Assembly: GCA_964236165.1 (NCBI GenBank)
Contig: CAXSDU010000001.1
Span: forward strand, 92,523 to 156,522
From: an uncultured Parafilimonas sp.
Lineage (GTDB): Bacteria > Bacteroidota > Bacteroidia > Chitinophagales > Chitinophagaceae
Direction of reading: 5' to 3'
DNA: 64,000 nt
The notes beneath the pieces are model-generated. The model worked only from the letters and a program-made list of their open reading frames with translations, searched no databases and had not been told where the DNA came from. The position numbers and the translations under genes were made by a program. This document shows, piece by piece, positions 1 through 64,000 of the stretch. Within the stretch, counting starts at the first letter, position 1. Each line of letters begins with the position of its first letter.

Positions 1-486
1 TCAGCGCAGCAAAAAGATGTTATTATAAGAAAAAAGGAAATGTACGATGGAGCAACACCTTCCGGTAATGCTTTAATGGCTGATAATTTACGGTTGCTCT
101 CTTTATATTTTAATATAAGTGAATGGCGCGTAAGAGCAGAGAAAATGTTTGAAAGTATAAGTAATATTATACAAAAACATTCTTTGTCTTTTGGATATTG
201 GGCTTTAAACCTACAAAGTGTTGTAAAAGGTATTAATGAAATTGTAGTTACAGGTGAAGAACAATTAAACGTAGTAAAAGAGATTTTAAAAGACTATATT
301 CCTAATAAGATTGTTCAGTCTTCGCACATAGAAGATAATTACTGGCCATTGTTGCAAGGAAAAAAATTTTCTTACAGAACTTATATATATTTGTGTGTAA
401 ATTATAATTGCTTACACCCTGTAGAAAATATTGAGGATTTTAAAAAACAGATCAGCCGGAATTTTTTAACAAAAAATCCGAAATAA
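1..486 (+). CDS. Thioredoxin-domain/YyaL (SSP411) family protein, C-terminal part; 5' end outside window
   Basis: Frame 1 is open from base 1 (SAQQKDVIIRKKEMYDGATPSGN); the RxKExYDGAxPSGN motif and C-terminal YxCxNYxCxxP are typical of YyaL family. Confidence 0.85.
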   Translation, partial: SAQQKDVIIRKKEMYDGATPSGNALMADNLRLLSLYFNISEWRVRAEKMFESISNIIQKHSLSFGYWALNLQSVVKGINEIVVTGEEQLNVVKEILKDYIPNKIVQSSHIEDNYWPLLQGKKFSYRTYIYLCVNYNCLHPVENIEDFKKQISRNFLTKNPK

Positions 487-622
487 CAAAATAATTAAAA
501 CAAATAAGCGTTCATAAATCTCTTAGGTGTGCTAAGATATATAGTCGATTCTAAAAACAATCATTAGCAATGCCAAGATTCCGGACCACATTAAACATTT
601 TTCTTTGAAACAGAAATACAAA

Positions 623-1903
623 ATGAAAAACCAGAACTTAGTAATGTTACTGCTGATAACCCTTTTAGTGGGTGCAGGTGCCTGCAATAAAAGTGGAAAA
701 TCTAAGAATGTTGTTGGTGACGGTCAATTACGCGGAGTAGCGCCGGGAACACGTAGTGGTATGACAAAACCTTATGGAATGGTTTTCGTTCCCCCTGGTA
801 CTTTTCATATGGGACCAAGTGACGAAGACATTAACTTTAATTTTACTGCCCGTAATAAAGAAGTTTCTATTAGTGGATTTTGGATGGATGCTACCGAAAT
901 TACCAATAATGAATATCGCCAGTTTGTTAATTATGTTAGAGATTCTCTGGCCGCTATTCGTCTTGGCTATATGAAAACAAGCCAAGACGGTGATACAGCA
1001 ATTGACTGGAAAAAAGCATCTGTTATAAAATATTCAGATCGCAATACACTTGAAAAATTAAATGATCTAATTCTTTCTCCCGATAACAGGCTTTATGGTA
1101 AAATGGATATAGATCCTGATATGATACAATATAATGTACAGGGTTTTAATTTGAAAGAAGCAGCAAAAAGAGAAAATGTAGGAAGACCACGCAAAGATTT
1201 CATTTATCGTTATAATATAAAAATTTATCCTGATACATTATGCTGGATGAGAGATTTTTCTTATTCATATAATGAGCCGATGACTAAACGTTATTTTGCT
1301 CATCCGTCGTATGGAGATTATCCTGTGGTTGGCGTAAGTTGGAAACAAGCTGTAGCTTTTTGCCATTGGCGCACACGTTTTTTAAACAGCTTTTTAGAAA
1401 AAAATAAAAAAGCAGCAGAAAGTGATTTTCGTTTACCAACAGAAGCTGAATGGGAATATGCAGCAAGAGGTGGTCGCTCACAGTCCATGTTTCCCTGGGG
1501 TAATTATTATTTAAGAAATAAAAAAGGTTGCCTGCTTGCTAACTTTAAACCTGGCAGAGGAAATTACCCAGAAGATGGTGGTTTTTATACTGTAAAAGCT
1601 GATAGTTATTGGCCAAATGATTATAATTTGTATAATATGGCAGGCAACGTATCTGAATGGACTTCTTCCCTATTTTATGAAGGTGCTTATAATTTTCAAC
1701 ATGATATGAATCCTGATATCCAGTGGAATGCTTTGGATACAGATCCTCCGCGTATGAAACGTAAAGTAGTAAGAGGAGGAAGCTGGAAAGATGTAGGTTA
1801 CTATTTGCAGGTTAGTACACGCCAATACGAATATCAGGATACAACAAAATCTTATATCGGCTTCAGATGTGCTATTGACCTTCCGGCTAATTACAAAAAA
1901 TAA
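623..1903 (+). CDS. gldK: Gliding motility/T9SS lipoprotein GldK (PorK), FGE-sulfatase fold
   Basis: Lipobox GAGAC, FxMG, RLPTEAEWEYAARGG, NMAGNVSEW, RGGSW, GFRC motifs; first gene of the KLMN order. ATG at 623 preferred over track TTG at 605. Confidence 0.95.
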   Translation: MKNQNLVMLLLITLLVGAGACNKSGKSKNVVGDGQLRGVAPGTRSGMTKPYGMVFVPPGTFHMGPSDEDINFNFTARNKEVSISGFWMDATEITNNEYRQFVNYVRDSLAAIRLGYMKTSQDGDTAIDWKKASVIKYSDRNTLEKLNDLILSPDNRLYGKMDIDPDMIQYNVQGFNLKEAAKRENVGRPRKDFIYRYNIKIYPDTLCWMRDFSYSYNEPMTKRYFAHPSYGDYPVVGVSWKQAVAFCHWRTRFLNSFLEKNKKAAESDFRLPTEAEWEYAARGGRSQSMFPWGNYYLRNKKGCLLANFKPGRGNYPEDGGFYTVKADSYWPNDYNLYNMAGNVSEWTSSLFYEGAYNFQHDMNPDIQWNALDTDPPRMKRKVVRGGSWKDVGYYLQVSTRQYEYQDTTKSYIGFRCAIDLPANYKK

Positions 1904-1945
1904 ATTTTCAAACAATATCCTTTATAAACCAATAAAATTTAAAAA

Positions 1946-2716
1946 ATGGCAGCAGCAATTCCTCCTAAAGTTAGCAGAGTGGTTGACATCTTCGTATCAA
2001 TAGCCGCAGCAGTGGTTATTTGGGGCGCATTACAAAAGTTATTGCACACTTCAACAGCAGATTTCTTTCTTAAAGTGGGTTTAGGAACAGAAGCAGCTGT
2101 ATTTCTTGTATATGGAATTCTATATCTTATTTATCCGGCTGTTGATGATCATCAGGTTAAAATTGCAGGTGCACAGCCACAAATGGGAAATCCGGCATTA
2201 AAATCAATGGAAAAAATGTTAGAAGAGGCTGACATTACACCAGCAAATCTTGGTAAATTAAGTGCTGGTTTTCAAAAACTCGGTACTACTGTTGAAAAAA
2301 TGGGTGAGATAAGCGATGTTGTTAAAGCAACAGGCGATTATACACAAAAAACAAACGAAGCAGCAAAGGCGCTTGATGCAGTTAAGATTGCTTATTCAAA
2401 CGTTGCTAACTCAGCTACATCCTTTACTAATGCTTCTGAAGGTGCTAAAGTATTCCACGAGCAAATACAGGTTTTAACCAAAAATTTGTCTTCATTAAAT
2501 ACAATTTATGAATTGGAATTGCAGGAAAGCAATAATCATTTAAAAGCCTTAAACCAGTTTTATGGTAAGTTGAATGAAGCTTCTAATGCAATGAATACAA
2601 CGGCGAGTGATGCTATTAGAGCTAAAGATCAGATTAGCGCGCTTGCAAACAATTTGGGTAAATTAAACCAGATTTATGGCAATATGATTAGCGCAATGCA
2701 AGGTGGCAGGGCTTAA
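1946..2716 (+). CDS. gldL: Gliding motility/T9SS motor protein GldL (PorL)
   Basis: Two N-terminal TM helices (AAVVIWGALQKLLH, GLGTEA), coiled coil, C-terminal LNQIYGNMISAM. Confidence 0.95.
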   Translation: MAAAIPPKVSRVVDIFVSIAAAVVIWGALQKLLHTSTADFFLKVGLGTEAAVFLVYGILYLIYPAVDDHQVKIAGAQPQMGNPALKSMEKMLEEADITPANLGKLSAGFQKLGTTVEKMGEISDVVKATGDYTQKTNEAAKALDAVKIAYSNVANSATSFTNASEGAKVFHEQIQVLTKNLSSLNTIYELELQESNNHLKALNQFYGKLNEASNAMNTTASDAIRAKDQISALANNLGKLNQIYGNMISAMQGGRA

Positions 2717-2771
2717 TAAAACAATATCCAATTTCTGTTAAAAACTAATTCAGATTTAAACAATCTAATTT

Positions 2772-4301
2772 ATGGCATTACCTAAAGAGCCAAGGCAAAA
2801 AATGATTAACCTGATGTATCTGGTGCTTACAGCTTTGCTGGCATTAAATGTATCAGCAGAAATACTAAATGCATTCAAAACGGTAAATAATAGTTTAACG
2901 GCAGCAAGCATTACATTAGATAAAAAGAATAATAACATTTTTAATTCATTTAAGGGTGAACTTAATGATGCAAGCACGCATGACAGGGCTGCACTTTGGG
3001 CGCCTAAGGCAAAACGTGCACAGGACTTAGCAAACGAAATGATAGCTTATATTGATGGCTTACAATCAAAAGTTGCAGATGCTGCGGGATTCAAAAGCGA
3101 TGATAGTACCAGCTATAGGGAAGATGATCTTGAAGCTGCAACACGAGTAATGACCGATCCAGGTACTGACGGAAAAGTGCTGCATGATAAATTACAAGTT
3201 TATAAAAATGCTTTATTAGCAATCGATCCTTTAATAAAAGTGCAGTTTCAGAATTCTTTACCCATTGATTTATCTGTTCCTAAAACAAATAATAAGGCAA
3301 ACGAAGATGATTGGGCAGCTTCTTATTTTTATATGACGCCTTCTATTGCAGCAAAAACTATTCTCACAAAATTCGAAAATGATGTAAAGAATAGTGAAGC
3401 AATGATAATAGACTATTGCCATCAGCAAGTGGGTGCAGTAGAAAAAGTTTTTAATTCTTATCAGCCCTTGGTAGGTCAAAGTTCTAATTATTTAATGCCC
3501 GGTCAACCTTTAACAATTACCGCTGGTATCGGTGCTTACAATGCAGAGTCAAGACCAACTGTTACAATAGATGGGCAAAAAATTGAATTAAATGCAAATG
3601 GTGTTGCTGAATATAAAACTACAGCCGGCGGCACAGGATCATACACAAAAAATGTTGTAATATCTTATTTTAATCAGGCTACCGGCAAAAATGAACAACA
3701 AAGTATTCCATTAACTTATTCAGTTGGTTCACCAACAGGTGCAAGTGTAAGTGCTGATGCAGTAAAAGTTTTTTATGTGGGTTTAGATAATCCTATTTCT
3801 GTTAGTGGTGGTACTGTTGGAGATGAAAAAGTTTCTGTTAGCATGACTAATGGAGCACTTACAAAAACAGGCCCTGGTAAATATATGGTAAGACCAGGTA
3901 AAGCTGGAACACCCGCAGACGTTACAGTTCTTGCAGATGGTAAGCCTACTATTGTTTCATTTAAAGTAAAGGATGTTCCCGATCCTGTGGCAAAAGTGGG
4001 CGTAAATAAAGGTGGGCGTATGCCAGTTAATGATTTTAAAGCACAGTTTGGTGTTCGTGCAGATCTTGAAAACTTTGTTTTTGAAGGCGTTAAATTTAAT
4101 GTTACTGGTTATACTATCGTTTTAACGGGCGCAGGTTTTCCTGTATTACAATTTCGACAGGTAAAAGGAGCAGCCTTTGATCCTGTGAAAGATTTAATTG
4201 AAAAAGCAAAGCCTGGAACTTCTGTAACAATTGATGAGATAAATGTGGTTGGGCCAGGTGGAACAAGAAAATTACCACCGATTATTTACAATTTGTATTA
4301 A
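2772..4301 (+). CDS. gldM: Gliding motility/T9SS motor protein GldM (PorM)
   Basis: N-terminal PKEPRQKMINLMYLVLTALLALNVSAEIL signature. Confidence 0.97.
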   Translation: MALPKEPRQKMINLMYLVLTALLALNVSAEILNAFKTVNNSLTAASITLDKKNNNIFNSFKGELNDASTHDRAALWAPKAKRAQDLANEMIAYIDGLQSKVADAAGFKSDDSTSYREDDLEAATRVMTDPGTDGKVLHDKLQVYKNALLAIDPLIKVQFQNSLPIDLSVPKTNNKANEDDWAASYFYMTPSIAAKTILTKFENDVKNSEAMIIDYCHQQVGAVEKVFNSYQPLVGQSSNYLMPGQPLTITAGIGAYNAESRPTVTIDGQKIELNANGVAEYKTTAGGTGSYTKNVVISYFNQATGKNEQQSIPLTYSVGSPTGASVSADAVKVFYVGLDNPISVSGGTVGDEKVSVSMTNGALTKTGPGKYMVRPGKAGTPADVTVLADGKPTIVSFKVKDVPDPVAKVGVNKGGRMPVNDFKAQFGVRADLENFVFEGVKFNVTGYTIVLTGAGFPVLQFRQVKGAAFDPVKDLIEKAKPGTSVTIDEINVVGPGGTRKLPPIIYNLY

Positions 4302-4312
4302 AATTATTTAAT

Positions 4313-5404
4313 ATGCGCTTAAAATTTTTTAAACTTTTTGCTGCTGGTCTATTACTAATAAGTTTTATTAGTGCAGATGCTCAGCGCCCTGTAAAAAGAA
4401 GAACAAAAACTTCTACTTCTGCCTACGGAAATACTAATACGCAGCAAAAGCCGGCAAACAATAGATCAGGATATGGAGATGTGGATACAACAGTAAGACC
4501 TACAGCAAATTCTGCATATGGAACTATAAATAATCAATCAACTTCAATTGATACAACCTTGCCAATTACAGTTGTAAAGAGCAGTGGCAATGGGTTATTA
4601 GATACAGTTAAAATGTCACTACGTAATGATGGTGCAGTACAAAAAAACCTTGTGAACGAGAGAACACCTTTAGTATATGAAGATATACGGGAAGATGACG
4701 CGGTATTTAAAGTTAGGGTTTGGAGAGAAATAGATACCCGTGAAAAAATTAATTTGCCATTTCGTTATGCAGCAGTTGAAGACAATGGCAGTCAACGTTT
4801 TATTGCTATTCTTTTAAAAGCAATAAAAGATGGAGACATTACCGCTTTTAGCGGCGATGACGATCGTTTTACCACACCCATAACAGCTGATGATGCAGAG
4901 AATGCATTTGGTGGTGGTTCTGATACTTCCAAAGTATATGATGCTGATGGAAATGTTGCAGGATATCAAGTTAGAGCAAAAGCTGTTGACCCGGATTCTA
5001 TTTATAAATTTCAAATAAAAGAAGAATGGATATTTGATAAAGAAAGCAGCCGGCTCTTTGTTAGAATTATTGGTATAGCTCCTGTAATTCCATACAGACT
5101 TTCAACCGGAGATATTGTGGCTAACAGTGAGAGACCAGTTTGGTGGGTTTATTATCCTGATCTTCGCCCAATATTGGCAAAATATGAAGTATATAATCCT
5201 AAAAATGTTGGTGCACAAATGACGTGGGAAGAACTTTTTGAAAGCAGAATGTTTAGCAGTTACATCATAAAGTCTACTATAGACAATCCTTTTGATTTAC
5301 CACTTTCAAGTGTTTATCCGAATAATACTTTATTCCGTTTACTTAATGGAGAAAAAATTAAAGACAAAATATTTAACTACGAACAAGCCTTGTGGAGCTA
5401 TTAA
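4313..5404 (+). CDS. gldN: Gliding motility/T9SS protein GldN (PorN)
   Basis: VWREID, KEEWIFDKESSRL, IIGIAP, TWEELFESRMFSSYIIK, FNYEQALWSY motifs; operon position. Confidence 0.95.
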   Translation: MRLKFFKLFAAGLLLISFISADAQRPVKRRTKTSTSAYGNTNTQQKPANNRSGYGDVDTTVRPTANSAYGTINNQSTSIDTTLPITVVKSSGNGLLDTVKMSLRNDGAVQKNLVNERTPLVYEDIREDDAVFKVRVWREIDTREKINLPFRYAAVEDNGSQRFIAILLKAIKDGDITAFSGDDDRFTTPITADDAENAFGGGSDTSKVYDADGNVAGYQVRAKAVDPDSIYKFQIKEEWIFDKESSRLFVRIIGIAPVIPYRLSTGDIVANSERPVWWVYYPDLRPILAKYEVYNPKNVGAQMTWEELFESRMFSSYIIKSTIDNPFDLPLSSVYPNNTLFRLLNGEKIKDKIFNYEQALWSY

Positions 5405-5474
5405 TTAATTCGTCGATACCTGTTAGAAATTTTTAAATAAAGCATAAAAAACTTGTTCAGCAATACTGGTTGCA

Positions 5475-5482
5475 TACCTTTG
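5475..5482 (+). promoter_or_regulatory. Bacteroidota primary-sigma -7 promoter element TACCTTTG downstream of gldN
   Basis: Exact match to TAnnTTTG, about 35 nt before a + strand terminator with no ORF between. Confidence 0.5.
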
Positions 5483-5486
5483 TAAT

Positions 5487-5550
5487 GGTTTTTCATAGGA
5501 TATTGGATTTTAAAACGGGGCAGGATTTTCATCCAAGCCCCCTTTTTTTT
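5487..5550 (+). ncRNA. Candidate small RNA A (about 65 nt), partly antisense to the uvrC 3' end
   Basis: Own -7 element, TTTTTCATAGGATATTGGATT core, ends in intrinsic terminator. Confidence 0.4.
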
Positions 5551-7345
5551 GCAAAATATATTCCATTAAGATTTTTGCTTTTGCATTACCAATTATATTG
5601 GCAAGTTCTTCTTGAGGAATTTCTTTAATTTTTTTTACCGATTTAAATTTTTGTAACAATACAATAGCTGTTTTTTCACCAATTCCCTGAATATTTTCAA
5701 GGTCATTCTTAAAAGTTCCTTTCGAACGTTTGTTTCTATGAAATGTAATTCCAAAACGATGCACTTCATCTCTTATTCTTCTTATTAAATTTAATCCTTC
5801 GCTGTTCCAATTGAGTTTTATGGATTCTTTATCTCCCTGAAAAAAAAGTTCTTCCTCATTCTTGGCAAGACCTATAACAGTTATTTTTCCGTTTAAATCT
5901 AATTCTTCAAAACTTTCCATTGCAGCACTTAGTTGCCCTTTGCCACCATCAATTATAACAAGTTGAGGCAATGGAGTATCTTCATTTAGCAAACGTTTAT
6001 ATCTTCTATATACTACCTCTTTCATTGTAGCAAAATCATTGATGCCAGTTACGGTTTTTACATTAAAATGCCTGTAATCATTTTTACTTGGCAGCCCATT
6101 TTTAAAACATACCATTGCAGAAACAGGATAGCTTCCTTGAAAATTTGAATTGTCAAAACATTCTATATGTACAGGTATTTCTTGTAAACCAAGTTGTTCC
6201 TGCAATTCAGATAAAACGTTTAATTGCGCTTCATTGCTTTGTGAAAGATGCAGCATTTTTTGCCTTTTAAGTTCTTCTTTAAAATGTGTTACATTTTTTT
6301 TAGAAAGCTCAAGCAACTTCAATTTATCCCCTCCTTTCGAAATAGTAATTATTATATCCTTTTCAGGATAATCTATTAAAAAAGGAACTACAATTTCTTT
6401 AGCGGTGCTATTAAACATATCTCTTATTTGTGCAATAGCAAAAACCAAAGTTTCTGCTTCTGTTTCTTCAAGATTTGTTTGAAGTTCTACTGTATGTGTT
6501 TGAATAATAGTACCATTCTGTACCATTAAAAAATTTACAAATGCAATATCTTTTTCTTTTACAATAGAAAATACATCAACATTATGTAAGTGTTTACTTG
6601 CTACAATTGAGCGGGATTGATATTGCTCGAGGTGATCAATTTTTTTTCTTATTGATTCTGCTTTTTCAAAATTTAGTTTTGCAGCATAGTCATTCATAAT
6701 TATCTTATAACGGGAAATTACGGGCGATAAATTTCCTTTTAGTAGTTGACGCACCTGCATCAAACCTTCATTATAATCTTCTGCTGATTGAAATGCTTCG
6801 CAAGGTCCTTTGCAGTTACCCAAGTGATATTCCAGGCAAACTTTAAATTTTTTTCTTTCAATATTTTGTTTTGTCAAATTAAGCTTGCAAGTTCTTAAAG
6901 GAATATATTGTCTTATAAAACTTATCAGTTCTCTTACCTTACCTGCAGAAGTGAAAGGACCCAAATATTCTGAGCCATCATTAATTTTTTTTCGGGTAAG
7001 AAAAATACGCGGATAAAATTCTTTTTTTATAATAATAAAAGGATAAGATTTATCATCTTTAAGATTTATATTAAATCTTGGCTGAAATTCCTTTATTAAA
7101 GAATTTTCTAAAAGAAAAGCATCTTGCTCAGAATTTACAATAGTAAAATTTATACGATAAATACGTTGTACAAGTTCATGTGTTTTATAACCCGTAAAAG
7201 TTTTTGTAAAATAAGAACTTACTCTTTTTTTTAAATCTTTTGCTTTGCCTACATATAAAAGTGTTCCCTGTTTATCATAATATTTGTAGATGCCAGGTTC
7301 ATGCGGAATAGATATTACTTGAGATTGAAATTCAGCAGAAGTCAT
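5510..7345 (-). CDS. uvrC: Excinuclease ABC subunit C
   Basis: GIY-YIG N-terminus (PGIYKYY..LYVGKAKDLKKRVSSYF), ECFDNS, DGGKGQL, RDEVHRF, HhH; start at ATG 7345 because the track start overlaps a TATTTTTG promoter (7352-7359). Confidence 0.97.
   Translation of the reverse strand: MTSAEFQSQVISIPHEPGIYKYYDKQGTLLYVGKAKDLKKRVSSYFTKTFTGYKTHELVQRIYRINFTIVNSEQDAFLLENSLIKEFQPRFNINLKDDKSYPFIIIKKEFYPRIFLTRKKINDGSEYLGPFTSAGKVRELISFIRQYIPLRTCKLNLTKQNIERKKFKVCLEYHLGNCKGPCEAFQSAEDYNEGLMQVRQLLKGNLSPVISRYKIIMNDYAAKLNFEKAESIRKKIDHLEQYQSRSIVASKHLHNVDVFSIVKEKDIAFVNFLMVQNGTIIQTHTVELQTNLEETEAETLVFAIAQIRDMFNSTAKEIVVPFLIDYPEKDIIITISKGGDKLKLLELSKKNVTHFKEELKRQKMLHLSQSNEAQLNVLSELQEQLGLQEIPVHIECFDNSNFQGSYPVSAMVCFKNGLPSKNDYRHFNVKTVTGINDFATMKEVVYRRYKRLLNEDTPLPQLVIIDGGKGQLSAAMESFEELDLNGKITVIGLAKNEEELFFQGDKESIKLNWNSEGLNLIRRIRDEVHRFGITFHRNKRSKGTFKNDLENIQGIGEKTAIVLLQKFKSVKKIKEIPQEELANIIGNAKAKILMEYILQKKGGLDENPAPF
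5517..5550 (+). terminator. Intrinsic terminator after the gldKLMN operon / sRNA A
   Basis: GGGGC-A-GGAT-TTTC-ATCC-AA-GCCCC hairpin followed by C and T8. Confidence 0.75.
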
Positions 7346-7418
7346 ACCCTGCAAAAATAGTTTTTAGCAACGCAATTATTTGCATAAAGTAATTTTACAA
7401 AAAGTTGCTACCGGAGAA

Positions 7419-8903
7419 TTATTTAAGGCTTTTAACTACGCCAATCTTTAATCCATAATTGATGAGATACTCTTTATTAGGATATTTATTTGCTAATGAA
7501 GGTAACAATTGATAACGTAACTGTGGACCAATTTGCCAGCGATAACCGCCGCCAGTAGAATAGCCAAAATAACTTTCAAGATTAGCATTAACATTCCAGT
7601 TACGTATATATGCAGAGCCATCTGTATAATTTTTAAAATTTGAAGATATTATAAGAGGCTGTTTATCGAATGTATAAGTGGGCTCCAAAGAACCAGCAAG
7701 TCCCCAACTTAATTTATTATTATTCCAAGCCATCCAATCAATACCAAGTGGCACTGAAATTTGATAATATCTGTTCTTAATGGTAAGTGGCTTAGTGCCC
7801 GGAATACTTCTTAAGCTTGATGTAGTATTTACCATACTTGCAAATTTGCCTTCGTCTAATGTAAGTATAACAGGTTCATCTTTATAAAGAAAAGCATCTA
7901 TTTTATACTGACTAATATTAAACTGAAAGCCACCGGTTAAGGTAAATTTATTATTAAGTGCATAACCTAATCCGAAACCAGTTTCATAACCTATTGCCGG
8001 GCTCTGATGTATTGCCTGTGAGGGTTTTACTTTATAACTTGATTCTAAAGAAACAGTATTTATTTCCTGCTGTGCGTTTTGCTTTTGCTCACTAAGGTGG
8101 CGGTAACTTACAGAAGGTGTAATATAAAAACGGAAATCGAATTTGCTTGAACTTTTACCCAGCTCTTCTAACGCTTGCGGAATTAAATCTGTATGTTGTG
8201 GCTGAACTCTAAAATCAAAACTATTATTATAAACTATGTTATTGCTTTTATACCTTGCTTGAAAGAAGGCTAAACCGCCCTTTGTATTTTCTGAGGGCTT
8301 TGTATTTAAAATGCTCTTTAATCTGGATGTTATATCAAACAAATAATAATTGACATTATTTAAAGATGATGAAACAGCTACATTTTTATTTTGCGCAGTA
8401 ATAATATCAGTTCCTTTAATTGTAATAGATTTATTTGCCGGTTCTTTAACCTGTGATAAAGCAGTTAAGTATGTTTCGTCAATAGTCGCAGTAATAGGTT
8501 CTGTTAAATGTTTTTCAACAGCAGCATCAATTTTTATTTTTTCAATAGCAGCAATTATTGTATTTGATGTTAGCTGATCAACAGAATAATGCTCATCAGA
8601 CACATTTGACTGTGCATTTACAATATTTGCTTCAGTTTTTTCAGCGCTAATGTTTACAGGGCTTTGCAATGAAAAATGAAAATTTGCAGTAACAGTATCA
8701 GGAACGGGTTTATTTAAAACTGTGCCTATAACAAGTGCAGAAATTATTAAAACAGTAAAAATTGAAAGCGCAGGCCATTTTTTTGGCGTTTGAATTTTTT
8801 TACTAATGGTTCTCCATACATGATCTGATGGATACATTCTATGATCATTAGCCTGTTGTTTCAGGTATTTTTCAAAATCGTCTATATGGTTTTTATCATT
8901 CAT
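7419..8903 (-). CDS. Putative dual-membrane-spanning anti-sigma factor (N-terminal ASD, TM helix, long linker, C-terminal outer-membrane beta-barrel)
   Basis: Directly downstream of ECF sigma; FEKYLKQQ..PSDHVW N-terminus, hydrophobic helix aa ~44-63, low-complexity linker, amphipathic beta-strands ending YLINYGLKIGVVKSLK. Confidence 0.65.
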   Translation of the reverse strand: MNDKNHIDDFEKYLKQQANDHRMYPSDHVWRTISKKIQTPKKWPALSIFTVLIISALVIGTVLNKPVPDTVTANFHFSLQSPVNISAEKTEANIVNAQSNVSDEHYSVDQLTSNTIIAAIEKIKIDAAVEKHLTEPITATIDETYLTALSQVKEPANKSITIKGTDIITAQNKNVAVSSSLNNVNYYLFDITSRLKSILNTKPSENTKGGLAFFQARYKSNNIVYNNSFDFRVQPQHTDLIPQALEELGKSSSKFDFRFYITPSVSYRHLSEQKQNAQQEINTVSLESSYKVKPSQAIHQSPAIGYETGFGLGYALNNKFTLTGGFQFNISQYKIDAFLYKDEPVILTLDEGKFASMVNTTSSLRSIPGTKPLTIKNRYYQISVPLGIDWMAWNNNKLSWGLAGSLEPTYTFDKQPLIISSNFKNYTDGSAYIRNWNVNANLESYFGYSTGGGYRWQIGPQLRYQLLPSLANKYPNKEYLINYGLKIGVVKSLK

Positions 8904-8921
8904 TCTATACTTCCATTGAAG

Positions 8922-9497
8922 CTAATGTACTGCAGCAGTCCATGTAAATATTTCGCCTGGTTTTTCAATAATTTTCTTTTTAACTAAAATAGCTTCAAGC
9001 ATTGCTTTTGCTCTTGTATATTGGCTGCGGCTCGTGCTTTCTTCAATCTCAAGCATCACAGCAATTTCTTTATGACTATATCCATCAATTGCATAAAGAT
9101 TTAAAACGGTTCTGTATCCCACCGGCAATAAGCGAATGCACTCAATTACCTGTCTTGCAAACATTATAGATGGTATTGTTTCTTCTTTTACCTGAACATT
9201 TGAAACATAAGCCAAATCGAGGCTTTCATTAAATTTTTTATACTTCTTCAAAAAATTTATACAAGTATGAACAATTATTCTTCTTATCCAACCTTCAAAA
9301 GAACCCGAATTTCTAAAAGAGCGTATTTGCGTAAACACTCTTATAAATCCTTCCTGCAACATATCTTCTGCATCTTCGCGGTTTTGTGCGAAGCGATAAC
9401 AAACTGAAAGCATTTTAGGGCTGTATCTATTATACAACTCCCGCTGTGCAACTGGATCGTTATTTAAGCAGCCGGCTAAAATTGTCTGTTCCGTCAT
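8922..9497 (-). CDS. ECF RNA polymerase sigma factor
   Basis: Region 2 DAEDMLQEGFIRVF, FEGWIRRI; region 4 LPVGYRTVLNLYAIDGYSHKEIA. Confidence 0.93.
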   Translation of the reverse strand: MTEQTILAGCLNNDPVAQRELYNRYSPKMLSVCYRFAQNREDAEDMLQEGFIRVFTQIRSFRNSGSFEGWIRRIIVHTCINFLKKYKKFNESLDLAYVSNVQVKEETIPSIMFARQVIECIRLLPVGYRTVLNLYAIDGYSHKEIAVMLEIEESTSRSQYTRAKAMLEAILVKKKIIEKPGEIFTWTAAVH

Positions 9498-9527
9498 GCA
9501 GGTAATTTAAATATTACCCACCAAGTT

Positions 9528-9555
9528 AGACAAATTTTAAATTCAAAATGCTGCA
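9528..9555 (-). promoter_or_regulatory. Candidate autoregulatory ECF promoter TGCAGC-N17-TGTCT
   Basis: Minus strand reads TTGCAGCattttgaatttaaaattTGTCTAA about 30 nt upstream of the sigma ATG; resembles the (T)GCAAC/GTC ECF class. Confidence 0.4.
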
Positions 9556-9614
9556 AGTTTAAAATCTTTGTGTCTTTAGTGAGTATTAATTAAATTTTTC
9601 TTTGTGAAAATATT

Positions 9615-11423
9615 TTATGCAGGCATTGTTGCCGCATATTTTCTTTCTCCTATTTGCTGCCGCCACATTGCATAATACAAGCCTTTATCGGCAAGCAGTT
9701 CATGATGGGTTCCGGTTTCAATAATTTTTCCCTTTTCCAAAACATAAATTCTATCGGCATGCATTATAGTACTTAAGCGATGCGCAATTAAAACAGTTAT
9801 CTGTTCACGCATTTCAGAAATGTGTTTTATGGTTGATGTAATTTCTTCTTCTGTAATTGAATCCAGTGATGATGTGGCTTCATCAAAAATTAATAAATGT
9901 GGGTGACGTAATAAAGAACGCGCAATACTTAAACGCTGCTTTTCACCACCGCTTAATTTTAAGCCACCTTCGCCAATTACAGTTTCTATTCCTTTTTCTG
10001 CTCTTTCCAATAAATTCTGACAACTTGCTTTATATAACGCATCAAATAATTCTTCTTCATTTGCATCAGGATTAACAAACAAAAGATTTTCTCTGATAGT
10101 GCCTGCAAACAATTGCGTGTCTTGCGTAACAAAACCAATTTGTGCTCTTAATTCTTCAAGCGAAATATCATTGCTGTCAATTTTATTATAGAATACATTT
10201 CCTGCTAACGGATGATATAATCCAACAAGCAGTTTTACCAACGTGCTTTTGCCAGAACCGGAAGGACCAACAAATGCAATAGTTTCTCCTTGCTCTACAC
10301 TAAAATTAATATTATCAAGCGCTTTAAATTGTACGGTTAAATGTTTAAATGAAACGTGCTGAAAGGAAAGTTCTCTAACTATACCAAGCGGACTGGGATG
10401 TTCTGGTTGAACTTCCGGAGCTTTTTTCATTACTTCATCAAAATTATTAAGTGATGCTTCCGCTTCACGATAAGACATTATAATGTTTCCAATTTCCTGC
10501 AACGGACCAAAAATAAAAAAGGAATAAAAGGTTAATGTCATTACTTGTCCCGGCGTTAATTTTCCCTGAAACACAAGCCATAAAAGTGTAAACATAATTA
10601 CCTGTCTTAAAAAGTTTACAAATGTGCCTTGTATAAAACTTAATGTTCTTATACTCTTTACTTTTCGTAATTCAAGCCCAAGTATTTTATATGTATTGCT
10701 ATTAAGGCGTTTTATTTCTTGTTCAGTTAAACCAAGACTTTTTACCAGTTCAATATTTCTTAATGATTCTGTTGTTGTACCTGCAAGAACATTTGTTTCT
10801 TTTACAATATTTTTTTGAATGATCTTAATTTTTTTACTTAAAAAACTTGTAAGTACTGATAATAAAATAATACCTACAACGTAAATAGGCATTATAGTCC
10901 AGTTAAGACTGAACGAATAAATACTAACGAAAATGATTCCTACTACTGTGCTAAAAAGCACATTTATAAAAGCAATAATAAATTTTTCAGTATCGAGGCG
11001 AACTTTAGTAAGAATAGAAAGTGTTTCACCACTACGCTGATCTTCAAAATCCTGGTAAGACATTTTCATTGAATGCATTAAACCATCCGTAAAAATTTTA
11101 GCGCCAAATTTTTGTACTACTACATTAGTAAAATAATCCTGGAAAGCTTTTGCAATTCTTGAAACCATTGCAACACTAATAAGTAATCCTAAATAATAAA
11201 GTACACCCTGAATATATTCCCTTGTTGTACGTAAAGTTGTTGCATGAAACGCTTTTTTAGAATCGAAGTATCCATTTTGATGCGGATGATTTAAAAATAT
11301 GTCGAACACTTTTCCAAAAAAATAGGGATCAAGCATAGAAAAACTTTGATTGATAGCTGCAAGCAATAAAGCCAGCGCTACTAACCATCTATAAGGTCTT
11401 AAATATTTTAGCAAAATTTTCAT
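9615..11423 (-). CDS. ABC exporter, fused permease/ATP-binding protein
   Basis: N-terminal TM domain, Walker A GPSGSGKST, signature LSGGEKQR, Walker B LLIFDE, H-loop IAHRLST. Confidence 0.93.
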   Translation of the reverse strand: MKILLKYLRPYRWLVALALLLAAINQSFSMLDPYFFGKVFDIFLNHPHQNGYFDSKKAFHATTLRTTREYIQGVLYYLGLLISVAMVSRIAKAFQDYFTNVVVQKFGAKIFTDGLMHSMKMSYQDFEDQRSGETLSILTKVRLDTEKFIIAFINVLFSTVVGIIFVSIYSFSLNWTIMPIYVVGIILLSVLTSFLSKKIKIIQKNIVKETNVLAGTTTESLRNIELVKSLGLTEQEIKRLNSNTYKILGLELRKVKSIRTLSFIQGTFVNFLRQVIMFTLLWLVFQGKLTPGQVMTLTFYSFFIFGPLQEIGNIIMSYREAEASLNNFDEVMKKAPEVQPEHPSPLGIVRELSFQHVSFKHLTVQFKALDNINFSVEQGETIAFVGPSGSGKSTLVKLLVGLYHPLAGNVFYNKIDSNDISLEELRAQIGFVTQDTQLFAGTIRENLLFVNPDANEEELFDALYKASCQNLLERAEKGIETVIGEGGLKLSGGEKQRLSIARSLLRHPHLLIFDEATSSLDSITEEEITSTIKHISEMREQITVLIAHRLSTIMHADRIYVLEKGKIIETGTHHELLADKGLYYAMWRQQIGERKYAATMPA

Positions 11424-11545
11424 GAGCGCAAATTAGTTGTTTCTTTTTTCGGTTTATATTCTATAGAAGGTAGTATTAACATAGTTATATAAAATTTGCA
11501 AAATAGGCTTTTAGCTAATGCTTTAGATTTGTTTAAAATTTTAAA

Positions 11546-12403
11546 ATGAGGTTTTTAAGAATATTTGTTTTTGCATGCCTTGTATTTGCTTATTGTTCAT
11601 GCAAAAAAAATTCTGATGCTATTGATTTTTCACCAAGTTTTTATATTTTAAACGGTGATACAACATCATTATCATTTAACAATACGCTCATTTTATTTTC
11701 ATCTGCTGATACTATAAGATATAATGTAATAGTATCTTCCACTTACCTTTTATCTGCAAATGGTCATATAACCGTTGCTGTTGATGATAATGCCCGAACA
11801 GTGTATAATTCAAATCATAGTACAAATTTTCAGGCCATGCCTTCAAATGCATATATTTTTCCTACTACAATTGCCGACACTACTTCGTCTGTTTATGATA
11901 CCATACCAGTTATTATTTATAAACATGCATTAGATGTAACCCAAAGCTATATGTTATCTATAAGTATTATTGATGCAGACGGTGTTGCTATTACTGCTGA
12001 TGCTTCAACAATTTACCTGCATACTGTAAATAATAAATTATCAGGAATTTATAATGCTATTGGTACAAAAATTATGTATGATGGAGATGCCGCAGACAGC
12101 ATTATAAATTCAATTGATACTTTTTCATTGACTAAAAATCTTATCCCAGTTAATTCATCTTCATCACAACTTGATTATGCAGATTTAGGCAGCAATGGCT
12201 GGAAGTATAATTTAGCATTAGTTGATGCAGGCGAAATTCTTATCACACCTAATGATGTTATTTTAAGTTCTGTGGAAAGCGGCTCCTTTAAAATTTTGAG
12301 TTCTTCGTATGATGCAGAAACTAAAGATATTTATATAAAAAGCAGCTATTACAATACATCGGGTAACGAACGTATTGTTGAAGAAACATTACAATTGCAA
12401 TAA
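11546..12403 (+). CDS. DUF1735-like surface lipoprotein
   Basis: Lipobox YCSC-KK; ITVAVDD..YN...AMPSNAY and SYMLSISI pattern typical of DUF1735/BT_3987-like domains. Confidence 0.55.
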   Translation: MRFLRIFVFACLVFAYCSCKKNSDAIDFSPSFYILNGDTTSLSFNNTLILFSSADTIRYNVIVSSTYLLSANGHITVAVDDNARTVYNSNHSTNFQAMPSNAYIFPTTIADTTSSVYDTIPVIIYKHALDVTQSYMLSISIIDADGVAITADASTIYLHTVNNKLSGIYNAIGTKIMYDGDAADSIINSIDTFSLTKNLIPVNSSSSQLDYADLGSNGWKYNLALVDAGEILITPNDVILSSVESGSFKILSSSYDAETKDIYIKSSYYNTSGNERIVEETLQLQ

Positions 12404-12419
12404 ATTTCTTTAGTTACTT

Positions 12420-13736
12420 TTAAGATTTACGCATCGACCATTTCAATAACTCTTTCCACGTTGGCTTTTTTCCATACATTAAAATACCAGTACGGTAAAC
12501 TTTTCCTGCAAACCATGTTGTACCAAGAAAACCAAGTACAAGAAAAGCCATGCTTGCAATTAGTTGCCATAACGGAACAATATCACCGATACCATGTGAA
12601 ATACGCGCCATCATTACTATAGGTGAAAAAAGCGGAAACAAACTGCCGAATACAGCCAACCCGCTTGTGGGTTCATTAACAGCTTTAGTCATAATTACTA
12701 TACCGCAAATGATAGGCATTGTTATCGGCAACATAAGACTTTGGGCATCCTGAGGATCTTCATTTACAGCGCAACCTACACAAGCAAACAAAGCTGAATA
12801 CAATAAATATCCGCCAATAAAATAAAAAATAAAACAACCAATAATAAGCGGAAAATTCACATTGCCAAGACTGTGTAAAAAGCCACTGTTCTGCATTGTA
12901 TCTGCAGCCTTCATACTACCGGGCTCCATACCAGACGAATGCATTTGTTGAACAAGATGTGGAAATATCACTGGCAATAAAAAATTCAATCCAATCATCA
13001 GTATTATCCAAATAATAAACTGTACCAAACCTACGGCACCAATACCAAGAATTTTTCCCATCATTAACTGAAATGGTTTTACACTGCTTATAATTACTTC
13101 TGCAATGCGGCTTACTTTTTCCTCCATCACACCACGCATAACCATAGTACCATAAATAAATAAAACAATATAAATAAGAAAGCCCGAAACATAACCTACG
13201 CCTGCACTTAAGCCTTGTTCATTATCAGAATTATTTTTACCTTTTATATTTGAGAATTGAATATCTGCAGAAGATTTTGCACTATCAAGCTGCGATTTAG
13301 AAATATTAAATGCGAGTAAACGTTGTTGCTCAAGTGCTGCATTTAATTTGTCTTCAATTTTTCCGCGCGACATTATTCCAACAGAATTTTCTGTAACAAC
13401 TGGTATTGTTACCTTATCTAAAATATTTGTGTTGGAAGGAATAATTGCATACCCATTATATTTACCTTTTTCAACTTCTGCTTTTAAAGTTTGCACTGTT
13501 TCATTCTTTACAAAACTAAAATTTACATTTTCGTCGCCTTCAATTTTTTGCTTGAAAATATTTGAATCATCGTTAACAGCGATATTGAATTTTTCATCGC
13601 TGTTAACGGAAAAATAAATTATCAATGCATAAAAACCAAAAAACAATAAAGGCAATAATATAGTAGTAAGTAAAAATGTTTTCTTTTGAACACGGGTTAA
13701 AAATTCCCGCTTTGCAACTAATGAAATCTTATTCAT
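12420..13736 (-). CDS. ABC-2 type transporter permease (NatB-like)
   Basis: KREFLTRV, VMRGVMEEKVSRIAEVIISSVKPFQLMMGKILG, multiple TM helices. Confidence 0.9.
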   Translation of the reverse strand: MNKISLVAKREFLTRVQKKTFLLTTILLPLLFFGFYALIIYFSVNSDEKFNIAVNDDSNIFKQKIEGDENVNFSFVKNETVQTLKAEVEKGKYNGYAIIPSNTNILDKVTIPVVTENSVGIMSRGKIEDKLNAALEQQRLLAFNISKSQLDSAKSSADIQFSNIKGKNNSDNEQGLSAGVGYVSGFLIYIVLFIYGTMVMRGVMEEKVSRIAEVIISSVKPFQLMMGKILGIGAVGLVQFIIWIILMIGLNFLLPVIFPHLVQQMHSSGMEPGSMKAADTMQNSGFLHSLGNVNFPLIIGCFIFYFIGGYLLYSALFACVGCAVNEDPQDAQSLMLPITMPIICGIVIMTKAVNEPTSGLAVFGSLFPLFSPIVMMARISHGIGDIVPLWQLIASMAFLVLGFLGTTWFAGKVYRTGILMYGKKPTWKELLKWSMRKS

Positions 13737-13747
13737 GTTACGTAAGA

Positions 13748-14677
13748 TTATATTTTTTGAAATGAGCGTGTGGTAGCTTTTGTGCCTTCAACTAATTGTA
13801 TAAATATGTCGTTTAAAGATGGCAGTATTTCATTAAAAGCTTCTACGTTTATATGCTGATCGATAAAATACTTTAAAACATCATTGCTTTTAAAACCTTC
13901 ATTAATTTTTGCGGTAAAACTGTTTGCTTTTTGATCAATAACTTCAAATGCATTGCTTGCTGTGCTTGAAGGAGCGCCACTTAACTGAATCCTGAACTTA
14001 TTTTCTTTAAACTCATTTTTTATATTCTGCACAGAGCCGTCTAAAATTTTTTTGCCCAGATTAACCAACACTATTTGATCACATATTTCTTCAACCTGTT
14101 CCATTCTGTGTGTACTAAAAATAATTGTGCTGCCGCGCTGTGCAAGTCCATAAATTTCGTCCTTTATTAAATTAGCATTTACAGGATCAAGACCGCTAAA
14201 AGGTTCATCTAAAATAATCAGTTTTGGTTCATGCAAAACAGTAGCTACAAATTGTAATTTCTGGCTCATGCCTTTACTAAGATCTTCAACTTTTTTATTC
14301 CACCAGCTTTGCATTTCAAGCTTTTCAAACCAAACTTTTATTTTTTGTTTTGCTTCGTTTATGCTTAATCCTTTTAGTTGTGCGAGGTATAAAATCTGAT
14401 CACCGATTTTCATTTTTTTATATAGTCCGCGCTCTTCCGGCATGTAACCTATCTTAACGATATCTGTTAACGGATCAAACTTTTTTCCATCAAGAATTAT
14501 TTCTCCTTCATCAGGGAAAAAAATACCTGTGATCATTCTAAGTAAAGTTGTTTTACCTGCACCATTAGGACCAAGCAAACCAAAAATACTTCCCTGTTCA
14601 ATTGAAAAACTAACATCATCAACAGCTTTTTGTGTTGCAAAATATTTTTTAAGATGATGCAGTTCAAGTATGTTCAT
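13748..14677 (-). CDS. ABC transporter ATP-binding protein (NatA-like, DUF4162 C-terminus)
   Basis: GPNGAGKTT, LSKGMSQK, ILDEPFSGLDP; start moved to ATG 14677 (MNILELHHL), TACATTTG promoter at 14694-14701. Confidence 0.92.
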   Translation of the reverse strand: MNILELHHLKKYFATQKAVDDVSFSIEQGSIFGLLGPNGAGKTTLLRMITGIFFPDEGEIILDGKKFDPLTDIVKIGYMPEERGLYKKMKIGDQILYLAQLKGLSINEAKQKIKVWFEKLEMQSWWNKKVEDLSKGMSQKLQFVATVLHEPKLIILDEPFSGLDPVNANLIKDEIYGLAQRGSTIIFSTHRMEQVEEICDQIVLVNLGKKILDGSVQNIKNEFKENKFRIQLSGAPSSTASNAFEVIDQKANSFTAKINEGFKSNDVLKYFIDQHINVEAFNEILPSLNDIFIQLVEGTKATTRSFQKI

Positions 14678-14747
14678 TTCAAAAAATTTGTAGCAAATGT
14701 AGGCTGAAATTTTTTGTACGATTATCTTAAACTCATGAACAAAAAAT

Positions 14748-16349
14748 TTATTTTTTAAGTTTTTGAATGATGGCTGCAACGACCTTTTCTCCATCCATTG
14801 CAGCGCTTACAATGCCGCCTGCATAACCAGCGCCTTCTCCGCATGGATATAAATTTTTTATTTGAGGGTGATGAAGACTGTCCGCGTTTCTTGGAATTCT
14901 TACCGGCGATGATGTGCGGCTTTCGGTTGCCACTACAATTGCTTCGTTGGTAAAATAACCTTTGCGTTTTTTTCCAAATGCTTCAAATGCTTTTTGTAAC
15001 GATGAATAAATAAAAAATGGTAAAACATTTTTTAAATCTGCACTGGAAACACCAGGCAAATAACTGCATTTTGGTAATGAGGCAGAGATTTTATTGTTAC
15101 AAAAATCCGTCATGCGTTGTGCCGGTGCAATAAAATTTCCGCCACCAGCAGTATATGCTTTTCTTTCTATTGTCTGTTGAAAATACATGTACAGTAATGG
15201 ATGCATTTTTAAATTTTCTGGATTTTGAATTTCTGAATTTTCCTTTTTAAAATAACTTAATACATCCTTTTCTTCAACCTGTACAACCACACCGCTATTG
15301 GCAAAAGGATTATTTCTTTTACTCGGACTCCATCCGTTTACAACCAGTTCATCATTACCAGTTGCTGCCGGCGCAATAATGCCACCAGGACACATGCAAA
15401 AACTAAATACACCTTTGTTTTTAATTTGCTCAACAAAACTATAAGAAGCTGGTGGCAGGTATTCGCTTCGCGGATTACAATGATATTGAATTGAGTCAAT
15501 CAAAGATTGAGGATGCTCAACACGTACACCAAGCGCAAAAGGTTTTTGTTCAATTTGAATTTTCTTCTCATGTAACAAGATAAAAATATCTCTTGCAGAA
15601 TGCCCGGTTGCAAGTATGTATGCATCAGCATTAAAGCAATTTCCATCTTTAGTTATAACAGCATTGATTTCACTTTTATCAATTTTAAAATCAGTAACTT
15701 TTTTATCGAAGAAAAATTCACCGCCGCAATCTTCAATTTGTTTTCGCATAGCAGTTATAATATCTGGTAATTTATTCGTTCCAATATGTGGATGAGATTC
15801 GTACAAAATTTTTTCATCTGCACCAAACTGAACAAATAAATTAAGAATGCGATTAAGCTTACCACGCTTATTACTACGCGTGTATAATTTGCCATCGCTA
15901 TAAGTGCCTGCACCGCCTTCACCAAAACAGTAATTGCTTTCTGTATTTATGATGCCTTGCTTATTTAAAATAGCAAGATCTCTTCTACGTGAACGCACAT
16001 CTTTACCTCTTTCTAAAATAATTGGCTTAATTCCATTTTCAATTAACATTAACGCAGCGAATAAACCTGCAGAACCTGCACCAATTATAATAACTGAATG
16101 TTTTGCTTTGCTTACATTTTTAAAAAAAACCTTTTCAATCTTTTTTTTCTCAAATGGTTCATCAGTAAATGCAGTTAGTGAAATGTTAACCCAGATTTGT
16201 TTAGCGCGTGCATCATAATTTTTTTTATGTATCAAAAAGCCGTTGACCGCTGCTTCAGGCACAGCAAGCACTTTAGCAATTTGTTCAATTATTAATGCTT
16301 CACTTGCTGTGTCAGAAGGTGATAGTTTTAAAACTATATTTTTTTGCAT
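14748..16349 (-). CDS. FAD/NAD(P)-dependent oxidoreductase (uncharacterised flavoprotein family)
   Basis: IIGAGSAGLFAA, ERGKDV, FGEGGAGTYSDGKL, SFCMCPGG, GEGAGYAGGIVSAAMDG. Confidence 0.88.
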   Translation of the reverse strand: MQKNIVLKLSPSDTASEALIIEQIAKVLAVPEAAVNGFLIHKKNYDARAKQIWVNISLTAFTDEPFEKKKIEKVFFKNVSKAKHSVIIIGAGSAGLFAALMLIENGIKPIILERGKDVRSRRRDLAILNKQGIINTESNYCFGEGGAGTYSDGKLYTRSNKRGKLNRILNLFVQFGADEKILYESHPHIGTNKLPDIITAMRKQIEDCGGEFFFDKKVTDFKIDKSEINAVITKDGNCFNADAYILATGHSARDIFILLHEKKIQIEQKPFALGVRVEHPQSLIDSIQYHCNPRSEYLPPASYSFVEQIKNKGVFSFCMCPGGIIAPAATGNDELVVNGWSPSKRNNPFANSGVVVQVEEKDVLSYFKKENSEIQNPENLKMHPLLYMYFQQTIERKAYTAGGGNFIAPAQRMTDFCNNKISASLPKCSYLPGVSSADLKNVLPFFIYSSLQKAFEAFGKKRKGYFTNEAIVVATESRTSSPVRIPRNADSLHHPQIKNLYPCGEGAGYAGGIVSAAMDGEKVVAAIIQKLKK

Positions 16350-16496
16350 TCGAAGCTCTATAAAAAAGGTATTTTAATAAGCAAAATCTTGTAACGATAG
16401 CTTAACAGTTATGCAGTAAACTTCTTGCGATATTTGCATTCTGTTATTTAATTAAATGGTTAACGAAATTAAGATTAACAGGTTTACAAAAATTTC

Positions 16497-16511
16497 TGGC
16501 ATTTGATTTGA
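16497..16511 (+). promoter_or_regulatory. Sigma54-like -24/-12 element TGGCATTTGATTTGA
   Basis: TGGCA at -24 with correct spacing to TTG; canonical -12 GC is GA here. Confidence 0.35.
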
Positions 16512-16521
16512 AATATAAGTT

Positions 16522-16602
16522 CTAAAATACGTAAGTAGTCAATTTTCTCATAAGCAGTTAGTTTTGGTTGCGGCCCCTGTTTCTACAGGGGCTTATTTTT
16601 TT
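16522..16602 (+). ncRNA. Candidate small RNA B (about 80 nt; 5' end estimated)
   Basis: + strand terminator between two - strand genes, preceded by TTTTCTCATAAGCAGTTAGTTTTGGTT and a sigma54-like promoter. Confidence 0.5.
16573..16602 (+). terminator. Intrinsic terminator oriented on + strand
   Basis: Perfect 8-bp stem GCCCCTGT-TTCT-ACAGGGGC then TTATTTTTTT; no U-tract in the - orientation. Confidence 0.8.
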
Positions 16603-16603
16603 A

Positions 16604-17002
16604 TTATACTTTTGCTTTACGTTTTTTTAAAAGCCGGATTTTTAAAAAATTACTTATATAATAACCAATTATTGCTCCCACGCTATCTGCAATCATATCA
16701 TAGTAATCAAAGTCTCTTTCAAAGGCAAAATATTTTTGTACATATTCCATTGCTACCCCATATAGGGCACAAATTATGGCGATAGAAATCATCAATTTTT
16801 TAGATGCAGTAAAATTTTTTATAAAAGGAAAACAAAACAAAAAAGTCATTCCCCCAAACAAACCTGCGTGTACCCATTTATCAAAATAGATCTCATCAAG
16901 AAAGCTAACCTGGGGAATATCAGGGCCTGGTAATACTAATAAAACAGTTGTAATTATAACCCATAAAATTGCAGGAATAAATAAGGTAATTTTAAGCTTC
17001 AC
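16604..17002 (-). CDS. VanZ family membrane protein
   Basis: FDKWVHAGLF, YGVAMEYVQ, RDFDYYDMIADSVG; GTG start, TACATTTG promoter at 17013-17020. Confidence 0.88.
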   Translation of the reverse strand: MKLKITLFIPAILWVIITTVLLVLPGPDIPQVSFLDEIYFDKWVHAGLFGGMTFLFCFPFIKNFTASKKLMISIAIICALYGVAMEYVQKYFAFERDFDYYDMIADSVGAIIGYYISNFLKIRLLKKRKAKV

Positions 17003-17020
17003 GTTTTAAGGTCAAATGTA

Positions 17021-17049
17021 AAATAAAAAGAGCCGCTAGAAAGCGGCTC
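17021..17049 (-). terminator. Intrinsic terminator after fasciclin gene
   Basis: Minus strand GAGCCGCT-TTCT-AGCGGCTC followed by a T-rich tract. Confidence 0.8.
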
Positions 17050-17078
17050 ACCATTGTTCACCTTTAAAACTTTATATT

Positions 17079-17642
17079 TTAACTCTTTGGCATTAACACA
17101 GTATCAATAACATGTATTACGCCATTAGATTGATAAACATCTTTAATTGTTACTTTAGCTTTATTGCCACTTTCATCCATAACCATTAGATTATTACCTT
17201 TCATACTAAACATTAATTTACCACCTTGTACTGTTGTTGCAGTATAAGTTCCGCCATTTTTCTTTATCCAATCCATTAATGTTTTACTATCAATTTTACC
17301 AGATACAACATGGTAAGTAAGTACTGCTGTAAGCTGATTTTTATTTTCAGGTTTTAATAAATTATCAACTGCACCTTTAGGTAATTTATTAAATGCTTCA
17401 TTAGTGGGTGCAAACACTGTAAATGGACCTGCGCCTTCTAATGTTTCAACTAAACCGGCAGCCTTTACTGCAGCTACTAACGTTGTGTGGTCTTTAGAAT
17501 TTACTGCGTTCTCAATAATATTTTTTGATGGATACATTGCTGCACCGCCAACCATTACTGTTTTATCCTGTGCGCTAACAATACATGTACTTATGCATAT
17601 TACCGCAATAAAAAGTGAAGTGAATTTGAATATCCTTTTCAT
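17079..17642 (-). CDS. Secreted fasciclin (FAS1) domain protein
   Basis: Signal peptide; TLVAAVKAAGLVETL.G.GPFTVFAPTNEAF, LTYHVV, SNGVIHVIDTVLMP. Confidence 0.95.
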   Translation of the reverse strand: MKRIFKFTSLFIAVICISTCIVSAQDKTVMVGGAAMYPSKNIIENAVNSKDHTTLVAAVKAAGLVETLEGAGPFTVFAPTNEAFNKLPKGAVDNLLKPENKNQLTAVLTYHVVSGKIDSKTLMDWIKKNGGTYTATTVQGGKLMFSMKGNNLMVMDESGNKAKVTIKDVYQSNGVIHVIDTVLMPKS

Positions 17643-17741
17643 GTTTTTTGTTTTTTGATTTAATTATTAATATGAATAGCTGTTTATTTATTGTTGGTAC
17701 CAACTTTTTATTAAGCTTATTTCATAAATTGTTTCAATCAT

Positions 17742-17767
17742 GTACGTTTTATAAACACTGATGGTTT
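17742..17767 (-). promoter_or_regulatory. Candidate ECF (SigK-like) promoter for the fasciclin gene
   Basis: Minus strand AAACCATCagtgtttataaaaCGTA; CCATC and CGTA boxes resemble SigK/ECF promoters. Confidence 0.4.
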
Positions 17768-17784
17768 TATTAATAAATTTTCGC

Positions 17785-17814
17785 AAAAAAAATCCCGCAA
17801 TTAATTGCAGGATT
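17785..17814 (-). terminator. Intrinsic terminator after anti-sigma (rskA-like) gene
   Basis: Minus strand AATCCTGCAA-TTAA-TTGCGGGATT followed by a T run. Confidence 0.75.
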
Positions 17815-17835
17815 TTAAAATGTTTTTAAAAATTT

Positions 17836-18705
17836 CTATGATACTTTGCCCATTACAGCCATAGCAGTTAATGTTGGAGTTTCGCTGCCACCTTGTTTTT
17901 CAAGCGTTATTGCAAATGCTTGTGCATCGGGTATAACTTTCATTTTACACAATCCGCTGCAAATATCAATTACACCTGCATTTACAGGCTTGCCATGTAC
18001 AATTGCCCAAAGCTGATATTGTTTTCCTGAGGGAGTTTCTTTTAAATTATTTTTGAAAAAATAAACTTCTTTCGTTTGAGTATTCCAATAAACTGTGGCG
18101 AGATATGTTTTGTTTAATACGCCTTTTAGTTTTACCTCTTTAACATTAGGATCACGCATTATTCTAAAACTTTGGTCAAGATTTGCAACCCTATTTTTAT
18201 ATTCTTCATTATGATTCTGTAAAGATTGCACGCTTTGATTTATTTCATCAAGCCGTGTTTTATATGATGCATTATTTGCCTGCAATGTATTTCTTTCAAT
18301 TAGCAGCGCTTCATATTTATCTGTTGAACTTTTAAAGGATGAATAGAAATAAAAATTAAGACTCGTACTTATAATAAGTAGCACAACTGCTGCTGCTGCA
18401 ATATATCTTGATGCATTTATATTACGAACAGGAGCAAGTTTAATATTATCTGATACTACGGGTTTTACATTCTCTGAAGAACCAGAAAACAATATATTAC
18501 TAATGTTTGATTTTATATGTGCCGGTGGTTGTATGATATCTTTGCTTATTTGATTCTCAAACAAAATTTCAACATTAAGAATTGCCTGTTTTATATCAGG
18601 ATGCGTTTTTGCTAAAGCTTCAACTTCTACAGATTCTTCTGTAGTTGTAATGCCAAGCACGTAGCTCTCAATTATGCCGCTTTCTATGTAATTCTTAATA
18701 TCCAT
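17836..18705 (-). CDS. Anti-sigma factor, RskA family
   Basis: YIESGIIESYVLG N-terminus, one TM helix, coiled coil, C-terminal QYQLWAI..KPVNAGV..AFAITLEKQGGSETPT. Confidence 0.9.
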   Translation of the reverse strand: MDIKNYIESGIIESYVLGITTTEESVEVEALAKTHPDIKQAILNVEILFENQISKDIIQPPAHIKSNISNILFSGSSENVKPVVSDNIKLAPVRNINASRYIAAAAVVLLIISTSLNFYFYSSFKSSTDKYEALLIERNTLQANNASYKTRLDEINQSVQSLQNHNEEYKNRVANLDQSFRIMRDPNVKEVKLKGVLNKTYLATVYWNTQTKEVYFFKNNLKETPSGKQYQLWAIVHGKPVNAGVIDICSGLCKMKVIPDAQAFAITLEKQGGSETPTLTAMAVMGKVS

Positions 18706-19247
18706 TATTTTTTTAAAAATGCTCTTAAATTAATAAGCGCGCTTCTTAATCTTGTTTTCACGGTACCCAAAGGCATATCTAATAGTTTCGAAATTTCGTC
18801 TTGTGTATATCCCTGAAAGTAAGCAAGGTCGACCAATACTTTTTGTTCTTCTTTTAAATGCGTAATCAATTTGCGCAGTCCAATTTTATCTACATCAGTA
18901 TTTACAGAGCCTGCTGCACTATATACGTTCTCTGTAAGCTCCTGGTTTTGTTTTTGTAAATGATAGCTTTTACTACGTAAAGTATCTATGCTGGCATTCC
19001 TGGAAATATTAATCATCCAGGTAAATAATCTTCCTTTATCAGAGTTATATTGTTCTATCTGCCGCCATATTTTTATAAATACTTCCTGCAAAACATCATT
19101 CGCCATTTCTTTATCCTGTAAAATAGAGACTATAGTTGTGTATAGCGCCGCAGAATAATTATCGTAGAGATAATTAAAAGAAGATTGTGTGCGTTGCTTA
19201 AGCAACACCACTAATTCAGCTTCATCATATCTCAATAACTCACTCAT
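18705..19247 (-). CDS. ECF RNA polymerase sigma factor (SigK-like)
   Basis: DVLQEVFIKIW, KGRLFTWMINISRN, YFQGYTQDEIS..PLGTVKTR; 1-nt overlap with the anti-sigma. Confidence 0.93.
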   Translation of the reverse strand: MSELLRYDEAELVVLLKQRTQSSFNYLYDNYSAALYTTIVSILQDKEMANDVLQEVFIKIWRQIEQYNSDKGRLFTWMINISRNASIDTLRSKSYHLQKQNQELTENVYSAAGSVNTDVDKIGLRKLITHLKEEQKVLVDLAYFQGYTQDEISKLLDMPLGTVKTRLRSALINLRAFLKK

Positions 19248-19267
19248 TTATATAAATATACTGCTAA

Positions 19268-19648
19268 TTAACCAACCATTTTTTCATAAGCATCTGCACT
19301 TGCTAACACATTAACATCTTCTGGATTTACAATTTCAACTTTAACCATCCAGCCTTTATTGTAAGGATCGCTGTTTACCAATTCTGGATTAGAATTTAAT
19401 GCTTTGTTTACTTCAATTATTTTTCCTGCAACAGGCATAAAAAGATCGCTTACTGTTTTTACGGCTTCAATTGTTCCGAACACTTCTTCTGCTGATAAAT
19501 ATTTATTAACAGCATTTATATCCACAAAAACAATATCACCCAATTCCTCCTGTGCAAAATCTGTTATACCAATTATTACAGTTTTATCATCAATCAGCTT
19601 CAGCCATTCATGGTCTTTGGTATATTTTAAATCATTAGGAAAATTCAT
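19268..19648 (-). CDS. gcvH: Glycine cleavage system H protein
   Basis: YTKDHEW, GITDFAQEELGDIVFV, lipoyl motif IEAVKTVSD, NSDPY..GW. Confidence 0.97.
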   Translation of the reverse strand: MNFPNDLKYTKDHEWLKLIDDKTVIIGITDFAQEELGDIVFVDINAVNKYLSAEEVFGTIEAVKTVSDLFMPVAGKIIEVNKALNSNPELVNSDPYNKGWMVKVEIVNPEDVNVLASADAYEKMVG

Positions 19649-19695
19649 ATTGTAATTTTAAACGCAAATATTAATTAAACAATAAAACTGCCAAT

Positions 19696-20397
19696 CTAAT
19701 TTAACATGCGCATTTTCATTTTTATATTTTTCAAAGGACGATCATTTTGATCTTTTTCTGCAGCAGCAATTTTATCTGCCACATCAAGTCCTTTTATCAC
19801 TTCACCAAACACTGTATAATTTTGATCGAGAAATGGTGTGCCACCTATTATTTTATAAATCTTTCGCTCTGCATCACTGTAATAAAAACCAGGATTGTTT
19901 TGTCTTATTGTACATTCAATCTGGTTTAAAAGCGTATCGTTACAGGGTTTGCCTTGCACAATATAAAATTGACAATCGCTGCTTGCTTTTTCCGGGTTAT
20001 CTGTTCTGGCCATTGCCAATGCGCCTTTTTTATGCACCAGGTTGTTTCTGAATTCTGCCGGAATCATTTCTCCGGGTGCTTCGCCATTTCCTAACATTGC
20101 AGCGCTATCTGCATATTTACTTGTGGGATCACCGCCTTGTATCATAAATCCTTCGATTACGCGGTGAAATAAAAGACTGTCATAAAATCCCTGCTTTACA
20201 AGCTTAATAAAATTATCGCGATGTAAAGGCGTTGAATCATACAACTTAACAACGATCGTTCCTAAATCTGTTTTTATTTCAACAAGTTTTTCTTTAGATA
20301 CTGGTGTTTTTTGTATAGGCTTTTTTACAACTTGCGTTTGTGCAATAAGCATATAACTGCAAAAAAGTATTATAGTAGTTAGTAATATTTTTCTCAT
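19696..20397 (-). CDS. Cyclophilin-type peptidyl-prolyl isomerase with signal peptide
   Basis: TPLHRDNF, FHRVIEGFMIQGGDP, GALAMAR, QFYIVQG, YTVFGEV. Confidence 0.93.
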   Translation of the reverse strand: MRKILLTTIILFCSYMLIAQTQVVKKPIQKTPVSKEKLVEIKTDLGTIVVKLYDSTPLHRDNFIKLVKQGFYDSLLFHRVIEGFMIQGGDPTSKYADSAAMLGNGEAPGEMIPAEFRNNLVHKKGALAMARTDNPEKASSDCQFYIVQGKPCNDTLLNQIECTIRQNNPGFYYSDAERKIYKIIGGTPFLDQNYTVFGEVIKGLDVADKIAAAEKDQNDRPLKNIKMKMRMLN

Positions 20398-20405
20398 AGC
20401 TAATT

Positions 20406-20750
20406 TTAAAATTCCTGTTGTTCAAAATAAAATAAAATATGATCTTTTAAAAGACTTTCCTGCTCTATAAGTGAAACCGCAGGCAACTCTTTTACTTGTT
20501 TAAAATGCGGCCAGCCATCTTTGTCTTTATCTGAAAATTCATAATAACCGCTTTCGCTTAAAAGTGTGCAAATAGCAACATGCATTAAATCCTGTTTTTG
20601 TTCCTTGGTAATTTTTTGTTTTATAAATCCTGTTTCCTGCATACCAATTAAAAATAAGATTGCTTCCATATCTGGCTTTTTTCCAAAGCGTTCGGCAAGC
20701 TTTGCTTCAAGATCCCACCATCGTTGCTGTAAGTCGTGTGCTGCAATCAT
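20406..20750 (-). CDS. Conserved hypothetical protein
   Basis: Open frame with LFLIGMQE, DLMHVAICTLL..GYY, GWPHF; start set at ATG 20750 because the track TTG lies inside a TATATTTG promoter (20757-20764). Confidence 0.75.
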   Translation of the reverse strand: MIAAHDLQQRWWDLEAKLAERFGKKPDMEAILFLIGMQETGFIKQKITKEQKQDLMHVAICTLLSESGYYEFSDKDKDGWPHFKQVKELPAVSLIEQESLLKDHILFYFEQQEF

Positions 20751-20756
20751 GCGTGG

Positions 20757-20791
20757 CAAATATAGGAGTGTTGGTGCAAAGGTTATCTTTG
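20757..20791. promoter_or_regulatory. Back-to-back divergent -7 promoter elements (TATATTTG on -, TATCTTTG on +)
   Basis: Two exact TAnnTTTG matches at 20757-20764 (-) and 20784-20791 (+). Confidence 0.65.
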
Positions 20792-20809
20792 TCGCAAACT
20801 TTTATATTT

Positions 20810-22081
20810 ATGTTGCAGGTGGGTATTTTAAGGCAAAAAAAAGAATGGGTAAAAGAACGGCTGACTGTAAAAAATTTCAAGCAAACAGAATTAGTAGATG
20901 AAATAATTGCATTGGATGATGAGCGCAAAAAACTTCAGTCAGAATTCGATTTACTTCAATCTAAAATAAATGCTTCCAGTAAAGGTATTGGCCAACTGAT
21001 GGCTTCCGAAAATAAGGAAGAAGCAGAAAAATTAAAATCTGCTGTTGGTGAATGGAAGAATTTGCTTGAGCCCATAAAACAAAAGGCAATTGGTATAGAA
21101 AAAAAATTGTTGGATACATTACCATTATTACCAAACCTGCCGTCTGAATTAGTGCCAAAAGGTTTTTCTGCAGAAGATAATTTAAATGTAAAAGAAGGCG
21201 GTAAAAAACCTTCACTTGCTGAAAATGCATTGCCGCACTGGGTGCTTACAAAAAAATATAAATTAATAGATTTTGAACTCGGGACAAAAATTACAGCCAG
21301 CGGCTTTCCTGTTTATACAGGTAATGGCGCAAAACTGCAGCGCGTCCTGATACAATATTTTTTAGATTATAATTCAAAAGCTGGTTACAAAGAAATTATT
21401 CCGCCGTTTATGGTGAACTCAGATAGTGCTTTTGCAACAGGACAATTACCTGATAAAGAAGGGCAAATGTATTTTGTAAATGAAGATGGATTTTACCTTA
21501 TTCCAACATCTGAAGTGCCTGTTACAAATATATATCGTGATGTTATTTTAAAACAAGATGAACTGCCGGTTAAGATGACGGCTTATTCTCCGTGCTTTAG
21601 AAGAGAAGCCGGCAGTTATGGAAAAGATGTGCGTGGTTTAAACCGTTTGCATCAATTTGAAAAAGTAGAAATTATACAAATAGTGCAGGCTGAAAAAAGT
21701 TATGAAGTTTTAGATGCAATGGTAGCGCATGTTGAGCAATTAATTCAATCACTGGAACTGCCTTACCGCATTTTAAGATTATGCGGCGGAGATATGAGTT
21801 TTACGAGTGCGCTTACTTATGATTTTGAAGTGTACAGTGCTGCACAACAACGCTGGCTTGAAGTAAGCAGCGTAAGTAATTTTGAAAGCTATCAAACCAA
21901 CCGCTTAAAATGCAGGTATAAAGATGACAATAATAAAATGCAATTAGCACATAGTCTTAACGGAAGCTCATTGGCGCTGCCAAGAATCTTGGCTTGTTTA
22001 TTAGAAAATAATCAAACAGAAAATAATATTAAAATACCGAAAGTTTTACAGAATTATTTTGGAGCAGAACAGATTGATTAG
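20810..22081 (+). CDS. serS: Seryl-tRNA synthetase
   Basis: N-terminal coiled coil, YLIPTSEVP, motif 2 FRREAGSYGKDVRGLNRLHQFEKVE, motif 3 NGSSLALPR; true start ATG 20810. Confidence 0.97.
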   Translation: MLQVGILRQKKEWVKERLTVKNFKQTELVDEIIALDDERKKLQSEFDLLQSKINASSKGIGQLMASENKEEAEKLKSAVGEWKNLLEPIKQKAIGIEKKLLDTLPLLPNLPSELVPKGFSAEDNLNVKEGGKKPSLAENALPHWVLTKKYKLIDFELGTKITASGFPVYTGNGAKLQRVLIQYFLDYNSKAGYKEIIPPFMVNSDSAFATGQLPDKEGQMYFVNEDGFYLIPTSEVPVTNIYRDVILKQDELPVKMTAYSPCFRREAGSYGKDVRGLNRLHQFEKVEIIQIVQAEKSYEVLDAMVAHVEQLIQSLELPYRILRLCGGDMSFTSALTYDFEVYSAAQQRWLEVSSVSNFESYQTNRLKCRYKDDNNKMQLAHSLNGSSLALPRILACLLENNQTENNIKIPKVLQNYFGAEQID

Positions 22082-22602
22082 TTTAACCGTATCAAAACTT
22101 TTGTGCCAACAGGAATTATGGTGTATAATTCTTCAACGTCTTTATTGCGCATGCTTATACAACCGTCAGTCCAGTTGCGAAAACGATCAACCTGAAAATC
22201 TTCGTGCGGCCATGTACCATGAATGCCAATGCCGCCACCAATTTTTGCACCTGAGGGAATTATGCCTTCATTTTTACGTTCAGTGAATTTATTGTAATCG
22301 TCTTTGGTGGGATAATCGAGCATCATAAAACGATCCCATTTCGGATGCATCTTTTTATCAACAATAGTAAAAGTTCCTTCAGGCGTTTTTTTATCACCAG
22401 CATATAATTTATCGCGCAGATCGCTATTGCCGAAAACTACCGGGTAAGTTACCAGCCAGCCGTTTGAATCAAACACACTCAATGCATATTTTGTTTTATC
22501 AATCACAATATAATATGATGAATCATACAACTGTTTTGAATGAAAAGAAGTGCATGAAAAAAAGATTATTAATATTGCAGCGGGCAACTTCCATTTATTC
22601 AT
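22078..22602 (-). CDS. L,D-transpeptidase (YkuD) family protein
   Basis: GDKKTPEG, LDYP, GGGIGIHGT and catalytic NWTDGCISM. Confidence 0.9.
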   Translation of the reverse strand: MNKWKLPAAILIIFFSCTSFHSKQLYDSSYYIVIDKTKYALSVFDSNGWLVTYPVVFGNSDLRDKLYAGDKKTPEGTFTIVDKKMHPKWDRFMMLDYPTKDDYNKFTERKNEGIIPSGAKIGGGIGIHGTWPHEDFQVDRFRNWTDGCISMRNKDVEELYTIIPVGTKVLIRLN

Positions 22603-22747
22603 TTACTGGGTTTAAAATATTATAACGATAAAGCGTTTTTATTGCGTGTGTTAAAGACAACCTTTTTTTATTAAGGTTTATTATAAGTAATTACAAAATA
22701 TTCTTGTATGATTTAAGCCTATATTTATAATAATAGTAATGCAATAT

Positions 22748-22779
22748 AAAAAAACAAAGCCCCGCTTTCGCAGAGCCTT
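22748..22779 (-). terminator. Intrinsic terminator of sigma/anti-sigma/beta-barrel operon
   Basis: Minus strand AGGCTCTGC-GAAA-GCGGGGCTT then GTTTTTTT. Confidence 0.75.
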
Positions 22780-22807
22780 GCAGACTGAACAGAAATTTTT
22801 TATTTTA

Positions 22808-23683
22808 TTACCAGTTACTAAATCTTAACCCAACTGTGTAAGGATATTGTTTTACAACATCATTATCAAACATTGGTTTTATACTATAACTGCCATATAA
22901 ATGCACAGGACCTAAACCAAGTTCTGCCACGTAAGCAAATAGCCATGGAGCAAGATTAAAATCGCCATGATCTTTAACTTTTCCGCGTTCATCACTTACT
23001 TGTTTTGTATGGCTGCCAATTCTGTAACCGGCACTAACACCTGCGCTTAAACTAAAACCGGAATGCCTGCGCGGTGTTGGATTTATATTAATCATAAAAG
23101 GCACAGTAGCATATCCAACGTATAATTTATTTTTTGAAAAATCTACGGTATCCTGAAAAATATAATCCGGGTTATTATTATAAGATATATTGTTTTTATA
23201 GCGAAAATTAAACATCTCCAATCCCAGCCCGTATTTTAAATTAAGTACTCTTTCTGCAACATTTAATTTTTGCATAAATAACCAAATGTTTACATTGGAT
23301 GATTTGCCAGTTATCAGCTTCAGATCATCTTTTTGTAAACCAGAATGAACGAACGCTGTTGTTTGCGGCAAACTGTAATCTGTTTTATCATTATAGTTTG
23401 CAAAACCAAGATCTAAGATTAAATAATTGGTAGTAAAAGTTTTACGGCTGTTTGAACTTTGCCCTTGATATTCTCTTCTGCGCGGAATATTAATGATTGT
23501 ATAATTATTACGCCTCGGTGGCATACTATCATAATTTGTATTGGCTTCCTTGTGATTTCTTATAATAATAAAGTTGCCTACCTGAACTGTATCACTGCCA
23601 TTATTATTATTTGTTGTATCTGTTTGTGAAAAACTTACTACCGAATAAAGCATAATTATTCCTGCTAATAAAATTTGTTTCAT
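22808..23683 (-). CDS. Outer-membrane beta-barrel protein (PorT-like/OMP family)
   Basis: Signal peptide, amphipathic strands, ends YTVGLRFSNW. Confidence 0.75.
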   Translation of the reverse strand: MKQILLAGIIMLYSVVSFSQTDTTNNNNGSDTVQVGNFIIIRNHKEANTNYDSMPPRRNNYTIINIPRRREYQGQSSNSRKTFTTNYLILDLGFANYNDKTDYSLPQTTAFVHSGLQKDDLKLITGKSSNVNIWLFMQKLNVAERVLNLKYGLGLEMFNFRYKNNISYNNNPDYIFQDTVDFSKNKLYVGYATVPFMININPTPRRHSGFSLSAGVSAGYRIGSHTKQVSDERGKVKDHGDFNLAPWLFAYVAELGLGPVHLYGSYSIKPMFDNDVVKQYPYTVGLRFSNW

Positions 23684-23701
23684 GATATTATTTATTGATT
23701 C

Positions 23702-24826
23702 TTATTGTTGTTTCGTTTGTATTTCAAAATTGGCAACTTGTATTTTGCCATCTTCATTTGCGGAATTATCCTGTTTATTACCAAATAAGCGACCAGCTTT
23801 TTTAAACAGGTTTTTAACCTTGGTTTTATTTAAATCGAATGCACCAACGTGCAATGAATTTTTATCATCATTTGTATTTATTTCTTTATACGCCACATCA
23901 TAAAGTTTGTAATCGCTTTTGTTATCGCCCGCAGTTTCATCATTGGTTTGTATTGCCGGCGTAACCGCTTTTTCCTGTATGTTTAACGGAACCGCTTCAA
24001 TTGCCACATCATTATTTTCAATTACAGGTTTATGATTTGTTTTTACAATATTATTTTGTTCGATAGGATTGCGCACTATGTTATCTTGTTTTACTGAAGG
24101 CTTTTGTTCAGCAACATCAACTTCTTCTTTATTTTGTGTTGCCGGTAATTTTTTAATTATTTTCTTTTCAGCAATCTTATTTTGTGTTGATGATTGCGAT
24201 TGTTGCGCAACAATTTGTTGTTGATTTATTATAATTTGATGAAGTGTATCAACCGGTTTCGCAAGGATTTGTTGTTTTGTTGCACTTTGTGTTGGATGCT
24301 TATCAGCAAGCGCAACTGTTGATGCAGGTTTTTGCATTAACCACCAGCCAATAGCACACACACCGATAAAAATTGCAGCAACAGCTAGCCGTAATGGCTT
24401 TAAATAAATTACCCTTCTTGTTTCTGTGCGGTATAAGTCTTTTTTATTATCATAAGTAATAATCTCCGGTATAAGTATCGTTTGTTTTAAGCCGGTAAAT
24501 TCATTCTGCAATTTTGGATGTTGTAATACATACGTTTCAACTTCTTCGCGTTTTGCTGCGCTTAATTCATTATCTATATAGAGCAAAAAATATTCTTCGT
24601 AATTATGTTCGTTAATATTATTACCTTCTGTTCGTAATAATATTTCTTTATCATTAAAAACAATTTCTTCGGCTGCAGATTTCGTTTGCATCAGCATTTC
24701 AAACTCTATCATTAAATCTGCATTCTGCTGCACAAAATTTTCTACTGCAAGCTTTTCTTCTGCATTAAGCTCATTATCTGCATACAGTAAAAAATATTCT
24801 TCGTAATTGTGTCTGTTAACTTTCAT
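23702..24826 (-). CDS. Putative anti-sigma factor with two tandem N-terminal anti-sigma-like domains
   Basis: Follows ECF sigma; duplicated HNYEEYFLLYxDNEL unit, one TM helix, Q/K-rich periplasmic linker. Confidence 0.75.
   Translation of the reverse strand: MKVNRHNYEEYFLLYADNELNAEEKLAVENFVQQNADLMIEFEMLMQTKSAAEEIVFNDKEILLRTEGNNINEHNYEEYFLLYIDNELSAAKREEVETYVLQHPKLQNEFTGLKQTILIPEIITYDNKKDLYRTETRRVIYLKPLRLAVAAIFIGVCAIGWWLMQKPASTVALADKHPTQSATKQQILAKPVDTLHQIIINQQQIVAQQSQSSTQNKIAEKKIIKKLPATQNKEEVDVAEQKPSVKQDNIVRNPIEQNNIVKTNHKPVIENNDVAIEAVPLNIQEKAVTPAIQTNDETAGDNKSDYKLYDVAYKEINTNDDKNSLHVGAFDLNKTKVKNLFKKAGRLFGNKQDNSANEDGKIQVANFEIQTKQQ
24422..24826 (-). repeat. Tandem intragenic duplication, 68-aa (204-nt) unit x2
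   Basis: TATTCTTCGTAATT recurs at 24591 and 24795; both protein units run HNYEEYFLLY...RTE. Confidence 0.85.
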
Positions 24827-24841
24827 TTTTTACAGTTTTAA

Positions 24842-25327
24842 TCATATCACATTTTCAGGTTTTACCAGGTAATTGCGCAGGTTAAGTCTTGCGCGGTGTA
24901 AATAAACTTTTACCTGGCTTTCGTTCAATCCTGTAATCTGTCCAATCTCATCGTAACTGTAGCCTTCATAGTCTTTCAGCAATATCAAACTCTTTTGTGT
25001 TTCATTCAAAATATTTAAAGCATCCTGTAAACTTTTTTTAAGGTTTGATACCGGCTCGCTGTATGATCTTGTGTCTGCATTAAATTCATCTTTTAAAGTA
25101 ATTCTTTTTATTTTTCTTATATGATCAATCATTTGATTATACGCAACTGTAAAAAGAAAAGATTTACATTTTTCCGCATTTACTGTTTCGCGGTTGCGCC
25201 ATAACTTTTCAAAAGCAGTTTGTACAATATCTTTTGCATCTTCTTCATGCCTTATATTTTTCACAATAAAGCGAAACACATTATCAGCATATAAGTTCAC
25301 GCAGTCATTGTAATCCCGTTCAGTCAT
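24842..25327 (-). CDS. ECF RNA polymerase sigma factor
   Basis: DAKDIVQTAFEKLW, KSFLFTVAYN, LLKDYEGYSYDEIG..LNESQVKVYLHRAR. Confidence 0.93.
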   Translation of the reverse strand: MTERDYNDCVNLYADNVFRFIVKNIRHEEDAKDIVQTAFEKLWRNRETVNAEKCKSFLFTVAYNQMIDHIRKIKRITLKDEFNADTRSYSEPVSNLKKSLQDALNILNETQKSLILLKDYEGYSYDEIGQITGLNESQVKVYLHRARLNLRNYLVKPENVI

Positions 25328-25382
25328 AAATGCTTTTTAAAAAGCTGTAAAATTAAATTCAAAAAAAGTCAATTTATAGTGG

Positions 25383-25408
25383 TACGTGTATTAAGCTAAA
25401 AAGTTACA
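25383..25408 (-). promoter_or_regulatory. Candidate autoregulatory ECF promoter TGTAAC-N16-CGTA
   Basis: Minus strand TGTAACtttttagcttaatacaCGTA, matching the AAC/CGT class of ECF promoters, 55 nt upstream of the sigma gene. Confidence 0.6.
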
Positions 25409-25478
25409 GTTAGTTATAATTTTTTTTGTTTGATAAATTTCAAAACAAATCCTCTGTATCGTTTATTACATTCGTGCT

Positions 25479-26651
25479 ATGCAATTAATTGAAATTAACA
25501 ATGCTGCAACAGCCAAAGATTTTATTAAGGTAAATGTGTTGATGAATAAAAACAATCCTAATTATATACGCCCGCTGAATAATGAAATAAATGATGTGTT
25601 TGATGCCACTAAGAATAAAAACTTTAAATACGGTGAAGCAAAGCGCTGGATTTTAAAAGATGATAATAATAAACTAATTGGCTGCATTGCTGCTTTTATT
25701 AATTCAAAATATGTAAATAAAGGAACTGATTTTAAAACAGGCGGCATTGGTTTTTTTGATTGTATAAATAATGATGCCGCAGCAAAAATTTTATTTGATG
25801 CTGCAAAAGATTGGTTGCAGCAAAAAGGAATGGATGCGATGGATGGTCCGATAAATTTTGTTGACCGTGATAAATGGTGGGGTTTAATGGTTGAGGGTTT
25901 TGAGAAACCGCCGCTTTATGGAATGTCTTACAATCCTCTATATTACCAAAAGTTGTTTGAAAATTATGGCTTTAAAAATTATTATAACCAGTATTATTAT
26001 GAAAAAAGTGTAAAGGAAAAATTACAAGATAAATTTGAGGAGCGCTATAAAAAATTTAAAGCAAAGCCTGGTTATGAAGCACGCCACATTAAATTAAAAA
26101 ACTTAGAAAAGCATGCTGAAGAATTTGCTACAGTTTATAATGCAGCGTGGGCGCAGCATGGCGAGGCGAAAGAAATATCAACCAAAGATGCCATGAAGCT
26201 TTTTAATAAAATGAAATTGGTAATTGATGAGCGTGTTATTTGGTTTGCATATTATAAAGAAGAACCTATTGCTATGTGGATTAATATTCCGGATTTAAAC
26301 GAATACTTCAAACATTTTAATGGCAAGCTTGGATGGATAGAAAAGCTGCGTTTATTATGGATGAAGAAAAATAATAAATGCAGAATTTTTACAGGTATTG
26401 CTTTTGGCGTTGTTCCAAAATACCAGGCATTAGGTATAGATTCTTTTATGATCTATGAAGCGTCGATACCAATTCAAAGTTTAGATTGGTACGATAAATA
26501 TGAAATGGGCTGGGCAGGCGACTGGAATCCAAAAATGATAAATATTTATAAAACACTTGGCTGGCAAAGCCGCCACATGATTACTTACCGATATATTTTT
26601 GATGAAAATAAAAACCCGTTTGAAAGACACCCGGTAATGGAATATAAATAG
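25479..26651 (+). CDS. GNAT-superfamily acyltransferase (YghO-like; possible bacterial ceramide synthase family)
   Basis: GGIGFFDCIN, WLQQKGMDAMDGPINF, GLMVEGF, YNPLYY, GVVPKYQALG, EMGWAGDWN; TACATTCG promoter at 25467-25474. Confidence 0.7.
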   Translation: MQLIEINNAATAKDFIKVNVLMNKNNPNYIRPLNNEINDVFDATKNKNFKYGEAKRWILKDDNNKLIGCIAAFINSKYVNKGTDFKTGGIGFFDCINNDAAAKILFDAAKDWLQQKGMDAMDGPINFVDRDKWWGLMVEGFEKPPLYGMSYNPLYYQKLFENYGFKNYYNQYYYEKSVKEKLQDKFEERYKKFKAKPGYEARHIKLKNLEKHAEEFATVYNAAWAQHGEAKEISTKDAMKLFNKMKLVIDERVIWFAYYKEEPIAMWINIPDLNEYFKHFNGKLGWIEKLRLLWMKKNNKCRIFTGIAFGVVPKYQALGIDSFMIYEASIPIQSLDWYDKYEMGWAGDWNPKMINIYKTLGWQSRHMITYRYIFDENKNPFERHPVMEYK

Positions 26652-26654
26652 GCG

Positions 26655-26689
26655 CAGTCAGCGGTCAACAGAAAATAGCCGATGGAAAG
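26655..26689. repeat. Degenerate 7-bp-period micro-repeat
   Basis: CAGTCAG CGGTCAA CAGAAAA TAGCCGA TGGAAAG; YRG every 7 nt. Confidence 0.4.
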
Positions 26690-26694
26690 AAAAT

Positions 26695-27849
26695 CTATCC
26701 AATCGCCTGCTTTATATCTTCAATCAAATCATCTGCATCTTCAATACCAATACTTAATCTTATCAAAGAATCTTTCAAACCATTTTTTAGTCTTTCTTCT
26801 TTTGGAATAGAAGCATGTGTCATCGTTGCGGGATGATTAATTAAACTTTCCACACCACCCAAGCTTTCTGCTAATGCAATTATTTTAGTTGATGATACAA
26901 CACGTTTTAATTCTTCTGCACTTTCATCTTTCAACTCAAAACTTATCATGCCGCCAAAATCGCGCATTTGCTTTTTTGCAATGGCATGATTAGGATGATC
27001 TTCAAAACCTGGCCAATAAACCTTTGCAACCTTAGAATGATTCCGCAAATAGTTTGCAATCTTCTCTCCGTTTTCGCAATGTCTCTGCATACGCACATGT
27101 AAAGTTTTTATTCCACGCAAAACCAAAAAACAATCCATAGGTCCTGGCACAGCACCACTGCTTTTCTGAATAAAATGTAAATCTTCGCGCAGTTTTTTAT
27201 CATTCATTACAAGACAACCTTGTATTACATCACTATGTCCGCCTAAATATTTTGTTGATGAATGCATTACAATGTCTGCACCAAGATCCAAAGGGTTTTG
27301 TAAATATGGCGATGCAAAAGTGTTATCAACACAAACCATAATATTTTTTTGTTTCGCAAGCGCGCAGGCAGCGGCAATATCAACAATATTCATTAAGGGA
27401 TTTGTTGGTGTTTCAAGCCAGATAAGTTTTGTGTTTGCGTTTATTTTATCCTGGATATTTTTTGTTTCCGTCATGTTTACATAATGAAACTTAACACCAA
27501 ACTTTTCAAATATTTTTGAAAATAAACGAAATGTTCCTCCGTACATATCATTAGATGCAACCACTTCATCATTAGGTTTTAATAACTTTATTACAGCATC
27601 TGTTGCAGCAACACCACTGCTGAATATTAAACCAAATTTTCCATTCTCAATTTCAGCGCATGCTTTTTCCAATGCAGTGCGTGTAGGATTTCCGGCACGT
27701 GAATAATCATAACCTTTATGCACTTCAGGTGACGATTGAACATAGGTTGATGTTTGATATATCGGTGTCATAATTGCGCCGGTTGAAGGATCTGGTTCTG
27801 AGCCAGCATGAACGCATTTTGTACCTCCGGAATTTTTATAGTCAGTCAT
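26695..27849 (-). CDS. Cystathionine gamma-synthase/gamma-lyase family PLP enzyme
   Basis: PIYQTSTY, YSRAGNPT, ETPTNP, DNTFASP, PLP lysine in HSSTKYLGGHSD, AESLGGVESL, RLSIGIED. Confidence 0.93.
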   Translation of the reverse strand: MTDYKNSGGTKCVHAGSEPDPSTGAIMTPIYQTSTYVQSSPEVHKGYDYSRAGNPTRTALEKACAEIENGKFGLIFSSGVAATDAVIKLLKPNDEVVASNDMYGGTFRLFSKIFEKFGVKFHYVNMTETKNIQDKINANTKLIWLETPTNPLMNIVDIAAACALAKQKNIMVCVDNTFASPYLQNPLDLGADIVMHSSTKYLGGHSDVIQGCLVMNDKKLREDLHFIQKSSGAVPGPMDCFLVLRGIKTLHVRMQRHCENGEKIANYLRNHSKVAKVYWPGFEDHPNHAIAKKQMRDFGGMISFELKDESAEELKRVVSSTKIIALAESLGGVESLINHPATMTHASIPKEERLKNGLKDSLIRLSIGIEDADDLIEDIKQAIG

Positions 27850-28059
27850 ATTAATTATCTGTTTAAAATTTCAACAAAAATATTGGTTCAATTATAAATG
27901 CCATCACAAAGTACTTTCAGAGATTTATAATAAACTAAAGCCTTAAAAGAAAGTATTTAAATACCACTAAAAAATAATTGTCGGAGGTTTGTTTGATGAA
28001 TTAATGAAAGCTGCTATTAATCTTAAAAATAATTACTTTAGTTGTACTGAAACAACTAT

Positions 28060-28702
28060 ATGGCAATCATAACAACAACAAGGTATAGCACTCCTTATAC
28101 TGATTATATACAACAAGCCTACCACATAAGAGGAAGCGTTATTAACAGTGTAGCGGAAATGGAAATTGAATTAGATGATTATATATGTGAGCATTTTTGC
28201 GCTTCTAAAAACAAAAAAGAACGAATTAAAAGAGGTTATAATAGCCACAAAACATATTACTTTTTCGGCTAAAGCAGACATAATTCGATGCTTATTAGAA
28301 AGGCGTCAAGACGTAACCAAACAAGAAGCAAAGAAAATTCATACTACTTTAATTGAAAGGATAGGGAACAAAAGGAATATGGTTGCTCACTATGCTTTAG
28401 ATAATTCAATGACAGCCATAAATCGATTTGAACAAGAGAATGGCACTATATCTTTATTAAAATACTCAAACATTAAAACAGTACAACTATTTACTAAAAA
28501 AGATTTCACAGATTTATTAAGTTTAATTTTAGCTGTACGACATTTTTTTATAAAATTCAAAAGCGATAGATTTCAGAAAGATTCAAACTGGCACATCCCT
28601 CTCTTAAATTTTAGCCTGTACAAACTACAAAAAAGTCGTCAAGAGATATGCACCTATTTTAAATTAAATGTGTTGAAGCAAATAAAGGCTTTACCTACTT
28701 AG
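28060..28702 (+). pseudogene. Frameshifted gene, putative HEPN-domain protein (about 213 aa if one A is removed)
   Basis: ORFs 28060-28272 and 28175-28702 join at A-runs 28207-28218 (span is 643 nt = 3n+1); RNMVAH Rx4H motif in the second half. Confidence 0.55.
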
Positions 28703-28967
28703 TACCTTTAATGTATGTTGATGCCTTTCATCAGTCGATTAACACAACTTAACAGATACGCTATATGATGCTTTAAAAAATACAGGTATTTGTTTCAATG
28801 GTAAAATTTCCGGTTTTGTACCATCATTTATATGGTTCGGTAACATAGATAAATACTCATTACAATTTATTAATTCACTTTAACAAACCAGTGCTGTATA
28901 AACGCTTGACTTACCCCTGTTTGCACACATAATTTCATGCATTCAAAAAACAATAAAAACAAGTGTT

Positions 28968-29393
28968 ATGAAAAAGATTATTTTTTATGCCGCCTTTATG
29001 CTGATAGTATCTTCAGTTGCTGCAGCACCAACTTCAAAAATTATAAAATCATTTAATGAAACATTTCCAAACGCAAGCAACATAAAATGGAGCGATGATA
29101 AGCAGGGTTATTTTGTAAGCTTTAGTCAAAATGGAAATTTTGAAAAAGTGCTCTATAATAAAACAGGAAATTTTGTTTGCTCATGGAAATATAATGATGG
29201 TAAAGAACTTTCAACACCGATTGTTATGACATTGAAAAAAAATTATAAAGACTGCGAAATTACCGGCGTTACAGAATTTGCTACAGAACAAAACGTTACT
29301 TACGAAGTTAAACTTACCAATAGCATAAACTGGTATTCAGTAAAGGTTTCAGCCGATGGTAAAATTATAGATGCGAATAAATTCAATAATTAA
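28968..29393 (+). CDS. Secreted PepSY-like/BLIP-like domain protein
   Basis: Signal peptide; SFNETFPNASNIKW, YNKTG, YEVKL pattern. Confidence 0.65.
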   Translation: MKKIIFYAAFMLIVSSVAAAPTSKIIKSFNETFPNASNIKWSDDKQGYFVSFSQNGNFEKVLYNKTGNFVCSWKYNDGKELSTPIVMTLKKNYKDCEITGVTEFATEQNVTYEVKLTNSINWYSVKVSADGKIIDANKFNN

Positions 29394-29413
29394 AAATCAA
29401 CTTAAGGCAAGTT

Positions 29414-29998
29414 TTAATTATTGTTATAATAATCGTAAGCAAACTTTTTTAAAGCAGGAAAAAAAGAATTATAACATTGCAACAGCTCTGCATAATTATT
29501 TTTAAAACATTCAAAAGCAGCAGTGCTGTTATCTAAATATTTTGCGCGGTGTACCAAACCCGCAAAACTTTTTTCTGCTCCGTTGAATGTTCTGTAATTA
29601 TAAAGCCAGTTATCCTCTTTCATATATGGAAGCATGCGGGCAAAATTTTCAGGAAGCAGTGCTTCATAATCTGATAACATTTTATAAGTAGATAAAGAAA
29701 AATTTAAAAGACTTTCATTTATAAATTCATTTTTATCGCGGGCAAGAAAATGATCATAAGCAACATCTACAAAAGCGCCGGCATATAAACCAACTGCAGG
29801 TTTAAAAAATGTTTTCGCTTTTTTTGTTGATTCATGTGTATCTGTAAAGTCATCAATTTTGCGATGAAGTTTTATACCTTTTTGAATGCGTTCATCAAAA
29901 TCAAATTGTTTTTTGCCTTTTACAAAATCACTTATCATGTTGCCCACTAAAATTTCAGGATCATTAAAAGAAAGATATGCGTGGGCGAGAAAATTCAT
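29414..29998 (-). CDS. acpH: Acyl carrier protein phosphodiesterase (AcpH/DUF479)
   Basis: MNFLAHAYLS, GNMISDFVKG, GIKLHRKIDDFTD, VDVAYDHFLA; start moved to ATG 29998. Confidence 0.88.
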   Translation of the reverse strand: MNFLAHAYLSFNDPEILVGNMISDFVKGKKQFDFDERIQKGIKLHRKIDDFTDTHESTKKAKTFFKPAVGLYAGAFVDVAYDHFLARDKNEFINESLLNFSLSTYKMLSDYEALLPENFARMLPYMKEDNWLYNYRTFNGAEKSFAGLVHRAKYLDNSTAAFECFKNNYAELLQCYNSFFPALKKFAYDYYNNN

Positions 29999-30004
29999 GT
30001 TATA

Positions 30005-30025
30005 AGTACGAGACACGAAGTACGA
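30005..30025. repeat. Degenerate heptamer tandem repeat
   Basis: AGTACGA GACACGA AGTACGA in an 80-nt spacer. Confidence 0.45.
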
Positions 30026-30077
30026 ACGTTGAGCCAAAGTCTAGCAAATGGATGGGCGCATCGTCTCAAAGCTTCTT

Positions 30078-31508
30078 TTATTTTACATTCCTGTTTAACC
30101 AATCAGTTACTGTTTGCAATGCAACAGGTGCAATAGTTTCTTCCAATTCGCCATACTCCTGCACAGTACATTTTTTACAATTTTGAAACAAATGATTTAA
30201 GCCTGGTAATTCTTTTGTTTCGTAATTTTTTGTTTTGCCTTGTTTAAGATCTGCTTCTACTGCAGGCAGATTTTGCTGCGCAACAATCTGAATATCTTTA
30301 TCACCGTTTAATGCAAGCACTTTTACTCTTTTTAAATCAGTAAGATAAGGCTGCGGATCAAACTGTATAAAATATTTATACCAGGGATTTGCAACTGCAG
30401 CAACCATCGTTTTTGCATATTGCTCATTATCATTTTGCGAATTGAAGCCAAGCTGATGCAATGTTGTTGAATCAGTTTTAGTATACCAGTCATTTACAAT
30501 TTGTAAAGTATTTGTTCTTGCCGTTGTTGTATCAGGTGCATTTACTATTGCCATAATAACCTGCCTGTAAACAGGTTTAAAGTTTTCTACAGCTGCGGCA
30601 GGCACACCAACTGATTTTAAAACAGCAGCATTTTGTTCTGCCATCAGGTCAATTATTTTTACACCGGGCGCTGCAAGCAATACAATAAAATTAACATCTT
30701 TTCTTTGCGAGGCAACAACAGGCGCAATCATTGCGCCTTCGCTATGACCAAGCAGTCCAAGTTTTTTATCATTTATTTCAGGTCTTGATTTAAGATAATC
30801 AAAAGAAGCATTTACATCTTTTACAAAATCTGCAGTAGTTGATGTACTGAAATCTCCGGTGCTACTGCCAACACCTCTGTCATCAACGCGCAATACAACA
30901 AAACCATCTCTTGTTAATGCGTCTGCAATAACTGCAAATGGTTTATGATAAAAAATTGTTTCATCACGATCCTGCGGACCAGAACCTGTTATTAACAACA
31001 CTGCAGGAAAAGGTCCATTGCCTTGCGGAATAGTTATCGTAGCGCCATATTGCAAATTATTTCCATTATAAACAATGTCTTCGCTTTTATAAGGAAATGG
31101 CGGCTTTGGTGTTTGCGGACGAATAATATTTTTTGCTGTAAATGGAATATCAGAACGATGAAGATCGAGCGGCATATTTGCGCCTTGTGTAAAAGTGCCG
31201 CTTAGTGTTGAATCATTCAGCAATGTTCCGGTATAGTTTACTTTTAATTTATTGATTGTAAAATTTAATGTTTCTTTTCCATCAACATTTGCTACTTCAA
31301 CCTTATCGCATTTTATGCCGGTTACACTTTGATCCGGACTATCAAGCGTTCCTTCATATAAACCAGTTGGCGATTTGGTAACGTGCATCACAAGATGCAG
31401 TTCTCCTGCAACCTTAAGTGTTCCGTTCCATATACCTGTAAAATTTGATTGTGCATTTAAAAAGTTATATGCAAGCATCAGCATTATCAAAATAAATTTA
31501 TTTTTCAT
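30078..31508 (-). CDS. Secreted alpha/beta hydrolase (peptidase S9/S15-like)
   Basis: Signal peptide; ITGSGPQDRD, nucleophile GHSEG, GDKDIQ, LNHLFQ. Confidence 0.88.
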   Translation of the reverse strand: MKNKFILIMLMLAYNFLNAQSNFTGIWNGTLKVAGELHLVMHVTKSPTGLYEGTLDSPDQSVTGIKCDKVEVANVDGKETLNFTINKLKVNYTGTLLNDSTLSGTFTQGANMPLDLHRSDIPFTAKNIIRPQTPKPPFPYKSEDIVYNGNNLQYGATITIPQGNGPFPAVLLITGSGPQDRDETIFYHKPFAVIADALTRDGFVVLRVDDRGVGSSTGDFSTSTTADFVKDVNASFDYLKSRPEINDKKLGLLGHSEGAMIAPVVASQRKDVNFIVLLAAPGVKIIDLMAEQNAAVLKSVGVPAAAVENFKPVYRQVIMAIVNAPDTTTARTNTLQIVNDWYTKTDSTTLHQLGFNSQNDNEQYAKTMVAAVANPWYKYFIQFDPQPYLTDLKRVKVLALNGDKDIQIVAQQNLPAVEADLKQGKTKNYETKELPGLNHLFQNCKKCTVQEYGELEETIAPVALQTVTDWLNRNVK

Positions 31509-31510
31509 GC

Positions 31511-32449
31511 TTAGCTATTAATGTTTAAAGATTGCAGTGATTGATTAATACGATTGAAAATTTCCTCATCATTTAATGCTTCAGGTGTAAACTTTTTACC
31601 AATAACTGTTTCGTATAATTCAATATATCGTTGCGAAATAGTATTTATCCATTCATCACCCATTTCAGGTACACACTGCCCTTCCTTACCCATAAAATTA
31701 TTTTCAATCAGCCATTCCCGTACAAACTCTTTGCTTAGCTGTTTTTGTCTTTTACCATTGCGTTGTCTTTCTTCAAAACCTTCGGCATAAAAATATCGTG
31801 AGCTGTCCGGCGTATGAATTTCATCCATTAAAAAAATTTCCTCATTCAATTTACCAAATTCATATTTTGTATCTGCGAGTATCAATCCATGCCTGGCAGC
31901 AATTTCTTTTCCTTTTTCAAATAACTGCAATGCATAATTGCTTAATACTTTCCATTCTTTTTCTGTAGCAAGATTTTTTACAATAATTTCTTCAGGGCTT
32001 ATATCTTCATCATGTCCTGCTTCTGCTTTTGTGCTGGGTGTTATTATAGGTGATGGAAAAAAATCATTTTCTTTCAATCCATCCGGCATTTGTGCGCCGC
32101 ATAAAATTCTTTCACCACTTTTATATGTGCGCCATGCATGACCTACAAGATTTCCCCGCACAACCATTTCAATTTTAAAAGGGATACATTTTTTACCAAT
32201 GGAAACATTTGGTGCAGGTACATCGATAAGCCAGTTTTTACAAATACCTTTTGTGGCATTCAACATATATGCAGCAATCTGGTTTAATACCTGCCCTTTA
32301 TATGGAATTTCTTTGGGAAGTATTACATCAAAAGCTGAGATTCGGTTGCTGGCAATCATAACAAGTACATCATTATTAATAGTATAAACGTCACGCACTT
32401 TTCCCTTATAAAATGCTGATTGATTTGCAAACGCGAACGGCTGTTTCAT
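31511..32449 (-). CDS. purC: SAICAR synthase
   Basis: YKGKVRDVY, RISAFDV, TPSTKA..GHDED, LADTKYEFG, DEIHTPDSSR, LSKEFVREW; TACGTTTG promoter at 32577-32584. Confidence 0.96.
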   Translation of the reverse strand: MKQPFAFANQSAFYKGKVRDVYTINNDVLVMIASNRISAFDVILPKEIPYKGQVLNQIAAYMLNATKGICKNWLIDVPAPNVSIGKKCIPFKIEMVVRGNLVGHAWRTYKSGERILCGAQMPDGLKENDFFPSPIITPSTKAEAGHDEDISPEEIIVKNLATEKEWKVLSNYALQLFEKGKEIAARHGLILADTKYEFGKLNEEIFLMDEIHTPDSSRYFYAEGFEERQRNGKRQKQLSKEFVREWLIENNFMGKEGQCVPEMGDEWINTISQRYIELYETVIGKKFTPEALNDEEIFNRINQSLQSLNINS

Positions 32450-32719
32450 GTATGATTTTTTTATTCTCCTGTAATTTTCTGATTATTAAAAACTGATTAA
32501 TTGATTGATGATTGAATTTTATTATGATCATCCAATTTCTCTTCAAATAGAAAATTGTATTTCCATTTACAAAGCGCAAACGTACAAGAGTAAAATGACG
32601 CTTACAACATCTTTTGAAAAATTACGTTTAAGCGTAAAATAATTGTTCACACCAACTGACTATTATTTTTTTAAATATAGATTTATAATATTTATATTGC
32701 TTAGTGTAAAATTAATCTT

Positions 32720-35638
32720 ATGAGAAATACCCCGATTGTGTTGCTATGCATGTGTAGTTGCTTTTTAGCAATAAATAAAATTCATGCACAGCAAAATTTT
32801 TCTGTAACCGGTAACATTAAAAATAGTCAAACAAAAGAAAATTTGTCTGCCGTTTCCATTATTATTAAAGGCAGCACTACCGGAACCTACACAAATGAAA
32901 AAGGTGATTTTAAAATAGCTACGAATCAAAAACCTCCTTTTACAATTATTATAACTTCTATTGGCTATAGTGATAAAGAAATAAATGTTGAAAGCGAAAA
33001 TCAAACAATAACTGCAGAACTTGAGCCATCTTATGCTTTAGGCCGTGAAATTGTTGTAGCAGCTTCACGATTACCACAACGTATTCTTGAAGCGCCTGTA
33101 ACAATTGATCGTATAAGTGCAAATGCTATACGCAATGCGCCTGGCCCAAACTATTATGATGCATTAGCTAATATAAAGGGTGTTGATGTTGTAAGTTCAA
33201 GCCTTACATTTAAAACAATTTCTACACGTGGTTTTAATGGCAGTGGTAATTTACGTTTTAATCAATTGGTTGATGGAATGGATAACTCTGCTCCTGCGCT
33301 TAATTTTTCTGTAGGAAATGTAATTGGACTTACCGATCTCGATGTAGATAATATGGAATTGCTTTCAGGCGCTTCCTCCGCGTTATATGGTTCCGGTGGA
33401 ATGAACGGAACACTTCTTATAAACAGTAAAGATCCTTTTAAATACCAGGGATTTAGTATTGAAGTAAAAGAAGGCATTATGCATGTTAATGATTATCGGC
33501 ATGGTGTATCGCCATATCATGATTTTGCGTTCAGATGGGGTAAAAAAATTTCAGACAAATTTGCTTTTAAAATAGGCGCTGAATATATACGGGCAAACGA
33601 TTGGCAGGCAGATGATAGCACAGATCTTGAGCGAAATAATGTGATTAGCAATATTAAAACCGGGGCTAATAATACCAGAACCACTGATGCTAATTATGAT
33701 GGAGTAAATGTATATGGAGATGAAGTAAGTGCAGGCATGCAAGGAGTTGCAGGAGCAGGGGTTTTCGGACCCTCAAATACCAGTTTACCTTTAGTAGAAC
33801 ATGGATTAGGAATTGATCCCGCTACACCATCTTACGCATTAACCCCAACTCAACAACAGGAAATACTTACCTATTATTCACAACAGAGTCCCTCTACTTA
33901 TGGGCCATTACCTGTTTTTAGTGCCGGTATTTTAGGTGGTAAATATTTAAATCCAGACGGTTCTCCTATAAAAGTTAGCCGTACAGGATATAATGAAAAA
34001 GACCTTGTTGACTATAAAGCTTACGACTTTAAAATTTCAGGTGGCCTATATTATAAGGTTAGCAATAATACTGAAGCTTCTTTAACAGCAAATTGGGGGC
34101 AGGGAACATCTGTTTATACAGGTGCTGACAGATATTCATTAAAAAATTTCCGCATTGGGCAATACAGACTTGAATTTAAAAGCCCAATATGGTTTTTAAG
34201 AGCATACACAACACAAGAAAATTCTGGTGATTCTTATGCAACAACACTTACTGGCATAACAATAAATAGAGCATGGAAAGATGACCCTACGTGGTTTGCA
34301 ACATATGCAGCAAATTATGCAGGTGTGTTATTAACCCCAGGAGGAACTCCCGATTTGGCTAATACAACAGCACGAGCAGCAGCTGATCAGGAAAGATATT
34401 TACCGGGAACAACACAATACAATGATGCATTTAATAAATCAGTAACAACACCTATAAGTGATTCGGCTGGCTCTCAATTTGCAGATAAATCAAGTCTTTA
34501 TCAATTTGAAGGACAATATAATTTTTCACAATATGTAAAGGTGGTTGATGTATTGGTTGGCGCAGATTACCGGTTGTATCGTCTTAATTCTAATAACACT
34601 ATTTTCTATGAACCAGACGGTCCAATCAAGATTAGTGAATATGGTGCTTATGTGCAATTACAAAAATCATTATTAAATAATGTTTTGAAGCTAAGCGCTT
34701 CTGGTAGATATGATAAAAGTGAAAATTTTAAAGGACGCTTTACACCAAGAGCAACCGCAACTATTAAAGTGACAAAAGATAATAATATCAGATTATCGTA
34801 TCAACAGGCATATCGTTTTCCAAACAACCAGGATCAATATATTAATCTATTTACTCCTGGAAGTGTTTTGATAGGATGTTTACCTGAATTTAATACGCTA
34901 TATCATTTTGACACAGATCCAGTTTATACTGCTGAAAGCGTTGCATCTTACCAATCCTCTCCGGATCCTACAAAACTGGTAAAAGCAACTTTTGCACAAG
35001 CTAAGCCAGAAACAATGTCTTCTTATGAAATCGGCTATCGAGGCGTTGTCAATACAAAACTGTTAATAGATGCTTACTACTATTATAGTAAGTATAAAAA
35101 CTTTATTGGTCGTGAAGCAGTAGCCCGAGGAATTAGTGGTGACCCAAACACCTCTCTGCTAGAATTAACGAGCCCTTTCACAACTACAAATTATTCTTTT
35201 GTTGTTAACAGCCCAAATCCTGTTAAAGCTAATGGCTGGGGTATTGGTGCAGAATATCGACTTGGTAAAGGGTATACAGTTTCCGGAAATGTTTCTGGTG
35301 ATCAATTAACCGGCGTGCATGATAATTTTATTACTTTTTTTAATACACCAAAAACACGTTTTAATATTGGCTTATCCAATTCAAATTTGAGCAATGGTTT
35401 AGGATTTAATCTGATTTATAAATGGCAGGATAAAACAAATTGGGAAGGCACATTTGGTTCCGGCGAAATACCATCTTTCAGTACGCTTGATGCGCAAATC
35501 AGTTATCATTTCACCAAACAAAAAGTACTTATTAAATTGGGTGGCACCAATATTACCAATCATTATTACCGCAATGCTTTTGGTAATCCTTACATCGGCG
35601 CTTTATATTATGTAAGTATGGGTTACGATATATTCTAA
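32720..35638 (+). CDS. TonB-dependent receptor (non-SusC type)
   Basis: Signal peptide, carboxypeptidase-regulatory-like N-domain, plug (ELLSGASSALYGSGGMNG), barrel ending in Phe. Confidence 0.92.
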   Translation: MRNTPIVLLCMCSCFLAINKIHAQQNFSVTGNIKNSQTKENLSAVSIIIKGSTTGTYTNEKGDFKIATNQKPPFTIIITSIGYSDKEINVESENQTITAELEPSYALGREIVVAASRLPQRILEAPVTIDRISANAIRNAPGPNYYDALANIKGVDVVSSSLTFKTISTRGFNGSGNLRFNQLVDGMDNSAPALNFSVGNVIGLTDLDVDNMELLSGASSALYGSGGMNGTLLINSKDPFKYQGFSIEVKEGIMHVNDYRHGVSPYHDFAFRWGKKISDKFAFKIGAEYIRANDWQADDSTDLERNNVISNIKTGANNTRTTDANYDGVNVYGDEVSAGMQGVAGAGVFGPSNTSLPLVEHGLGIDPATPSYALTPTQQQEILTYYSQQSPSTYGPLPVFSAGILGGKYLNPDGSPIKVSRTGYNEKDLVDYKAYDFKISGGLYYKVSNNTEASLTANWGQGTSVYTGADRYSLKNFRIGQYRLEFKSPIWFLRAYTTQENSGDSYATTLTGITINRAWKDDPTWFATYAANYAGVLLTPGGTPDLANTTARAAADQERYLPGTTQYNDAFNKSVTTPISDSAGSQFADKSSLYQFEGQYNFSQYVKVVDVLVGADYRLYRLNSNNTIFYEPDGPIKISEYGAYVQLQKSLLNNVLKLSASGRYDKSENFKGRFTPRATATIKVTKDNNIRLSYQQAYRFPNNQDQYINLFTPGSVLIGCLPEFNTLYHFDTDPVYTAESVASYQSSPDPTKLVKATFAQAKPETMSSYEIGYRGVVNTKLLIDAYYYYSKYKNFIGREAVARGISGDPNTSLLELTSPFTTTNYSFVVNSPNPVKANGWGIGAEYRLGKGYTVSGNVSGDQLTGVHDNFITFFNTPKTRFNIGLSNSNLSNGLGFNLIYKWQDKTNWEGTFGSGEIPSFSTLDAQISYHFTKQKVLIKLGGTNITNHYYRNAFGNPYIGALYYVSMGYDIF

Positions 35639-35657
35639 TTCAAATCAAAAAATATAT

Positions 35658-35682
35658 AAGCCTCTTCATGGAGGCTTTTTTT
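35658..35682 (+). terminator. Intrinsic terminator, probably bidirectional
   Basis: AAGCCTC-TTCATG-GAGGCTT plus T run, between convergent genes. Confidence 0.8.
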
Positions 35683-38107
35683 ATTCAATTACTTTTTCAA
35701 TGTGTGTAAGCCTGCCATCTGTACTCATACCTTCTAATATTACGCGAAAACTTTTTGTTATGTCATTATTATAAAAATGAATTCTTACAGAATGGTTTTC
35801 TTTATTAGTTAATATCATCGGGTTCCAATATAATGATGTTCTTAAATCGGCTTCGTCATTCCTGCTATCGAAGGTTGCATAATTGGGTGAATAAAATTCT
35901 TTTTGCGTGGTATAACCTATAAGTATTTTATATGGAAGTCCTTTACTTTTTGTCTGTACTTCATCGCCACCTTTACGCCCATATATTGCAATGGCGCCAC
36001 TGGCGCCGCCGCCTATTGCACCTACAAAAGGCGGGCGAAAAACTTTTATATACGCAATGTCGGATATATTAAGTGTTGCAAGGTAATCGGCATCAACGGG
36101 TGATTCGTTATAAAAAAAAGAAGGTGTGCCACCACGCCAGCTTACAGAAGGTGTGCCGCCGCCTGAAGCATTAGAAATATTTAACCCTGCAACTTTACTT
36201 TGCAAATAAGTAAATACAGTTTGCGCGCTTTTACCAAAGGGATCATCCAATACATCAAACTGATAAGCATCTCCGCTGCTAAAAAGCGGCGATGTATATT
36301 TTTCGTCAAGTAGTTGCTCCGGGCTTTTTACTTTGGTAGTTACCGTTACATCTGCCAACGTTGTGCCTTGTTGCATTTTGAATAATCTTTCCTGTTCTTC
36401 AGCCAGCCTGCGCCTGTAGTTTTCTGTTGCTGTATCTGTAAACGAAACTGAATTAATTGTATCTGTGCCCGAAATTTTATTAGCCGGTAAACTTGTATTA
36501 AAAGTAACTGCTGCTGAACTTGAAAGGTTTTGATTTCCGGCAACTTTATAATAAACTTTCGTTGTATCAAATAATATAACAGAAGGTAAAGAAAATGTTG
36601 CATCGCTGCTTATAGGTGCCTGTTCTACTTTTCGCGTAGTATCTTTTTTATTATCACTCATCAATAATATAAATGCACCCTGACGTAAATCTGTTTCTGA
36701 TGCGCCAAATACTTTTCCTGTAAACGATAAATAATCTGTATCGTTCTGATATTTTATTACCGGCATTTTATTATTAACCACATCCTGCCAGCTTATGCGC
36801 CTCCAGCCATTCGTTAGCATTACAAGATCAAGTTGCTGCTGCAACGTATCGCTGTTGTTTTTAAAATAATATGCAGGATGATAAATTGTTCCTTTAAGAT
36901 CTGCCGTTAATAACAATCTTGAAATAATATCGTCGCTGCTGTCAATGCCAATGCCGGCATCAGTTATTGAAACAGAAAGATTAGCATTAATTGTATCCGG
37001 CACATCTATTACAAGTGTGTTGGGTTTTCTTTTATCTAAACCTAAATCTGCAAAACCTACTTCGGGTTCAAAGTGATAATCATTGTTATTAATAAACGTT
37101 ACGCGTTCCGCAAAAGCAACCCAGTTCGAATCAAACAGTGTTATTTGTAAAATGCCCGAAGGTAAACTGCTGGTAGGTATTGAGCCACCAGTTAAAATAT
37201 TATTCTGTAAATCAGCAGCTGCAAAATATACAAGGTGCTGCTGCATGGTTGCTGCTATAAATATTTTTTTAAAGTTATCAGGTGCATTTTCAGAACGTTG
37301 AATTTTAAAGCCGCGTGATTTATTTTCCCAGGCTATCTGCAGTGTAGCGCCTGATTGTTTTACTGCCGGTAAACTTGTTTGATAATTATTTTGTGCATCT
37401 TTCCATTTTGCCAAATAGGTTTCACCTGCTTTTGGTTCAAGCATAAATGCACCTATTCCATCGCGTTGCGTTTTAAACTGTGCAACCTGTTCTCCGCTTT
37501 TATTAACAATAATCCCCTGTACAATTGCAGGTTTTCCGTCTGTAGCCAGTGTTTTAAATGCAATTTTGCTTTCAATGCCTTCAACTAAATCTCCGCCTTC
37601 AGGCAAGAATTTTATATATGTTTTTATAGTTGTGTTATTAGCTTTTAATAAAGGCTTGCTTTGTATTATTTGTATTGACTTTCTGTATAAAAATGTAGAA
37701 TCGAAATTCAGCATCCAGTGCGTGTAAGCTTTTACATAAACAGCTCTTGCATTATATTCCAGCGGTAAACTATAATCTCCGCTGGCAGATGATTGATACA
37801 CTGCCTGCACACAATGTTTCAGCAGTTTGCCTGATGCATCAATAAAATCAATGTACAAAGTTTTACTTATGTCATCTGTATTGGCGCCTTCCATAAGATA
37901 GGCTTTAAACCAAATTGTTTCGCCGGGCGCATAAGAAGCTTTATCGTAATGCAAATAAATTTTTTCCTGCGGAAAATTATCAGCCAAAGTGTTAATTGAA
38001 TTCTTAACTGTATTCAGGTTTATTGTTTGTGCAACCAGCACAGATGCAGTTATAAAAAACAGTAGTACAAAAAATAAACGCATAAAAATTTTCAACTTCA
38101 TTTGCAA
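35681..38107 (-). CDS. Secreted macroglobulin(MG2)-like protein with C-terminal TonB-plug-like domain, no barrel
   Basis: PQEKIYLHYDKASYAPGETIWFKAY, FLPEGGDLV, DLVMLTNGWRR, IAYIKVF...GAIAIY, RTSLYWNP. Confidence 0.7.
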   Translation of the reverse strand: MQMKLKIFMRLFFVLLFFITASVLVAQTINLNTVKNSINTLADNFPQEKIYLHYDKASYAPGETIWFKAYLMEGANTDDISKTLYIDFIDASGKLLKHCVQAVYQSSASGDYSLPLEYNARAVYVKAYTHWMLNFDSTFLYRKSIQIIQSKPLLKANNTTIKTYIKFLPEGGDLVEGIESKIAFKTLATDGKPAIVQGIIVNKSGEQVAQFKTQRDGIGAFMLEPKAGETYLAKWKDAQNNYQTSLPAVKQSGATLQIAWENKSRGFKIQRSENAPDNFKKIFIAATMQQHLVYFAAADLQNNILTGGSIPTSSLPSGILQITLFDSNWVAFAERVTFINNNDYHFEPEVGFADLGLDKRKPNTLVIDVPDTINANLSVSITDAGIGIDSSDDIISRLLLTADLKGTIYHPAYYFKNNSDTLQQQLDLVMLTNGWRRISWQDVVNNKMPVIKYQNDTDYLSFTGKVFGASETDLRQGAFILLMSDNKKDTTRKVEQAPISSDATFSLPSVILFDTTKVYYKVAGNQNLSSSAAVTFNTSLPANKISGTDTINSVSFTDTATENYRRRLAEEQERLFKMQQGTTLADVTVTTKVKSPEQLLDEKYTSPLFSSGDAYQFDVLDDPFGKSAQTVFTYLQSKVAGLNISNASGGGTPSVSWRGGTPSFFYNESPVDADYLATLNISDIAYIKVFRPPFVGAIGGGASGAIAIYGRKGGDEVQTKSKGLPYKILIGYTTQKEFYSPNYATFDSRNDEADLRTSLYWNPMILTNKENHSVRIHFYNNDITKSFRVILEGMSTDGRLTHIEKVIE

Positions 38108-38195
38108 TTCTATTTAAAAAAATATTTTCAACTGTTCTATATATTTATCTTAACAGTTCATCAACAAAAAATTTACCTTACAAATTTTGTAAAGT

Positions 38196-38642
38196 ATGAA
38201 TATTAGCTGGCACTGTAAAGCTTTTAAAAATCTCACGCCGCATGAACTTTACCAGGTTATAAGATTGCGCAACGAAGTTTTTGTGGTTGAACAAAATTGT
38301 GTTTTCCAGGATGCAGATAATAAAGATCAAAATTGTTTACACCTGATGGGTTGGATAGATGATAACCTCGCTGCATATACACGTCTTTCGCCGCAAGGTT
38401 ATATTTATAAAGAAGTTTCTATTGGACGTGTAGTAACATCGCCTGCATTTAGAAATAAAGGTTTAGGTTATGAACTAATGAAAAAATCTATTGAGCAATG
38501 CAAAGAAATTTTTGGCGATACTGCAATTAAAATAGGTGCGCAGTATCATTTAAAAAAATTCTATGGTTCGTTTGGGTTCAAGCAAATAAGTGGTATTTAT
38601 CTGGAAGATGGAATTGAACATATTTATATGCTGTTATCCTAA
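38196..38642 (+). CDS. elaA: ElaA-family GNAT acetyltransferase
   Basis: LRNEVFVVEQNC, IGRVVTS, IGAQYHL..FYGSFGF, YLEDGIEHIYM. Confidence 0.88.
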   Translation: MNISWHCKAFKNLTPHELYQVIRLRNEVFVVEQNCVFQDADNKDQNCLHLMGWIDDNLAAYTRLSPQGYIYKEVSIGRVVTSPAFRNKGLGYELMKKSIEQCKEIFGDTAIKIGAQYHLKKFYGSFGFKQISGIYLEDGIEHIYMLLS

Positions 38643-38656
38643 ATTAAAATTCAACA

Positions 38657-39796
38657 ATGAGCTATCAACAACGCGCAATATTTTTATTTATACTGATAGC
38701 ATTTGCCGGATGTAAATTATCTGAGAACAATGTTTCAATTGTTGACACCACAAAGCAGGAATGGCTTTTACCGTTTTCAAAACTTGATGCTGTAAATCCT
38801 GTAATGAAGCCGGGCAATTTAAAATTCTTTTGTCCTGTTCAGCAGAAAGAAATTATGTGGGAAGAGAAGAATGTTTATAATCCTGCGGTTACAATTAGAA
38901 ATGATACAATGATTATATTGTACAGAGCGCAGGATAGTGCAGGTTGTTCAAGAATTGGGCTTGCGAAAAGTACGGATGGAATTCATTTTGTAAGAAATGC
39001 TTCGCCTGTTTTATATCCGGATAATGATGCATACAAAAAATATGAATGGCCCGGCGGCTGTGAAGATCCGCGACTTGTGCAGGATAGTGCAGGCATTTAT
39101 TATTTAACTTATACAGCTTATGATGGCGAAGCAGCACGACTAATGATAGCCACTTCAAAAGATTTATATCATTGGCAAAAAAAAGGTGTTGTTTTTAATA
39201 ATGCGCGTTATAAAAATATTTGGTCTAAATCAGGTTCAATCGTTTCAATTTATACTGATGGAAAAGCTATTGCTGTAAAAATTAATAATAAATATTGGAT
39301 GTATTGGGGCGATAAATATATCTGGCTGGCAACATCAACAGATCTTATACACTGGATGCCAGTTGAAACAGCAAGCAATGAAAATAAAGGTTATGATTCC
39401 GTTTATTCAGAAAATAATATTTCAGCTTTAAAAATTGCAATACCTACGCGCAAAAATAAATTTGATTGTGATTTGGTAGAAAGCGGGCCGCCTGCAATGC
39501 TTACAGAAAATGGCATCTTACTTATTTACAACAGTAGAAATATTCCTGGCATTGGTGATAGCAGTTTGCCTTTTGGAACGTACACTGTTTCGCAGGTTTT
39601 GCTGAGTAAAAATGAGCCTTCAAAACTTATAAAAAGAATGAACACCTATTTTTTAAAACCGCAACAGCCTTATGAATTTAATGGCGAAGTAAATAATGTT
39701 TGTTTTGCAGAAGCTTTGGCGTATTATAAAAATAAATGGTGGTTATACTATGGAACAGCGGATTCAAAAATTGCAGTGGCTGTAAAAAATAAATAA
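38657..39796 (+). CDS. Glycoside hydrolase family 130 lipoprotein
   Basis: Lipobox FAGC; YNPAV, YRAQD, GCEDPR, YTAYDG, KSGS, ESGPP, NVCFAEAL, YYGTAD. Confidence 0.88.
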   Translation: MSYQQRAIFLFILIAFAGCKLSENNVSIVDTTKQEWLLPFSKLDAVNPVMKPGNLKFFCPVQQKEIMWEEKNVYNPAVTIRNDTMIILYRAQDSAGCSRIGLAKSTDGIHFVRNASPVLYPDNDAYKKYEWPGGCEDPRLVQDSAGIYYLTYTAYDGEAARLMIATSKDLYHWQKKGVVFNNARYKNIWSKSGSIVSIYTDGKAIAVKINNKYWMYWGDKYIWLATSTDLIHWMPVETASNENKGYDSVYSENNISALKIAIPTRKNKFDCDLVESGPPAMLTENGILLIYNSRNIPGIGDSSLPFGTYTVSQVLLSKNEPSKLIKRMNTYFLKPQQPYEFNGEVNNVCFAEALAYYKNKWWLYYGTADSKIAVAVKNK

Positions 39797-39802
39797 ATTA
39801 AT

Positions 39803-40741
39803 ATGCGCCTTTCAATTAAGATAAAAGAAGATGATATTTTTTCTGTAATTAGTCTAAAGGATGAATTACAAAAAACAGAAGCGGTTATTTATACTTTCGG
39901 TGGTTTGCTAAATAATTTTACTATCGAAGGCAAGCAAAATATTATTGATGGCTTTAATTCCTGCAGCGATGCTAAAGAAAATATTACCAACGGATTTAAA
40001 AGCTGCAAGCTTAGTCCGTTTGTGTGCAGAATAAATAAAGGTGAGTTTTCTTTTCAGCAAGAAAAATATAAAACCGGAAAATTTTTTTTAGATGAAGAAG
40101 CTATTCACGGATTATTGTTCGATGAAGTTTTCACGATTATTGATGCCGGTGCTGATGATGAAAAAGCTTTTGTTACACTTGAACATTTATATTCAAAAAA
40201 AAATGAAGGATTTCCTTTTGAATTTTCCTGTACAATTACCTTCCAGCTTGAAGAAAAAAATAAACTTTCAATTACAACGGTTATCACTAATAAAGCAAAT
40301 AAAGAAATGCCTTTGTGTGATGGCTGGCATCCATATTTCACTTTTAATCAAACTATAAATAATTTATTGTTTAAAATAAATGCAGATAAAATTTTAGCGT
40401 TTGATGAAAGACTTTTACCGACGGGGGAAATTTTATCATTCAACAATTTTCAAACACCTGAAAAATTAAATGATACATTTTTTGATAATTGTTTCATACT
40501 GAAAAACAATTCAGAACCTGCTTGCATTATTACCGATACAAAAAATAAATTACAGTTGAGTATTTCACCATATCAATCATATCCGTATTTGCAGGTTTAT
40601 ACGCCGCCGCACCGTAATAGTATTGCAATAGAAAATTTAAGCGCAGCACCGGATGCTTTCAATAACAAAACAGATTTGATAATTTTAAACCCCGGAGAAA
40701 GTAAAACGTTTACAACAACTTTTCAGGCAGAATATTTTTAA
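39803..40741 (+). CDS. Aldose 1-epimerase family protein
   Basis: LSPFVCRI, AIHGLL, GWHPYF, FDNCF, QVYTP, IAIEN...PDAFN. Confidence 0.88.
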   Translation: MRLSIKIKEDDIFSVISLKDELQKTEAVIYTFGGLLNNFTIEGKQNIIDGFNSCSDAKENITNGFKSCKLSPFVCRINKGEFSFQQEKYKTGKFFLDEEAIHGLLFDEVFTIIDAGADDEKAFVTLEHLYSKKNEGFPFEFSCTITFQLEEKNKLSITTVITNKANKEMPLCDGWHPYFTFNQTINNLLFKINADKILAFDERLLPTGEILSFNNFQTPEKLNDTFFDNCFILKNNSEPACIITDTKNKLQLSISPYQSYPYLQVYTPPHRNSIAIENLSAAPDAFNNKTDLIILNPGESKTFTTTFQAEYF

Positions 40742-41121
40742 GCCGATGTGCAGGCAATTACACTTATTTCAACATTTACATCTTTTGGCAAACCCTTTAC
40801 GGCAACTGTTTCCCGTGCAGGAAAATCGCTATTAAAATAACTGCCATAAATTTCATTTACTTCACCAAATAAACTCATATCACTTAAAAAAATTGTTGTT
40901 TTTACTACGTGTTGAAATGTAAGATTGGCTTCGCATAATATAGCTTCAAGATTTTTCATAACACGATGCGTTTCTTCTTTTACACTTGTTTTTATAATAT
41001 CATTTGTAATAGGATCAATTGCAACCTGCCCGCTGATAAATAAAAAATCTCCTGCTTTTATTGCCTGGCTATAAGGTCCGATTGGTGCAGGCGCTTTTTC
41101 AGTTTTAATTATCTGCTTCAT
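40738..41121 (-). CDS. ridA: RidA (YjgF/YER057c/UK114) imine deaminase
   Basis: APAPIGPYSQA, FISGQV, VVKTTIFL, PARETVAV..LPKDVNVEI. Confidence 0.93.
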   Translation of the reverse strand: MKQIIKTEKAPAPIGPYSQAIKAGDFLFISGQVAIDPITNDIIKTSVKEETHRVMKNLEAILCEANLTFQHVVKTTIFLSDMSLFGEVNEIYGSYFNSDFPARETVAVKGLPKDVNVEISVIACTSA

Positions 41122-41200
41122 AAATTTCTATTATTAAGTAAAGCAAGATGCATTTTTTCCTTCAACCTTACAACCTATTTTTGTAATCAAGATTTATATA

Positions 41201-41818
41201 ATGCATATTGTTATTCGCGCAACAGATGAACAAAAAAAAGAGTTATTGCAAAAAGGTTTTGATAAAACCGTAAGCGTAGAATGGCTTGCAGAAAATGAAA
41301 AATTTAAACACACCGCAGATGTATTTTTTGATCTTGCATTTAATGATGCAAACGTTAATACAAATAATTTTATAAATGATATAATCGTTTTTGCGAATGC
41401 AGTAAGTTGTACCTGTAAAGAAATCAACAAAAAAAATTATGTGCGCATAAATGCATGGCCGGGATTTTTAAACCGTTCAGTTATTGAATTATCTGCGTGC
41501 GATGAAAATTATAAACAAAAAGTAGCTTCAATCTTTAATGCACTTAAATGGCAATTTGTTTTTGTGCCGGATAATTATGGTTTTATTGCTGCACGCATTA
41601 TTGCCATGATAATAAATGAGGCTCATTATGCATTGCAGGAAAATGTAAGTACCAAAGAACAAATTGATATTGCCATGAAACTCGGCACAAATTATCCTTA
41701 CGGACCTTTTGAATGGAGTGAAAAAATTGGTATAAAAAAAATTAATCTGTTGCTTAAAAAATTATCAGCACAAAATAAACGCTACACCATTGCCGGTTTA
41801 TTGCAAACATCAATATAA
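41201..41818 (+). CDS. 3-hydroxyacyl-CoA dehydrogenase family protein (C-terminal domain with degenerate N-terminus)
   Basis: GFIAARIIAMIINEA, IDIAMKLGTNYPYGPFEW; no GxGxxG or HFFNP. Confidence 0.75.
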   Translation: MHIVIRATDEQKKELLQKGFDKTVSVEWLAENEKFKHTADVFFDLAFNDANVNTNNFINDIIVFANAVSCTCKEINKKNYVRINAWPGFLNRSVIELSACDENYKQKVASIFNALKWQFVFVPDNYGFIAARIIAMIINEAHYALQENVSTKEQIDIAMKLGTNYPYGPFEWSEKIGIKKINLLLKKLSAQNKRYTIAGLLQTSI

Positions 41819-41827
41819 AAAATTTAA

Positions 41828-42496
41828 TTGCCTTTAATACTAATTATAGATAGTGCTTTTGAAGAATGTTTTGTTGCACTTAGCAATAATGAGGAAGTTA
41901 TTGCTCATGAAAAAAGTGTTGTACAAAAAGATCATGCTTCGTTTGTGCAACCTGCAATAAAAAAAATTTGTAACGATGCATTAATTAACTTATCATCAAT
42001 TGATGCAGTTGCTGTTGTAAACGGACCCGGAAGTTATACTGGATTAAGAGTTGGTTTAGCATCAGCAAAAGGTATTTGTTATGTGTTAAACAAACCTCTG
42101 ATACTTTTAAATACACTTGATGTGCTTGCCTTTGCGTTGCAACAAAATGTTAACGCGCAACAAAATATTTTATTTTGCCCAATGATTGATGCACGAAGAA
42201 TGGAAGTGTTTACAGCCTTATACTCCGGCAAATTAATGCGGTTAAACGATTATGCATCTATTATACTGGATGATACTTTTCTCAGCAGCGAAAAAGATAA
42301 ACATACAATAGTTGCAGGTGGAAATGGAAGTATAAAATTGAAGAACATGGTAAGTTTTAAGAATATTATTTACGGAGTATTAAATTATAATCTCACTCAT
42401 GTTTTAGCAAATGCTTATCAGGCATATAAATCTCAAAATTTTGCTAACCTGGCTTATAGTGAGCCTTTTTATATAAAGCCTGCTTATATAAGATAA
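41828..42496 (+). CDS. tsaB: tRNA threonylcarbamoyladenosine biosynthesis protein TsaB
   Basis: ILIIDS, GPGSYTGLRVG, PMIDARRMEVF, EPFYIK; TTG start. Confidence 0.93.
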   Translation: MPLILIIDSAFEECFVALSNNEEVIAHEKSVVQKDHASFVQPAIKKICNDALINLSSIDAVAVVNGPGSYTGLRVGLASAKGICYVLNKPLILLNTLDVLAFALQQNVNAQQNILFCPMIDARRMEVFTALYSGKLMRLNDYASIILDDTFLSSEKDKHTIVAGGNGSIKLKNMVSFKNIIYGVLNYNLTHVLANAYQAYKSQNFANLAYSEPFYIKPAYIR

Positions 42497-42556
42497 ACTT
42501 CAAGGGCACAGTTATTGTTTTATGGCAGTATTAATATTTGAGTGAGAGGAATTGTT

Positions 42557-42895
42557 ATGAATAATATTCAATCAGGTGCGCTATACAACCAGGAAAATAA
42601 TGAAACTATACAGATAGATTTCATTCGCTTGAAAAAAGCCGCAATGATTTTACGCGCATTAAACCATAAATTAAGGCAGCAATTGTTACATCTTTTAGAC
42701 GAGCATAAAAAGGTTACTGTAACAGAAATTTATGTTAAGTTAAGGCTTGAGCAATCGGTTGTATCGCAACATCTCGCAATTATGCGCCGCGCAGGTGTAG
42801 TTTCCACAAAACGTGAAGGGAAATTTATTTACTATTCTGTCAATTACAACCGCATAAAAGAAATTAGTGCATTTGTAGAACAATTGTTCAGTTAA
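42557..42895 (+). CDS. ArsR/SmtB family transcriptional regulator
   Basis: LRALNHKLRQQLL, EQSVVSQHLAIMRRAGVV..REGKFIYY; ATG 42557 preferred. Confidence 0.9.
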   Translation: MNNIQSGALYNQENNETIQIDFIRLKKAAMILRALNHKLRQQLLHLLDEHKKVTVTEIYVKLRLEQSVVSQHLAIMRRAGVVSTKREGKFIYYSVNYNRIKEISAFVEQLFS

Positions 42896-42944
42896 ACTTA
42901 AAGTATAAATCGTGCGGCAAGTGTAGCTTTGTATAAATTGATTT

Positions 42945-44357
42945 ATGCATATTCAGCAACTATATACAAATTGCCTTAGCGAAGCAGCATATTACATTGA
43001 AAGTAATGGCGAAGCAGCCATTATTGATCCACTACGTGATATTGACGAATACCTTTCGCTTGCCCAAAAAAGAAATACCAAAATCAAATTTATTTTTGAA
43101 ACGCATTTTCACGCAGATTTTGTAAGCGGACATATTGATCTTAGCAAGGCAACAGGCGCGCCAATTATATATGGACCGCAAACACAAACATCATTTCCTG
43201 TGTATGTTTCAAAAGATGATGAAGAATTTAAGTTGGGTGATGTAACAATAAAAGTTTTACATACGCCCGGTCATACATTAGAAAGTTCCTGTTATTTATT
43301 AAAAGATGAAGCAGGAAAAGATTATGCAATATTTACGGGCGATACTTTATTTGTTGGCGATGTAGGACGACCTGATCTTTCTCAAAAAGACGAAAGTTTA
43401 ACTACAGAAGATCTTGCTGGAATTATGTTTAATAGTCTGCAGAAAAAAATAATTCCGCTTGCAGATAATGTAATTATTTATCCTGCGCACGGTGCAGGCA
43501 GCAGCTGCGGAAAAAATATTAGTGCACAAACGTTTAGTACTATTGGTCAGGAAAAACAAACTAATTATGCTTTAAAAGCAGAATCAAAAAAAGAATTTAT
43601 AAAAGCTGTTACCGATGGACTTTCAGAACCACCGCAATATTTTCCTGTTAATGCAAAAATTAATAAAGAAGGATATGAAAGCCTGGATATTATTTTAACC
43701 AAAGCTTTAAAGCCGCTGACTGTTACTAAAATAAAAGAAATATTGAATGATGATAATATTATTTTACTTGATACAAGAAATGCTTTACAGTTTACTGAAG
43801 GCTTTATTCCAGGTTCAATATTTATAGGGCTTGAAGGACGTTTTGCTGAATGGGCAGGTAGTCTTTTGCCCTTTGATAAAACGTTGTTGCTGGTTTGTAA
43901 TAAGGAAAAAGAAAAAGAAAGTGCGGTGCGGCTTGCACGTGTTGGCTTTAGCAAATTTGCAGGTTATCTTGAAGGTGGTTTTAATGCCTGGAAAGATGCC
44001 GGAGAAAAAGTTGACATGGTTATAAATATTGAACCGGATGAGTTAGCAATGGATTTGCCTTTTGATGAAAAACTTTTGGTAGTTGATGTTAGAAGAGAAA
44101 CAGAATTTGCGGATGGACATATAAAAAATGCAATTAATATTCCCTTATCAGATTTAACCGATCCTGCAAGCATGGTTAATCTTGAAGAAGACCAAAATAT
44201 TTACTTGCATTGCGGAAGTGGCTATCGCAGTGTAATTGCATCTTCGTTCATTAAAAAACAAGGTATTCATAACTTATACAATGTGCTGGGTGGCTGGGAG
44301 AAAATTAAAGAACAAAAAAATATTTCACAACAAAAAGAAGCAAGTGTTTTAAATTAG
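42945..44357 (+). CDS. MBL-fold persulfide-dioxygenase-like hydrolase with two rhodanese domains (CstB-like)
   Basis: ETHFHADFVSGH, HTPGHT, FTGDTLFVGDVGRPD, PAHGAGSSCG, C-terminal HCGSGYRS; own TAGCTTTG promoter at 42924-42931. Confidence 0.88.
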   Translation: MHIQQLYTNCLSEAAYYIESNGEAAIIDPLRDIDEYLSLAQKRNTKIKFIFETHFHADFVSGHIDLSKATGAPIIYGPQTQTSFPVYVSKDDEEFKLGDVTIKVLHTPGHTLESSCYLLKDEAGKDYAIFTGDTLFVGDVGRPDLSQKDESLTTEDLAGIMFNSLQKKIIPLADNVIIYPAHGAGSSCGKNISAQTFSTIGQEKQTNYALKAESKKEFIKAVTDGLSEPPQYFPVNAKINKEGYESLDIILTKALKPLTVTKIKEILNDDNIILLDTRNALQFTEGFIPGSIFIGLEGRFAEWAGSLLPFDKTLLLVCNKEKEKESAVRLARVGFSKFAGYLEGGFNAWKDAGEKVDMVINIEPDELAMDLPFDEKLLVVDVRRETEFADGHIKNAINIPLSDLTDPASMVNLEEDQNIYLHCGSGYRSVIASSFIKKQGIHNLYNVLGGWEKIKEQKNISQQKEASVLN

Positions 44358-44414
44358 TGATAAGCAATAAATTATCATTATTATTAATCATTATACATTA
44401 CTCGCAACACTAAT

Positions 44415-45296
44415 TTAAATCATTAGTTTTTGATGTTTTTCAGGATTGAATGTATGTTTCCACCGGCGATGACTCCATAAATAATTTGTTGGATCTTCTT
44501 TTATAGATTGTTCTAATAAAGCAATCATTTTCTTTGTCAACTCACCTTCACGCAAACTGCACGGATCTTCGCTAAGCAAATAAAATTCCACTCCATAAAA
44601 ACCTCTTTTATATTTAAAAATTTTTACGTAATAGACAATACAATTATTTAACCTGGCATTTTTTTCAGGACCTGTAACAAACGGAACAGGCTTATTAAAA
44701 AAATTACTCCAGTATGCATTTTCAATTACGCCCGGGTTTTGATCTGCAACGAACATAACGCAATATTTCTCTTTCATAAAAGGGAAAAAATCTCTTCTGA
44801 AATGTGTAGCCACTATCATATTTGCATTAAACCGTGTACGTATTTTACAAAAAAGCTTATCAAAGATTTTATTTACTACCGGCATATAAACAACCAGCAC
44901 CGGGAATTTTGAAGTAATGCTTAATGCAAGATTTGCAAGTTCCCAATTAAAAAAATGCCCGAGATGTGCCTGTATGTTTTTACCTTTGTCGTAATACTTG
45001 TTTATATGTTCTATGGGCACAATAAATCTTTTGTTTAATTCTTTTTTAGAAATGCTCAGCAACTTTATTGTTTCAATAAAACTATCTATCAGGTTTTTAT
45101 AGAATTGTTTCGCAATTTGTTTTTTTTCTGCTTCATTTTTTTCAGGAAACGCAATAGCAAGGTTATTCATTACAACGTCTTTTCTATATCCCCAAACATG
45201 ATATATAATGAAATAAAAAAAATCGCTGATGCGATATAATATAAAAAAAGGAAGTAGTGAGATCAGGTATAAAAATCCATACACAAAATAATACAT
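44415..45296 (-). CDS. Lipid A / lysophospholipid acyltransferase (LpxL/HtrB family)
   Basis: GHFFNWE, FVADQNP, YLWSHRRWKH. Confidence 0.88.
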   Translation of the reverse strand: MYYFVYGFLYLISLLPFFILYRISDFFYFIIYHVWGYRKDVVMNNLAIAFPEKNEAEKKQIAKQFYKNLIDSFIETIKLLSISKKELNKRFIVPIEHINKYYDKGKNIQAHLGHFFNWELANLALSITSKFPVLVVYMPVVNKIFDKLFCKIRTRFNANMIVATHFRRDFFPFMKEKYCVMFVADQNPGVIENAYWSNFFNKPVPFVTGPEKNARLNNCIVYYVKIFKYKRGFYGVEFYLLSEDPCSLREGELTKKMIALLEQSIKEDPTNYLWSHRRWKHTFNPEKHQKLMI

Positions 45297-45325
45297 CAGC
45301 AAAAAGTATCTGTAAAGTTAAAGTG

Positions 45326-46939
45326 TTATAAAATGATGTTTTGTACAAGATCACTTTTGCCGGGATGATCTGTGTTGTAATGTAAGCCGCGGCTTTCTTT
45401 TCTAAATTCTGCACCTTTTACAATAAGATAGGCAACAGTAATAAGGTTCCTTAGCTCACAAAGTTGCGGCGATATTTTTGTTGATTTATACAAAACCTCT
45501 GTTTCTTCAAACAAAAGATCAAGCCTTTTCATAGCACGTTCTAAACGCACATCATTTCTTACAATGCCAACATAATCGCTCATTGCCTGTTGCAATTCTT
45601 TTACACTTTGTGTTATCAATATCATTTCTTTTGGTTCAGATGTGCCTTGTGCATTCCAGTCGGGTATTGTGTTCCAAACATTTTCTCCAAAAGAAGAAGT
45701 TTGTAAATTCTCCATTTTTTCAATTGTATCTAAGTAAGCGCGGTGACCAAACACCATTGCTTCCAACAAACTATTGCTTGCCAAACGATTTGCTCCGTGT
45801 AAACCAGTGCTTGAACATTCGCCGCAGGCATATAAATTTTGTATTGAGCTATGTGCATATTCATCTGTTTTTATTCCGCCGCAACTATAATGCGCAGCGG
45901 GCGCAACAGGAATCATTTTTATTGTAACATCAATACCAATACTTAAACATTTTTCATAAATATTCGGGAAGTGATGAACAAATTTTTCTTTATCCATTTG
46001 CCTGCAATCAAGATAAACATGTTCTGTTCCGTTACGCTTCATTTCATTATCAATTGCTCTTGCAACAATATCGCGTGGTGCAAGATCTTTTCGCTCATCA
46101 TATTTTTCCATAAAAGCTTCATCATCTTTATTACGCAATATGCCGCCATCACCACGAACAGCTTCTGTAATTAAAAAAGACGGAGAAATACCAGGCTCGT
46201 ATAAAGCCGTTGGATGGAATTGTATGAATTCCATATTCTCTATTTTTCCTTTTGCGCGGTAAATCATAGCAATACCATCACCTGTTGCAATTTTAGGATT
46301 TGTAGTTGTGCGATATACCTGCCCGCAACCACCGGAAGCAATTAAAGTAACTGGCGATAAAATTTTTTCAATATGATTATTTAAATGATTTAAAACATAT
46401 ACGCCGAAACATGTAATATCCTGTGTTGATTTTGTTACGAGATATCCGAGATGATGCTGCGTAATAATATCAACCACAAAACAATGATTAATGAATTTTA
46501 TGTTTGGCAGTTTTTTAAGTTCTTTTAATAAAGCACGTTCCATTTCCTTGCCCGTTACATCTTTATGATGAAGAATACGGTTTTCGCTATGTCCGCCTTC
46601 TCTGCCTAAAGTATAATCTCCGCTTTCATTTTTATCAAACTCTGCTCCGTATTCAATAATTTCTTTTATGCGTTCGGGACCTTCTTTCACTACAATTTCA
46701 ACAATAGGTTCGTTGCATAAACCATCGCCGGCGATTAAAGTATCTTCTATATGTTTTTCAAAACTGTCATTGGCATCCCAAACACCTGCCACGCCACCTT
46801 GCGCATATTTTGTATTTGTTTCATCGGCAGTTGTTTTAGTAACAATCAATATTTGTTTTTTTGGAAATGCCTTGGCCGTTTTTATTGCGTATGTTAAACC
46901 GGCAACACCGGAGCCAATTACTAAAAAATCTGTTTGCAT
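45326..46939 (-). CDS. nadB: L-aspartate oxidase
   Basis: IGSGVAGL, YAQGGV, REGGHS..RILH, EFIQFHPT, TEAVRGDG, HYSCGG, GLHGANRLASNSLLE, ESRGLHY. Confidence 0.96.
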   Translation of the reverse strand: MQTDFLVIGSGVAGLTYAIKTAKAFPKKQILIVTKTTADETNTKYAQGGVAGVWDANDSFEKHIEDTLIAGDGLCNEPIVEIVVKEGPERIKEIIEYGAEFDKNESGDYTLGREGGHSENRILHHKDVTGKEMERALLKELKKLPNIKFINHCFVVDIITQHHLGYLVTKSTQDITCFGVYVLNHLNNHIEKILSPVTLIASGGCGQVYRTTTNPKIATGDGIAMIYRAKGKIENMEFIQFHPTALYEPGISPSFLITEAVRGDGGILRNKDDEAFMEKYDERKDLAPRDIVARAIDNEMKRNGTEHVYLDCRQMDKEKFVHHFPNIYEKCLSIGIDVTIKMIPVAPAAHYSCGGIKTDEYAHSSIQNLYACGECSSTGLHGANRLASNSLLEAMVFGHRAYLDTIEKMENLQTSSFGENVWNTIPDWNAQGTSEPKEMILITQSVKELQQAMSDYVGIVRNDVRLERAMKRLDLLFEETEVLYKSTKISPQLCELRNLITVAYLIVKGAEFRKESRGLHYNTDHPGKSDLVQNIIL

Positions 46940-47037
46940 ATTGCAAAAGTAAAAGGTTAATATTGATTGGAGCCGGAATGAGGCTGCTTATAATTTGCAA
47001 CGTAACAATTACGTTATTTGTCTTTATTTGTACAACT

Positions 47038-49119
47038 ATGCCAGGGAAAATTTTTGCAATTTTTTTGCTGCTGCTTTTTTTTAGTATTGAAAGCTGGAGC
47101 CAGGCATGTACAACACTAGGTCAAACACCGGAAACTGCATTTCCTGTTTGTGGCACCAGTGTGTTTCAACAACAAACAGTTCCGCAGTGTTCAAATGGTG
47201 TTGTGCCTGCATCTATCTGCGGAGGATATCCTGACACAAATCCATTTTGGTATCAATTTACCTGTTTTCAATCAGGAACGCTTGGGTTTATCATTACACC
47301 AAATAATCTGAATGATGATTATGACTGGGAAGTGTTTGATATTACTGGTCATGATCCAGGTGAAGTTTATACAAATTCAAATTTATTTTTAGTAGCAAAT
47401 TGGTCAGGAAATTCATCATCGGAAAGTTCCCGTGGATATACAGGAGTAACGGGTACATCTGCCAGCGGCAAAAACAGAATTGAATGCGGAACAAATCCCG
47501 AGGAATTAGGTGGGGGTCCGCCTTATTCTGACGCCCCAACGTTTAGCAACATGCCTGATATAATTCAGGGGCATATATATCTTTTATTGATTAGCCATTT
47601 TTCAGGAAATAATCAAAGCGGTTATGGACTTTCATTTAATAGCGGAAGCGCAGTTATAACAGATACAACAAAACCTGCTTTGCAGAGTGCGGTTGCAAGT
47701 TGCAATGGACAAAGCATTTATCTTAAGCTGAATAAAAAAATGAAATGCAGCAGCGTTGCTGTAAATGGAAGTGATTTTATCATCTCTCCAAATATTGTAA
47801 AAACGGTGTCTGCGAAATCTGCAAATTGTACAGATGGATTTGATATGGATTCTGTAATGATTAATCTTGATCAGCCATTATCTCCGGGCAATTATCAGCT
47901 TGTAATACAAAACGGAAACGACAACAATACGTTGGTTGATAATTGCGGCAATACAATTCCTGAATTAGACAGTATTCCTTTTATTGTTTATCCGTTGCAA
48001 CCAACACCATTTGATAGTATAATACCAGTAAAATGTTCGCCCAATATTCTGCAATTTTATTTTAGAAATGCAATGCAATGCAATTCCGTTGCTGCTGATG
48101 GAAGTGATTTTGTTATAACAGGTACTCCTGCTATTTCTGTTATAAACGCACACGGCGATGGCTGTAATTCAGATGGCGTTTCGCGTATTATTGATGTTGA
48201 ATTAAACAAAACTATTTTAGATGCAGGCTCATATAATATCACTTTGCAAAGAGGAAGTGATGGCAATACATTAATTGATGAATGCGCGCAGGAAACGCCG
48301 GCTGGTTCAACCATTGCATTTTCAACTGCAGATACTGTTTCGGCAGATTTTGCGTACAGGGTTGGTTTGGGTTGTACATATGATACGTTACTGTATGCAC
48401 ATGATGGAAAAGATCAAGTAAATCAATGGAACTGGACTTTTGATGTAGATGGAATAAGTATTACAGAAGATTCGCTTTTTTTATTCAATGATTATGGAAG
48501 TAAACATATTCTGCTTGTAGCAAGTAACGGTGTTTGTTCTGATTCTGCATCAGCCGATATTCTTTTAGATAATCAGTTAGAAGCCCGTTTTGCAATGGCG
48601 CCTTCAGCAAATTTATGCCCTGAAGATCTTGCGGTTTATACTGATTCAAGCATTGGAAAAATTGTAAGCTGGTATTGGACATTTGGTGATGGCACTACAA
48701 GCACATTTCAAAATCCGCCGGCAAAAAAATATGCTTCAGTAAGCGAGCGTGATGGAAGGTTTTATCCTGTTGCATTAATTGTAAAAAATGATATTAATTG
48801 TTTCGATACATCGCAAATAAAAATTCGGGTTTTATATAATTGCTACATTACAGTACCTACTGCTTTTACGCCAAACGGTGATGGGTTAAACGATTTCTTA
48901 TATCCCCTCAATGCATATAAAGCAGATAATCTTGAATTCAGGATATATAACCGCTACGGGCAAATGGTTTTTGAAACAACTGACTGGACAAGAAAATGGG
49001 ATGGAAAAATAAATGGGAAACCACAGGCATCCGGCACTTTTGTTTGGATGTTGTCTTACATTGATCATGATTCAGGCAAAAAAATATTCTTAAAGGGTAC
49101 AAGTGTTTTAATAAGATAG
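47038..49119 (+). CDS. T9SS-secreted surface protein with Ig-like repeats, PKD domain and type B (gliding motility-associated) CTD
   Basis: Signal peptide from ATG 47038; two CxSVAxxGSDF repeats; WYWTFGDG; C-terminal VPTAFTPNGDGLND...IYNRYG...WDG...G.FVW...KG...LIR. Confidence 0.88.
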   Translation: MPGKIFAIFLLLLFFSIESWSQACTTLGQTPETAFPVCGTSVFQQQTVPQCSNGVVPASICGGYPDTNPFWYQFTCFQSGTLGFIITPNNLNDDYDWEVFDITGHDPGEVYTNSNLFLVANWSGNSSSESSRGYTGVTGTSASGKNRIECGTNPEELGGGPPYSDAPTFSNMPDIIQGHIYLLLISHFSGNNQSGYGLSFNSGSAVITDTTKPALQSAVASCNGQSIYLKLNKKMKCSSVAVNGSDFIISPNIVKTVSAKSANCTDGFDMDSVMINLDQPLSPGNYQLVIQNGNDNNTLVDNCGNTIPELDSIPFIVYPLQPTPFDSIIPVKCSPNILQFYFRNAMQCNSVAADGSDFVITGTPAISVINAHGDGCNSDGVSRIIDVELNKTILDAGSYNITLQRGSDGNTLIDECAQETPAGSTIAFSTADTVSADFAYRVGLGCTYDTLLYAHDGKDQVNQWNWTFDVDGISITEDSLFLFNDYGSKHILLVASNGVCSDSASADILLDNQLEARFAMAPSANLCPEDLAVYTDSSIGKIVSWYWTFGDGTTSTFQNPPAKKYASVSERDGRFYPVALIVKNDINCFDTSQIKIRVLYNCYITVPTAFTPNGDGLNDFLYPLNAYKADNLEFRIYNRYGQMVFETTDWTRKWDGKINGKPQASGTFVWMLSYIDHDSGKKIFLKGTSVLIR

Positions 49120-49170
49120 ATAGGCATTGAAACTTATAATGCATAAACTTTTAATCATTATTTTTAAAAA

Positions 49171-49707
49171 ATGGAAGAAGTAATACTGGTAGACGAGTTT
49201 GATAACGAGCAGGGAAAAATGGAAAAAATGCAGGTACATCGCGAGGGCAGGTTGCACAGGGCTTTCAGCATTTTTATTTTTAATAATAAAGGCGAAATGC
49301 TGTTGCAGCAAAGAGCTTTAAACAAATATCACAGCGCAGGTTTATGGACGAATGCCTGCTGCAGCCATCCAAAACCAAATGAAGCAACGGAAATTGCTGC
49401 AATAAGAAGATTGAAAGAAGAGCTTGGATTTGCAACACAGCTTGAAAAAATTTTTGATTTTACTTATACAACAAGTTTTGATAATGGTTTAACGGAAAAC
49501 GAATTTGACCATGTTTTTTCAGGAATTTATGATGGCGAAATCAATATAAATAAAGCAGAAGTGCAAGATATTTGTTACAGAGCTATTGATGAAATTGAAT
49601 CTGCTATACAATCACACCCACAAAAATTTACAGCATGGTTTAAGATCGCATTTCCGCTTGTAAAAAAATCTATGGCTGAAGTAAATGCAAAAGTTCAAAC
49701 AGCATAA
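49171..49707 (+). CDS. idi: Isopentenyl-diphosphate delta-isomerase, type 1
   Basis: LHRAFSIFIFN, LLQQRA..KYH..GLWTNACCSHP, RRLKEELG, ENEFDHVF. Confidence 0.95.
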   Translation: MEEVILVDEFDNEQGKMEKMQVHREGRLHRAFSIFIFNNKGEMLLQQRALNKYHSAGLWTNACCSHPKPNEATEIAAIRRLKEELGFATQLEKIFDFTYTTSFDNGLTENEFDHVFSGIYDGEININKAEVQDICYRAIDEIESAIQSHPQKFTAWFKIAFPLVKKSMAEVNAKVQTA

Positions 49708-51212
49708 TGCCTGAAAAATTTAAAGCATATATTATTGGTTCGGGCATTGCAGGCATTGCAACTGCTATACGTTTGGCGGTTCAGAATTTTGATGTTATTG
49801 TTTTTGAAAAAAATAGTTATGCCGGCGGAAAAATAAATGTGCTTAAAAAAGATGGTTACACTTTCGATACAGGTCCAAGTTTATTTGTACAGCCGGAAAA
49901 TATTGAAGCGTTATTTACACTTGCAGAAGAAGATATTCATGATTATTTTAAGTATAAACCATTAAGCATTGGTTGCAAATATTTTTATGAAGATGGAACA
50001 ATCATAAATGCTTATACAGATAAAGAAAAATTTGCTGAAGAACTTTACAAAAAAACCGGCGAACCCAAACAAAATACTATTTCCTATTTAGAAGAATCAG
50101 GAAATATTTATAATCATATTGGCAATATTTTTCTTAATTATTCATTGCATAAAAGAGCTACATTAAAAAGAGCAAAAATTGCAACTGCGTTATTTAATAC
50201 AAAACACTCTTATCTTTTTTCAACGCTTCATAAAACAAACACAAAAAGATTTATAAAGCCGCACACGATTCAATTGTTTAATCGCTACGCAACTTACAGC
50301 GGCAGTAATCCGTACCAGGCGCCGGGTATGCTAAAATTAATTCCGCATATTGAATATAACGATGGTATATTTTATCCTGAAGGCGGAATGATTGCAATTA
50401 TAAAAGCGTTGTATAAGCTTGCTGAAAAAAAAGGTGTTCAGTTTAAATTTAATACTGAAGTTGAAAGAATAATTGAGTTTGAAAGCGAAGCAAAAGGAAT
50501 TGTTATTAATGAAAAAAATTTGTTTGCTGATGTAGTAATTAGCAACACTGATGTTTACTTCACTTATTTAAAAATGCTAAACGATGAACGCTTTGCAAAA
50601 AAAATTTTGAAGCAGGAACGCAGCAGCAGCGCAATAATTTTTTATTGGGGAATTAAAAAAGGATTTTCGCAACTTGAATTACATAATATCTTTTTCAGCA
50701 AAAATTATAAAGCTGAATTCGATTCCATTTTTAAGCTGAAAAATTTATATAATGATCCAACCATCTATATAAATATAACTTCTAAATGTGAGCCTGGCAT
50801 TCATGCACCTGAAGGGAAAGAAAATTGGTTTGTAATGGTAAATATTGCTGCAGACAGTAAAATGAGTGATGACAGTTTTATAAAAACATGCAGGCAAAAT
50901 GTTTTATTAAAACTCAGCCGCATATTAAATGAAGACATAGAAAGCCTGATTGAAACAGAAGACATATTGCATCCAAAAATGATTGAAGAACTTACATCAA
51001 GTTATCTTGGCGCATTATACGGAACAAGTTCAAACACTAAACGAGCTGCATTTTTTCGCCACCCGAATTTTTCAAAAGATATAAACCGATTATATTTTGC
51101 AGGCGGCAGTGTACATCCGGGCGGCGGAATTCCTTTATGTTTAAGATCAGCAAAAATTACTTCAGATATAATTGCTGAAGACAGCCGCAAATGGCAGCAT
51201 CATCATGAATAA
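49707..51212 (+). CDS. crtD: Carotenoid desaturase, most likely 1-hydroxycarotenoid 3,4-desaturase CrtD
   Basis: IIGSGIAG, FDTGPS, RYATYSGS, GALYGTSSN, GGSVHPGGGIPLCL; adjacent to a CruF-like hydratase; CrtI not fully excluded. Confidence 0.7.
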   Translation: MPEKFKAYIIGSGIAGIATAIRLAVQNFDVIVFEKNSYAGGKINVLKKDGYTFDTGPSLFVQPENIEALFTLAEEDIHDYFKYKPLSIGCKYFYEDGTIINAYTDKEKFAEELYKKTGEPKQNTISYLEESGNIYNHIGNIFLNYSLHKRATLKRAKIATALFNTKHSYLFSTLHKTNTKRFIKPHTIQLFNRYATYSGSNPYQAPGMLKLIPHIEYNDGIFYPEGGMIAIIKALYKLAEKKGVQFKFNTEVERIIEFESEAKGIVINEKNLFADVVISNTDVYFTYLKMLNDERFAKKILKQERSSSAIIFYWGIKKGFSQLELHNIFFSKNYKAEFDSIFKLKNLYNDPTIYINITSKCEPGIHAPEGKENWFVMVNIAADSKMSDDSFIKTCRQNVLLKLSRILNEDIESLIETEDILHPKMIEELTSSYLGALYGTSSNTKRAAFFRHPNFSKDINRLYFAGGSVHPGGGIPLCLRSAKITSDIIAEDSRKWQHHHE

Positions 51213-51894
51213 AAAAAATCTTGTAAATAATGTTGCGCTTTTTATTGCGTTGTTATTTCATATAGCTGGTGCAATTGGTATTTTATTTACGCCTTATAAA
51301 AACTGGTTCATTCAAAACACGCCGCTTAATCTTTTAATAATGGCGGCGTTGCTCATCATCACTCAAAAAGAAAAGAACATTTATTTTTTTATTTTTTTGC
51401 TGATAACAATTGTGGTTGGCTTTGTTGTTGAATATACCGGCACAAATACCGCTTTAATTTTTGGTCATTATACTTATGGAAATATTTTAGGCTTGAAAAT
51501 TTTTGGATTGCCTTTAATTATTGCGGTTAATTGGTTTATTGTAATTTATTGCGCAGGTGTTACAACACAGTTGTATGAAAACAAAATGTTGAAACGTATT
51601 AATGAAAAAGGCATGAGCATAAATGCCGGTGTGCAAACAATTTCTTTTGTTATAGATGCTTCTTTGCTTGCAGTATTATTTGACTGGATGATTGAACCCG
51701 TTGCAGATAAACTTGGTTATTGGAAATGGGAAGGCGGCGATATTCCGTTTTATAATTATGTATGCTGGTTTATTATTAGTGCTTTATTATTTGCACTTTT
51801 TCAACAATTGCCGTTTACGAAACGCAACATATTCGCTGTACATTTGTTAATCATACAACTATTGTTTTTTTTAGTATTAAGAACTTTTTTATGA
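51205..51894 (+). CDS. Carotenoid biosynthesis membrane protein (DUF422 / CruF-like 1,2-hydratase)
   Basis: EYTGTNT..IFGHYTYG..LG...GLPLII, DWMIEP......YW.W..G.IP.YNYVCW; start ATG 51205. Confidence 0.8.
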   Translation: MNKKNLVNNVALFIALLFHIAGAIGILFTPYKNWFIQNTPLNLLIMAALLIITQKEKNIYFFIFLLITIVVGFVVEYTGTNTALIFGHYTYGNILGLKIFGLPLIIAVNWFIVIYCAGVTTQLYENKMLKRINEKGMSINAGVQTISFVIDASLLAVLFDWMIEPVADKLGYWKWEGGDIPFYNYVCWFIISALLFALFQQLPFTKRNIFAVHLLIIQLLFFLVLRTFL

Positions 51895-52385
51895 ACTGGA
51901 TTTTATATCCGCTTATCACTTTCACAACTTTTTTAATTATGGAAGGCATTACATGGCTTACGCATAAATATGTAATGCATGGCTTTTTATGGTATTTGCA
52001 TGAAGATCATCATAATCCTAAGCATCATGTGTTTGAAAAGAACGATGCATTTTTTGTAATTTTTGCTATACCAAGCTGGCTTTGTATAATGTTAGGAAGC
52101 ATGAATGAAGCATGGTGGGTTGTAAGCATTGGCGCTGGCATTGCTATGTATGGTTTTGCTTATTTTTTAGTGCATGATATAATCATTCATCAACGTTTTA
52201 AATTACTTACAAAAAGTAATAACCAATATGTAAGAGCTATTCGCTGGGCGCATAAAATGCATCACCGCCATATGAATAAAGAAGATGGCGAAAGCTTTGG
52301 AATGCTCTTCATTGCAAAAAAATATTGGGAGAAAATTAAGCGTGATGAAAGATTAAAAAAATCATTCACACCGATATCGCAATAA
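51891..52385 (+). CDS. crtZ: Beta-carotene 3-hydroxylase
   Basis: Histidine boxes HKYVMHG, HEDHH, FEKND, VHD..IHQRF, HKMHH, SFG. Confidence 0.88.
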   Translation: MNWILYPLITFTTFLIMEGITWLTHKYVMHGFLWYLHEDHHNPKHHVFEKNDAFFVIFAIPSWLCIMLGSMNEAWWVVSIGAGIAMYGFAYFLVHDIIIHQRFKLLTKSNNQYVRAIRWAHKMHHRHMNKEDGESFGMLFIAKKYWEKIKRDERLKKSFTPISQ

Positions 52386-53531
52386 CTACTCTTTTATTTT
52401 ATTTCCGAAGAATGATACGCCTAAACCAAGCAATGCGATTATTGCGAATGAGATTTGCAAACCTGCTAGCTGGGAAATAAACCCAATCAATGGCGGACCA
52501 ATTAAAAATCCTACAAAACTTATGGTTGAAACTGCTGCGAGCGCTAAACCCGGCGACATTGTTTTTGATCTTCCTGCCATTGCATAGACCATCGGCACAA
52601 CACACGAAGCACCAAAACCAACCAGTAAACATCCGGCAATTGCGGAATATAAGTAAGGAAGTAATATCACTATAGATAACCCTGATGCAATTAAAATTCC
52701 GCTAAACTGCAAAATGCGCTTTGCACCAAATTTTGTTATCAGCTTATCACCTAAAAATCTTCCTGTTGCCATTGTGCCTGCAAAAGCAACATAACCTAAA
52801 GTTTTATATGCAGCAGCCGAATGAATTATATTTTGAAAATATACACCACTCCAGTCTGCCATTGCACCTTCACAAATCATACTGCAAAAAGCAATAAAAC
52901 CAAGTAGCAAAACTGCTTTATCAGGTTTTACAAATATGGGTTGCGCTGATTTTTTATAACCATCATCAGGCAAAGTATTCTTATAAGAAACCAATACCAT
53001 AATAAGTGCAGCTAGTGCAATAATTATAAAATGCACGAAAGGAGGAATGGCTGCTGCTACGAAAAAGTTTCCGACAGCCGCGCCGCAAAAACCTGCAAGA
53101 CTCCATAAACCGTGAAACGATGCCATTATAGATCTTCCGTATAAAGATTCAACGCCAATCGCTTGTGTATTCATTGCAATATTTACAAGGTTAGCCCAAA
53201 TTCCAAAAAGAAATAGTATAAGAACCAGTTGCCATACCGTTGCAGTAACACCAAGCAGAATTAATGTTAGCGGAAAAAATATTGCTGATGCAATAACCAA
53301 TTGCCTGCTGCCAAATTTTGATACGAGCCAGCCTGATAATGGTAAGCTTACAATTTGACCAACAGGTATTGCAAATAAAATACCGCCAAGCGCGGCATCA
53401 CTTAAATGCAACGCGTTTTTGATATCTGGAATTCTGCTTGCCCACGTTGCTACAACAAGACCTGCTATAAAAAAGAATATACTTACAGCAATTCTGTGCA
53501 CACGTGTGTTTGCAGATAATGAAATGTTCAT
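52386..53531 (-). CDS. MFS transporter (YbjJ-like)
   Basis: WASRIPDIK, DIAMN-like NIAMNTQA, MASFHGLWSLAG, EGAMADWS, GRFLGD, GPPLIG; about 12 TM. Confidence 0.88.
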   Translation of the reverse strand: MNISLSANTRVHRIAVSIFFFIAGLVVATWASRIPDIKNALHLSDAALGGILFAIPVGQIVSLPLSGWLVSKFGSRQLVIASAIFFPLTLILLGVTATVWQLVLILFLFGIWANLVNIAMNTQAIGVESLYGRSIMASFHGLWSLAGFCGAAVGNFFVAAAIPPFVHFIIIALAALIMVLVSYKNTLPDDGYKKSAQPIFVKPDKAVLLLGFIAFCSMICEGAMADWSGVYFQNIIHSAAAYKTLGYVAFAGTMATGRFLGDKLITKFGAKRILQFSGILIASGLSIVILLPYLYSAIAGCLLVGFGASCVVPMVYAMAGRSKTMSPGLALAAVSTISFVGFLIGPPLIGFISQLAGLQISFAIIALLGLGVSFFGNKIKE

Positions 53532-53558
53532 TTAAAATACTTTTTAAAATACTTTATA

Positions 53559-54050
53559 TTAAGCGGCTTTTACCTGAGGAATACTGGTTAATCTTCCTTT
53601 CTTTAGCTCCGGTTCATCTTTTATTTGAGCAGCCTTAGCAGGCTTTTTTACAAAATATTCTTTGCTCATTAATGGTGAATTAAATATAAAGTCTGCAGTA
53701 GTTTTATTAAAAGCAATAATTACATTATTATCCTTTACACTTTCCATTAATATCTCAAAATCTTTATGCTGAAATTCATCTGAAGTAAAGAATACCAGTA
53801 TATCAATTTTATTTTCAGCAATCATATCAGCCAGCATTCTGTAACCGCCTAACGGACCACTGATTAATTTGTTTACTGCTTTATTTAATGTGCCTTCTAA
53901 AATTTTTATAGCAGAACCTGTTGCAATAATCTCATGCTTTAACAATAAATCTCTATTGAAATAAGACCATTCAATTAGTTTTGAATTTTTATTATCACTT
54001 GCTACAAAAGCAATTGTTTTAATTTTTTTCATTGTTCTGTTGTTCATCAT
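53559..54050 (-). CDS. Methylglyoxal-synthase-like protein with degenerate active site
   Basis: IAFVASD, IATG, SGPLGG, IDILVFF, TADF..NSPLM align with MgsA but catalytic residues are replaced. Confidence 0.8.
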   Translation of the reverse strand: MMNNRTMKKIKTIAFVASDNKNSKLIEWSYFNRDLLLKHEIIATGSAIKILEGTLNKAVNKLISGPLGGYRMLADMIAENKIDILVFFTSDEFQHKDFEILMESVKDNNVIIAFNKTTADFIFNSPLMSKEYFVKKPAKAAQIKDEPELKKGRLTSIPQVKAA

Positions 54051-54125
54051 AAATCCTTTTTAATTTAAAATCATTATTTCTAAATCTTCTTTCCTAATGA
54101 ACAAACAATCATCAAATTTGCATCC

Positions 54126-54146
54126 AATGTGTATAACGTACACATT
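54126..54146. promoter_or_regulatory. Perfect inverted repeat, candidate operator
   Basis: AATGTGTA-taacg-TACACATT about 75 nt upstream of the MgsA-like gene. Confidence 0.45.
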
Positions 54147-54313
54147 CAATACTTATTTTATAGAAATGTAACCTTTTAAAATTTTAGACAATGCTAATCG
54201 CTGTTAGCCTTTAAGCAGTAATTCATTGCAAATCATTGATAATAACTTACTGTTAAGTTAGTATTATTTTGGTTTTATTTATCAATGACAGTTTAGCAGC
54301 ACAAGTTTTAATA

Positions 54314-55141
54314 CTATTTTTTACCCTGAAAAAATTCGTAATGAGTTAAAATGTTTTTTAAGATCGATGTGCGGATGTTTTTTATATCCATATTATGTGG
54401 TCCTTCAATTTGTAAAACAAAAAAGTATGGATGCAGATTTTCTTCTTCCCAACCTACAATCCAACCGATTGATTTTCCATCTTCTTTAAATCCCCAACCT
54501 GTTTTATAACTCAGCTTATAATTTGCATTGCTTTGCTGCAGCATTACTCTTTTTACAATATCCTGTACACGTTTTTGAAAAGGTAACTGGTCGAAATATA
54601 ATTTTTTAATAAGACCTAATTGTTCATCAGCAGTAATCTTAATATTATTATTGAGCCAGAAAGTATCAATGTCATTATTAATAGCTGCACGACCATATTT
54701 AGATGCATAACCCAAACTATCAAGCCAGCGTTGCATGGTATCTTTTCCAATTCGCCGCGCAACTTCCTGGTAATATGGAACGGCAGAAACTTTAAACGCC
54801 TGTTCCATTGTAAGATCTTTGTTCCAATCAGGGTTTGAACGCACAATACCATCCCAGGGAATTACCATATTTTCATTTGTAATAATACCGGTTTGCAACC
54901 CTATAAGTGAATTAACAATTTTAAAAGTTGATGCAGGAAGATAAGCGCTATCAGTAAACCTGTGCAAATTATAAATAGTGAATTGTGCCTGCCCGTTATT
55001 AAACATTCCAAATGTTCCGGTAACATGATATTCATCAAAATATTTTTGTAAACTATCGTCTGATACAACGTTGTTTGATGTGCAGGAAAATAAATAAAAA
55101 GTAAAAATCAAAAAATAACTAATCGAATTATATTTAAACAT
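54314..55141 (-). CDS. Class D (OXA-type) beta-lactamase / penicillin-binding transpeptidase, lipoprotein
   Basis: PASTFK (SxxK), SAV (SxV), FWL, YKTG, GWIVGW; lipobox LFSC. Confidence 0.85.
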   Translation of the reverse strand: MFKYNSISYFLIFTFYLFSCTSNNVVSDDSLQKYFDEYHVTGTFGMFNNGQAQFTIYNLHRFTDSAYLPASTFKIVNSLIGLQTGIITNENMVIPWDGIVRSNPDWNKDLTMEQAFKVSAVPYYQEVARRIGKDTMQRWLDSLGYASKYGRAAINNDIDTFWLNNNIKITADEQLGLIKKLYFDQLPFQKRVQDIVKRVMLQQSNANYKLSYKTGWGFKEDGKSIGWIVGWEEENLHPYFFVLQIEGPHNMDIKNIRTSILKNILTHYEFFQGKK

Positions 55142-55154
55142 TATTGTTTTTAGT

Positions 55155-56345
55155 TTAATTTTTTAAAACTTCTAATTCTTTTCCAATTTTACTAAACGCT
55201 GCAACTGCTTTGTCAATATGTTGCATTTCGTGCGCAGCACTTAACTGAACACGAATACGTGCCTGGTCTTTCGGAACAACAGGATAAAAAAATCCAATTA
55301 CATAAATGCCTTCGTCTAATAATTTAGCTGCAAAGTTTTGCGCAACAACAGCATCATACAACATTATTGGAACTATTGGATGTTCACCCGATTTTATATC
55401 AAAACCAGCTTCTGTAATTTTTGTTCTGAAATATTTTGTATTTTGTTCTAATTTATCACGCAGTTCAGTTGTTTCGGTCAGCATATCAAAAACAGCGATA
55501 GAAGCGCCTGCAATTGCAGGTGCCAATGTGTTTGAAAAAAGATAAGGGCGCGAACGTTGACGCAACATTTCAATAATTTCTTTTCTTCCGCTGGTAAAAC
55601 CTCCGTTTGCGCCGCCAAGCGCTTTACCTAAAGTACCGGTGATGATATCAACTCTTCCCATTACATTTTTATACTCATGCGTTCCTCTTCCTGTTTTACC
55701 AATAAAACCTGTTGAGTGGCTGTCATCAATCATTACAATTGCATCATATTTATCAGCCAGATCGCAAATAATATCAAGCTGCGCAATAGTTCCATCCATA
55801 CTAAAAGAACCATCTGTAACAATTATGCGGCTGCGTAAATGCACAGCATCTAATAGCTTTTTTTCAAGATCCTCCATATTATTGTGCTCGTATCGATAAC
55901 GCTGTGCCTTACACAAACGCACGCCATCAATAACCGAAGCATGGTTTAAAGCATCACTTATTATTGCATCCTGCTCATTAAATAAGGGTTCGAATACTCC
56001 ACCATTAGCATCGAAAGCAGCACAATATAAAATAGTATCTTTTGTTCCTAAAAATGTAGCGATTTTTTGTTCCAGTTCTTTATGAATATCCTGCGTACCG
56101 CAGATGAAACGCACACTGCTTAAGCCATAACCATGTGTTTCAATTGCTTTATGCGCTGCTTCAATAACTTTTGGATGTGATGAAAGACCAAGATAATTAT
56201 TAGCACAAAAATTTAAAACTGTTTTGCCATTTACTGTTATTTCTGCACCTTGCTGGCTTATAATAATGCGTTCTTTTTTTAACAATCCGGCAGTTTCTAT
56301 TTCCTTTAATTGAATATGTATGCGCTCAACAAATTTTTCGTTCAT
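55155..56345 (-). CDS. kbl: 2-amino-3-ketobutyrate CoA ligase (glycine C-acetyltransferase)
   Basis: NFCANNYLGLS, SVRFICGTQDIH, DALNHAS, TGTLGKALGG, RQRSRPYLFSN, ARIRVQLSAAH; start ATG 56345, promoter TAGGTTTG 56364-56371. Confidence 0.95.
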   Translation of the reverse strand: MNEKFVERIHIQLKEIETAGLLKKERIIISQQGAEITVNGKTVLNFCANNYLGLSSHPKVIEAAHKAIETHGYGLSSVRFICGTQDIHKELEQKIATFLGTKDTILYCAAFDANGGVFEPLFNEQDAIISDALNHASVIDGVRLCKAQRYRYEHNNMEDLEKKLLDAVHLRSRIIVTDGSFSMDGTIAQLDIICDLADKYDAIVMIDDSHSTGFIGKTGRGTHEYKNVMGRVDIITGTLGKALGGANGGFTSGRKEIIEMLRQRSRPYLFSNTLAPAIAGASIAVFDMLTETTELRDKLEQNTKYFRTKITEAGFDIKSGEHPIVPIMLYDAVVAQNFAAKLLDEGIYVIGFFYPVVPKDQARIRVQLSAAHEMQHIDKAVAAFSKIGKELEVLKN

Positions 56346-56531
56346 GGCTATGTTTGTTTGGCGCAAACCTAATACAATTTAAAAAAATAGCTGTTAAATA
56401 AGCATGCAATAAATGCCTAACGTTAAGCATTAGGTACAATAAATTTGCAGGTTTACAGTTAAAGAATAATAACTGTAAATTTGAAAAATAGCAGGCATCT
56501 TTGTTTATATTTAAGTTACAAAGACCTTTAC

Positions 56532-59114
56532 TTGAAAACTTTAAACAAGCATTTTTATTTCTTTTTATTTTTTTTATTACTGCCTGGTTATTTTGTTGTG
56601 TATGGACAAATAACCGCAGATTTTTCTGCGTTATCAGCCACTGGATGCACGCCATTAAATGTTCAGTTTAAAGATCTTTCTTCCGGTAACCCTACACAAT
56701 GGGTTTGGGATTTTGGAAATGGTACAAGTTCTAATTTGCAAAATCCTGTTGCTACATATATAACCGGGGGAACATATACAGTTAGGTTAATTGTAAAAAA
56801 TGCATCATCAAAAAACTATATTGAAAAGAAAAATTTAATTATTGTATCTGCAACACCGGATGTTGAATTTACAGCAAGCAATAATACAGGCTGTTTACCC
56901 TTAATTGTTTCGTTTGATAACACTACAAATTTATTTGGTAATAGTATTAAAAGCTGGCTATGGGATTTTGGTGATGGAAATACTTCAAACCAGCAAGCAC
57001 CTTCTCATACTTATACTGCAAGAGGAGTATATGATGTTTCACTTACGGTAGAAAATGTAAGCGGTTGCACAAATTCCCTTTCGCTAAAAAAATTAATAAG
57101 GGCTGGTAATAAGCCGAATACTGCTTCCTTTAAAGCTACTCCTCTTGATGGATGCGCTTCCTCACTTCGAAATTTTACAGATTTATCAACAGGAACTATA
57201 AATTCCTGGCAATGGGATTTCGGCGATGGCGGAACAAGTGATGTTAAAAACCCTTCTTATCATTACATAGATACCGGTTTTTTTTCAGTGAATCTTATTG
57301 TAGGTGATAACGGATGTTCAATTTCTACGCAGATCAATAATTATGTTCACATTATTGGCCCAATCGCTGATATACATAAAAGTGCTGATTGTTCAAATCC
57401 TTATAACATATCTTTCTTTACACCTTTTGGAAAGGCAGATAGTTGGTTTTGGGATTTTGGGGACGGTAAAACTTCTAATTCTAAAAATGAAATACATACT
57501 TATAGCAAAACTGGAAAATATGTTGTAAAATTAAATATCAGCGGAGGTGCTTGTGTTGATTCTGCAAACGATACTATTTATGTTGTTAACCAAACACCAA
57601 CTTATAATATTTTGCCTTCCGCTCCCAGTTATTGTAAGAATGATACACTTGAATTTACTGCAAATAATTATGATAGTGCAGGAACAAAATATTTTGCATG
57701 GAGTTTCGATGGAGGTTTAACACTTACAAAGTATAGAGCAAAAGATACAATTCAAAATGTTTATTTAACTACAGGCATTTATCCTGCACCAATACTTTAT
57801 ATATCAAATAAAGAAGGGTGCACCGATACAATACAAAAAAACCAAATAACTATTACGGGTGCCGTAGCAGGTTTTTCTAATTCATTTCCCACCTGTATTG
57901 GAAATGCTATAACATTTTCTGATAAATCTATTCTATATAAAAATTCACCTATTAAACAATGGGAATGGAATTATGGAGATGGTGATACTGTAACTACATC
58001 AGCCTCTTTTGTAAATTACACTTATCCTTTTCCCGGATTATATACTACGCTGCTAAAAATTACAGATGCTGATGGATGCACTGATACCATATCTCATGAG
58101 ATTAATATTGCCGATACACCTACTATTGATGCAGGGAACGACATGTTTACTTGCGCAGGTAAATCTGTTACATTGCAACCTTCAGGTGGTGTAAATTATA
58201 TGTGGGATAGTAATTCTTCTCTTAGCTGTACCAATTGTAATAATCCTATAGCTACGCCATTAGATACAACAGTTTTTTATGTTAGTGGAAGAAACGCTGC
58301 CGGCTGCGCTGCGCGTGATTCAATTCAAATAAACGTACAACAAAAACAAGAGATTACAGTACAGCCTTCGTTCGGTACAATTTGCAAGGGCAATTCAATA
58401 CAGCTCTCCGCTTCAGGCTCTGATTCTTATTCATGGCAGCCAACAGGCAGTCTTAATAATTCTGATATATCTAATCCTTTGGCAACGCCACAAAGTAATA
58501 CAACTTATATAGTAAGCGGCTCAGATAAAAATGGCTGCTTTACAAGTACGGCAAATATAGATGTTGCTGTAAAACCCCAACCTGAAATAAATATTACAGA
58601 TAGCGCTGTAACGCTTCAGCCTGGCCAGATGTATCAACTAAAAACTACATATAGTTCTGATGTTGTAAAATGGACATGGCAGCCTGCGCAGTGGTTAACT
58701 GATGCTTCTATACCAAACCCGGTTACGCAACCACAAGGAAATATTACTTACAAGGTAACAGCAGAAACAGAAAGCGGATGTATTGACTCAGACAAGGTAG
58801 TTATAACTGTTGTATGTAATAATTCCATTCTTTTCATACCTAATACGTTCTCACCAAATAAAGATGGTATGAATGATTATTTTTACCCGCGCAGCAGTGG
58901 GCAGGTTAAAATAAAATCACTAAAGATTTTTAATAGATGGGGGCAGGAAGTGTATAAAAAAACTGATTTTTTTACCAACGATCAGAACGCCGGATGGGAT
59001 GGAAAATACAATGGTAATTTTGAGCAGGCGGATGCATATGTTTATGTGTTATTGGTGAGTTGTTCAAACGGCAGTTTTTTCAGAAACAGCGGATCAATTA
59101 CTTTAATAAGATAA
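56532..59114 (+). CDS. T9SS-secreted multi-PKD-domain protein with type B CTD
   Basis: About six W.WDFGDG-type PKD repeats; C-terminal FIPNTFSPNKDGMND...IFNRWG..GWDG...YVY...G..TLIR; TTG 56532 preferred as track start overlaps TAAATTTG promoter (56476-56483). Confidence 0.88.
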   Translation: MKTLNKHFYFFLFFLLLPGYFVVYGQITADFSALSATGCTPLNVQFKDLSSGNPTQWVWDFGNGTSSNLQNPVATYITGGTYTVRLIVKNASSKNYIEKKNLIIVSATPDVEFTASNNTGCLPLIVSFDNTTNLFGNSIKSWLWDFGDGNTSNQQAPSHTYTARGVYDVSLTVENVSGCTNSLSLKKLIRAGNKPNTASFKATPLDGCASSLRNFTDLSTGTINSWQWDFGDGGTSDVKNPSYHYIDTGFFSVNLIVGDNGCSISTQINNYVHIIGPIADIHKSADCSNPYNISFFTPFGKADSWFWDFGDGKTSNSKNEIHTYSKTGKYVVKLNISGGACVDSANDTIYVVNQTPTYNILPSAPSYCKNDTLEFTANNYDSAGTKYFAWSFDGGLTLTKYRAKDTIQNVYLTTGIYPAPILYISNKEGCTDTIQKNQITITGAVAGFSNSFPTCIGNAITFSDKSILYKNSPIKQWEWNYGDGDTVTTSASFVNYTYPFPGLYTTLLKITDADGCTDTISHEINIADTPTIDAGNDMFTCAGKSVTLQPSGGVNYMWDSNSSLSCTNCNNPIATPLDTTVFYVSGRNAAGCAARDSIQINVQQKQEITVQPSFGTICKGNSIQLSASGSDSYSWQPTGSLNNSDISNPLATPQSNTTYIVSGSDKNGCFTSTANIDVAVKPQPEINITDSAVTLQPGQMYQLKTTYSSDVVKWTWQPAQWLTDASIPNPVTQPQGNITYKVTAETESGCIDSDKVVITVVCNNSILFIPNTFSPNKDGMNDYFYPRSSGQVKIKSLKIFNRWGQEVYKKTDFFTNDQNAGWDGKYNGNFEQADAYVYVLLVSCSNGSFFRNSGSITLIR

Positions 59115-59250
59115 ACTACTTGTTTCAAAATATTATTTGAATTTACCAACCTTAAAAGCCTAAATAATTTATCTTTTTTAACTTATCAATTTTAAGAATG
59201 TTTGTTTTTACGATTATATTCGTATTATAAACCTAGCTGCTATCCGCAAC

Positions 59251-59436
59251 ATAAAAAACATATTACTGCTTACTGCATTTAGTTGTATTGTTACAACAAT
59301 ATTTGTTCTTGCATCGCCTGCAACAAAAAGCATAAATGTTTATTCGCCTGATAATGGTGGCGGTGGATGTTGCAATAAAAAACTTCAAATAGAACAGGCT
59401 AAAAAAACTTATATTCTAAGGAGATTTATATCTTAG
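59251..59436 (+). CDS. Candidate small secreted peptide with non-canonical (ATA) start
   Basis: Frame open 59182-59436 with no ATG/GTG/TTG; from ATA reads KNILLLTAFSCIVTTIFVLA-SPATKSINVYSPDNGGGGCCNKK... Confidence 0.3.
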   Translation: MKNILLLTAFSCIVTTIFVLASPATKSINVYSPDNGGGGCCNKKLQIEQAKKTYILRRFIS

Positions 59437-59486
59437 GCGCCAGCAAATACTTTTTAGTATTTTTTTTTATAGAATAATTATTTTTT

Positions 59487-59714
59487 CTAAGTCGTTGCTT
59501 TAGGTGGTAATGCAAATGCAATTGCATCATGCTCAAAATGTCCTTTATGTGATGCATCACAAAAAGGTTTGTTTTGAGATAATCCGCAACGACAGATTGA
59601 AACTATCGTTCTTCCGCCAAGATCATACACATTTCCATCTTTGTCCACTATTTCAAAATCGCCTTCTATTTTTAAAGAACCGTTGCTTTTTACAGTAATT
59701 TTTGTTGATGCCAT
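59487..59714 (-). CDS. CDGSH-type iron-sulfur domain protein
   Basis: ICRCGLSQNKPFCDASH. Confidence 0.92.
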   Translation of the reverse strand: MASTKITVKSNGSLKIEGDFEIVDKDGNVYDLGGRTIVSICRCGLSQNKPFCDASHKGHFEHDAIAFALPPKATT

Positions 59715-59732
59715 TATATTAATTTAATTGAG

Positions 59733-60809
59733 TTAATCTGTATCTTTTAATCCTTTAATTAAAACATGTTGTTTCCCTTCAGGAGAACAAGGCTTACCAA
59801 ATGCGCCCAGTCTTTGCTTTTTAGAATTAATCGTTTCATAAAAATCATCAAGATAATTTGTAGCCTGTTTTATATATTTTGGAGATAGCAAAGTACAACC
59901 AGTATAGGATTTATAAATATCATCTTTTAATTTATCAAACAATTTTACAATTTCATCAAAGTCAGTATACGGCAGGCAATAACCCCGATATAACCTATCC
60001 TGAACAGAATTAAGCTCAAGCTCTGGTGCGGGTATTGAATAAGTTGTATTTACAATACCGGAATAATCAAAATCGTAGGGCACAGCATAAGGAACTTTTG
60101 TTGAATCAGGCGAAATTAATCTTATGTTATGCAAGTATCCAATTGACCAGTCTGTGTTGCCTATCATGTATTGAAACACAGTCATTTTTAAGTATTCTTC
60201 ATGATTAGTTGCCTGCGGTTCTACCATTTTTCTTTTAACTATTATCGCGCTATTCCGTTGCGCCATTGCATTTTCATCTTCTATTAAAATACCGAAATGC
60301 GTTTCTATTTTCATTTTTGATGATGAATCAACATAATCAACTCTTACCAATCTTGCGCGAAAACTTTTTTCAGTAATTAAGTTATATAATTTATAAACCA
60401 GCCATTCACGAATAACATAATCATCCGTTTTACATTGCGTAACGAGTTTTAGATTTTTTTGTTTCATGAATAATCCGGCAGAATCATTATTGTGTTTTGA
60501 AAAATTTAAAAGCAGTGGCGGAAATAAGCAATTGGATTTATCTTTTCTAAAATTGCCTCTTACTTTCATTTTAATCGGAATTGAGATCTCAATATTATCA
60601 TCATTTTTATAACGCAGCATTGCCGCATGATACGAAGGATCTTTTCCTCTGTCTCTTTGTACAGAACGATAGTTTGCATAAAGTTTTAATGGCAGCACAT
60701 CATCTCTTGTAAACAAGTTGCTTGTTAAAGTTTCTGTTTGAGCAAACATTTTATTTGAATAAAATATAAGCAGTAACAAAAGCAATGATAAATATTTAAA
60801 CCTGTTCAA
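59733..60809 (-). CDS. Secreted hypothetical protein, possible CotH-like atypical kinase
   Basis: Signal peptide; KVRGNFR, KLVTQC, EWLVYKLYN, IGNTDWS..YLHN, PYDFDYSG. Confidence 0.6.
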   Translation of the reverse strand: MNRFKYLSLLLLLLIFYSNKMFAQTETLTSNLFTRDDVLPLKLYANYRSVQRDRGKDPSYHAAMLRYKNDDNIEISIPIKMKVRGNFRKDKSNCLFPPLLLNFSKHNNDSAGLFMKQKNLKLVTQCKTDDYVIREWLVYKLYNLITEKSFRARLVRVDYVDSSSKMKIETHFGILIEDENAMAQRNSAIIVKRKMVEPQATNHEEYLKMTVFQYMIGNTDWSIGYLHNIRLISPDSTKVPYAVPYDFDYSGIVNTTYSIPAPELELNSVQDRLYRGYCLPYTDFDEIVKLFDKLKDDIYKSYTGCTLLSPKYIKQATNYLDDFYETINSKKQRLGAFGKPCSPEGKQHVLIKGLKDTD

Positions 60810-60920
60810 AAAAAATATTTAGGTAAAAGATAAATATTTTCAAAAGTAATTAATGAGAAAAATTTATACTCAATTATTATTTACATAAATGCAAAGCTTT
60901 AAAATTTTATTCGTTTATTC

Positions 60921-60935
60921 TGGCATGGTATTTTA
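60921..60935 (+). promoter_or_regulatory. Sigma54-like element TGGCATGGTATTTTA upstream of DUF1328 gene
   Basis: TGGCA -24 box; -12 box divergent. Confidence 0.3.
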
Positions 60936-60981
60936 AATATATTAATCGTTAACATTATTCTTAACTTTTAAATTTAATATT

Positions 60982-61161
60982 ATGTTACGTTGGACGTTAA
61001 TTTTTTTAGTAGTTGCAATTATCGCAGCCATATTTGGTTTTGGCGGTATTGCTGCAAGCGCAGCAGGTATAGCTAAATTTCTATTTTTTGTGTTCGTAGT
61101 ATTATTTATTATTTCACTAATATTTGGAAGAAGAAAATCTGTTATTAACGATGATATTTAG
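60982..61161 (+). CDS. DUF1328 family small membrane protein (59 aa; not in ORF track)
   Basis: [59 protein letters not shown]. Confidence 0.93.
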
Positions 61162-61178
61162 CTTGATAAACATTTATT

Positions 61179-61207
61179 AAGCGCAGGCATTTTGTCTGCG
61201 CTTTTTT
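61179..61207 (+). terminator. Intrinsic terminator after DUF1328 gene
   Basis: AAGCGCAGGCA-TTT-TGTCTGCGCTT plus T run. Confidence 0.8.
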
Positions 61208-61265
61208 ATTTTATTAATTAAAGCAACATCAATAAACCGAAACTTATTTTTGCAAAAAATTTGTA

Positions 61266-62537
61266 ATGAAATTAATTGATGAGTTGCGCTGGCGCGGAAT
61301 GATACAGGATATAATGCCGGGCACTGCAGAACAACTGAATAAAGAAATTACATCTGCTTATATTGGTTTCGATCCTACTGCCGATAGTTTACATATAGGC
61401 AGCCTTGTTCCTATTTTATTATTGGTGCATTTGCAGAAAGCCGGTCATAAACCTTTTGCATTAATTGGCGGCGCAACAGGAATGGTAGGCGATCCCAGTG
61501 GCAAAAGCGAAGAAAGAAATTTATTAAGTGAAGATACTTTGCAACGCAATCAATCTTGCGTAAAAAAACAACTTGAAAAGTTTTTAGATTTTGATGAAAC
61601 AAAACCAAATGCTGCTGTTATCGTAAATAACTATGATTGGTTTAAACAAATGAATTTTCTTGAATTTATTCGTGATGCTGGAAAGCACATTACTGTAAAT
61701 TATATGATGGCAAAAGACAGTGTAAAAAAAAGAATTGAAGGTGAAACAGGCATAAGTTTTACGGAATTTTCTTACCAGCTAATACAAGGTTATGACTTTT
61801 ACTGGCTGTATAAAAATCATAATTGTAAACTGCAAATGGGCGGCAGCGATCAATGGGGAAATATAACGACCGGTACAGAATTAATTCGCAGAAAAGCGGG
61901 CGGTGAGGCATTTGCATTTACCTGCCCTTTGCTTACAAAAACAGATGGTGGCAAATTTGGGAAAACAGAAAAAGGAAATATATGGCTCGATGCGGAGAAA
62001 ACTTCACCTTATCAATTTTATCAGTTTTGGTTAAATGCTGCAGATGAAGACGTAAAAAAATGGATAAAGATTTTTACATTTTTATCTAAAGATGAAATTA
62101 ATACTTTAATAAACCAGCACGATGAAAACGCAGCACATCGCTTAGTACAAAAATCGCTGGCAAAAGAAATAACATTATTCGTACATGGTAGTGATGGATT
62201 AAAACAAGCGCTTGAAACAACAGAAAAATTATTCACTAATCAAAATGCTTCCGCAGAAAATTTGAGCGTAGAAGATTTGGAAAATATGGAAGGCATTGTA
62301 AAGATTGATTACACTTTATCTGCAGATAATATTGACATAATTTCTTTTCTTACCGAAACAAATATTTTTCCAAGTAAAGGCGAAGCAAAAAAAATGATTT
62401 TGAATGGCGGTGTAAGTATCAACAGAAAAAAAATCTCTGATGCAGCTTTTAGTATTCAGATAAGCTTGCTTTTACACAACAAATATCTTTTAGTACAAAA
62501 AGGAAAAAAAAATTATTACCTGGTGAAAATAAATTAA
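61266..62537 (+). CDS. tyrS: Tyrosyl-tRNA synthetase
   Basis: YIGFDPTADSLHIG, YQLIQGYDF, GGSDQWGNI, KFGKT, C-terminal S4 domain; TATTTTTG promoter at 61246-61253. Confidence 0.98.
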   Translation: MKLIDELRWRGMIQDIMPGTAEQLNKEITSAYIGFDPTADSLHIGSLVPILLLVHLQKAGHKPFALIGGATGMVGDPSGKSEERNLLSEDTLQRNQSCVKKQLEKFLDFDETKPNAAVIVNNYDWFKQMNFLEFIRDAGKHITVNYMMAKDSVKKRIEGETGISFTEFSYQLIQGYDFYWLYKNHNCKLQMGGSDQWGNITTGTELIRRKAGGEAFAFTCPLLTKTDGGKFGKTEKGNIWLDAEKTSPYQFYQFWLNAADEDVKKWIKIFTFLSKDEINTLINQHDENAAHRLVQKSLAKEITLFVHGSDGLKQALETTEKLFTNQNASAENLSVEDLENMEGIVKIDYTLSADNIDIISFLTETNIFPSKGEAKKMILNGGVSINRKKISDAAFSIQISLLLHNKYLLVQKGKKNYYLVKIN

Positions 62538-62563
62538 TAGAAACGCTTTAAGGTAAGCTCTGT

Positions 62564-62668
62564 CTATTTACTGTTATGAAAGAACAACTTTCTTAATGCG
62601 TTTATCAATCCAACTAAACCAAATAATGCTAAAAAAGCAAAACCATATATACTTATTGCAAAAGGCAT
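62564..62668 (-). CDS. Candidate 34-aa single-pass membrane protein (not in ORF track)
   Basis: ATG 62668 to TAG 62564: MPFAISIYGFAFLALFGLVGLINALRKLFFHNSK; AT-rich initiation context. Confidence 0.5.
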   Translation of the reverse strand: MPFAISIYGFAFLALFGLVGLINALRKLFFHNSK

Positions 62669-62721
62669 ATTATAAAATTACAACACTCAAACATCAAATT
62701 TAAAAAAAGAAAAGTTAAGTA

Positions 62722-63720
62722 TTACACCAGCAATTTTTCTATTAAATCAAACCCTTCTGCCGGTAAAAAATTTTCCCACATTATCTTATAAATTATGTCT
62801 GCAATTGGTATAGAAACTTTTAAATCTTCGTTTGTTTTATGAATGCATTTACTCGCATTGTAACCTTCTGCTATCATACCTAATTCAAGCTGTGCCGCTT
62901 TTACAGAATATCCTTTTCCAATCATATTTCCCAGCATACGATTGCGGCTATATAACGAATAACAGGTAACCAATAAATCGCCCAAATAAACTGAAGACGC
63001 ATAATTAATATCGGCATCAGATGCTTCATGTTTAACTTCCCGTACAAAACGCACCATTTCGTTTGCAGCATTTGCTATATACACGCTTAAAAAATTATCA
63101 CCATAATCAAGACCATGTGCAATGCCCGCGCCTAATGCATAAATGTTTTTTAGCACTGCAGCGTATTGCACACCAACTATATCAGGATTTACACGCGTTA
63201 AAATAAATTCTGTTTTAAAACTTTCAGCAATTTTTTTAGTAAAGTCTATCTCTAATCCTGAAAAAGTTAGGTAAGAAAGTTTTTCTGCAACTACTTCTTC
63301 TGCATGAGACGGACCTAATAGCGTAAAATAATTATTCAGTTGTACATCAAAATTTCCATCAAGATATTCATGCAAAAATTGATTTTTCTCAGGAAGAATT
63401 CCTTTAACTGCAGAAACAATTTTCTTATTTTTAAATACATCTTTATTTAAAGCACTTAGAGCATTATGTACATACGCAGATGGAATTACGATAATCAAAA
63501 CATCGCTTTGTTCAATCACAAAATTTATATTACTGCTTAACTGCAAACGTTCGATATTAAAGTACGCACTGCTTAAATAATGTGGGTTGTGCCGGCGTTG
63601 CGCAATATGATTTATCGTGTTATCATTACGTACCCACCAATAAATATTTTTTCCGCTGTCAGTTAAAATTTTTGCGAGCGCTGTTGCCCAGCTTCCGCTA
63701 CCAAGAATTCCGAATTGCAT
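62722..63720 (-). CDS. gpsA: NAD(P)H-dependent glycerol-3-phosphate dehydrogenase
   Basis: LGSGSWATAL, SAVKG, GPSHAEEV, LKNIYAL, LGDLLVTCYS..SRNR, AEGY; TATCTTTG promoter at 63736-63743. Confidence 0.95.
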   Translation of the reverse strand: MQFGILGSGSWATALAKILTDSGKNIYWWVRNDNTINHIAQRRHNPHYLSSAYFNIERLQLSSNINFVIEQSDVLIIVIPSAYVHNALSALNKDVFKNKKIVSAVKGILPEKNQFLHEYLDGNFDVQLNNYFTLLGPSHAEEVVAEKLSYLTFSGLEIDFTKKIAESFKTEFILTRVNPDIVGVQYAAVLKNIYALGAGIAHGLDYGDNFLSVYIANAANEMVRFVREVKHEASDADINYASSVYLGDLLVTCYSLYSRNRMLGNMIGKGYSVKAAQLELGMIAEGYNASKCIHKTNEDLKVSIPIADIIYKIMWENFLPAEGFDLIEKLLV

Positions 63721-63758
63721 GTATAAAAGTTATGGCAAAGATATTTGTTTAAGCAATT

Positions 63759-64000
63759 TTATTCCCGCAACAATTTCGTTCCTACAGCGCAATCAAGACA
63801 TCTTTTAAAATTGCAATAATTATTTTTTAGGTGAATGAGTGCCTGGCTGTCAAATGCAGTTTTATTTTCGATACTAAATAATTTCCACTGTTTTGTGATG
63901 CTGTTTTGTTCGGGCTGTAATTGCATTAACCAGTTTACAGCTTTATCTTTCCAAACATGTTCATTGCGCACTAATCCATAAGAAAAAAACACAGGAATAA
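63759..64000 (-). CDS. DUF2851 family protein, C-terminal fragment (5' end outside window)
   Basis: IPVFFSYG, SQALIHLKNNYCNFKRCLDCAVG. Confidence 0.8.
   Translation of the reverse strand, partial: IPVFFSYGLVRNEHVWKDKAVNWLMQLQPEQNSITKQWKLFSIENKTAFDSQALIHLKNNYCNFKRCLDCAVGTKLLRE

Follow-up and report, generated by a model that had tools for sequence, protein, structure and literature searches.

An apparently undescribed regulatory RNA gene of about 80 bases in Chitinophagaceae

Why should a gap between two genes of the − strand carry a promoter-like element and an intrinsic terminator that both face the other way? The gap in question (positions 16350–16603, 254 nt) lies within the window, by which we mean the whole 64,000-nt stretch of DNA from an uncultured Parafilimonas sp. 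that was analysed here. A sequence-only reading of this stretch had proposed an orphan + strand transcription unit at 16497–16602, and each feature that it named there was found in its place (Table 1): the terminator scan reports the hairpin on the + strand only, and the genes on both sides are encoded on the − strand. Judging from the evidence set out below, 16497–16602 (+) is a real and apparently undescribed regulatory RNA gene of Chitinophagaceae, some 80 bases long. The vanZ gene at 16604–17002 is a syntenic neighbour of this main copy and lies outside the RNA itself; beyond it, as seen from the RNA, come genes for an RskA-type anti-sigma factor and an ECF sigma factor, and gcvH.

Table 1 Features of the intergenic locus and its two neighbours, in window coordinates
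Feature	Position	Strand	Basis and remarks
FAD-dependent protein, 533 aa	14748–16349	−	ORF list and domain scan
Distal TTAACA motif	16402–16407	+	Genus alignment; ~95 nt upstream of the −24 element
Proximal TTAACA motif	16475–16480	+	16 nt before TGGCA, at ~−47 relative to the predicted start; positional consensus
Sigma-54-type promoter, TGGCAT (−24) N5 TTGA (−12)	16497–16511	+	TGGCAT at 16497–16502, TTGA at 16508–16511
Predicted transcript, ~80 nt	16523–16602	+	Start from −24/−12 spacing (~±3 nt); end at the U run
Degenerate 5′ seed repeat AAGTAGTCAA, cf. AAGCAGTTAG	16533–16542	+	Alignments; within an A/U-rich stretch
Invariant single-stranded core (seed) TTTTCTCATAAGCAGTTAGTTTTGGTT, 27 nt	16543–16569	+	BLAST identity, invariant alignment columns
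Anti-start-codon CAT inside the core	16549–16551	+	Sequence
Terminator stem-loop GGCCCCTGT-TTCT-ACAGGGGCT	16572–16593	+	Terminator scan; loop TTCT conserved
U run TATTTTTTT	16594–16602	+	Completes the intrinsic terminator
VanZ-like protein, 132 aa	16604–17002	−	Pfam VanZ; convergent; stop codon abuts the sRNA terminator

On the + strand the 3′ end of the predicted transcript has what defines an intrinsic terminator, a G+C-rich hairpin followed by a run of U on the transcribed strand; in the − orientation, what comes after the hairpin is GCAACCAAAAC, which has no U run. The predicted fold of the transcript (−22.1 kcal/mol, z = −3.3) owes most of its stability to this terminator, whose stem comprises 9 bp according to the terminator scan and 8 pairs in the family model. 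In an alignment of 63 distinct copies, all 8 pairs show compensatory changes: 93.8% of the cells in the stem are paired, versus 71.5% in shuffled alignments, and the covariation score is 0.68, versus 0.25 in the shuffles (0 of 500 as high in either case), collapsing once the partners are slid against each other. The core is without variation across the same alignment. Ahead of it, sister species have a small 5′ hairpin, (A)CTACTT...AAGTAG(T), the 3′ arm of which is the seed repeat; in the window's species this hairpin is degenerate, and among members of the genus the 5′ arm (A)CTACTT is retained at a variable distance. The predicted transcript contains no ATG, and no conserved ORF was found on either strand. 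Two readings as a small ORF were rejected, since a TTG-initiated ORF (16564–16785) crosses the terminator into unconserved sequence and the MRKLTT peptides of the − strand have variable ends.

We found the same element throughout one bacterial family. With the spacer as BLAST query against 60 relatives, the last ~60 nt, i.e. core plus terminator, were 95–100% identical within the genus and in more than 10 other genera, often in several copies. A scan for the exact pattern in one genome per GTDB species gave at least 120 loci, and among the matches listed, which include Ferruginibacter, Sediminibacterium, Chitinophaga, Niabella, Niastella, Terrimonas, Flavihumibacter and Puia, all informative assignments were to Chitinophagaceae. 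In this pattern-derived set the invariance of the core is partly by construction; it was seen just as well with BLAST and with the model, neither of which requires it. A covariance-model search, which the sequence-only reading had proposed, was carried out with a model (R1) built after aligning the 63 distinct copies. It scores the window copy at 86.9 bits and turned up further copies across the Chitinophagaceae: 113 of the 151 genomes from the family have the element (112 of 150 genera), with 1–12 copies each, some of them in tandem. The same model found no convincing copy in ~139 other Chitinophagales genomes, and in ~245 other Bacteroidia genomes weak single matches only (≤33 bits). An Rfam 15 cmscan of the window gave nothing at gathering score; a match to PrrF (28 bits) was discarded as driven by the terminator and far below the 90-bit cut-off of that model. 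In the literature searched, we found no paper containing the core sequence and no description of Chitinophagaceae sRNAs.

Within 100 nt upstream, GGCA-N6-TTG occurs on the sense strand of 64 of the 106 stand-alone copies and on the opposite strand of none (0/106), at a position 28–57 nt before the core and with the family consensus tttTGGCAy-N5-TTTGCGTTATA. This −24/−12 arrangement is that of the classical sigma-54 promoter. The sigma-54-like element that had been noticed in the window is a conserved one, and canonical TGGCAY-N5-TTGC is its form in most other genera; among the 64 sigma-54-type copies, 45 (orthologous copies, other genera) carry canonical TGGCAy-N5-TTGCG. The window's own version, TGGCAT-N5-TTGA, reads GG-N10-GA, where the canonical −12 dinucleotide is GC and the consensus TGGCAC-N5-TTGCW, and throughout the window's genus the −12 element is TTGA, non-canonical with respect to TTGC. 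The variant seems usual in this genome, because several other intergenic TGGCA-N6-TTGA sites precede genes by 20–66 nt. Altogether 24 intergenic TGGCA-N6-TTG[CA] sites were noted in the genome, many of them 20–66 nt upstream of genes (e.g. C11:49632, C16:34764, C90:9964, C93:13466 and C125:4327), which would make them a candidate sigma-54 regulon with TTGA common at −12. What such promoters require, rpoN and at least one enhancer-binding protein, is encoded in the genome: rpoN by a PF04552 match at G000:C6:15263-15736 (the gene is present in 150 of 151 family genomes), and candidate enhancer-binding proteins by three ORFs with GAFTGA and Walker A motifs. Since the GG would be placed at −25/−24, transcription is predicted to start near 16523, giving an RNA of ~80 nt. 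Other stand-alone copies have a TAnnTTTG box upstream. Boxes of this kind belong to the housekeeping promoter type of Bacteroidota.

A further motif accompanies both promoter types. Of 96 stand-alone copies, 76 have TTAACA some 47 nt ahead of the predicted start, regardless of promoter type; the motif was counted 98 times for the sense strand, 17 times for the antisense strand and 3–5 times in downstream controls. It is sometimes present as 2–3 direct repeats ~11–12 nt apart (related loci L049–L168), and none was seen at the remaining sigma-54 candidates in this genome; possibly it is a regulator binding site, for a putative activator or architectural protein. Also upstream, at 16420–16440 (+), is a block conserved in the genus, AAACTTCTTACGATATTTGCATTC, with a near-match to the TAnnTTTG −7 box; being on the same strand and 60–95 nt upstream of the sigma-54 element, it could represent a putative second promoter that gives a longer isoform. 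At one locus elsewhere in the family (L192, G107:C54:9600-10400), three tandem promoter-core-terminator units follow each other ~200 nt apart, and ~95 nt upstream of each −24 element stands a palindrome, TTGCCA-N9-TGGCAA, that looks like an enhancer-binding-protein site.

We then asked what the invariant core might recognize. Its reverse complement, AACCAAAACTAACTGCTTATGAGAAAATT, includes an AUG with Arg-Lys codons after it and matches the leader and start motif of susC genes. Duplex energies were computed for start regions (−35 to +30), with gene starts crudely called as the first in-frame ATG, and, given that a U-rich seed facing A-rich leaders inflates such energies, composition-preserving shuffles served as control for the inflation. 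This genome has ~25 SusC/RagA genes, and the 25 SusC starts average −11.56 kcal/mol; dinucleotide-shuffled seeds gave −9.59 ± 0.69, 0.7% of them being as good. Energies of −13 kcal/mol or lower were reached by 36% of SusC starts versus 12% of other genes (p = 0.0012), and exported-like M[KR][KR] genes were at background (−9.59). When an ungapped score locked to the start codon was used in this genome, complementarity in the upstream 18 nt was not enriched (p = 0.41) and the SusC excess was confined to the coding side, i.e. to the MRK/MKK codons. The effect in this genome is thus real but modest, since the start-locked score is enriched on the coding side only.

The clear SusC signal came solely from the gapped duplex test and a second genome. 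The latter (G029, the one other genus on which the strong result rests) contributed 46 SusC starts, with a callable start codon for 37, and 280 kb of control sequence. Its 37 SusC starts average −15.5 kcal/mol versus −9.9 for 233 control genes (p = 1.6e-12), 78% versus 15% of them reach −13 kcal/mol or lower, and none of 200 shuffled seeds was as good (−10.75 ± 0.77); the excess also holds against exported-like M[KR][KR] genes (p = 5.6e-6). Typical SusC sites are TAACTAAAACTAAATGCAAATGAGAAAATTG and AGACTAAAACAAAAACAGCTATGAGAAAAG, in which both ends of the seed are used and CAU is placed over AUG, and a 20/23 match to the seed complement spans the AUG of a SusC gene. It had been suggested from the sequence that the A/U-rich core could pair with the translation starts of mRNAs devoid of a Shine-Dalgarno (SD) sequence; these computations support such pairing, specifically for SusC-type starts.

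Searches that were blind to gene class were less informative about individual targets. A duplex screen of all gene starts of this genome gave no excess over shuffled seeds, and its best single target, the start of an MFS transporter (−23.9 kcal/mol), was rejected because the complementarity is not conserved in 9 orthologues. When 60 family genomes were searched for the seed complement as a pattern, mostly the sRNA genes themselves were returned, together with a few matches at 2–3 mismatches that coincide with the start codon of a gene for a SusC protein, a lipoprotein or a hydrolase that is CocE/NonD-like judging by its N-terminal sequence. At C129:7251-9042 of this genome, a small gene comes directly after one of the three GAFTGA activator genes; its start, TATGAGAAAATT, is perfectly complementary over 12 nt to the 5′ portion of the seed, which may be coincidence.

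How might these parts work together? We consider it fairly probable that 16523–16602 (+) encodes a trans-acting, base-pairing sRNA that has a sigma-54-type promoter and represses SusC-type mRNAs. Transcription would begin from the promoter at 16497–16511 once one of the genome's few enhancer-binding activators switches it on, and would end at the RNA's own intrinsic terminator. The largely unstructured core, UUUUCUCAUAAGCAGUUAGUUUUGGUU, possibly assisted by a protein partner, would then pair with mRNAs for SusC-type TonB-dependent outer-membrane transporters over the initiation region, from about −20 to +9 relative to the AUG; the leaders of these mRNAs carry the complementary motif ACCAAAAC..CUGCUUAUGAGAAAA. 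With the start codon covered, ribosome loading would be blocked in these SD-less mRNAs and less transporter would be made. Sister copies in other Chitinophagaceae would be fed by housekeeping-type promoters or released from hsp20 3′UTRs, and, because these copies differ in promoter or 3′UTR origin, several signals including heat stress may converge on one regulon.

The length of the invariant stretch invites a different reading, which we regard as unlikely: that core and 5′ repeat bind an RNA-binding protein, for example of the RRM type, in the way that CsrB and RsmZ titrate CsrA, and that pairing with mRNA is incidental. Invariance of 27 nt over more than 100 genera exceeds what most seeds need, a seed-like repeat, AAGYAGTCAA, precedes the core, and the genome has genes for three small RRM proteins; moreover, the RRM protein RbpB binds the sRNAs FopS and GibS of Bacteroides thetaiotaomicron (PMC11697453). 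That precedent itself, however, concerns a protein that antagonises or otherwise modulates a base-pairing RNA, FopS, and is not sequestered by it (PMC11697453). In addition, each RNA offers one or two copies of the motif, unlike multi-site sponges, and the complementarity to SusC starts is strong, class-specific and extends across the start codon.

The contexts in which the copies are found bear on whether the hairpin simply serves the neighbouring gene. In 56 of the 120 loci listed, the gene immediately downstream is a convergent vanZ, after which come genes for an RskA-type anti-sigma and an ECF sigma factor and gcvH, and in the window the vanZ stop codon abuts the terminator. Because no U run follows the hairpin on the − strand, transcription from vanZ may continue antisense across the sRNA gene. 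One could therefore propose a cis-antisense regulator, or a mere terminator module for the vanZ/anti-sigma/ECF-sigma string: vanZ transcripts would cross the one-directional hairpin, would be fully complementary to the RNA, and would have the stability of their mRNA 3′ end controlled by it, with any trans targets being secondary. We judge this improbable. The vanZ neighbourhood is absent from more than half of the copies, so that the hairpin is not merely a vanZ terminator; the same invariant core recurs in hsp20 3′UTRs, in tandem arrays and elsewhere; a vanZ 3′UTR needs no invariant core of 27 nt; and the complementarity to SusC starts would be left unexplained.

These recurrences of core and terminator in hsp20 3′UTRs, in tandem arrays and beside unrelated genes uphold the proposal of an independent, predicted + strand sRNA gene, and sigma-54-type, TAnnTTTG-type and 3′UTR copies together make up the dispersed family with different promoters that the sequence-only reading had envisaged. 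The great majority of copies have a T run 3′ of the hairpin on the strand of the core and promoter-like elements upstream on that same strand. In 14 copies with one core change (GCAGTTGG), the element directly follows the stop codon of hsp20 in sense orientation and has no promoter motif of its own, i.e. these are 3′UTR-type copies, whereas in tandem arrays every repeat is a complete promoter-core-terminator unit. The T run is weak or interrupted in a few copies. One of these is a second, partial copy in the window's own genome, at C4:67611-67675 (+) (L002 1489–1553), which consists of AAGCAGTTAGTTTTGGTT and a different hairpin with a weak T run, is without TTTTCTCAT, and scores 34.9 bits with the family model; it sits 70 nt past the stop codon of a LutB-like gene, and similar partial copies are found in two relatives from the genus.

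That the element is only a terminator or a repeated piece of DNA without an RNA of its own, fortuitously resembling a sigma-54 promoter and conserved through a DNA function or mobility, would fit its multicopy nature and the non-canonical −12 element of this genus, and yet is very improbable given a stem kept by covariation next to an invariant core, a strand-specific promoter motif (64 versus 0), a promoter-to-terminator orientation that is fixed in unrelated contexts, and aligned flanks in which we noticed neither terminal repeats, inverted or direct, nor any other sign of mobility. A guide RNA of the dCas12f type was also considered. The dCas12f-sigmaE guide RNAs of Bacteroidota have a long stem-loop scaffold and a ~14-nt 3′ guide and are encoded beside rpoE-dcas12f (PMC13472631). 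The present RNA has a terminator at its 3′ end and no guide there. The ECF sigma factor encoded nearby measures 180 aa and is accompanied by an RskA-type anti-sigma, and there is no adjacent Cas12f-like gene; this candidate was set aside, as neither architecture nor locus fits.

The sequence-only reading had further taken the RNA for a likely paralogue of a second candidate in the window, sRNA A (~5486–5552, +), on account of a shared core. sRNA A is itself a conserved, multicopy RNA of Chitinophagaceae with an invariant core and a TTG...TAnnTTTG promoter, and reaches up to 10 copies per genome. The paralogy did not hold: the proposed shared pattern, for which chance alone predicts 1.2 occurrences per window, has two, the family model gives sRNA A 15.1 bits, which is not significant genome-wide, the alignment score of the two cores is reached by 38% of dinucleotide shuffles, and a search for the core allowing up to 5 mismatches found no match in sRNA A. 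The two also differ in target preference, the sRNA A seed pairing with the SusC starts of G029 at background level only. We therefore treat sRNA A as a separate family. The 5′ end of FopS-10 and GibS, GTGTTTTTCATAGTATTAG (primers AWO-881/241), is almost the same as the seed of sRNA A, GGTTTTTCATAGGATATTGG, and sRNA A is perhaps the actual FopS-like RNA in this lineage. In other Bacteroidia families, three loci (L185, L187 and L190) give weak matches to the family model of the form TTTTTTTCATAG/AAG...GTTTGG followed by a terminator; such weak matches, TTTTTTTCATAAGTAGTTTGTTTTGG plus terminator, look intermediate between sRNA A and the present RNA, a hint that anti-start-codon RNAs may form a broader group.

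To our knowledge, post-transcriptional control in Bacteroidota is known almost solely from gut Bacteroides. The present RNA would be the first sRNA family defined for Chitinophagaceae, which are abundant in soil, freshwater and activated sludge as degraders of polymers. Its proposed regulon is clear and can be tested, consisting of the SusC-type transporters at the head of loci for polysaccharide and peptide uptake. The finding suggests that throttling of SusC synthesis at the RNA level, just discovered for FopS, is not confined to the gut. Tying this throttling to sigma-54 and to a heat-shock operon would provide a handle on the role of sigma-54 in Bacteroidota, and as a compact natural repressor module the RNA would be usable for engineering nutrient uptake.

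Among known systems, the comparison with FopS had already been raised from the sequence, and it stands in part. FopS sRNAs of B. thetaiotaomicron repress the translation of SusC by pairing at the initiation region (PMC11697453), and the FopS family, as well as the R1 seed of GibS, has been described from B. thetaiotaomicron and Bacteroidaceae (Ruttiger et al. 2025, PMC11697453; Ryan et al. 2020, PMC7366714). Architecture and target class are the same. Like FopS, the Chitinophagaceae RNA is a multicopy paralogous family of Bacteroidota (here 1–12 copies per genome) with a long single-stranded seed directly before a Rho-independent terminator, has intergenic and 3′UTR-derived members and more than one promoter type, and has a seed that fits over the start codon of SusC-like mRNAs, as shown for FopS and as statistically indicated here; its host, like that of FopS, encodes RRM-type proteins (three small RRM-motif ORFs in this genome). 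A match in sequence is what was not found. The FopS family is reported to be deposited in Rfam (PMC11697453), though perhaps not in release 15; at E ≤ 10 over 16300–16700, neither a FopS nor a GibS model was among the Rfam 15 cmscan matches. The first 19 nt of FopS-10, GUGUUUUUCAUAGUAUUAG (primer AWO-881), have only UCAUA.G..UUAG in common with the window core. Also unlike FopS, the seed of the sigma-54-type copies follows a 5′ extension of 20–25 nt instead of standing at the very 5′ end, there are sigma-54-type promoters and hsp20 3′UTR copies, and the RNA is restricted to Chitinophagaceae.

A common origin of FopS/GibS, sRNA A, the present RNA and the look-alikes is possible, although convergence on similar leaders of susC and other exported genes would give the same picture. 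More boldly, and with considerable doubt on our part, the present RNA, sRNA A, the look-alikes TTTTTTTCATARG...GTTTGG and FopS/GibS might be branches of one ancient, phylum-wide superfamily; equally speculative is that these would be ‘anti-leader’ RNAs with UUUUUCAUARG as their basic seed, which would co-evolve with the mRNA starts of exported proteins and SusC. Were this so, throttling of outer-membrane uptake at translation would be a general trait of Bacteroidota that was rewired to sigma-54 and heat shock in Chitinophagaceae.

In the layout of its promoters the RNA resembles another system, Qrr1–5 of Vibrionaceae (RF00378), which is likewise a multicopy family transcribed from sigma-54 promoters (here a promoter-like motif), with a stretch of ~30 nt that is absolutely conserved in all copies and a 3′ terminator. 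There is no similarity to Qrr in sequence or in Rfam, RF00378 being absent among the matches at E ≤ 10, nor is there a context of LuxO, Hfq or quorum sensing; phylum and target class are different, and some Chitinophagaceae copies are without the sigma-54 motif. The presumed logic, an alternative-sigma or heat-shock input that would shut down outer-membrane proteins through 5′ pairing, recalls the SigmaE-dependent RybB, MicA and MicL of Enterobacteria. Those RNAs are unrelated in sequence, depend on Hfq and on a different sigma factor, and target porins and Lpp, where the present RNA would target TonB-dependent SusC transporters. The RNA is thus a new family of a known kind, the multicopy base-pairing sRNA, closest to FopS in mechanism and to Qrr in promoter logic.

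Follow-up and report, generated by a model that had tools for sequence, protein, structure and literature searches.

The 64,000-nucleotide stretch of DNA analyzed here (the window) encodes a homolog of methylglyoxal synthase (MgsA) that keeps the fold of the enzyme but has lost its entire active site. The gene for this 163-aa MGS-like protein (53559..54050, minus strand), an mgsA-like pseudoenzyme gene recognized from its ORF and from profile and structure matches, belongs to a family of non-catalytic, MGS-derived paralogs that was undescribed in the literature we searched. Because the MGS-like gene nearly always lies directly upstream of one MFS gene, its product is a probable helper or controller of that transporter, and it probably serves its MFS in this way rather than making methylglyoxal.

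Fold and active site of the MGS-like protein

The MGS fold core of the window protein comprises residues 1–135 of 163. NCBIfam model NF003559 was matched with 98.9 bits (E 2e-28), which exceeds its cut-off of 84, and canonical family members score 199–227 bits with the same model. The protein fell below the stricter MgsA model TIGR00160 (75.1 vs. a cut-off of 146.9) and marginally passed Pfam MGS (26.6 vs. 24.1). Matches in the PDB included 1vmd (E 5.7e-24) and the E. coli enzyme 1b93 (E 8e-17), and homology to MgsA is far above chance. The AF2 model (pLDDT 82.8) aligned with MgsA structures at a TM of 0.74–0.77 and an rmsd of ~2.2 Å, which confidently predicts an MgsA-type fold. With MgsA (EC 4.2.3.3; PDB 1b93, 1vmd, and 6phe) the protein has common ancestry and the same predicted fold (TM ~0.77), and it shares K11, I13-A14, W28, N32, L36, H39, A43, D83, F88, A113, T118-A119, and S125. 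The core is followed by a basic tail (residues 136–163) that ends in ...VKAA. The sequence is Lys/Ala-rich from residue ~136, as the first-pass annotation had noted, with 9 K/R among the last 42 residues, and the AF2 model predicts disorder in the tail (pLDDT < 50 for residues 141–159).

Residues were aligned to the E. coli and T. maritima enzymes and to 30 canonical MgsA sequences from Chitinophagaceae, and each active-site substitution claimed in the first-pass annotation was recovered. In the window protein, AHD is changed to ASD (His19 to Ser), HKK to NKN (Lys23 to Asn), TGTT to TGSA (Thr47 to Ser and Thr48 to Ala), and SGPLGGD to SGPLGGY, which replaces the catalytic base Asp71 with Tyr70. 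FFWDP has become FFTS with a 3-residue deletion, followed by DEFQHKD, and PHDPD has become QHKD. The window protein therefore departs from MgsA at the residues that mark membership of that family, namely Asp71, the His98/Asp91/Asp101 segment, His19, Lys23, Thr47, and Thr48.

Column statistics on 30 canonical and 48 variant sequences extended this result to the whole family. Catalytic residues conserved in 100% of the canonical sequences dropped to 19–60% in the variants. The Asp71 column is D in all 30 canonical sequences and Y in 60% of the variants, with F, H, N, C, G, I, and D among the other residues seen. Constraint was lost family-wide at His19, Lys23, Thr45/47/48, Ser65-Pro67, Asp71, Asp91, His98, and Asp101, as well as across the C-terminal inter-subunit DY..Y..R segment, a loss that predicts a departure from the hexameric state of canonical MgsA. 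Judged by its residues, the window protein is a pseudoenzyme, an MgsA homolog without the catalytic residues, and we infer that it does not produce methylglyoxal. The database name "methylglyoxal synthase" is probably wrong for the variant family.

The variant family and its newly constrained positions

The family was found at 46 genome loci, forms roughly 50–70 clusters at 50% identity, and occurs in Chitinophagaceae/Chitinophagales only. Variants form one clade relative to the 30 canonical Chitinophagaceae MgsA (SH-aLRT 100), a phylogeny that shows them as a paralogous line derived from the Chitinophagaceae's own methylglyoxal synthase. The family is old and diverse. All complete copies in related loci were intact, and NG86 dN/dS values were 0.03–0.27 among variants and ~0.1 in the window clade, with 0.06–0.13 in the core and 0.10–0.28 in the tail. 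The gene is therefore not decaying, given the intact copies, the dN/dS of ~0.1, and the newly constrained positions described below; these substitution patterns show that purifying selection maintains the family. The first-pass annotation had proposed an intact, repurposed pseudoenzyme and had named missing orthologs or accumulating stops as signs of decay; orthologs proved numerous, and the proposal stands. Of the two features that it suggested looking for in orthologs, the MFS linkage was seen in 37 of 46 loci, and GGY was present in only ~60% of members.

Two invariant motifs are new in the variants: LIEWSYFN (25–32) on alpha1 and ILEGTLN (50–56) on alpha2, with I26, E27, S29, Y30, L51, G53, and T54 gained as invariant residues. 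The newly constrained positions are variable in the canonical enzyme, where the top residue reaches 23% at position 31 and 37% at position 54. A new interaction surface would be expected to gain constraint in this way, at canonically variable positions, and on fold topology the alpha1 and alpha2 residues are deduced to lie in a single patch. The motifs are just as conserved in loci without an adjacent MFS, so whatever the alpha1/alpha2 surface binds must be of a more general kind, perhaps another copy of the protein. These motifs, together with the longer basic tail, the faster evolution, the MFS operon, the failure against TIGR00160, and the loss or relaxation of the catalytic, phosphate-binding, and C-terminal DY..Y..R residues, set the variants apart from MgsA.

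We also investigated the presence of canonical mgsA in genomes that carry a variant. None was found in the window genome (96.7% complete). Parafilimonas terrae, whose genome is 100% complete, likewise lacked it, as did one more genome of the genus and three further genomes with a variant. Within a 201-genome sample, canonical mgsA accompanied the variant in 6 of ~13 variant-bearing genomes. The idea that the window protein joins a true MgsA hexamer as a dominant-negative subunit, raised in the first-pass annotation along with a check for mgsA elsewhere, is excluded for the window genome because neither this genome nor the genus contains a canonical copy.

The MFS partner and the regulation of the locus

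Downstream of the MGS-like gene lies its operon partner, an MFS_1 permease of 381 aa (52386..53531, minus strand; ORF and Pfam/NCBIfam matches). The 27-nt intergenic spacer (53532..53558, minus strand) contains a tandem 12-nt copy (AAGTATTTTAAA x2) and shows no terminator-like site; the frame, the MFS neighbor, and the 27-nt gap all agree with the first-pass annotation. Spacers in the closest relatives are 12–18 nt. In 37 of 46 loci the next gene on the same strand encodes an orthologous MFS (58–89% identity), with the MGS-like gene always upstream, which is the conserved operon sought for a transporter-associated regulator. A different MFS is present in three further loci. The pair persists down to 37% protein identity, so the earlier claim of a tie between the two genes was borne out well beyond the window. 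The neighboring beta-lactamase, kbl, and crtZ genes are conserved in the closest relatives only.

Among MFS copies of at least 60% identity in the 201-genome sample, 8 of 10 were linked to an MGS-like gene, the window's own copy aside. At the same evolutionary distance the MGS-like protein retains ~45% identity vs. ~65% for the transporter. The partnership is not obligatory, since at 7–9 loci no MFS adjoins the MGS-like gene (LacI-SMALL-MGSL alone) and MFS orthologs also occur in genomes without the gene. Linked and unlinked MFS orthologs differ at two positions only, M120 and A225. Both probably sit inside the membrane, so a docking surface is not visible on the transporter, and a search for a docking signature found no cytoplasmic positions specific to the linked copies. 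The MFS sequence and an MFS profile gave only a weak local match in the PDB, to monocarboxylate transporter 2, and NCBIfam matches were weak and generic (best TsgA, 2e-7); genomic context points to sugars as the substrate. On the side of the MGS-like protein, a C-terminal Lys motif (hydrophobic-Lys-Ala/Val) ends 36 of the 37 MFS-linked copies vs. 1 of 11 unlinked copies. This association is not significant by independent contrasts, with only 1–4 phylogenetically independent pairs available, and the motif may be left over from the canonical C-terminal sequence YLKRKV.

Upstream of the gene is a perfect 8-5-8 palindrome, AATGTGTA-CGTTA-TACACATT, which is operator-like (54126..54146, minus strand; 76–96 nt 5' of the start codon). 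Its arms are conserved and its spacer variable, with the consensus TGTGTA-N5-TACACA. The genome contains one exact copy, that of the locus itself (0.05 expected). A whole-genome regulon search with the palindrome returned five sites at no more than one mismatch vs. 2.2 expected, which is not convincing; a GH53-like gene lies downstream of one of the five. Directly upstream of the palindrome, a promoter-like GGTTAC-N16-TATT box (54147..54173, minus strand) is present in all window-clade sequences listed and in the 11 sister-clade sequences listed. A scan for sigma-70 promoters gave no useful signal (13 sites vs. 11 expected), and neither a riboswitch nor a known leader came up when the window region and four related loci were scanned against Rfam.

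Relatives have in addition, at the locus, either a divergent LacI-type repressor and its canonical operator or a regulator of the DeoR type, along with SMALL, a second degenerate mini-protein that consists of a Gfo/Idh/MocA Rossmann domain truncated ahead of the EKP motif. The LacI-clade operator reads TTGTTTAA(A/T)CGTTTAAACAA, and an adjacent LacI together with a palindromic operator with a central CG occurs at ~22 related loci. At the window locus the palindrome is a different one, and neither a LacI ortholog nor a SMALL ortholog was found in the window genome. LacI ortholog loci without an MGS-like gene still contain MFS/MFS2 and GH63-like genes. The LacI and DeoR regulators of the relatives place the MGS-like/MFS unit in carbohydrate-uptake loci.

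Proposed role and competing explanations

On balance, the best overall explanation is that a fold-keeping, active-site-dead MGS paralog acts as an accessory or regulatory partner of a sugar-transport module. Its gene is the first of a conserved two-gene unit preceded by promoter- and operator-like elements, and its product would be a non-catalytic partner of the transport module. We consider it plausible, if a little short of an even prospect, that this partner works by protein–protein contact through the alpha1/alpha2 surface and the basic tail rather than through the pocket. The new alpha1/alpha2 surface would make the contact, the C-terminal tail with its hydrophobic-Lys-Ala/Val end may be a second contact element, and the former substrate pocket, probably occupied by Tyr70, would be bypassed. 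A bolder version, which we regard as fairly unlikely, is that sugar permeases of the MFS have in this protein a new type of cytoplasmic subunit for gating or regulation, which in relatives would act with the second mini-protein. Docking via its basic C-terminal tail and the surface formed by LIEWSYFN and ILEGTLN, such a subunit would do for an MFS what GlnK does for AmtB or SbtB for SbtA, with a dead glycolytic-bypass enzyme as its origin.

Several transporters are encoded together with a small soluble regulator, as in GlnK-AmtB and SbtB-SbtA (PII family) and TeaD-TeaABC (USP family), and EIIA-Glc acts on LacY. Like GlnK, SbtB, and TeaD, the possible analogs of the accessory partner proposed here, the window protein is small, cytoplasmic, and of alpha/beta structure, and its gene shares a conserved operon with that of a secondary transporter. 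Unlike these proteins and EIIA, it has an MGS fold and no homology to PII, USP, or EIIA. We know of no dedicated soluble partner of the GlnK/SbtB/TeaD kind for an MFS permease. A precedent for partner binding comes from MgsA itself: B. subtilis Crh reportedly contacts the N-terminal helices of the enzyme, the region most conserved in the variant family. The Bacillus complex, however, regulates an active enzyme, and a Crh-type partner is excluded here because no HPr/Crh-family gene was found in the window genome.

The strongest rival, though an unlikely one, is a neofunctionalized enzyme in which E27, S29, Y30, E52, T54, N56, and N115 form a new active site that acts on the sugar or metabolite moved by the MFS. 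The new invariant residues are of polar types suited to catalysis, the relatives' loci are LacI/DeoR-controlled sugar loci with GH63-like hydrolases, and an enzyme with a transporter is the commonest conserved gene pairing. Fold topology, however, puts these residues on the C-terminal helix halves, opposite the crevice located at the sheet's C-terminal edge. Variants show no constraint in this crevice, where, to our knowledge, all MGS-fold proteins (MgsA, the CarB allosteric domain, and PurH) hold their ligand. No His/Cys/Asp/Lys constellation was seen family-wide, and the faster divergence of the MGS-like protein relative to its transporter also argues against a new enzyme.

Somewhat less probable again is a regulator of gene expression, for example an anti-repressor or co-repressor working with LacI/DeoR or with a factor that binds TGTGTA-N5-TACACA, or a binder of the leader RNA of its own operon. 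Consistent with such a role, the gene occupies the exact position of DeoR in MFS loci that lack an MGS-like gene, LacI-SMALL-MGSL modules exist without a transporter, and most clades show an association with orthologous LacI. Leaders carry terminator-like hairpins in two clades and UUGCC repeats in one, and the tail is basic. The protein nevertheless lacks a DNA- or RNA-binding domain, and its core is mildly acidic (median pI 6.2) and not systematically basic. The absence of LacI and SMALL from the window genome also weighs against this role, as does the frequency of LacI orthologs in genomes without an MGS-like gene.

A phosphate or sugar-phosphate sensor that uses a remnant of the DHAP/phosphate pocket, as the first-pass annotation had suggested, is very improbable. 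The window clade does retain an SGPLGG loop, Thr44-Gly45-Ser46, and Lys21, and MGS-fold allosteric domains such as that of CarB bind phosphorylated ligands at the same site. The MGS-like domains of CarB/CPS1 are the next structural matches after MgsA (E 2e-5, TM ~0.53) and, like the variants, have an MGS fold without MGS chemistry. The ligands of these domains, which form part of the same chain as their enzyme, are nucleotides, ornithine, or NAG, held in the crevice, whereas the window protein is free-standing, has an unconstrained crevice, and is far closer to MgsA in sequence. His19 and Lys23 are already missing from it. The Thr45 and Ser65-Gly66 that the window clade retains are absent in orthologs, and those that keep the same MFS partner have replaced the loop (e.g., ESGKPGEY, EEIKLSGY, and DGAAAAN), with conservation of the S65, P67, and L68 columns down to 17–31%. 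In those orthologs the phosphate-binding positions and all remaining residues of the old pocket are unconstrained, which argues against the sensor. Least likely of all, and nearly negligible, are three further readings: that the protein is still an active methylglyoxal synthase, that it poisons a canonical MgsA hexamer as one of its subunits, or that the gene was inactivated recently and is heading for loss. The NCBIfam equivalog cut-off is passed, relatives are named "methylglyoxal synthase" in sources, and some carriers have canonical mgsA, but Asp71, His98, and His19 are missing and unconstrained, the genus lacks canonical mgsA, and the old, diverse family remains intact under a dN/dS of ~0.1.

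MgsA is usually viewed as a uniform enzyme with one function. Because the variants pass the NCBIfam equivalog and carry the public name, metabolic reconstructions of Parafilimonas and related organisms would wrongly gain a methylglyoxal bypass. A cultured carrier, Parafilimonas terrae DSM 28286 (locus L057), makes the question of function directly testable. If control or assistance of the transporter by the MGS-like protein is true, the family would provide a rare dedicated soluble partner for an MFS permease and a clean case of the re-use of an enzyme scaffold after total loss of its pocket.

An MgsA homologue with a degraded active site and its MFS neighbor

The MgsA homologue (the MGS-like gene) is a 163-aa open reading frame at 53559-54050 (-), and 27 nt past its end, as the first-pass annotation had noted, lies a 381-aa MFS_1 permease frame at 52386-53531 (-). 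The 163-aa product narrowly passed the Pfam MGS threshold (26.6 bits vs. 24.1) and passed the NCBIfam MgsA equivalog NF003559 (98.9 bits, cut-off 84), while it failed TIGR00160 (75.1 bits, cut-off 146.9). The closest solved structures were methylglyoxal synthases only (1vmd, E 5.7e-24; E. coli 1b93, 8e-17). An AlphaFold2 model, built from an alignment of 48 sequences (mean pLDDT 82.8), showed a confident core and a disordered tail (residues 141-159). It matched MgsA structures at TM 0.74-0.77 and an rmsd of ~2.2 Å, followed by the CarB allosteric domain and PurH. The permease matched Pfam MFS_1 at 85.8 bits; NCBIfam gave no informative MFS subfamily for it, and no solved relative was found. 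The 27-nt spacer (53532-53558) holds a tandem 12-nt duplication (AAGTATTTTAAA twice), and spacers in the closest relatives are 12-18 nt.

Every active-site substitution listed in the first-pass annotation was reproduced in HMMER alignments and when the protein was aligned with 30 canonical MgsA sequences from Chitinophagaceae. In E. coli numbering, His19 is replaced by Ser, Lys23 by Asn, Thr47/Thr48 by Ser/Ala, and Asp71 by Tyr; FFWDP reads FFTS with a three-residue deletion, and PHDPD reads QHKD.

Selection, residue constraint and family origin

Recent decay of the gene was refuted, as complete copies in related loci are all intact and pairwise NG86 dN/dS is low (0.03-0.27). In the window clade, dN/dS was ~0.10-0.15 at dS 0.8-1.5, with values of 0.06-0.13 for the core and 0.10-0.28 for the tail.

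Conservation was compared column by column between 30 canonical and 48 variant sequences. Residues conserved at 93-100% in canonical MgsA were His19, Thr45, Thr47, Ser65, Pro67, Leu68, Asp71, Gln72, Gln73, Trp90, Asp91, Pro92, His98, Asp99, Asp101, Lys103, Arg107 and the C-terminal Asp142-Tyr143...Tyr146...Arg149. At these columns the top variant residue reached only ~17-46%, except at Asp71, where Tyr occurred in 60% of variants; the GGY substitution expected of orthologues is thus not universal. In E. coli MgsA, the columns losing constraint hold the base and acid of catalysis and the residues that bind phosphate, and the C-terminal segment includes an arginine reaching into a neighboring subunit, as reported by Saadat and Harrison in 1998-2000 and Marks in 2004. 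Positions variable in canonical MgsA and newly invariant or nearly so in the variants were Ile26, Glu27, Ser29 and Tyr30 on alpha1, Leu51, Gly53, Thr54 and, less strictly, Asn56 at the end of alpha2, and Asn115. Asn32 on alpha1 was likewise (near-)invariant, and was conserved in canonical MgsA already. Judged from fold topology rather than coordinates, alpha1 and alpha2 would lie side by side on one sheet face, with their C-terminal halves away from the active-site edge. The simplest reading of these columns is that the old pocket, which the bulky Tyr70 (the window's equivalent of Asp71) may fill, is out of use and that a new surface is under selection. In B. subtilis MgsA, Crh is said to contact the N-terminal helices.

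A search of 5.8 billion proteins recovered 98 homologues (84% down to 36% identity), almost all with LIEWSYFN, ILEGTLN and the degraded active site. When 1.84 billion cluster representatives were searched with a profile, 67 proteins matched at E <= 1e-30, and the best 150 matches included ~51 clearly variant and ~75 canonical sequences; we therefore estimate ~50-70 variant clusters at 50% identity. Scanning GTDB species genomes gave 46 loci, all in Chitinophagaceae/Chitinophagales and mostly from MAGs, together with the cultured Parafilimonas terrae DSM 28286, which shares one genus with the window genome. In a maximum-likelihood tree the variants formed one group against canonical Chitinophagaceae MgsA (SH-aLRT 100), on much longer branches. 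LIEWAxYN and LE(D/E)xLD are already present in the canonical proteins of Chitinophagaceae, which fits a probable origin by duplication within the lineage.

Gene neighborhood and putative regulatory elements

The expected MFS linkage was largely borne out: an orthologous MFS gene (58-89% identity) lies directly downstream on the same strand in 37 of the 46 loci, and three more carry a different, YbfB-like MFS gene beside the MGS-like gene. Several deep sub-clades of the tree retain the pair, while the beta-lactamase, kbl and crtZ neighbors are common only to the window and its five closest relatives; the conserved unit is the gene pair, not its neighborhood. In a 201-genome family sample, eight of ten MFS copies of at least 60% identity (the window's own excluded) were linked to an MGS-like gene, and homologues at 40-57% identity were common elsewhere. 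Close orthologues without linkage often sit in DeoR-MFS-MFS operons.

In the window, an intact class D (OXA-like) beta-lactamase homologue lies directly upstream (54314-55141, -), with a lipoprotein-like N-terminus, STFK, SAV and KTG motifs, and a score of 239.9 bits against NF012161, just below the cut-off of 250. A carotenoid cluster (49171-52385, +) encoding Nudix/IDI-like, CrtI-like FAD oxidase, PF04240 carotenoid synthesis and CrtZ-like proteins converges on the MFS gene with zero intergenic bases; its CrtZ-like His-motif hydroxylase had no Pfam match. The region is flanked by two large secreted proteins (46861-49119, +; 56481-59114, +), each combining PKD repeats with a type IX secretion signal domain (CHU_C).

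About 22 loci carry a divergent LacI-family repressor gene (54-64% identity between loci) with a classic operator, TTGTTTAA(A/T)CGTTTAAACAA, followed by a Bacteroidetes-type TAnnTTTG box. In ~13 loci, a gene for a ~96-aa protein (SMALL) lies between LacI and the MGS-like gene (L070:7551-7841, L085:7593-7883, L032:5433-5726 and others). SMALL is a Gfo/Idh/MocA Rossmann domain that breaks off just short of the catalytic EKP motif; its GxGxxG loop is degraded, its dN/dS is ~0.1-0.3 (purifying selection), and it is apparently a second pseudoenzyme fragment of the same module. Its arrangements include LacI|SMALL-MGSL-(MFS), LacI|SMALL-MFS2 (a second MFS gene) and DeoR-SMALL-MGSL. In genomes without an MGS-like gene, LacI orthologues face SMALL-MFS2, MFS2, or MFS with a GH63-like glycosidase gene. 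The window genome's sole MFS paralogue adjoins GH5-like and sugar-isomerase-like genes (assigned by eye). The regulator and glycosidase context across loci therefore places the module in carbohydrate uptake.

In the ~400 nt preceding the MGS-like gene, seven loci (L033, L034, L065, L068, L072, L075 and L078) have, after the LacI operator and TAnnTTTG box, a ~230-nt leader with abundant UUGCC/CUGCC repeats; this leader closes with a terminator-like hairpin just ahead of the start codon. In the window's sister clade (L038, L066 and others) the leader hairpin is another one, GCAUCA...UGAUGC followed by a U-run. Leaders of the related loci had no Rfam match; their hairpins may be attenuators.

Neither SMALL nor an orthologue of this LacI was found in the window genome. 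Upstream of the MGS-like gene, GGTTAC-N16-TATT is followed by a perfect palindrome, AATGTGTA-CGTTA-TACACATT (54126-54146), at 76-96 nt from the start codon; no Rfam family matched this upstream region. Among the sequences shown, all from the window and sister clades have the GGTTAC box and most an intact or nearly intact palindrome with a varying spacer; several sister-clade members have variant arms. Conserved arms around a varying spacer are typical of the operator of a dimeric regulator, which we propose as its putative role. The exact palindrome occurs once in the window genome, at this locus (0.05 expected), and the motif showed no genome-wide enrichment. A near-copy, ATGTGTAATTATTACACTT, on contig C9 of this genome (~35742) precedes, by ~110 nt, a gene for a GH53-like galactanase lipoprotein, a candidate second target that the same regulator may control.

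Function of the MGS-like protein

We are highly confident that the protein derives from MgsA, is non-catalytic and conserved, and is tied to this transport module. Its role as an accessory or regulator of the MFS transporter, a regulatory part having been suggested in the first-pass annotation, is compatible with all the data and is a tentative, if serious, possibility. Fixed gene order, conserved pairing, the tail motif of linked copies and the charge of the tail (basic overall, whereas the core is mildly acidic) count for direct partnership. Linked copies end in hydrophobic-Lys-(Ala/Val)-x in 36 of 37 cases (e.g., VKAA, LAKAS, LKVNTIN) vs. 1 of 11 unlinked copies, a correlation behind which stand only 1-4 phylogenetically independent contrasts. 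Those few contrasts count against partnership, as do LacI-SMALL-MGSL loci without any transporter and the lack of a cytoplasmic signature specific to linked MFS copies when these were compared. On these points, the accessory or regulator mechanism is the leading, though still tentative, reading.

A new enzyme activity is unlikely, a role at the level of expression somewhat more so, and each remaining idea improbable. Three earlier suggestions were tested. HMM and tblastn searches with canonical queries found one MGS-family gene, the MGS-like gene itself, in the window genome (96.7% complete), and canonical mgsA was likewise absent from two genus-mates and three further genomes, which removes a dominant-negative MgsA subunit for this genome; six other genomes have both forms. 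The MGS-like protein therefore works without canonical MgsA. A Crh-like partner fails, as the window genome has no HPr-family gene, and a phosphate sensor is not supported, as the pocket is unconserved among orthologues keeping the same MFS partner.

Full-text literature searches turned up neither a non-catalytic MgsA family nor any account of MgsA in Chitinophagaceae, and public sources label family members 'methylglyoxal synthase'. The NF003559 cut-off of 84 bits lets in catalytically dead members (64-125 bits; true MgsA ~200-227 bits). The MGS-like protein is a pseudoenzyme on the MGS fold, and this cut-off leads to systematic misannotation of Chitinophagaceae genomes.
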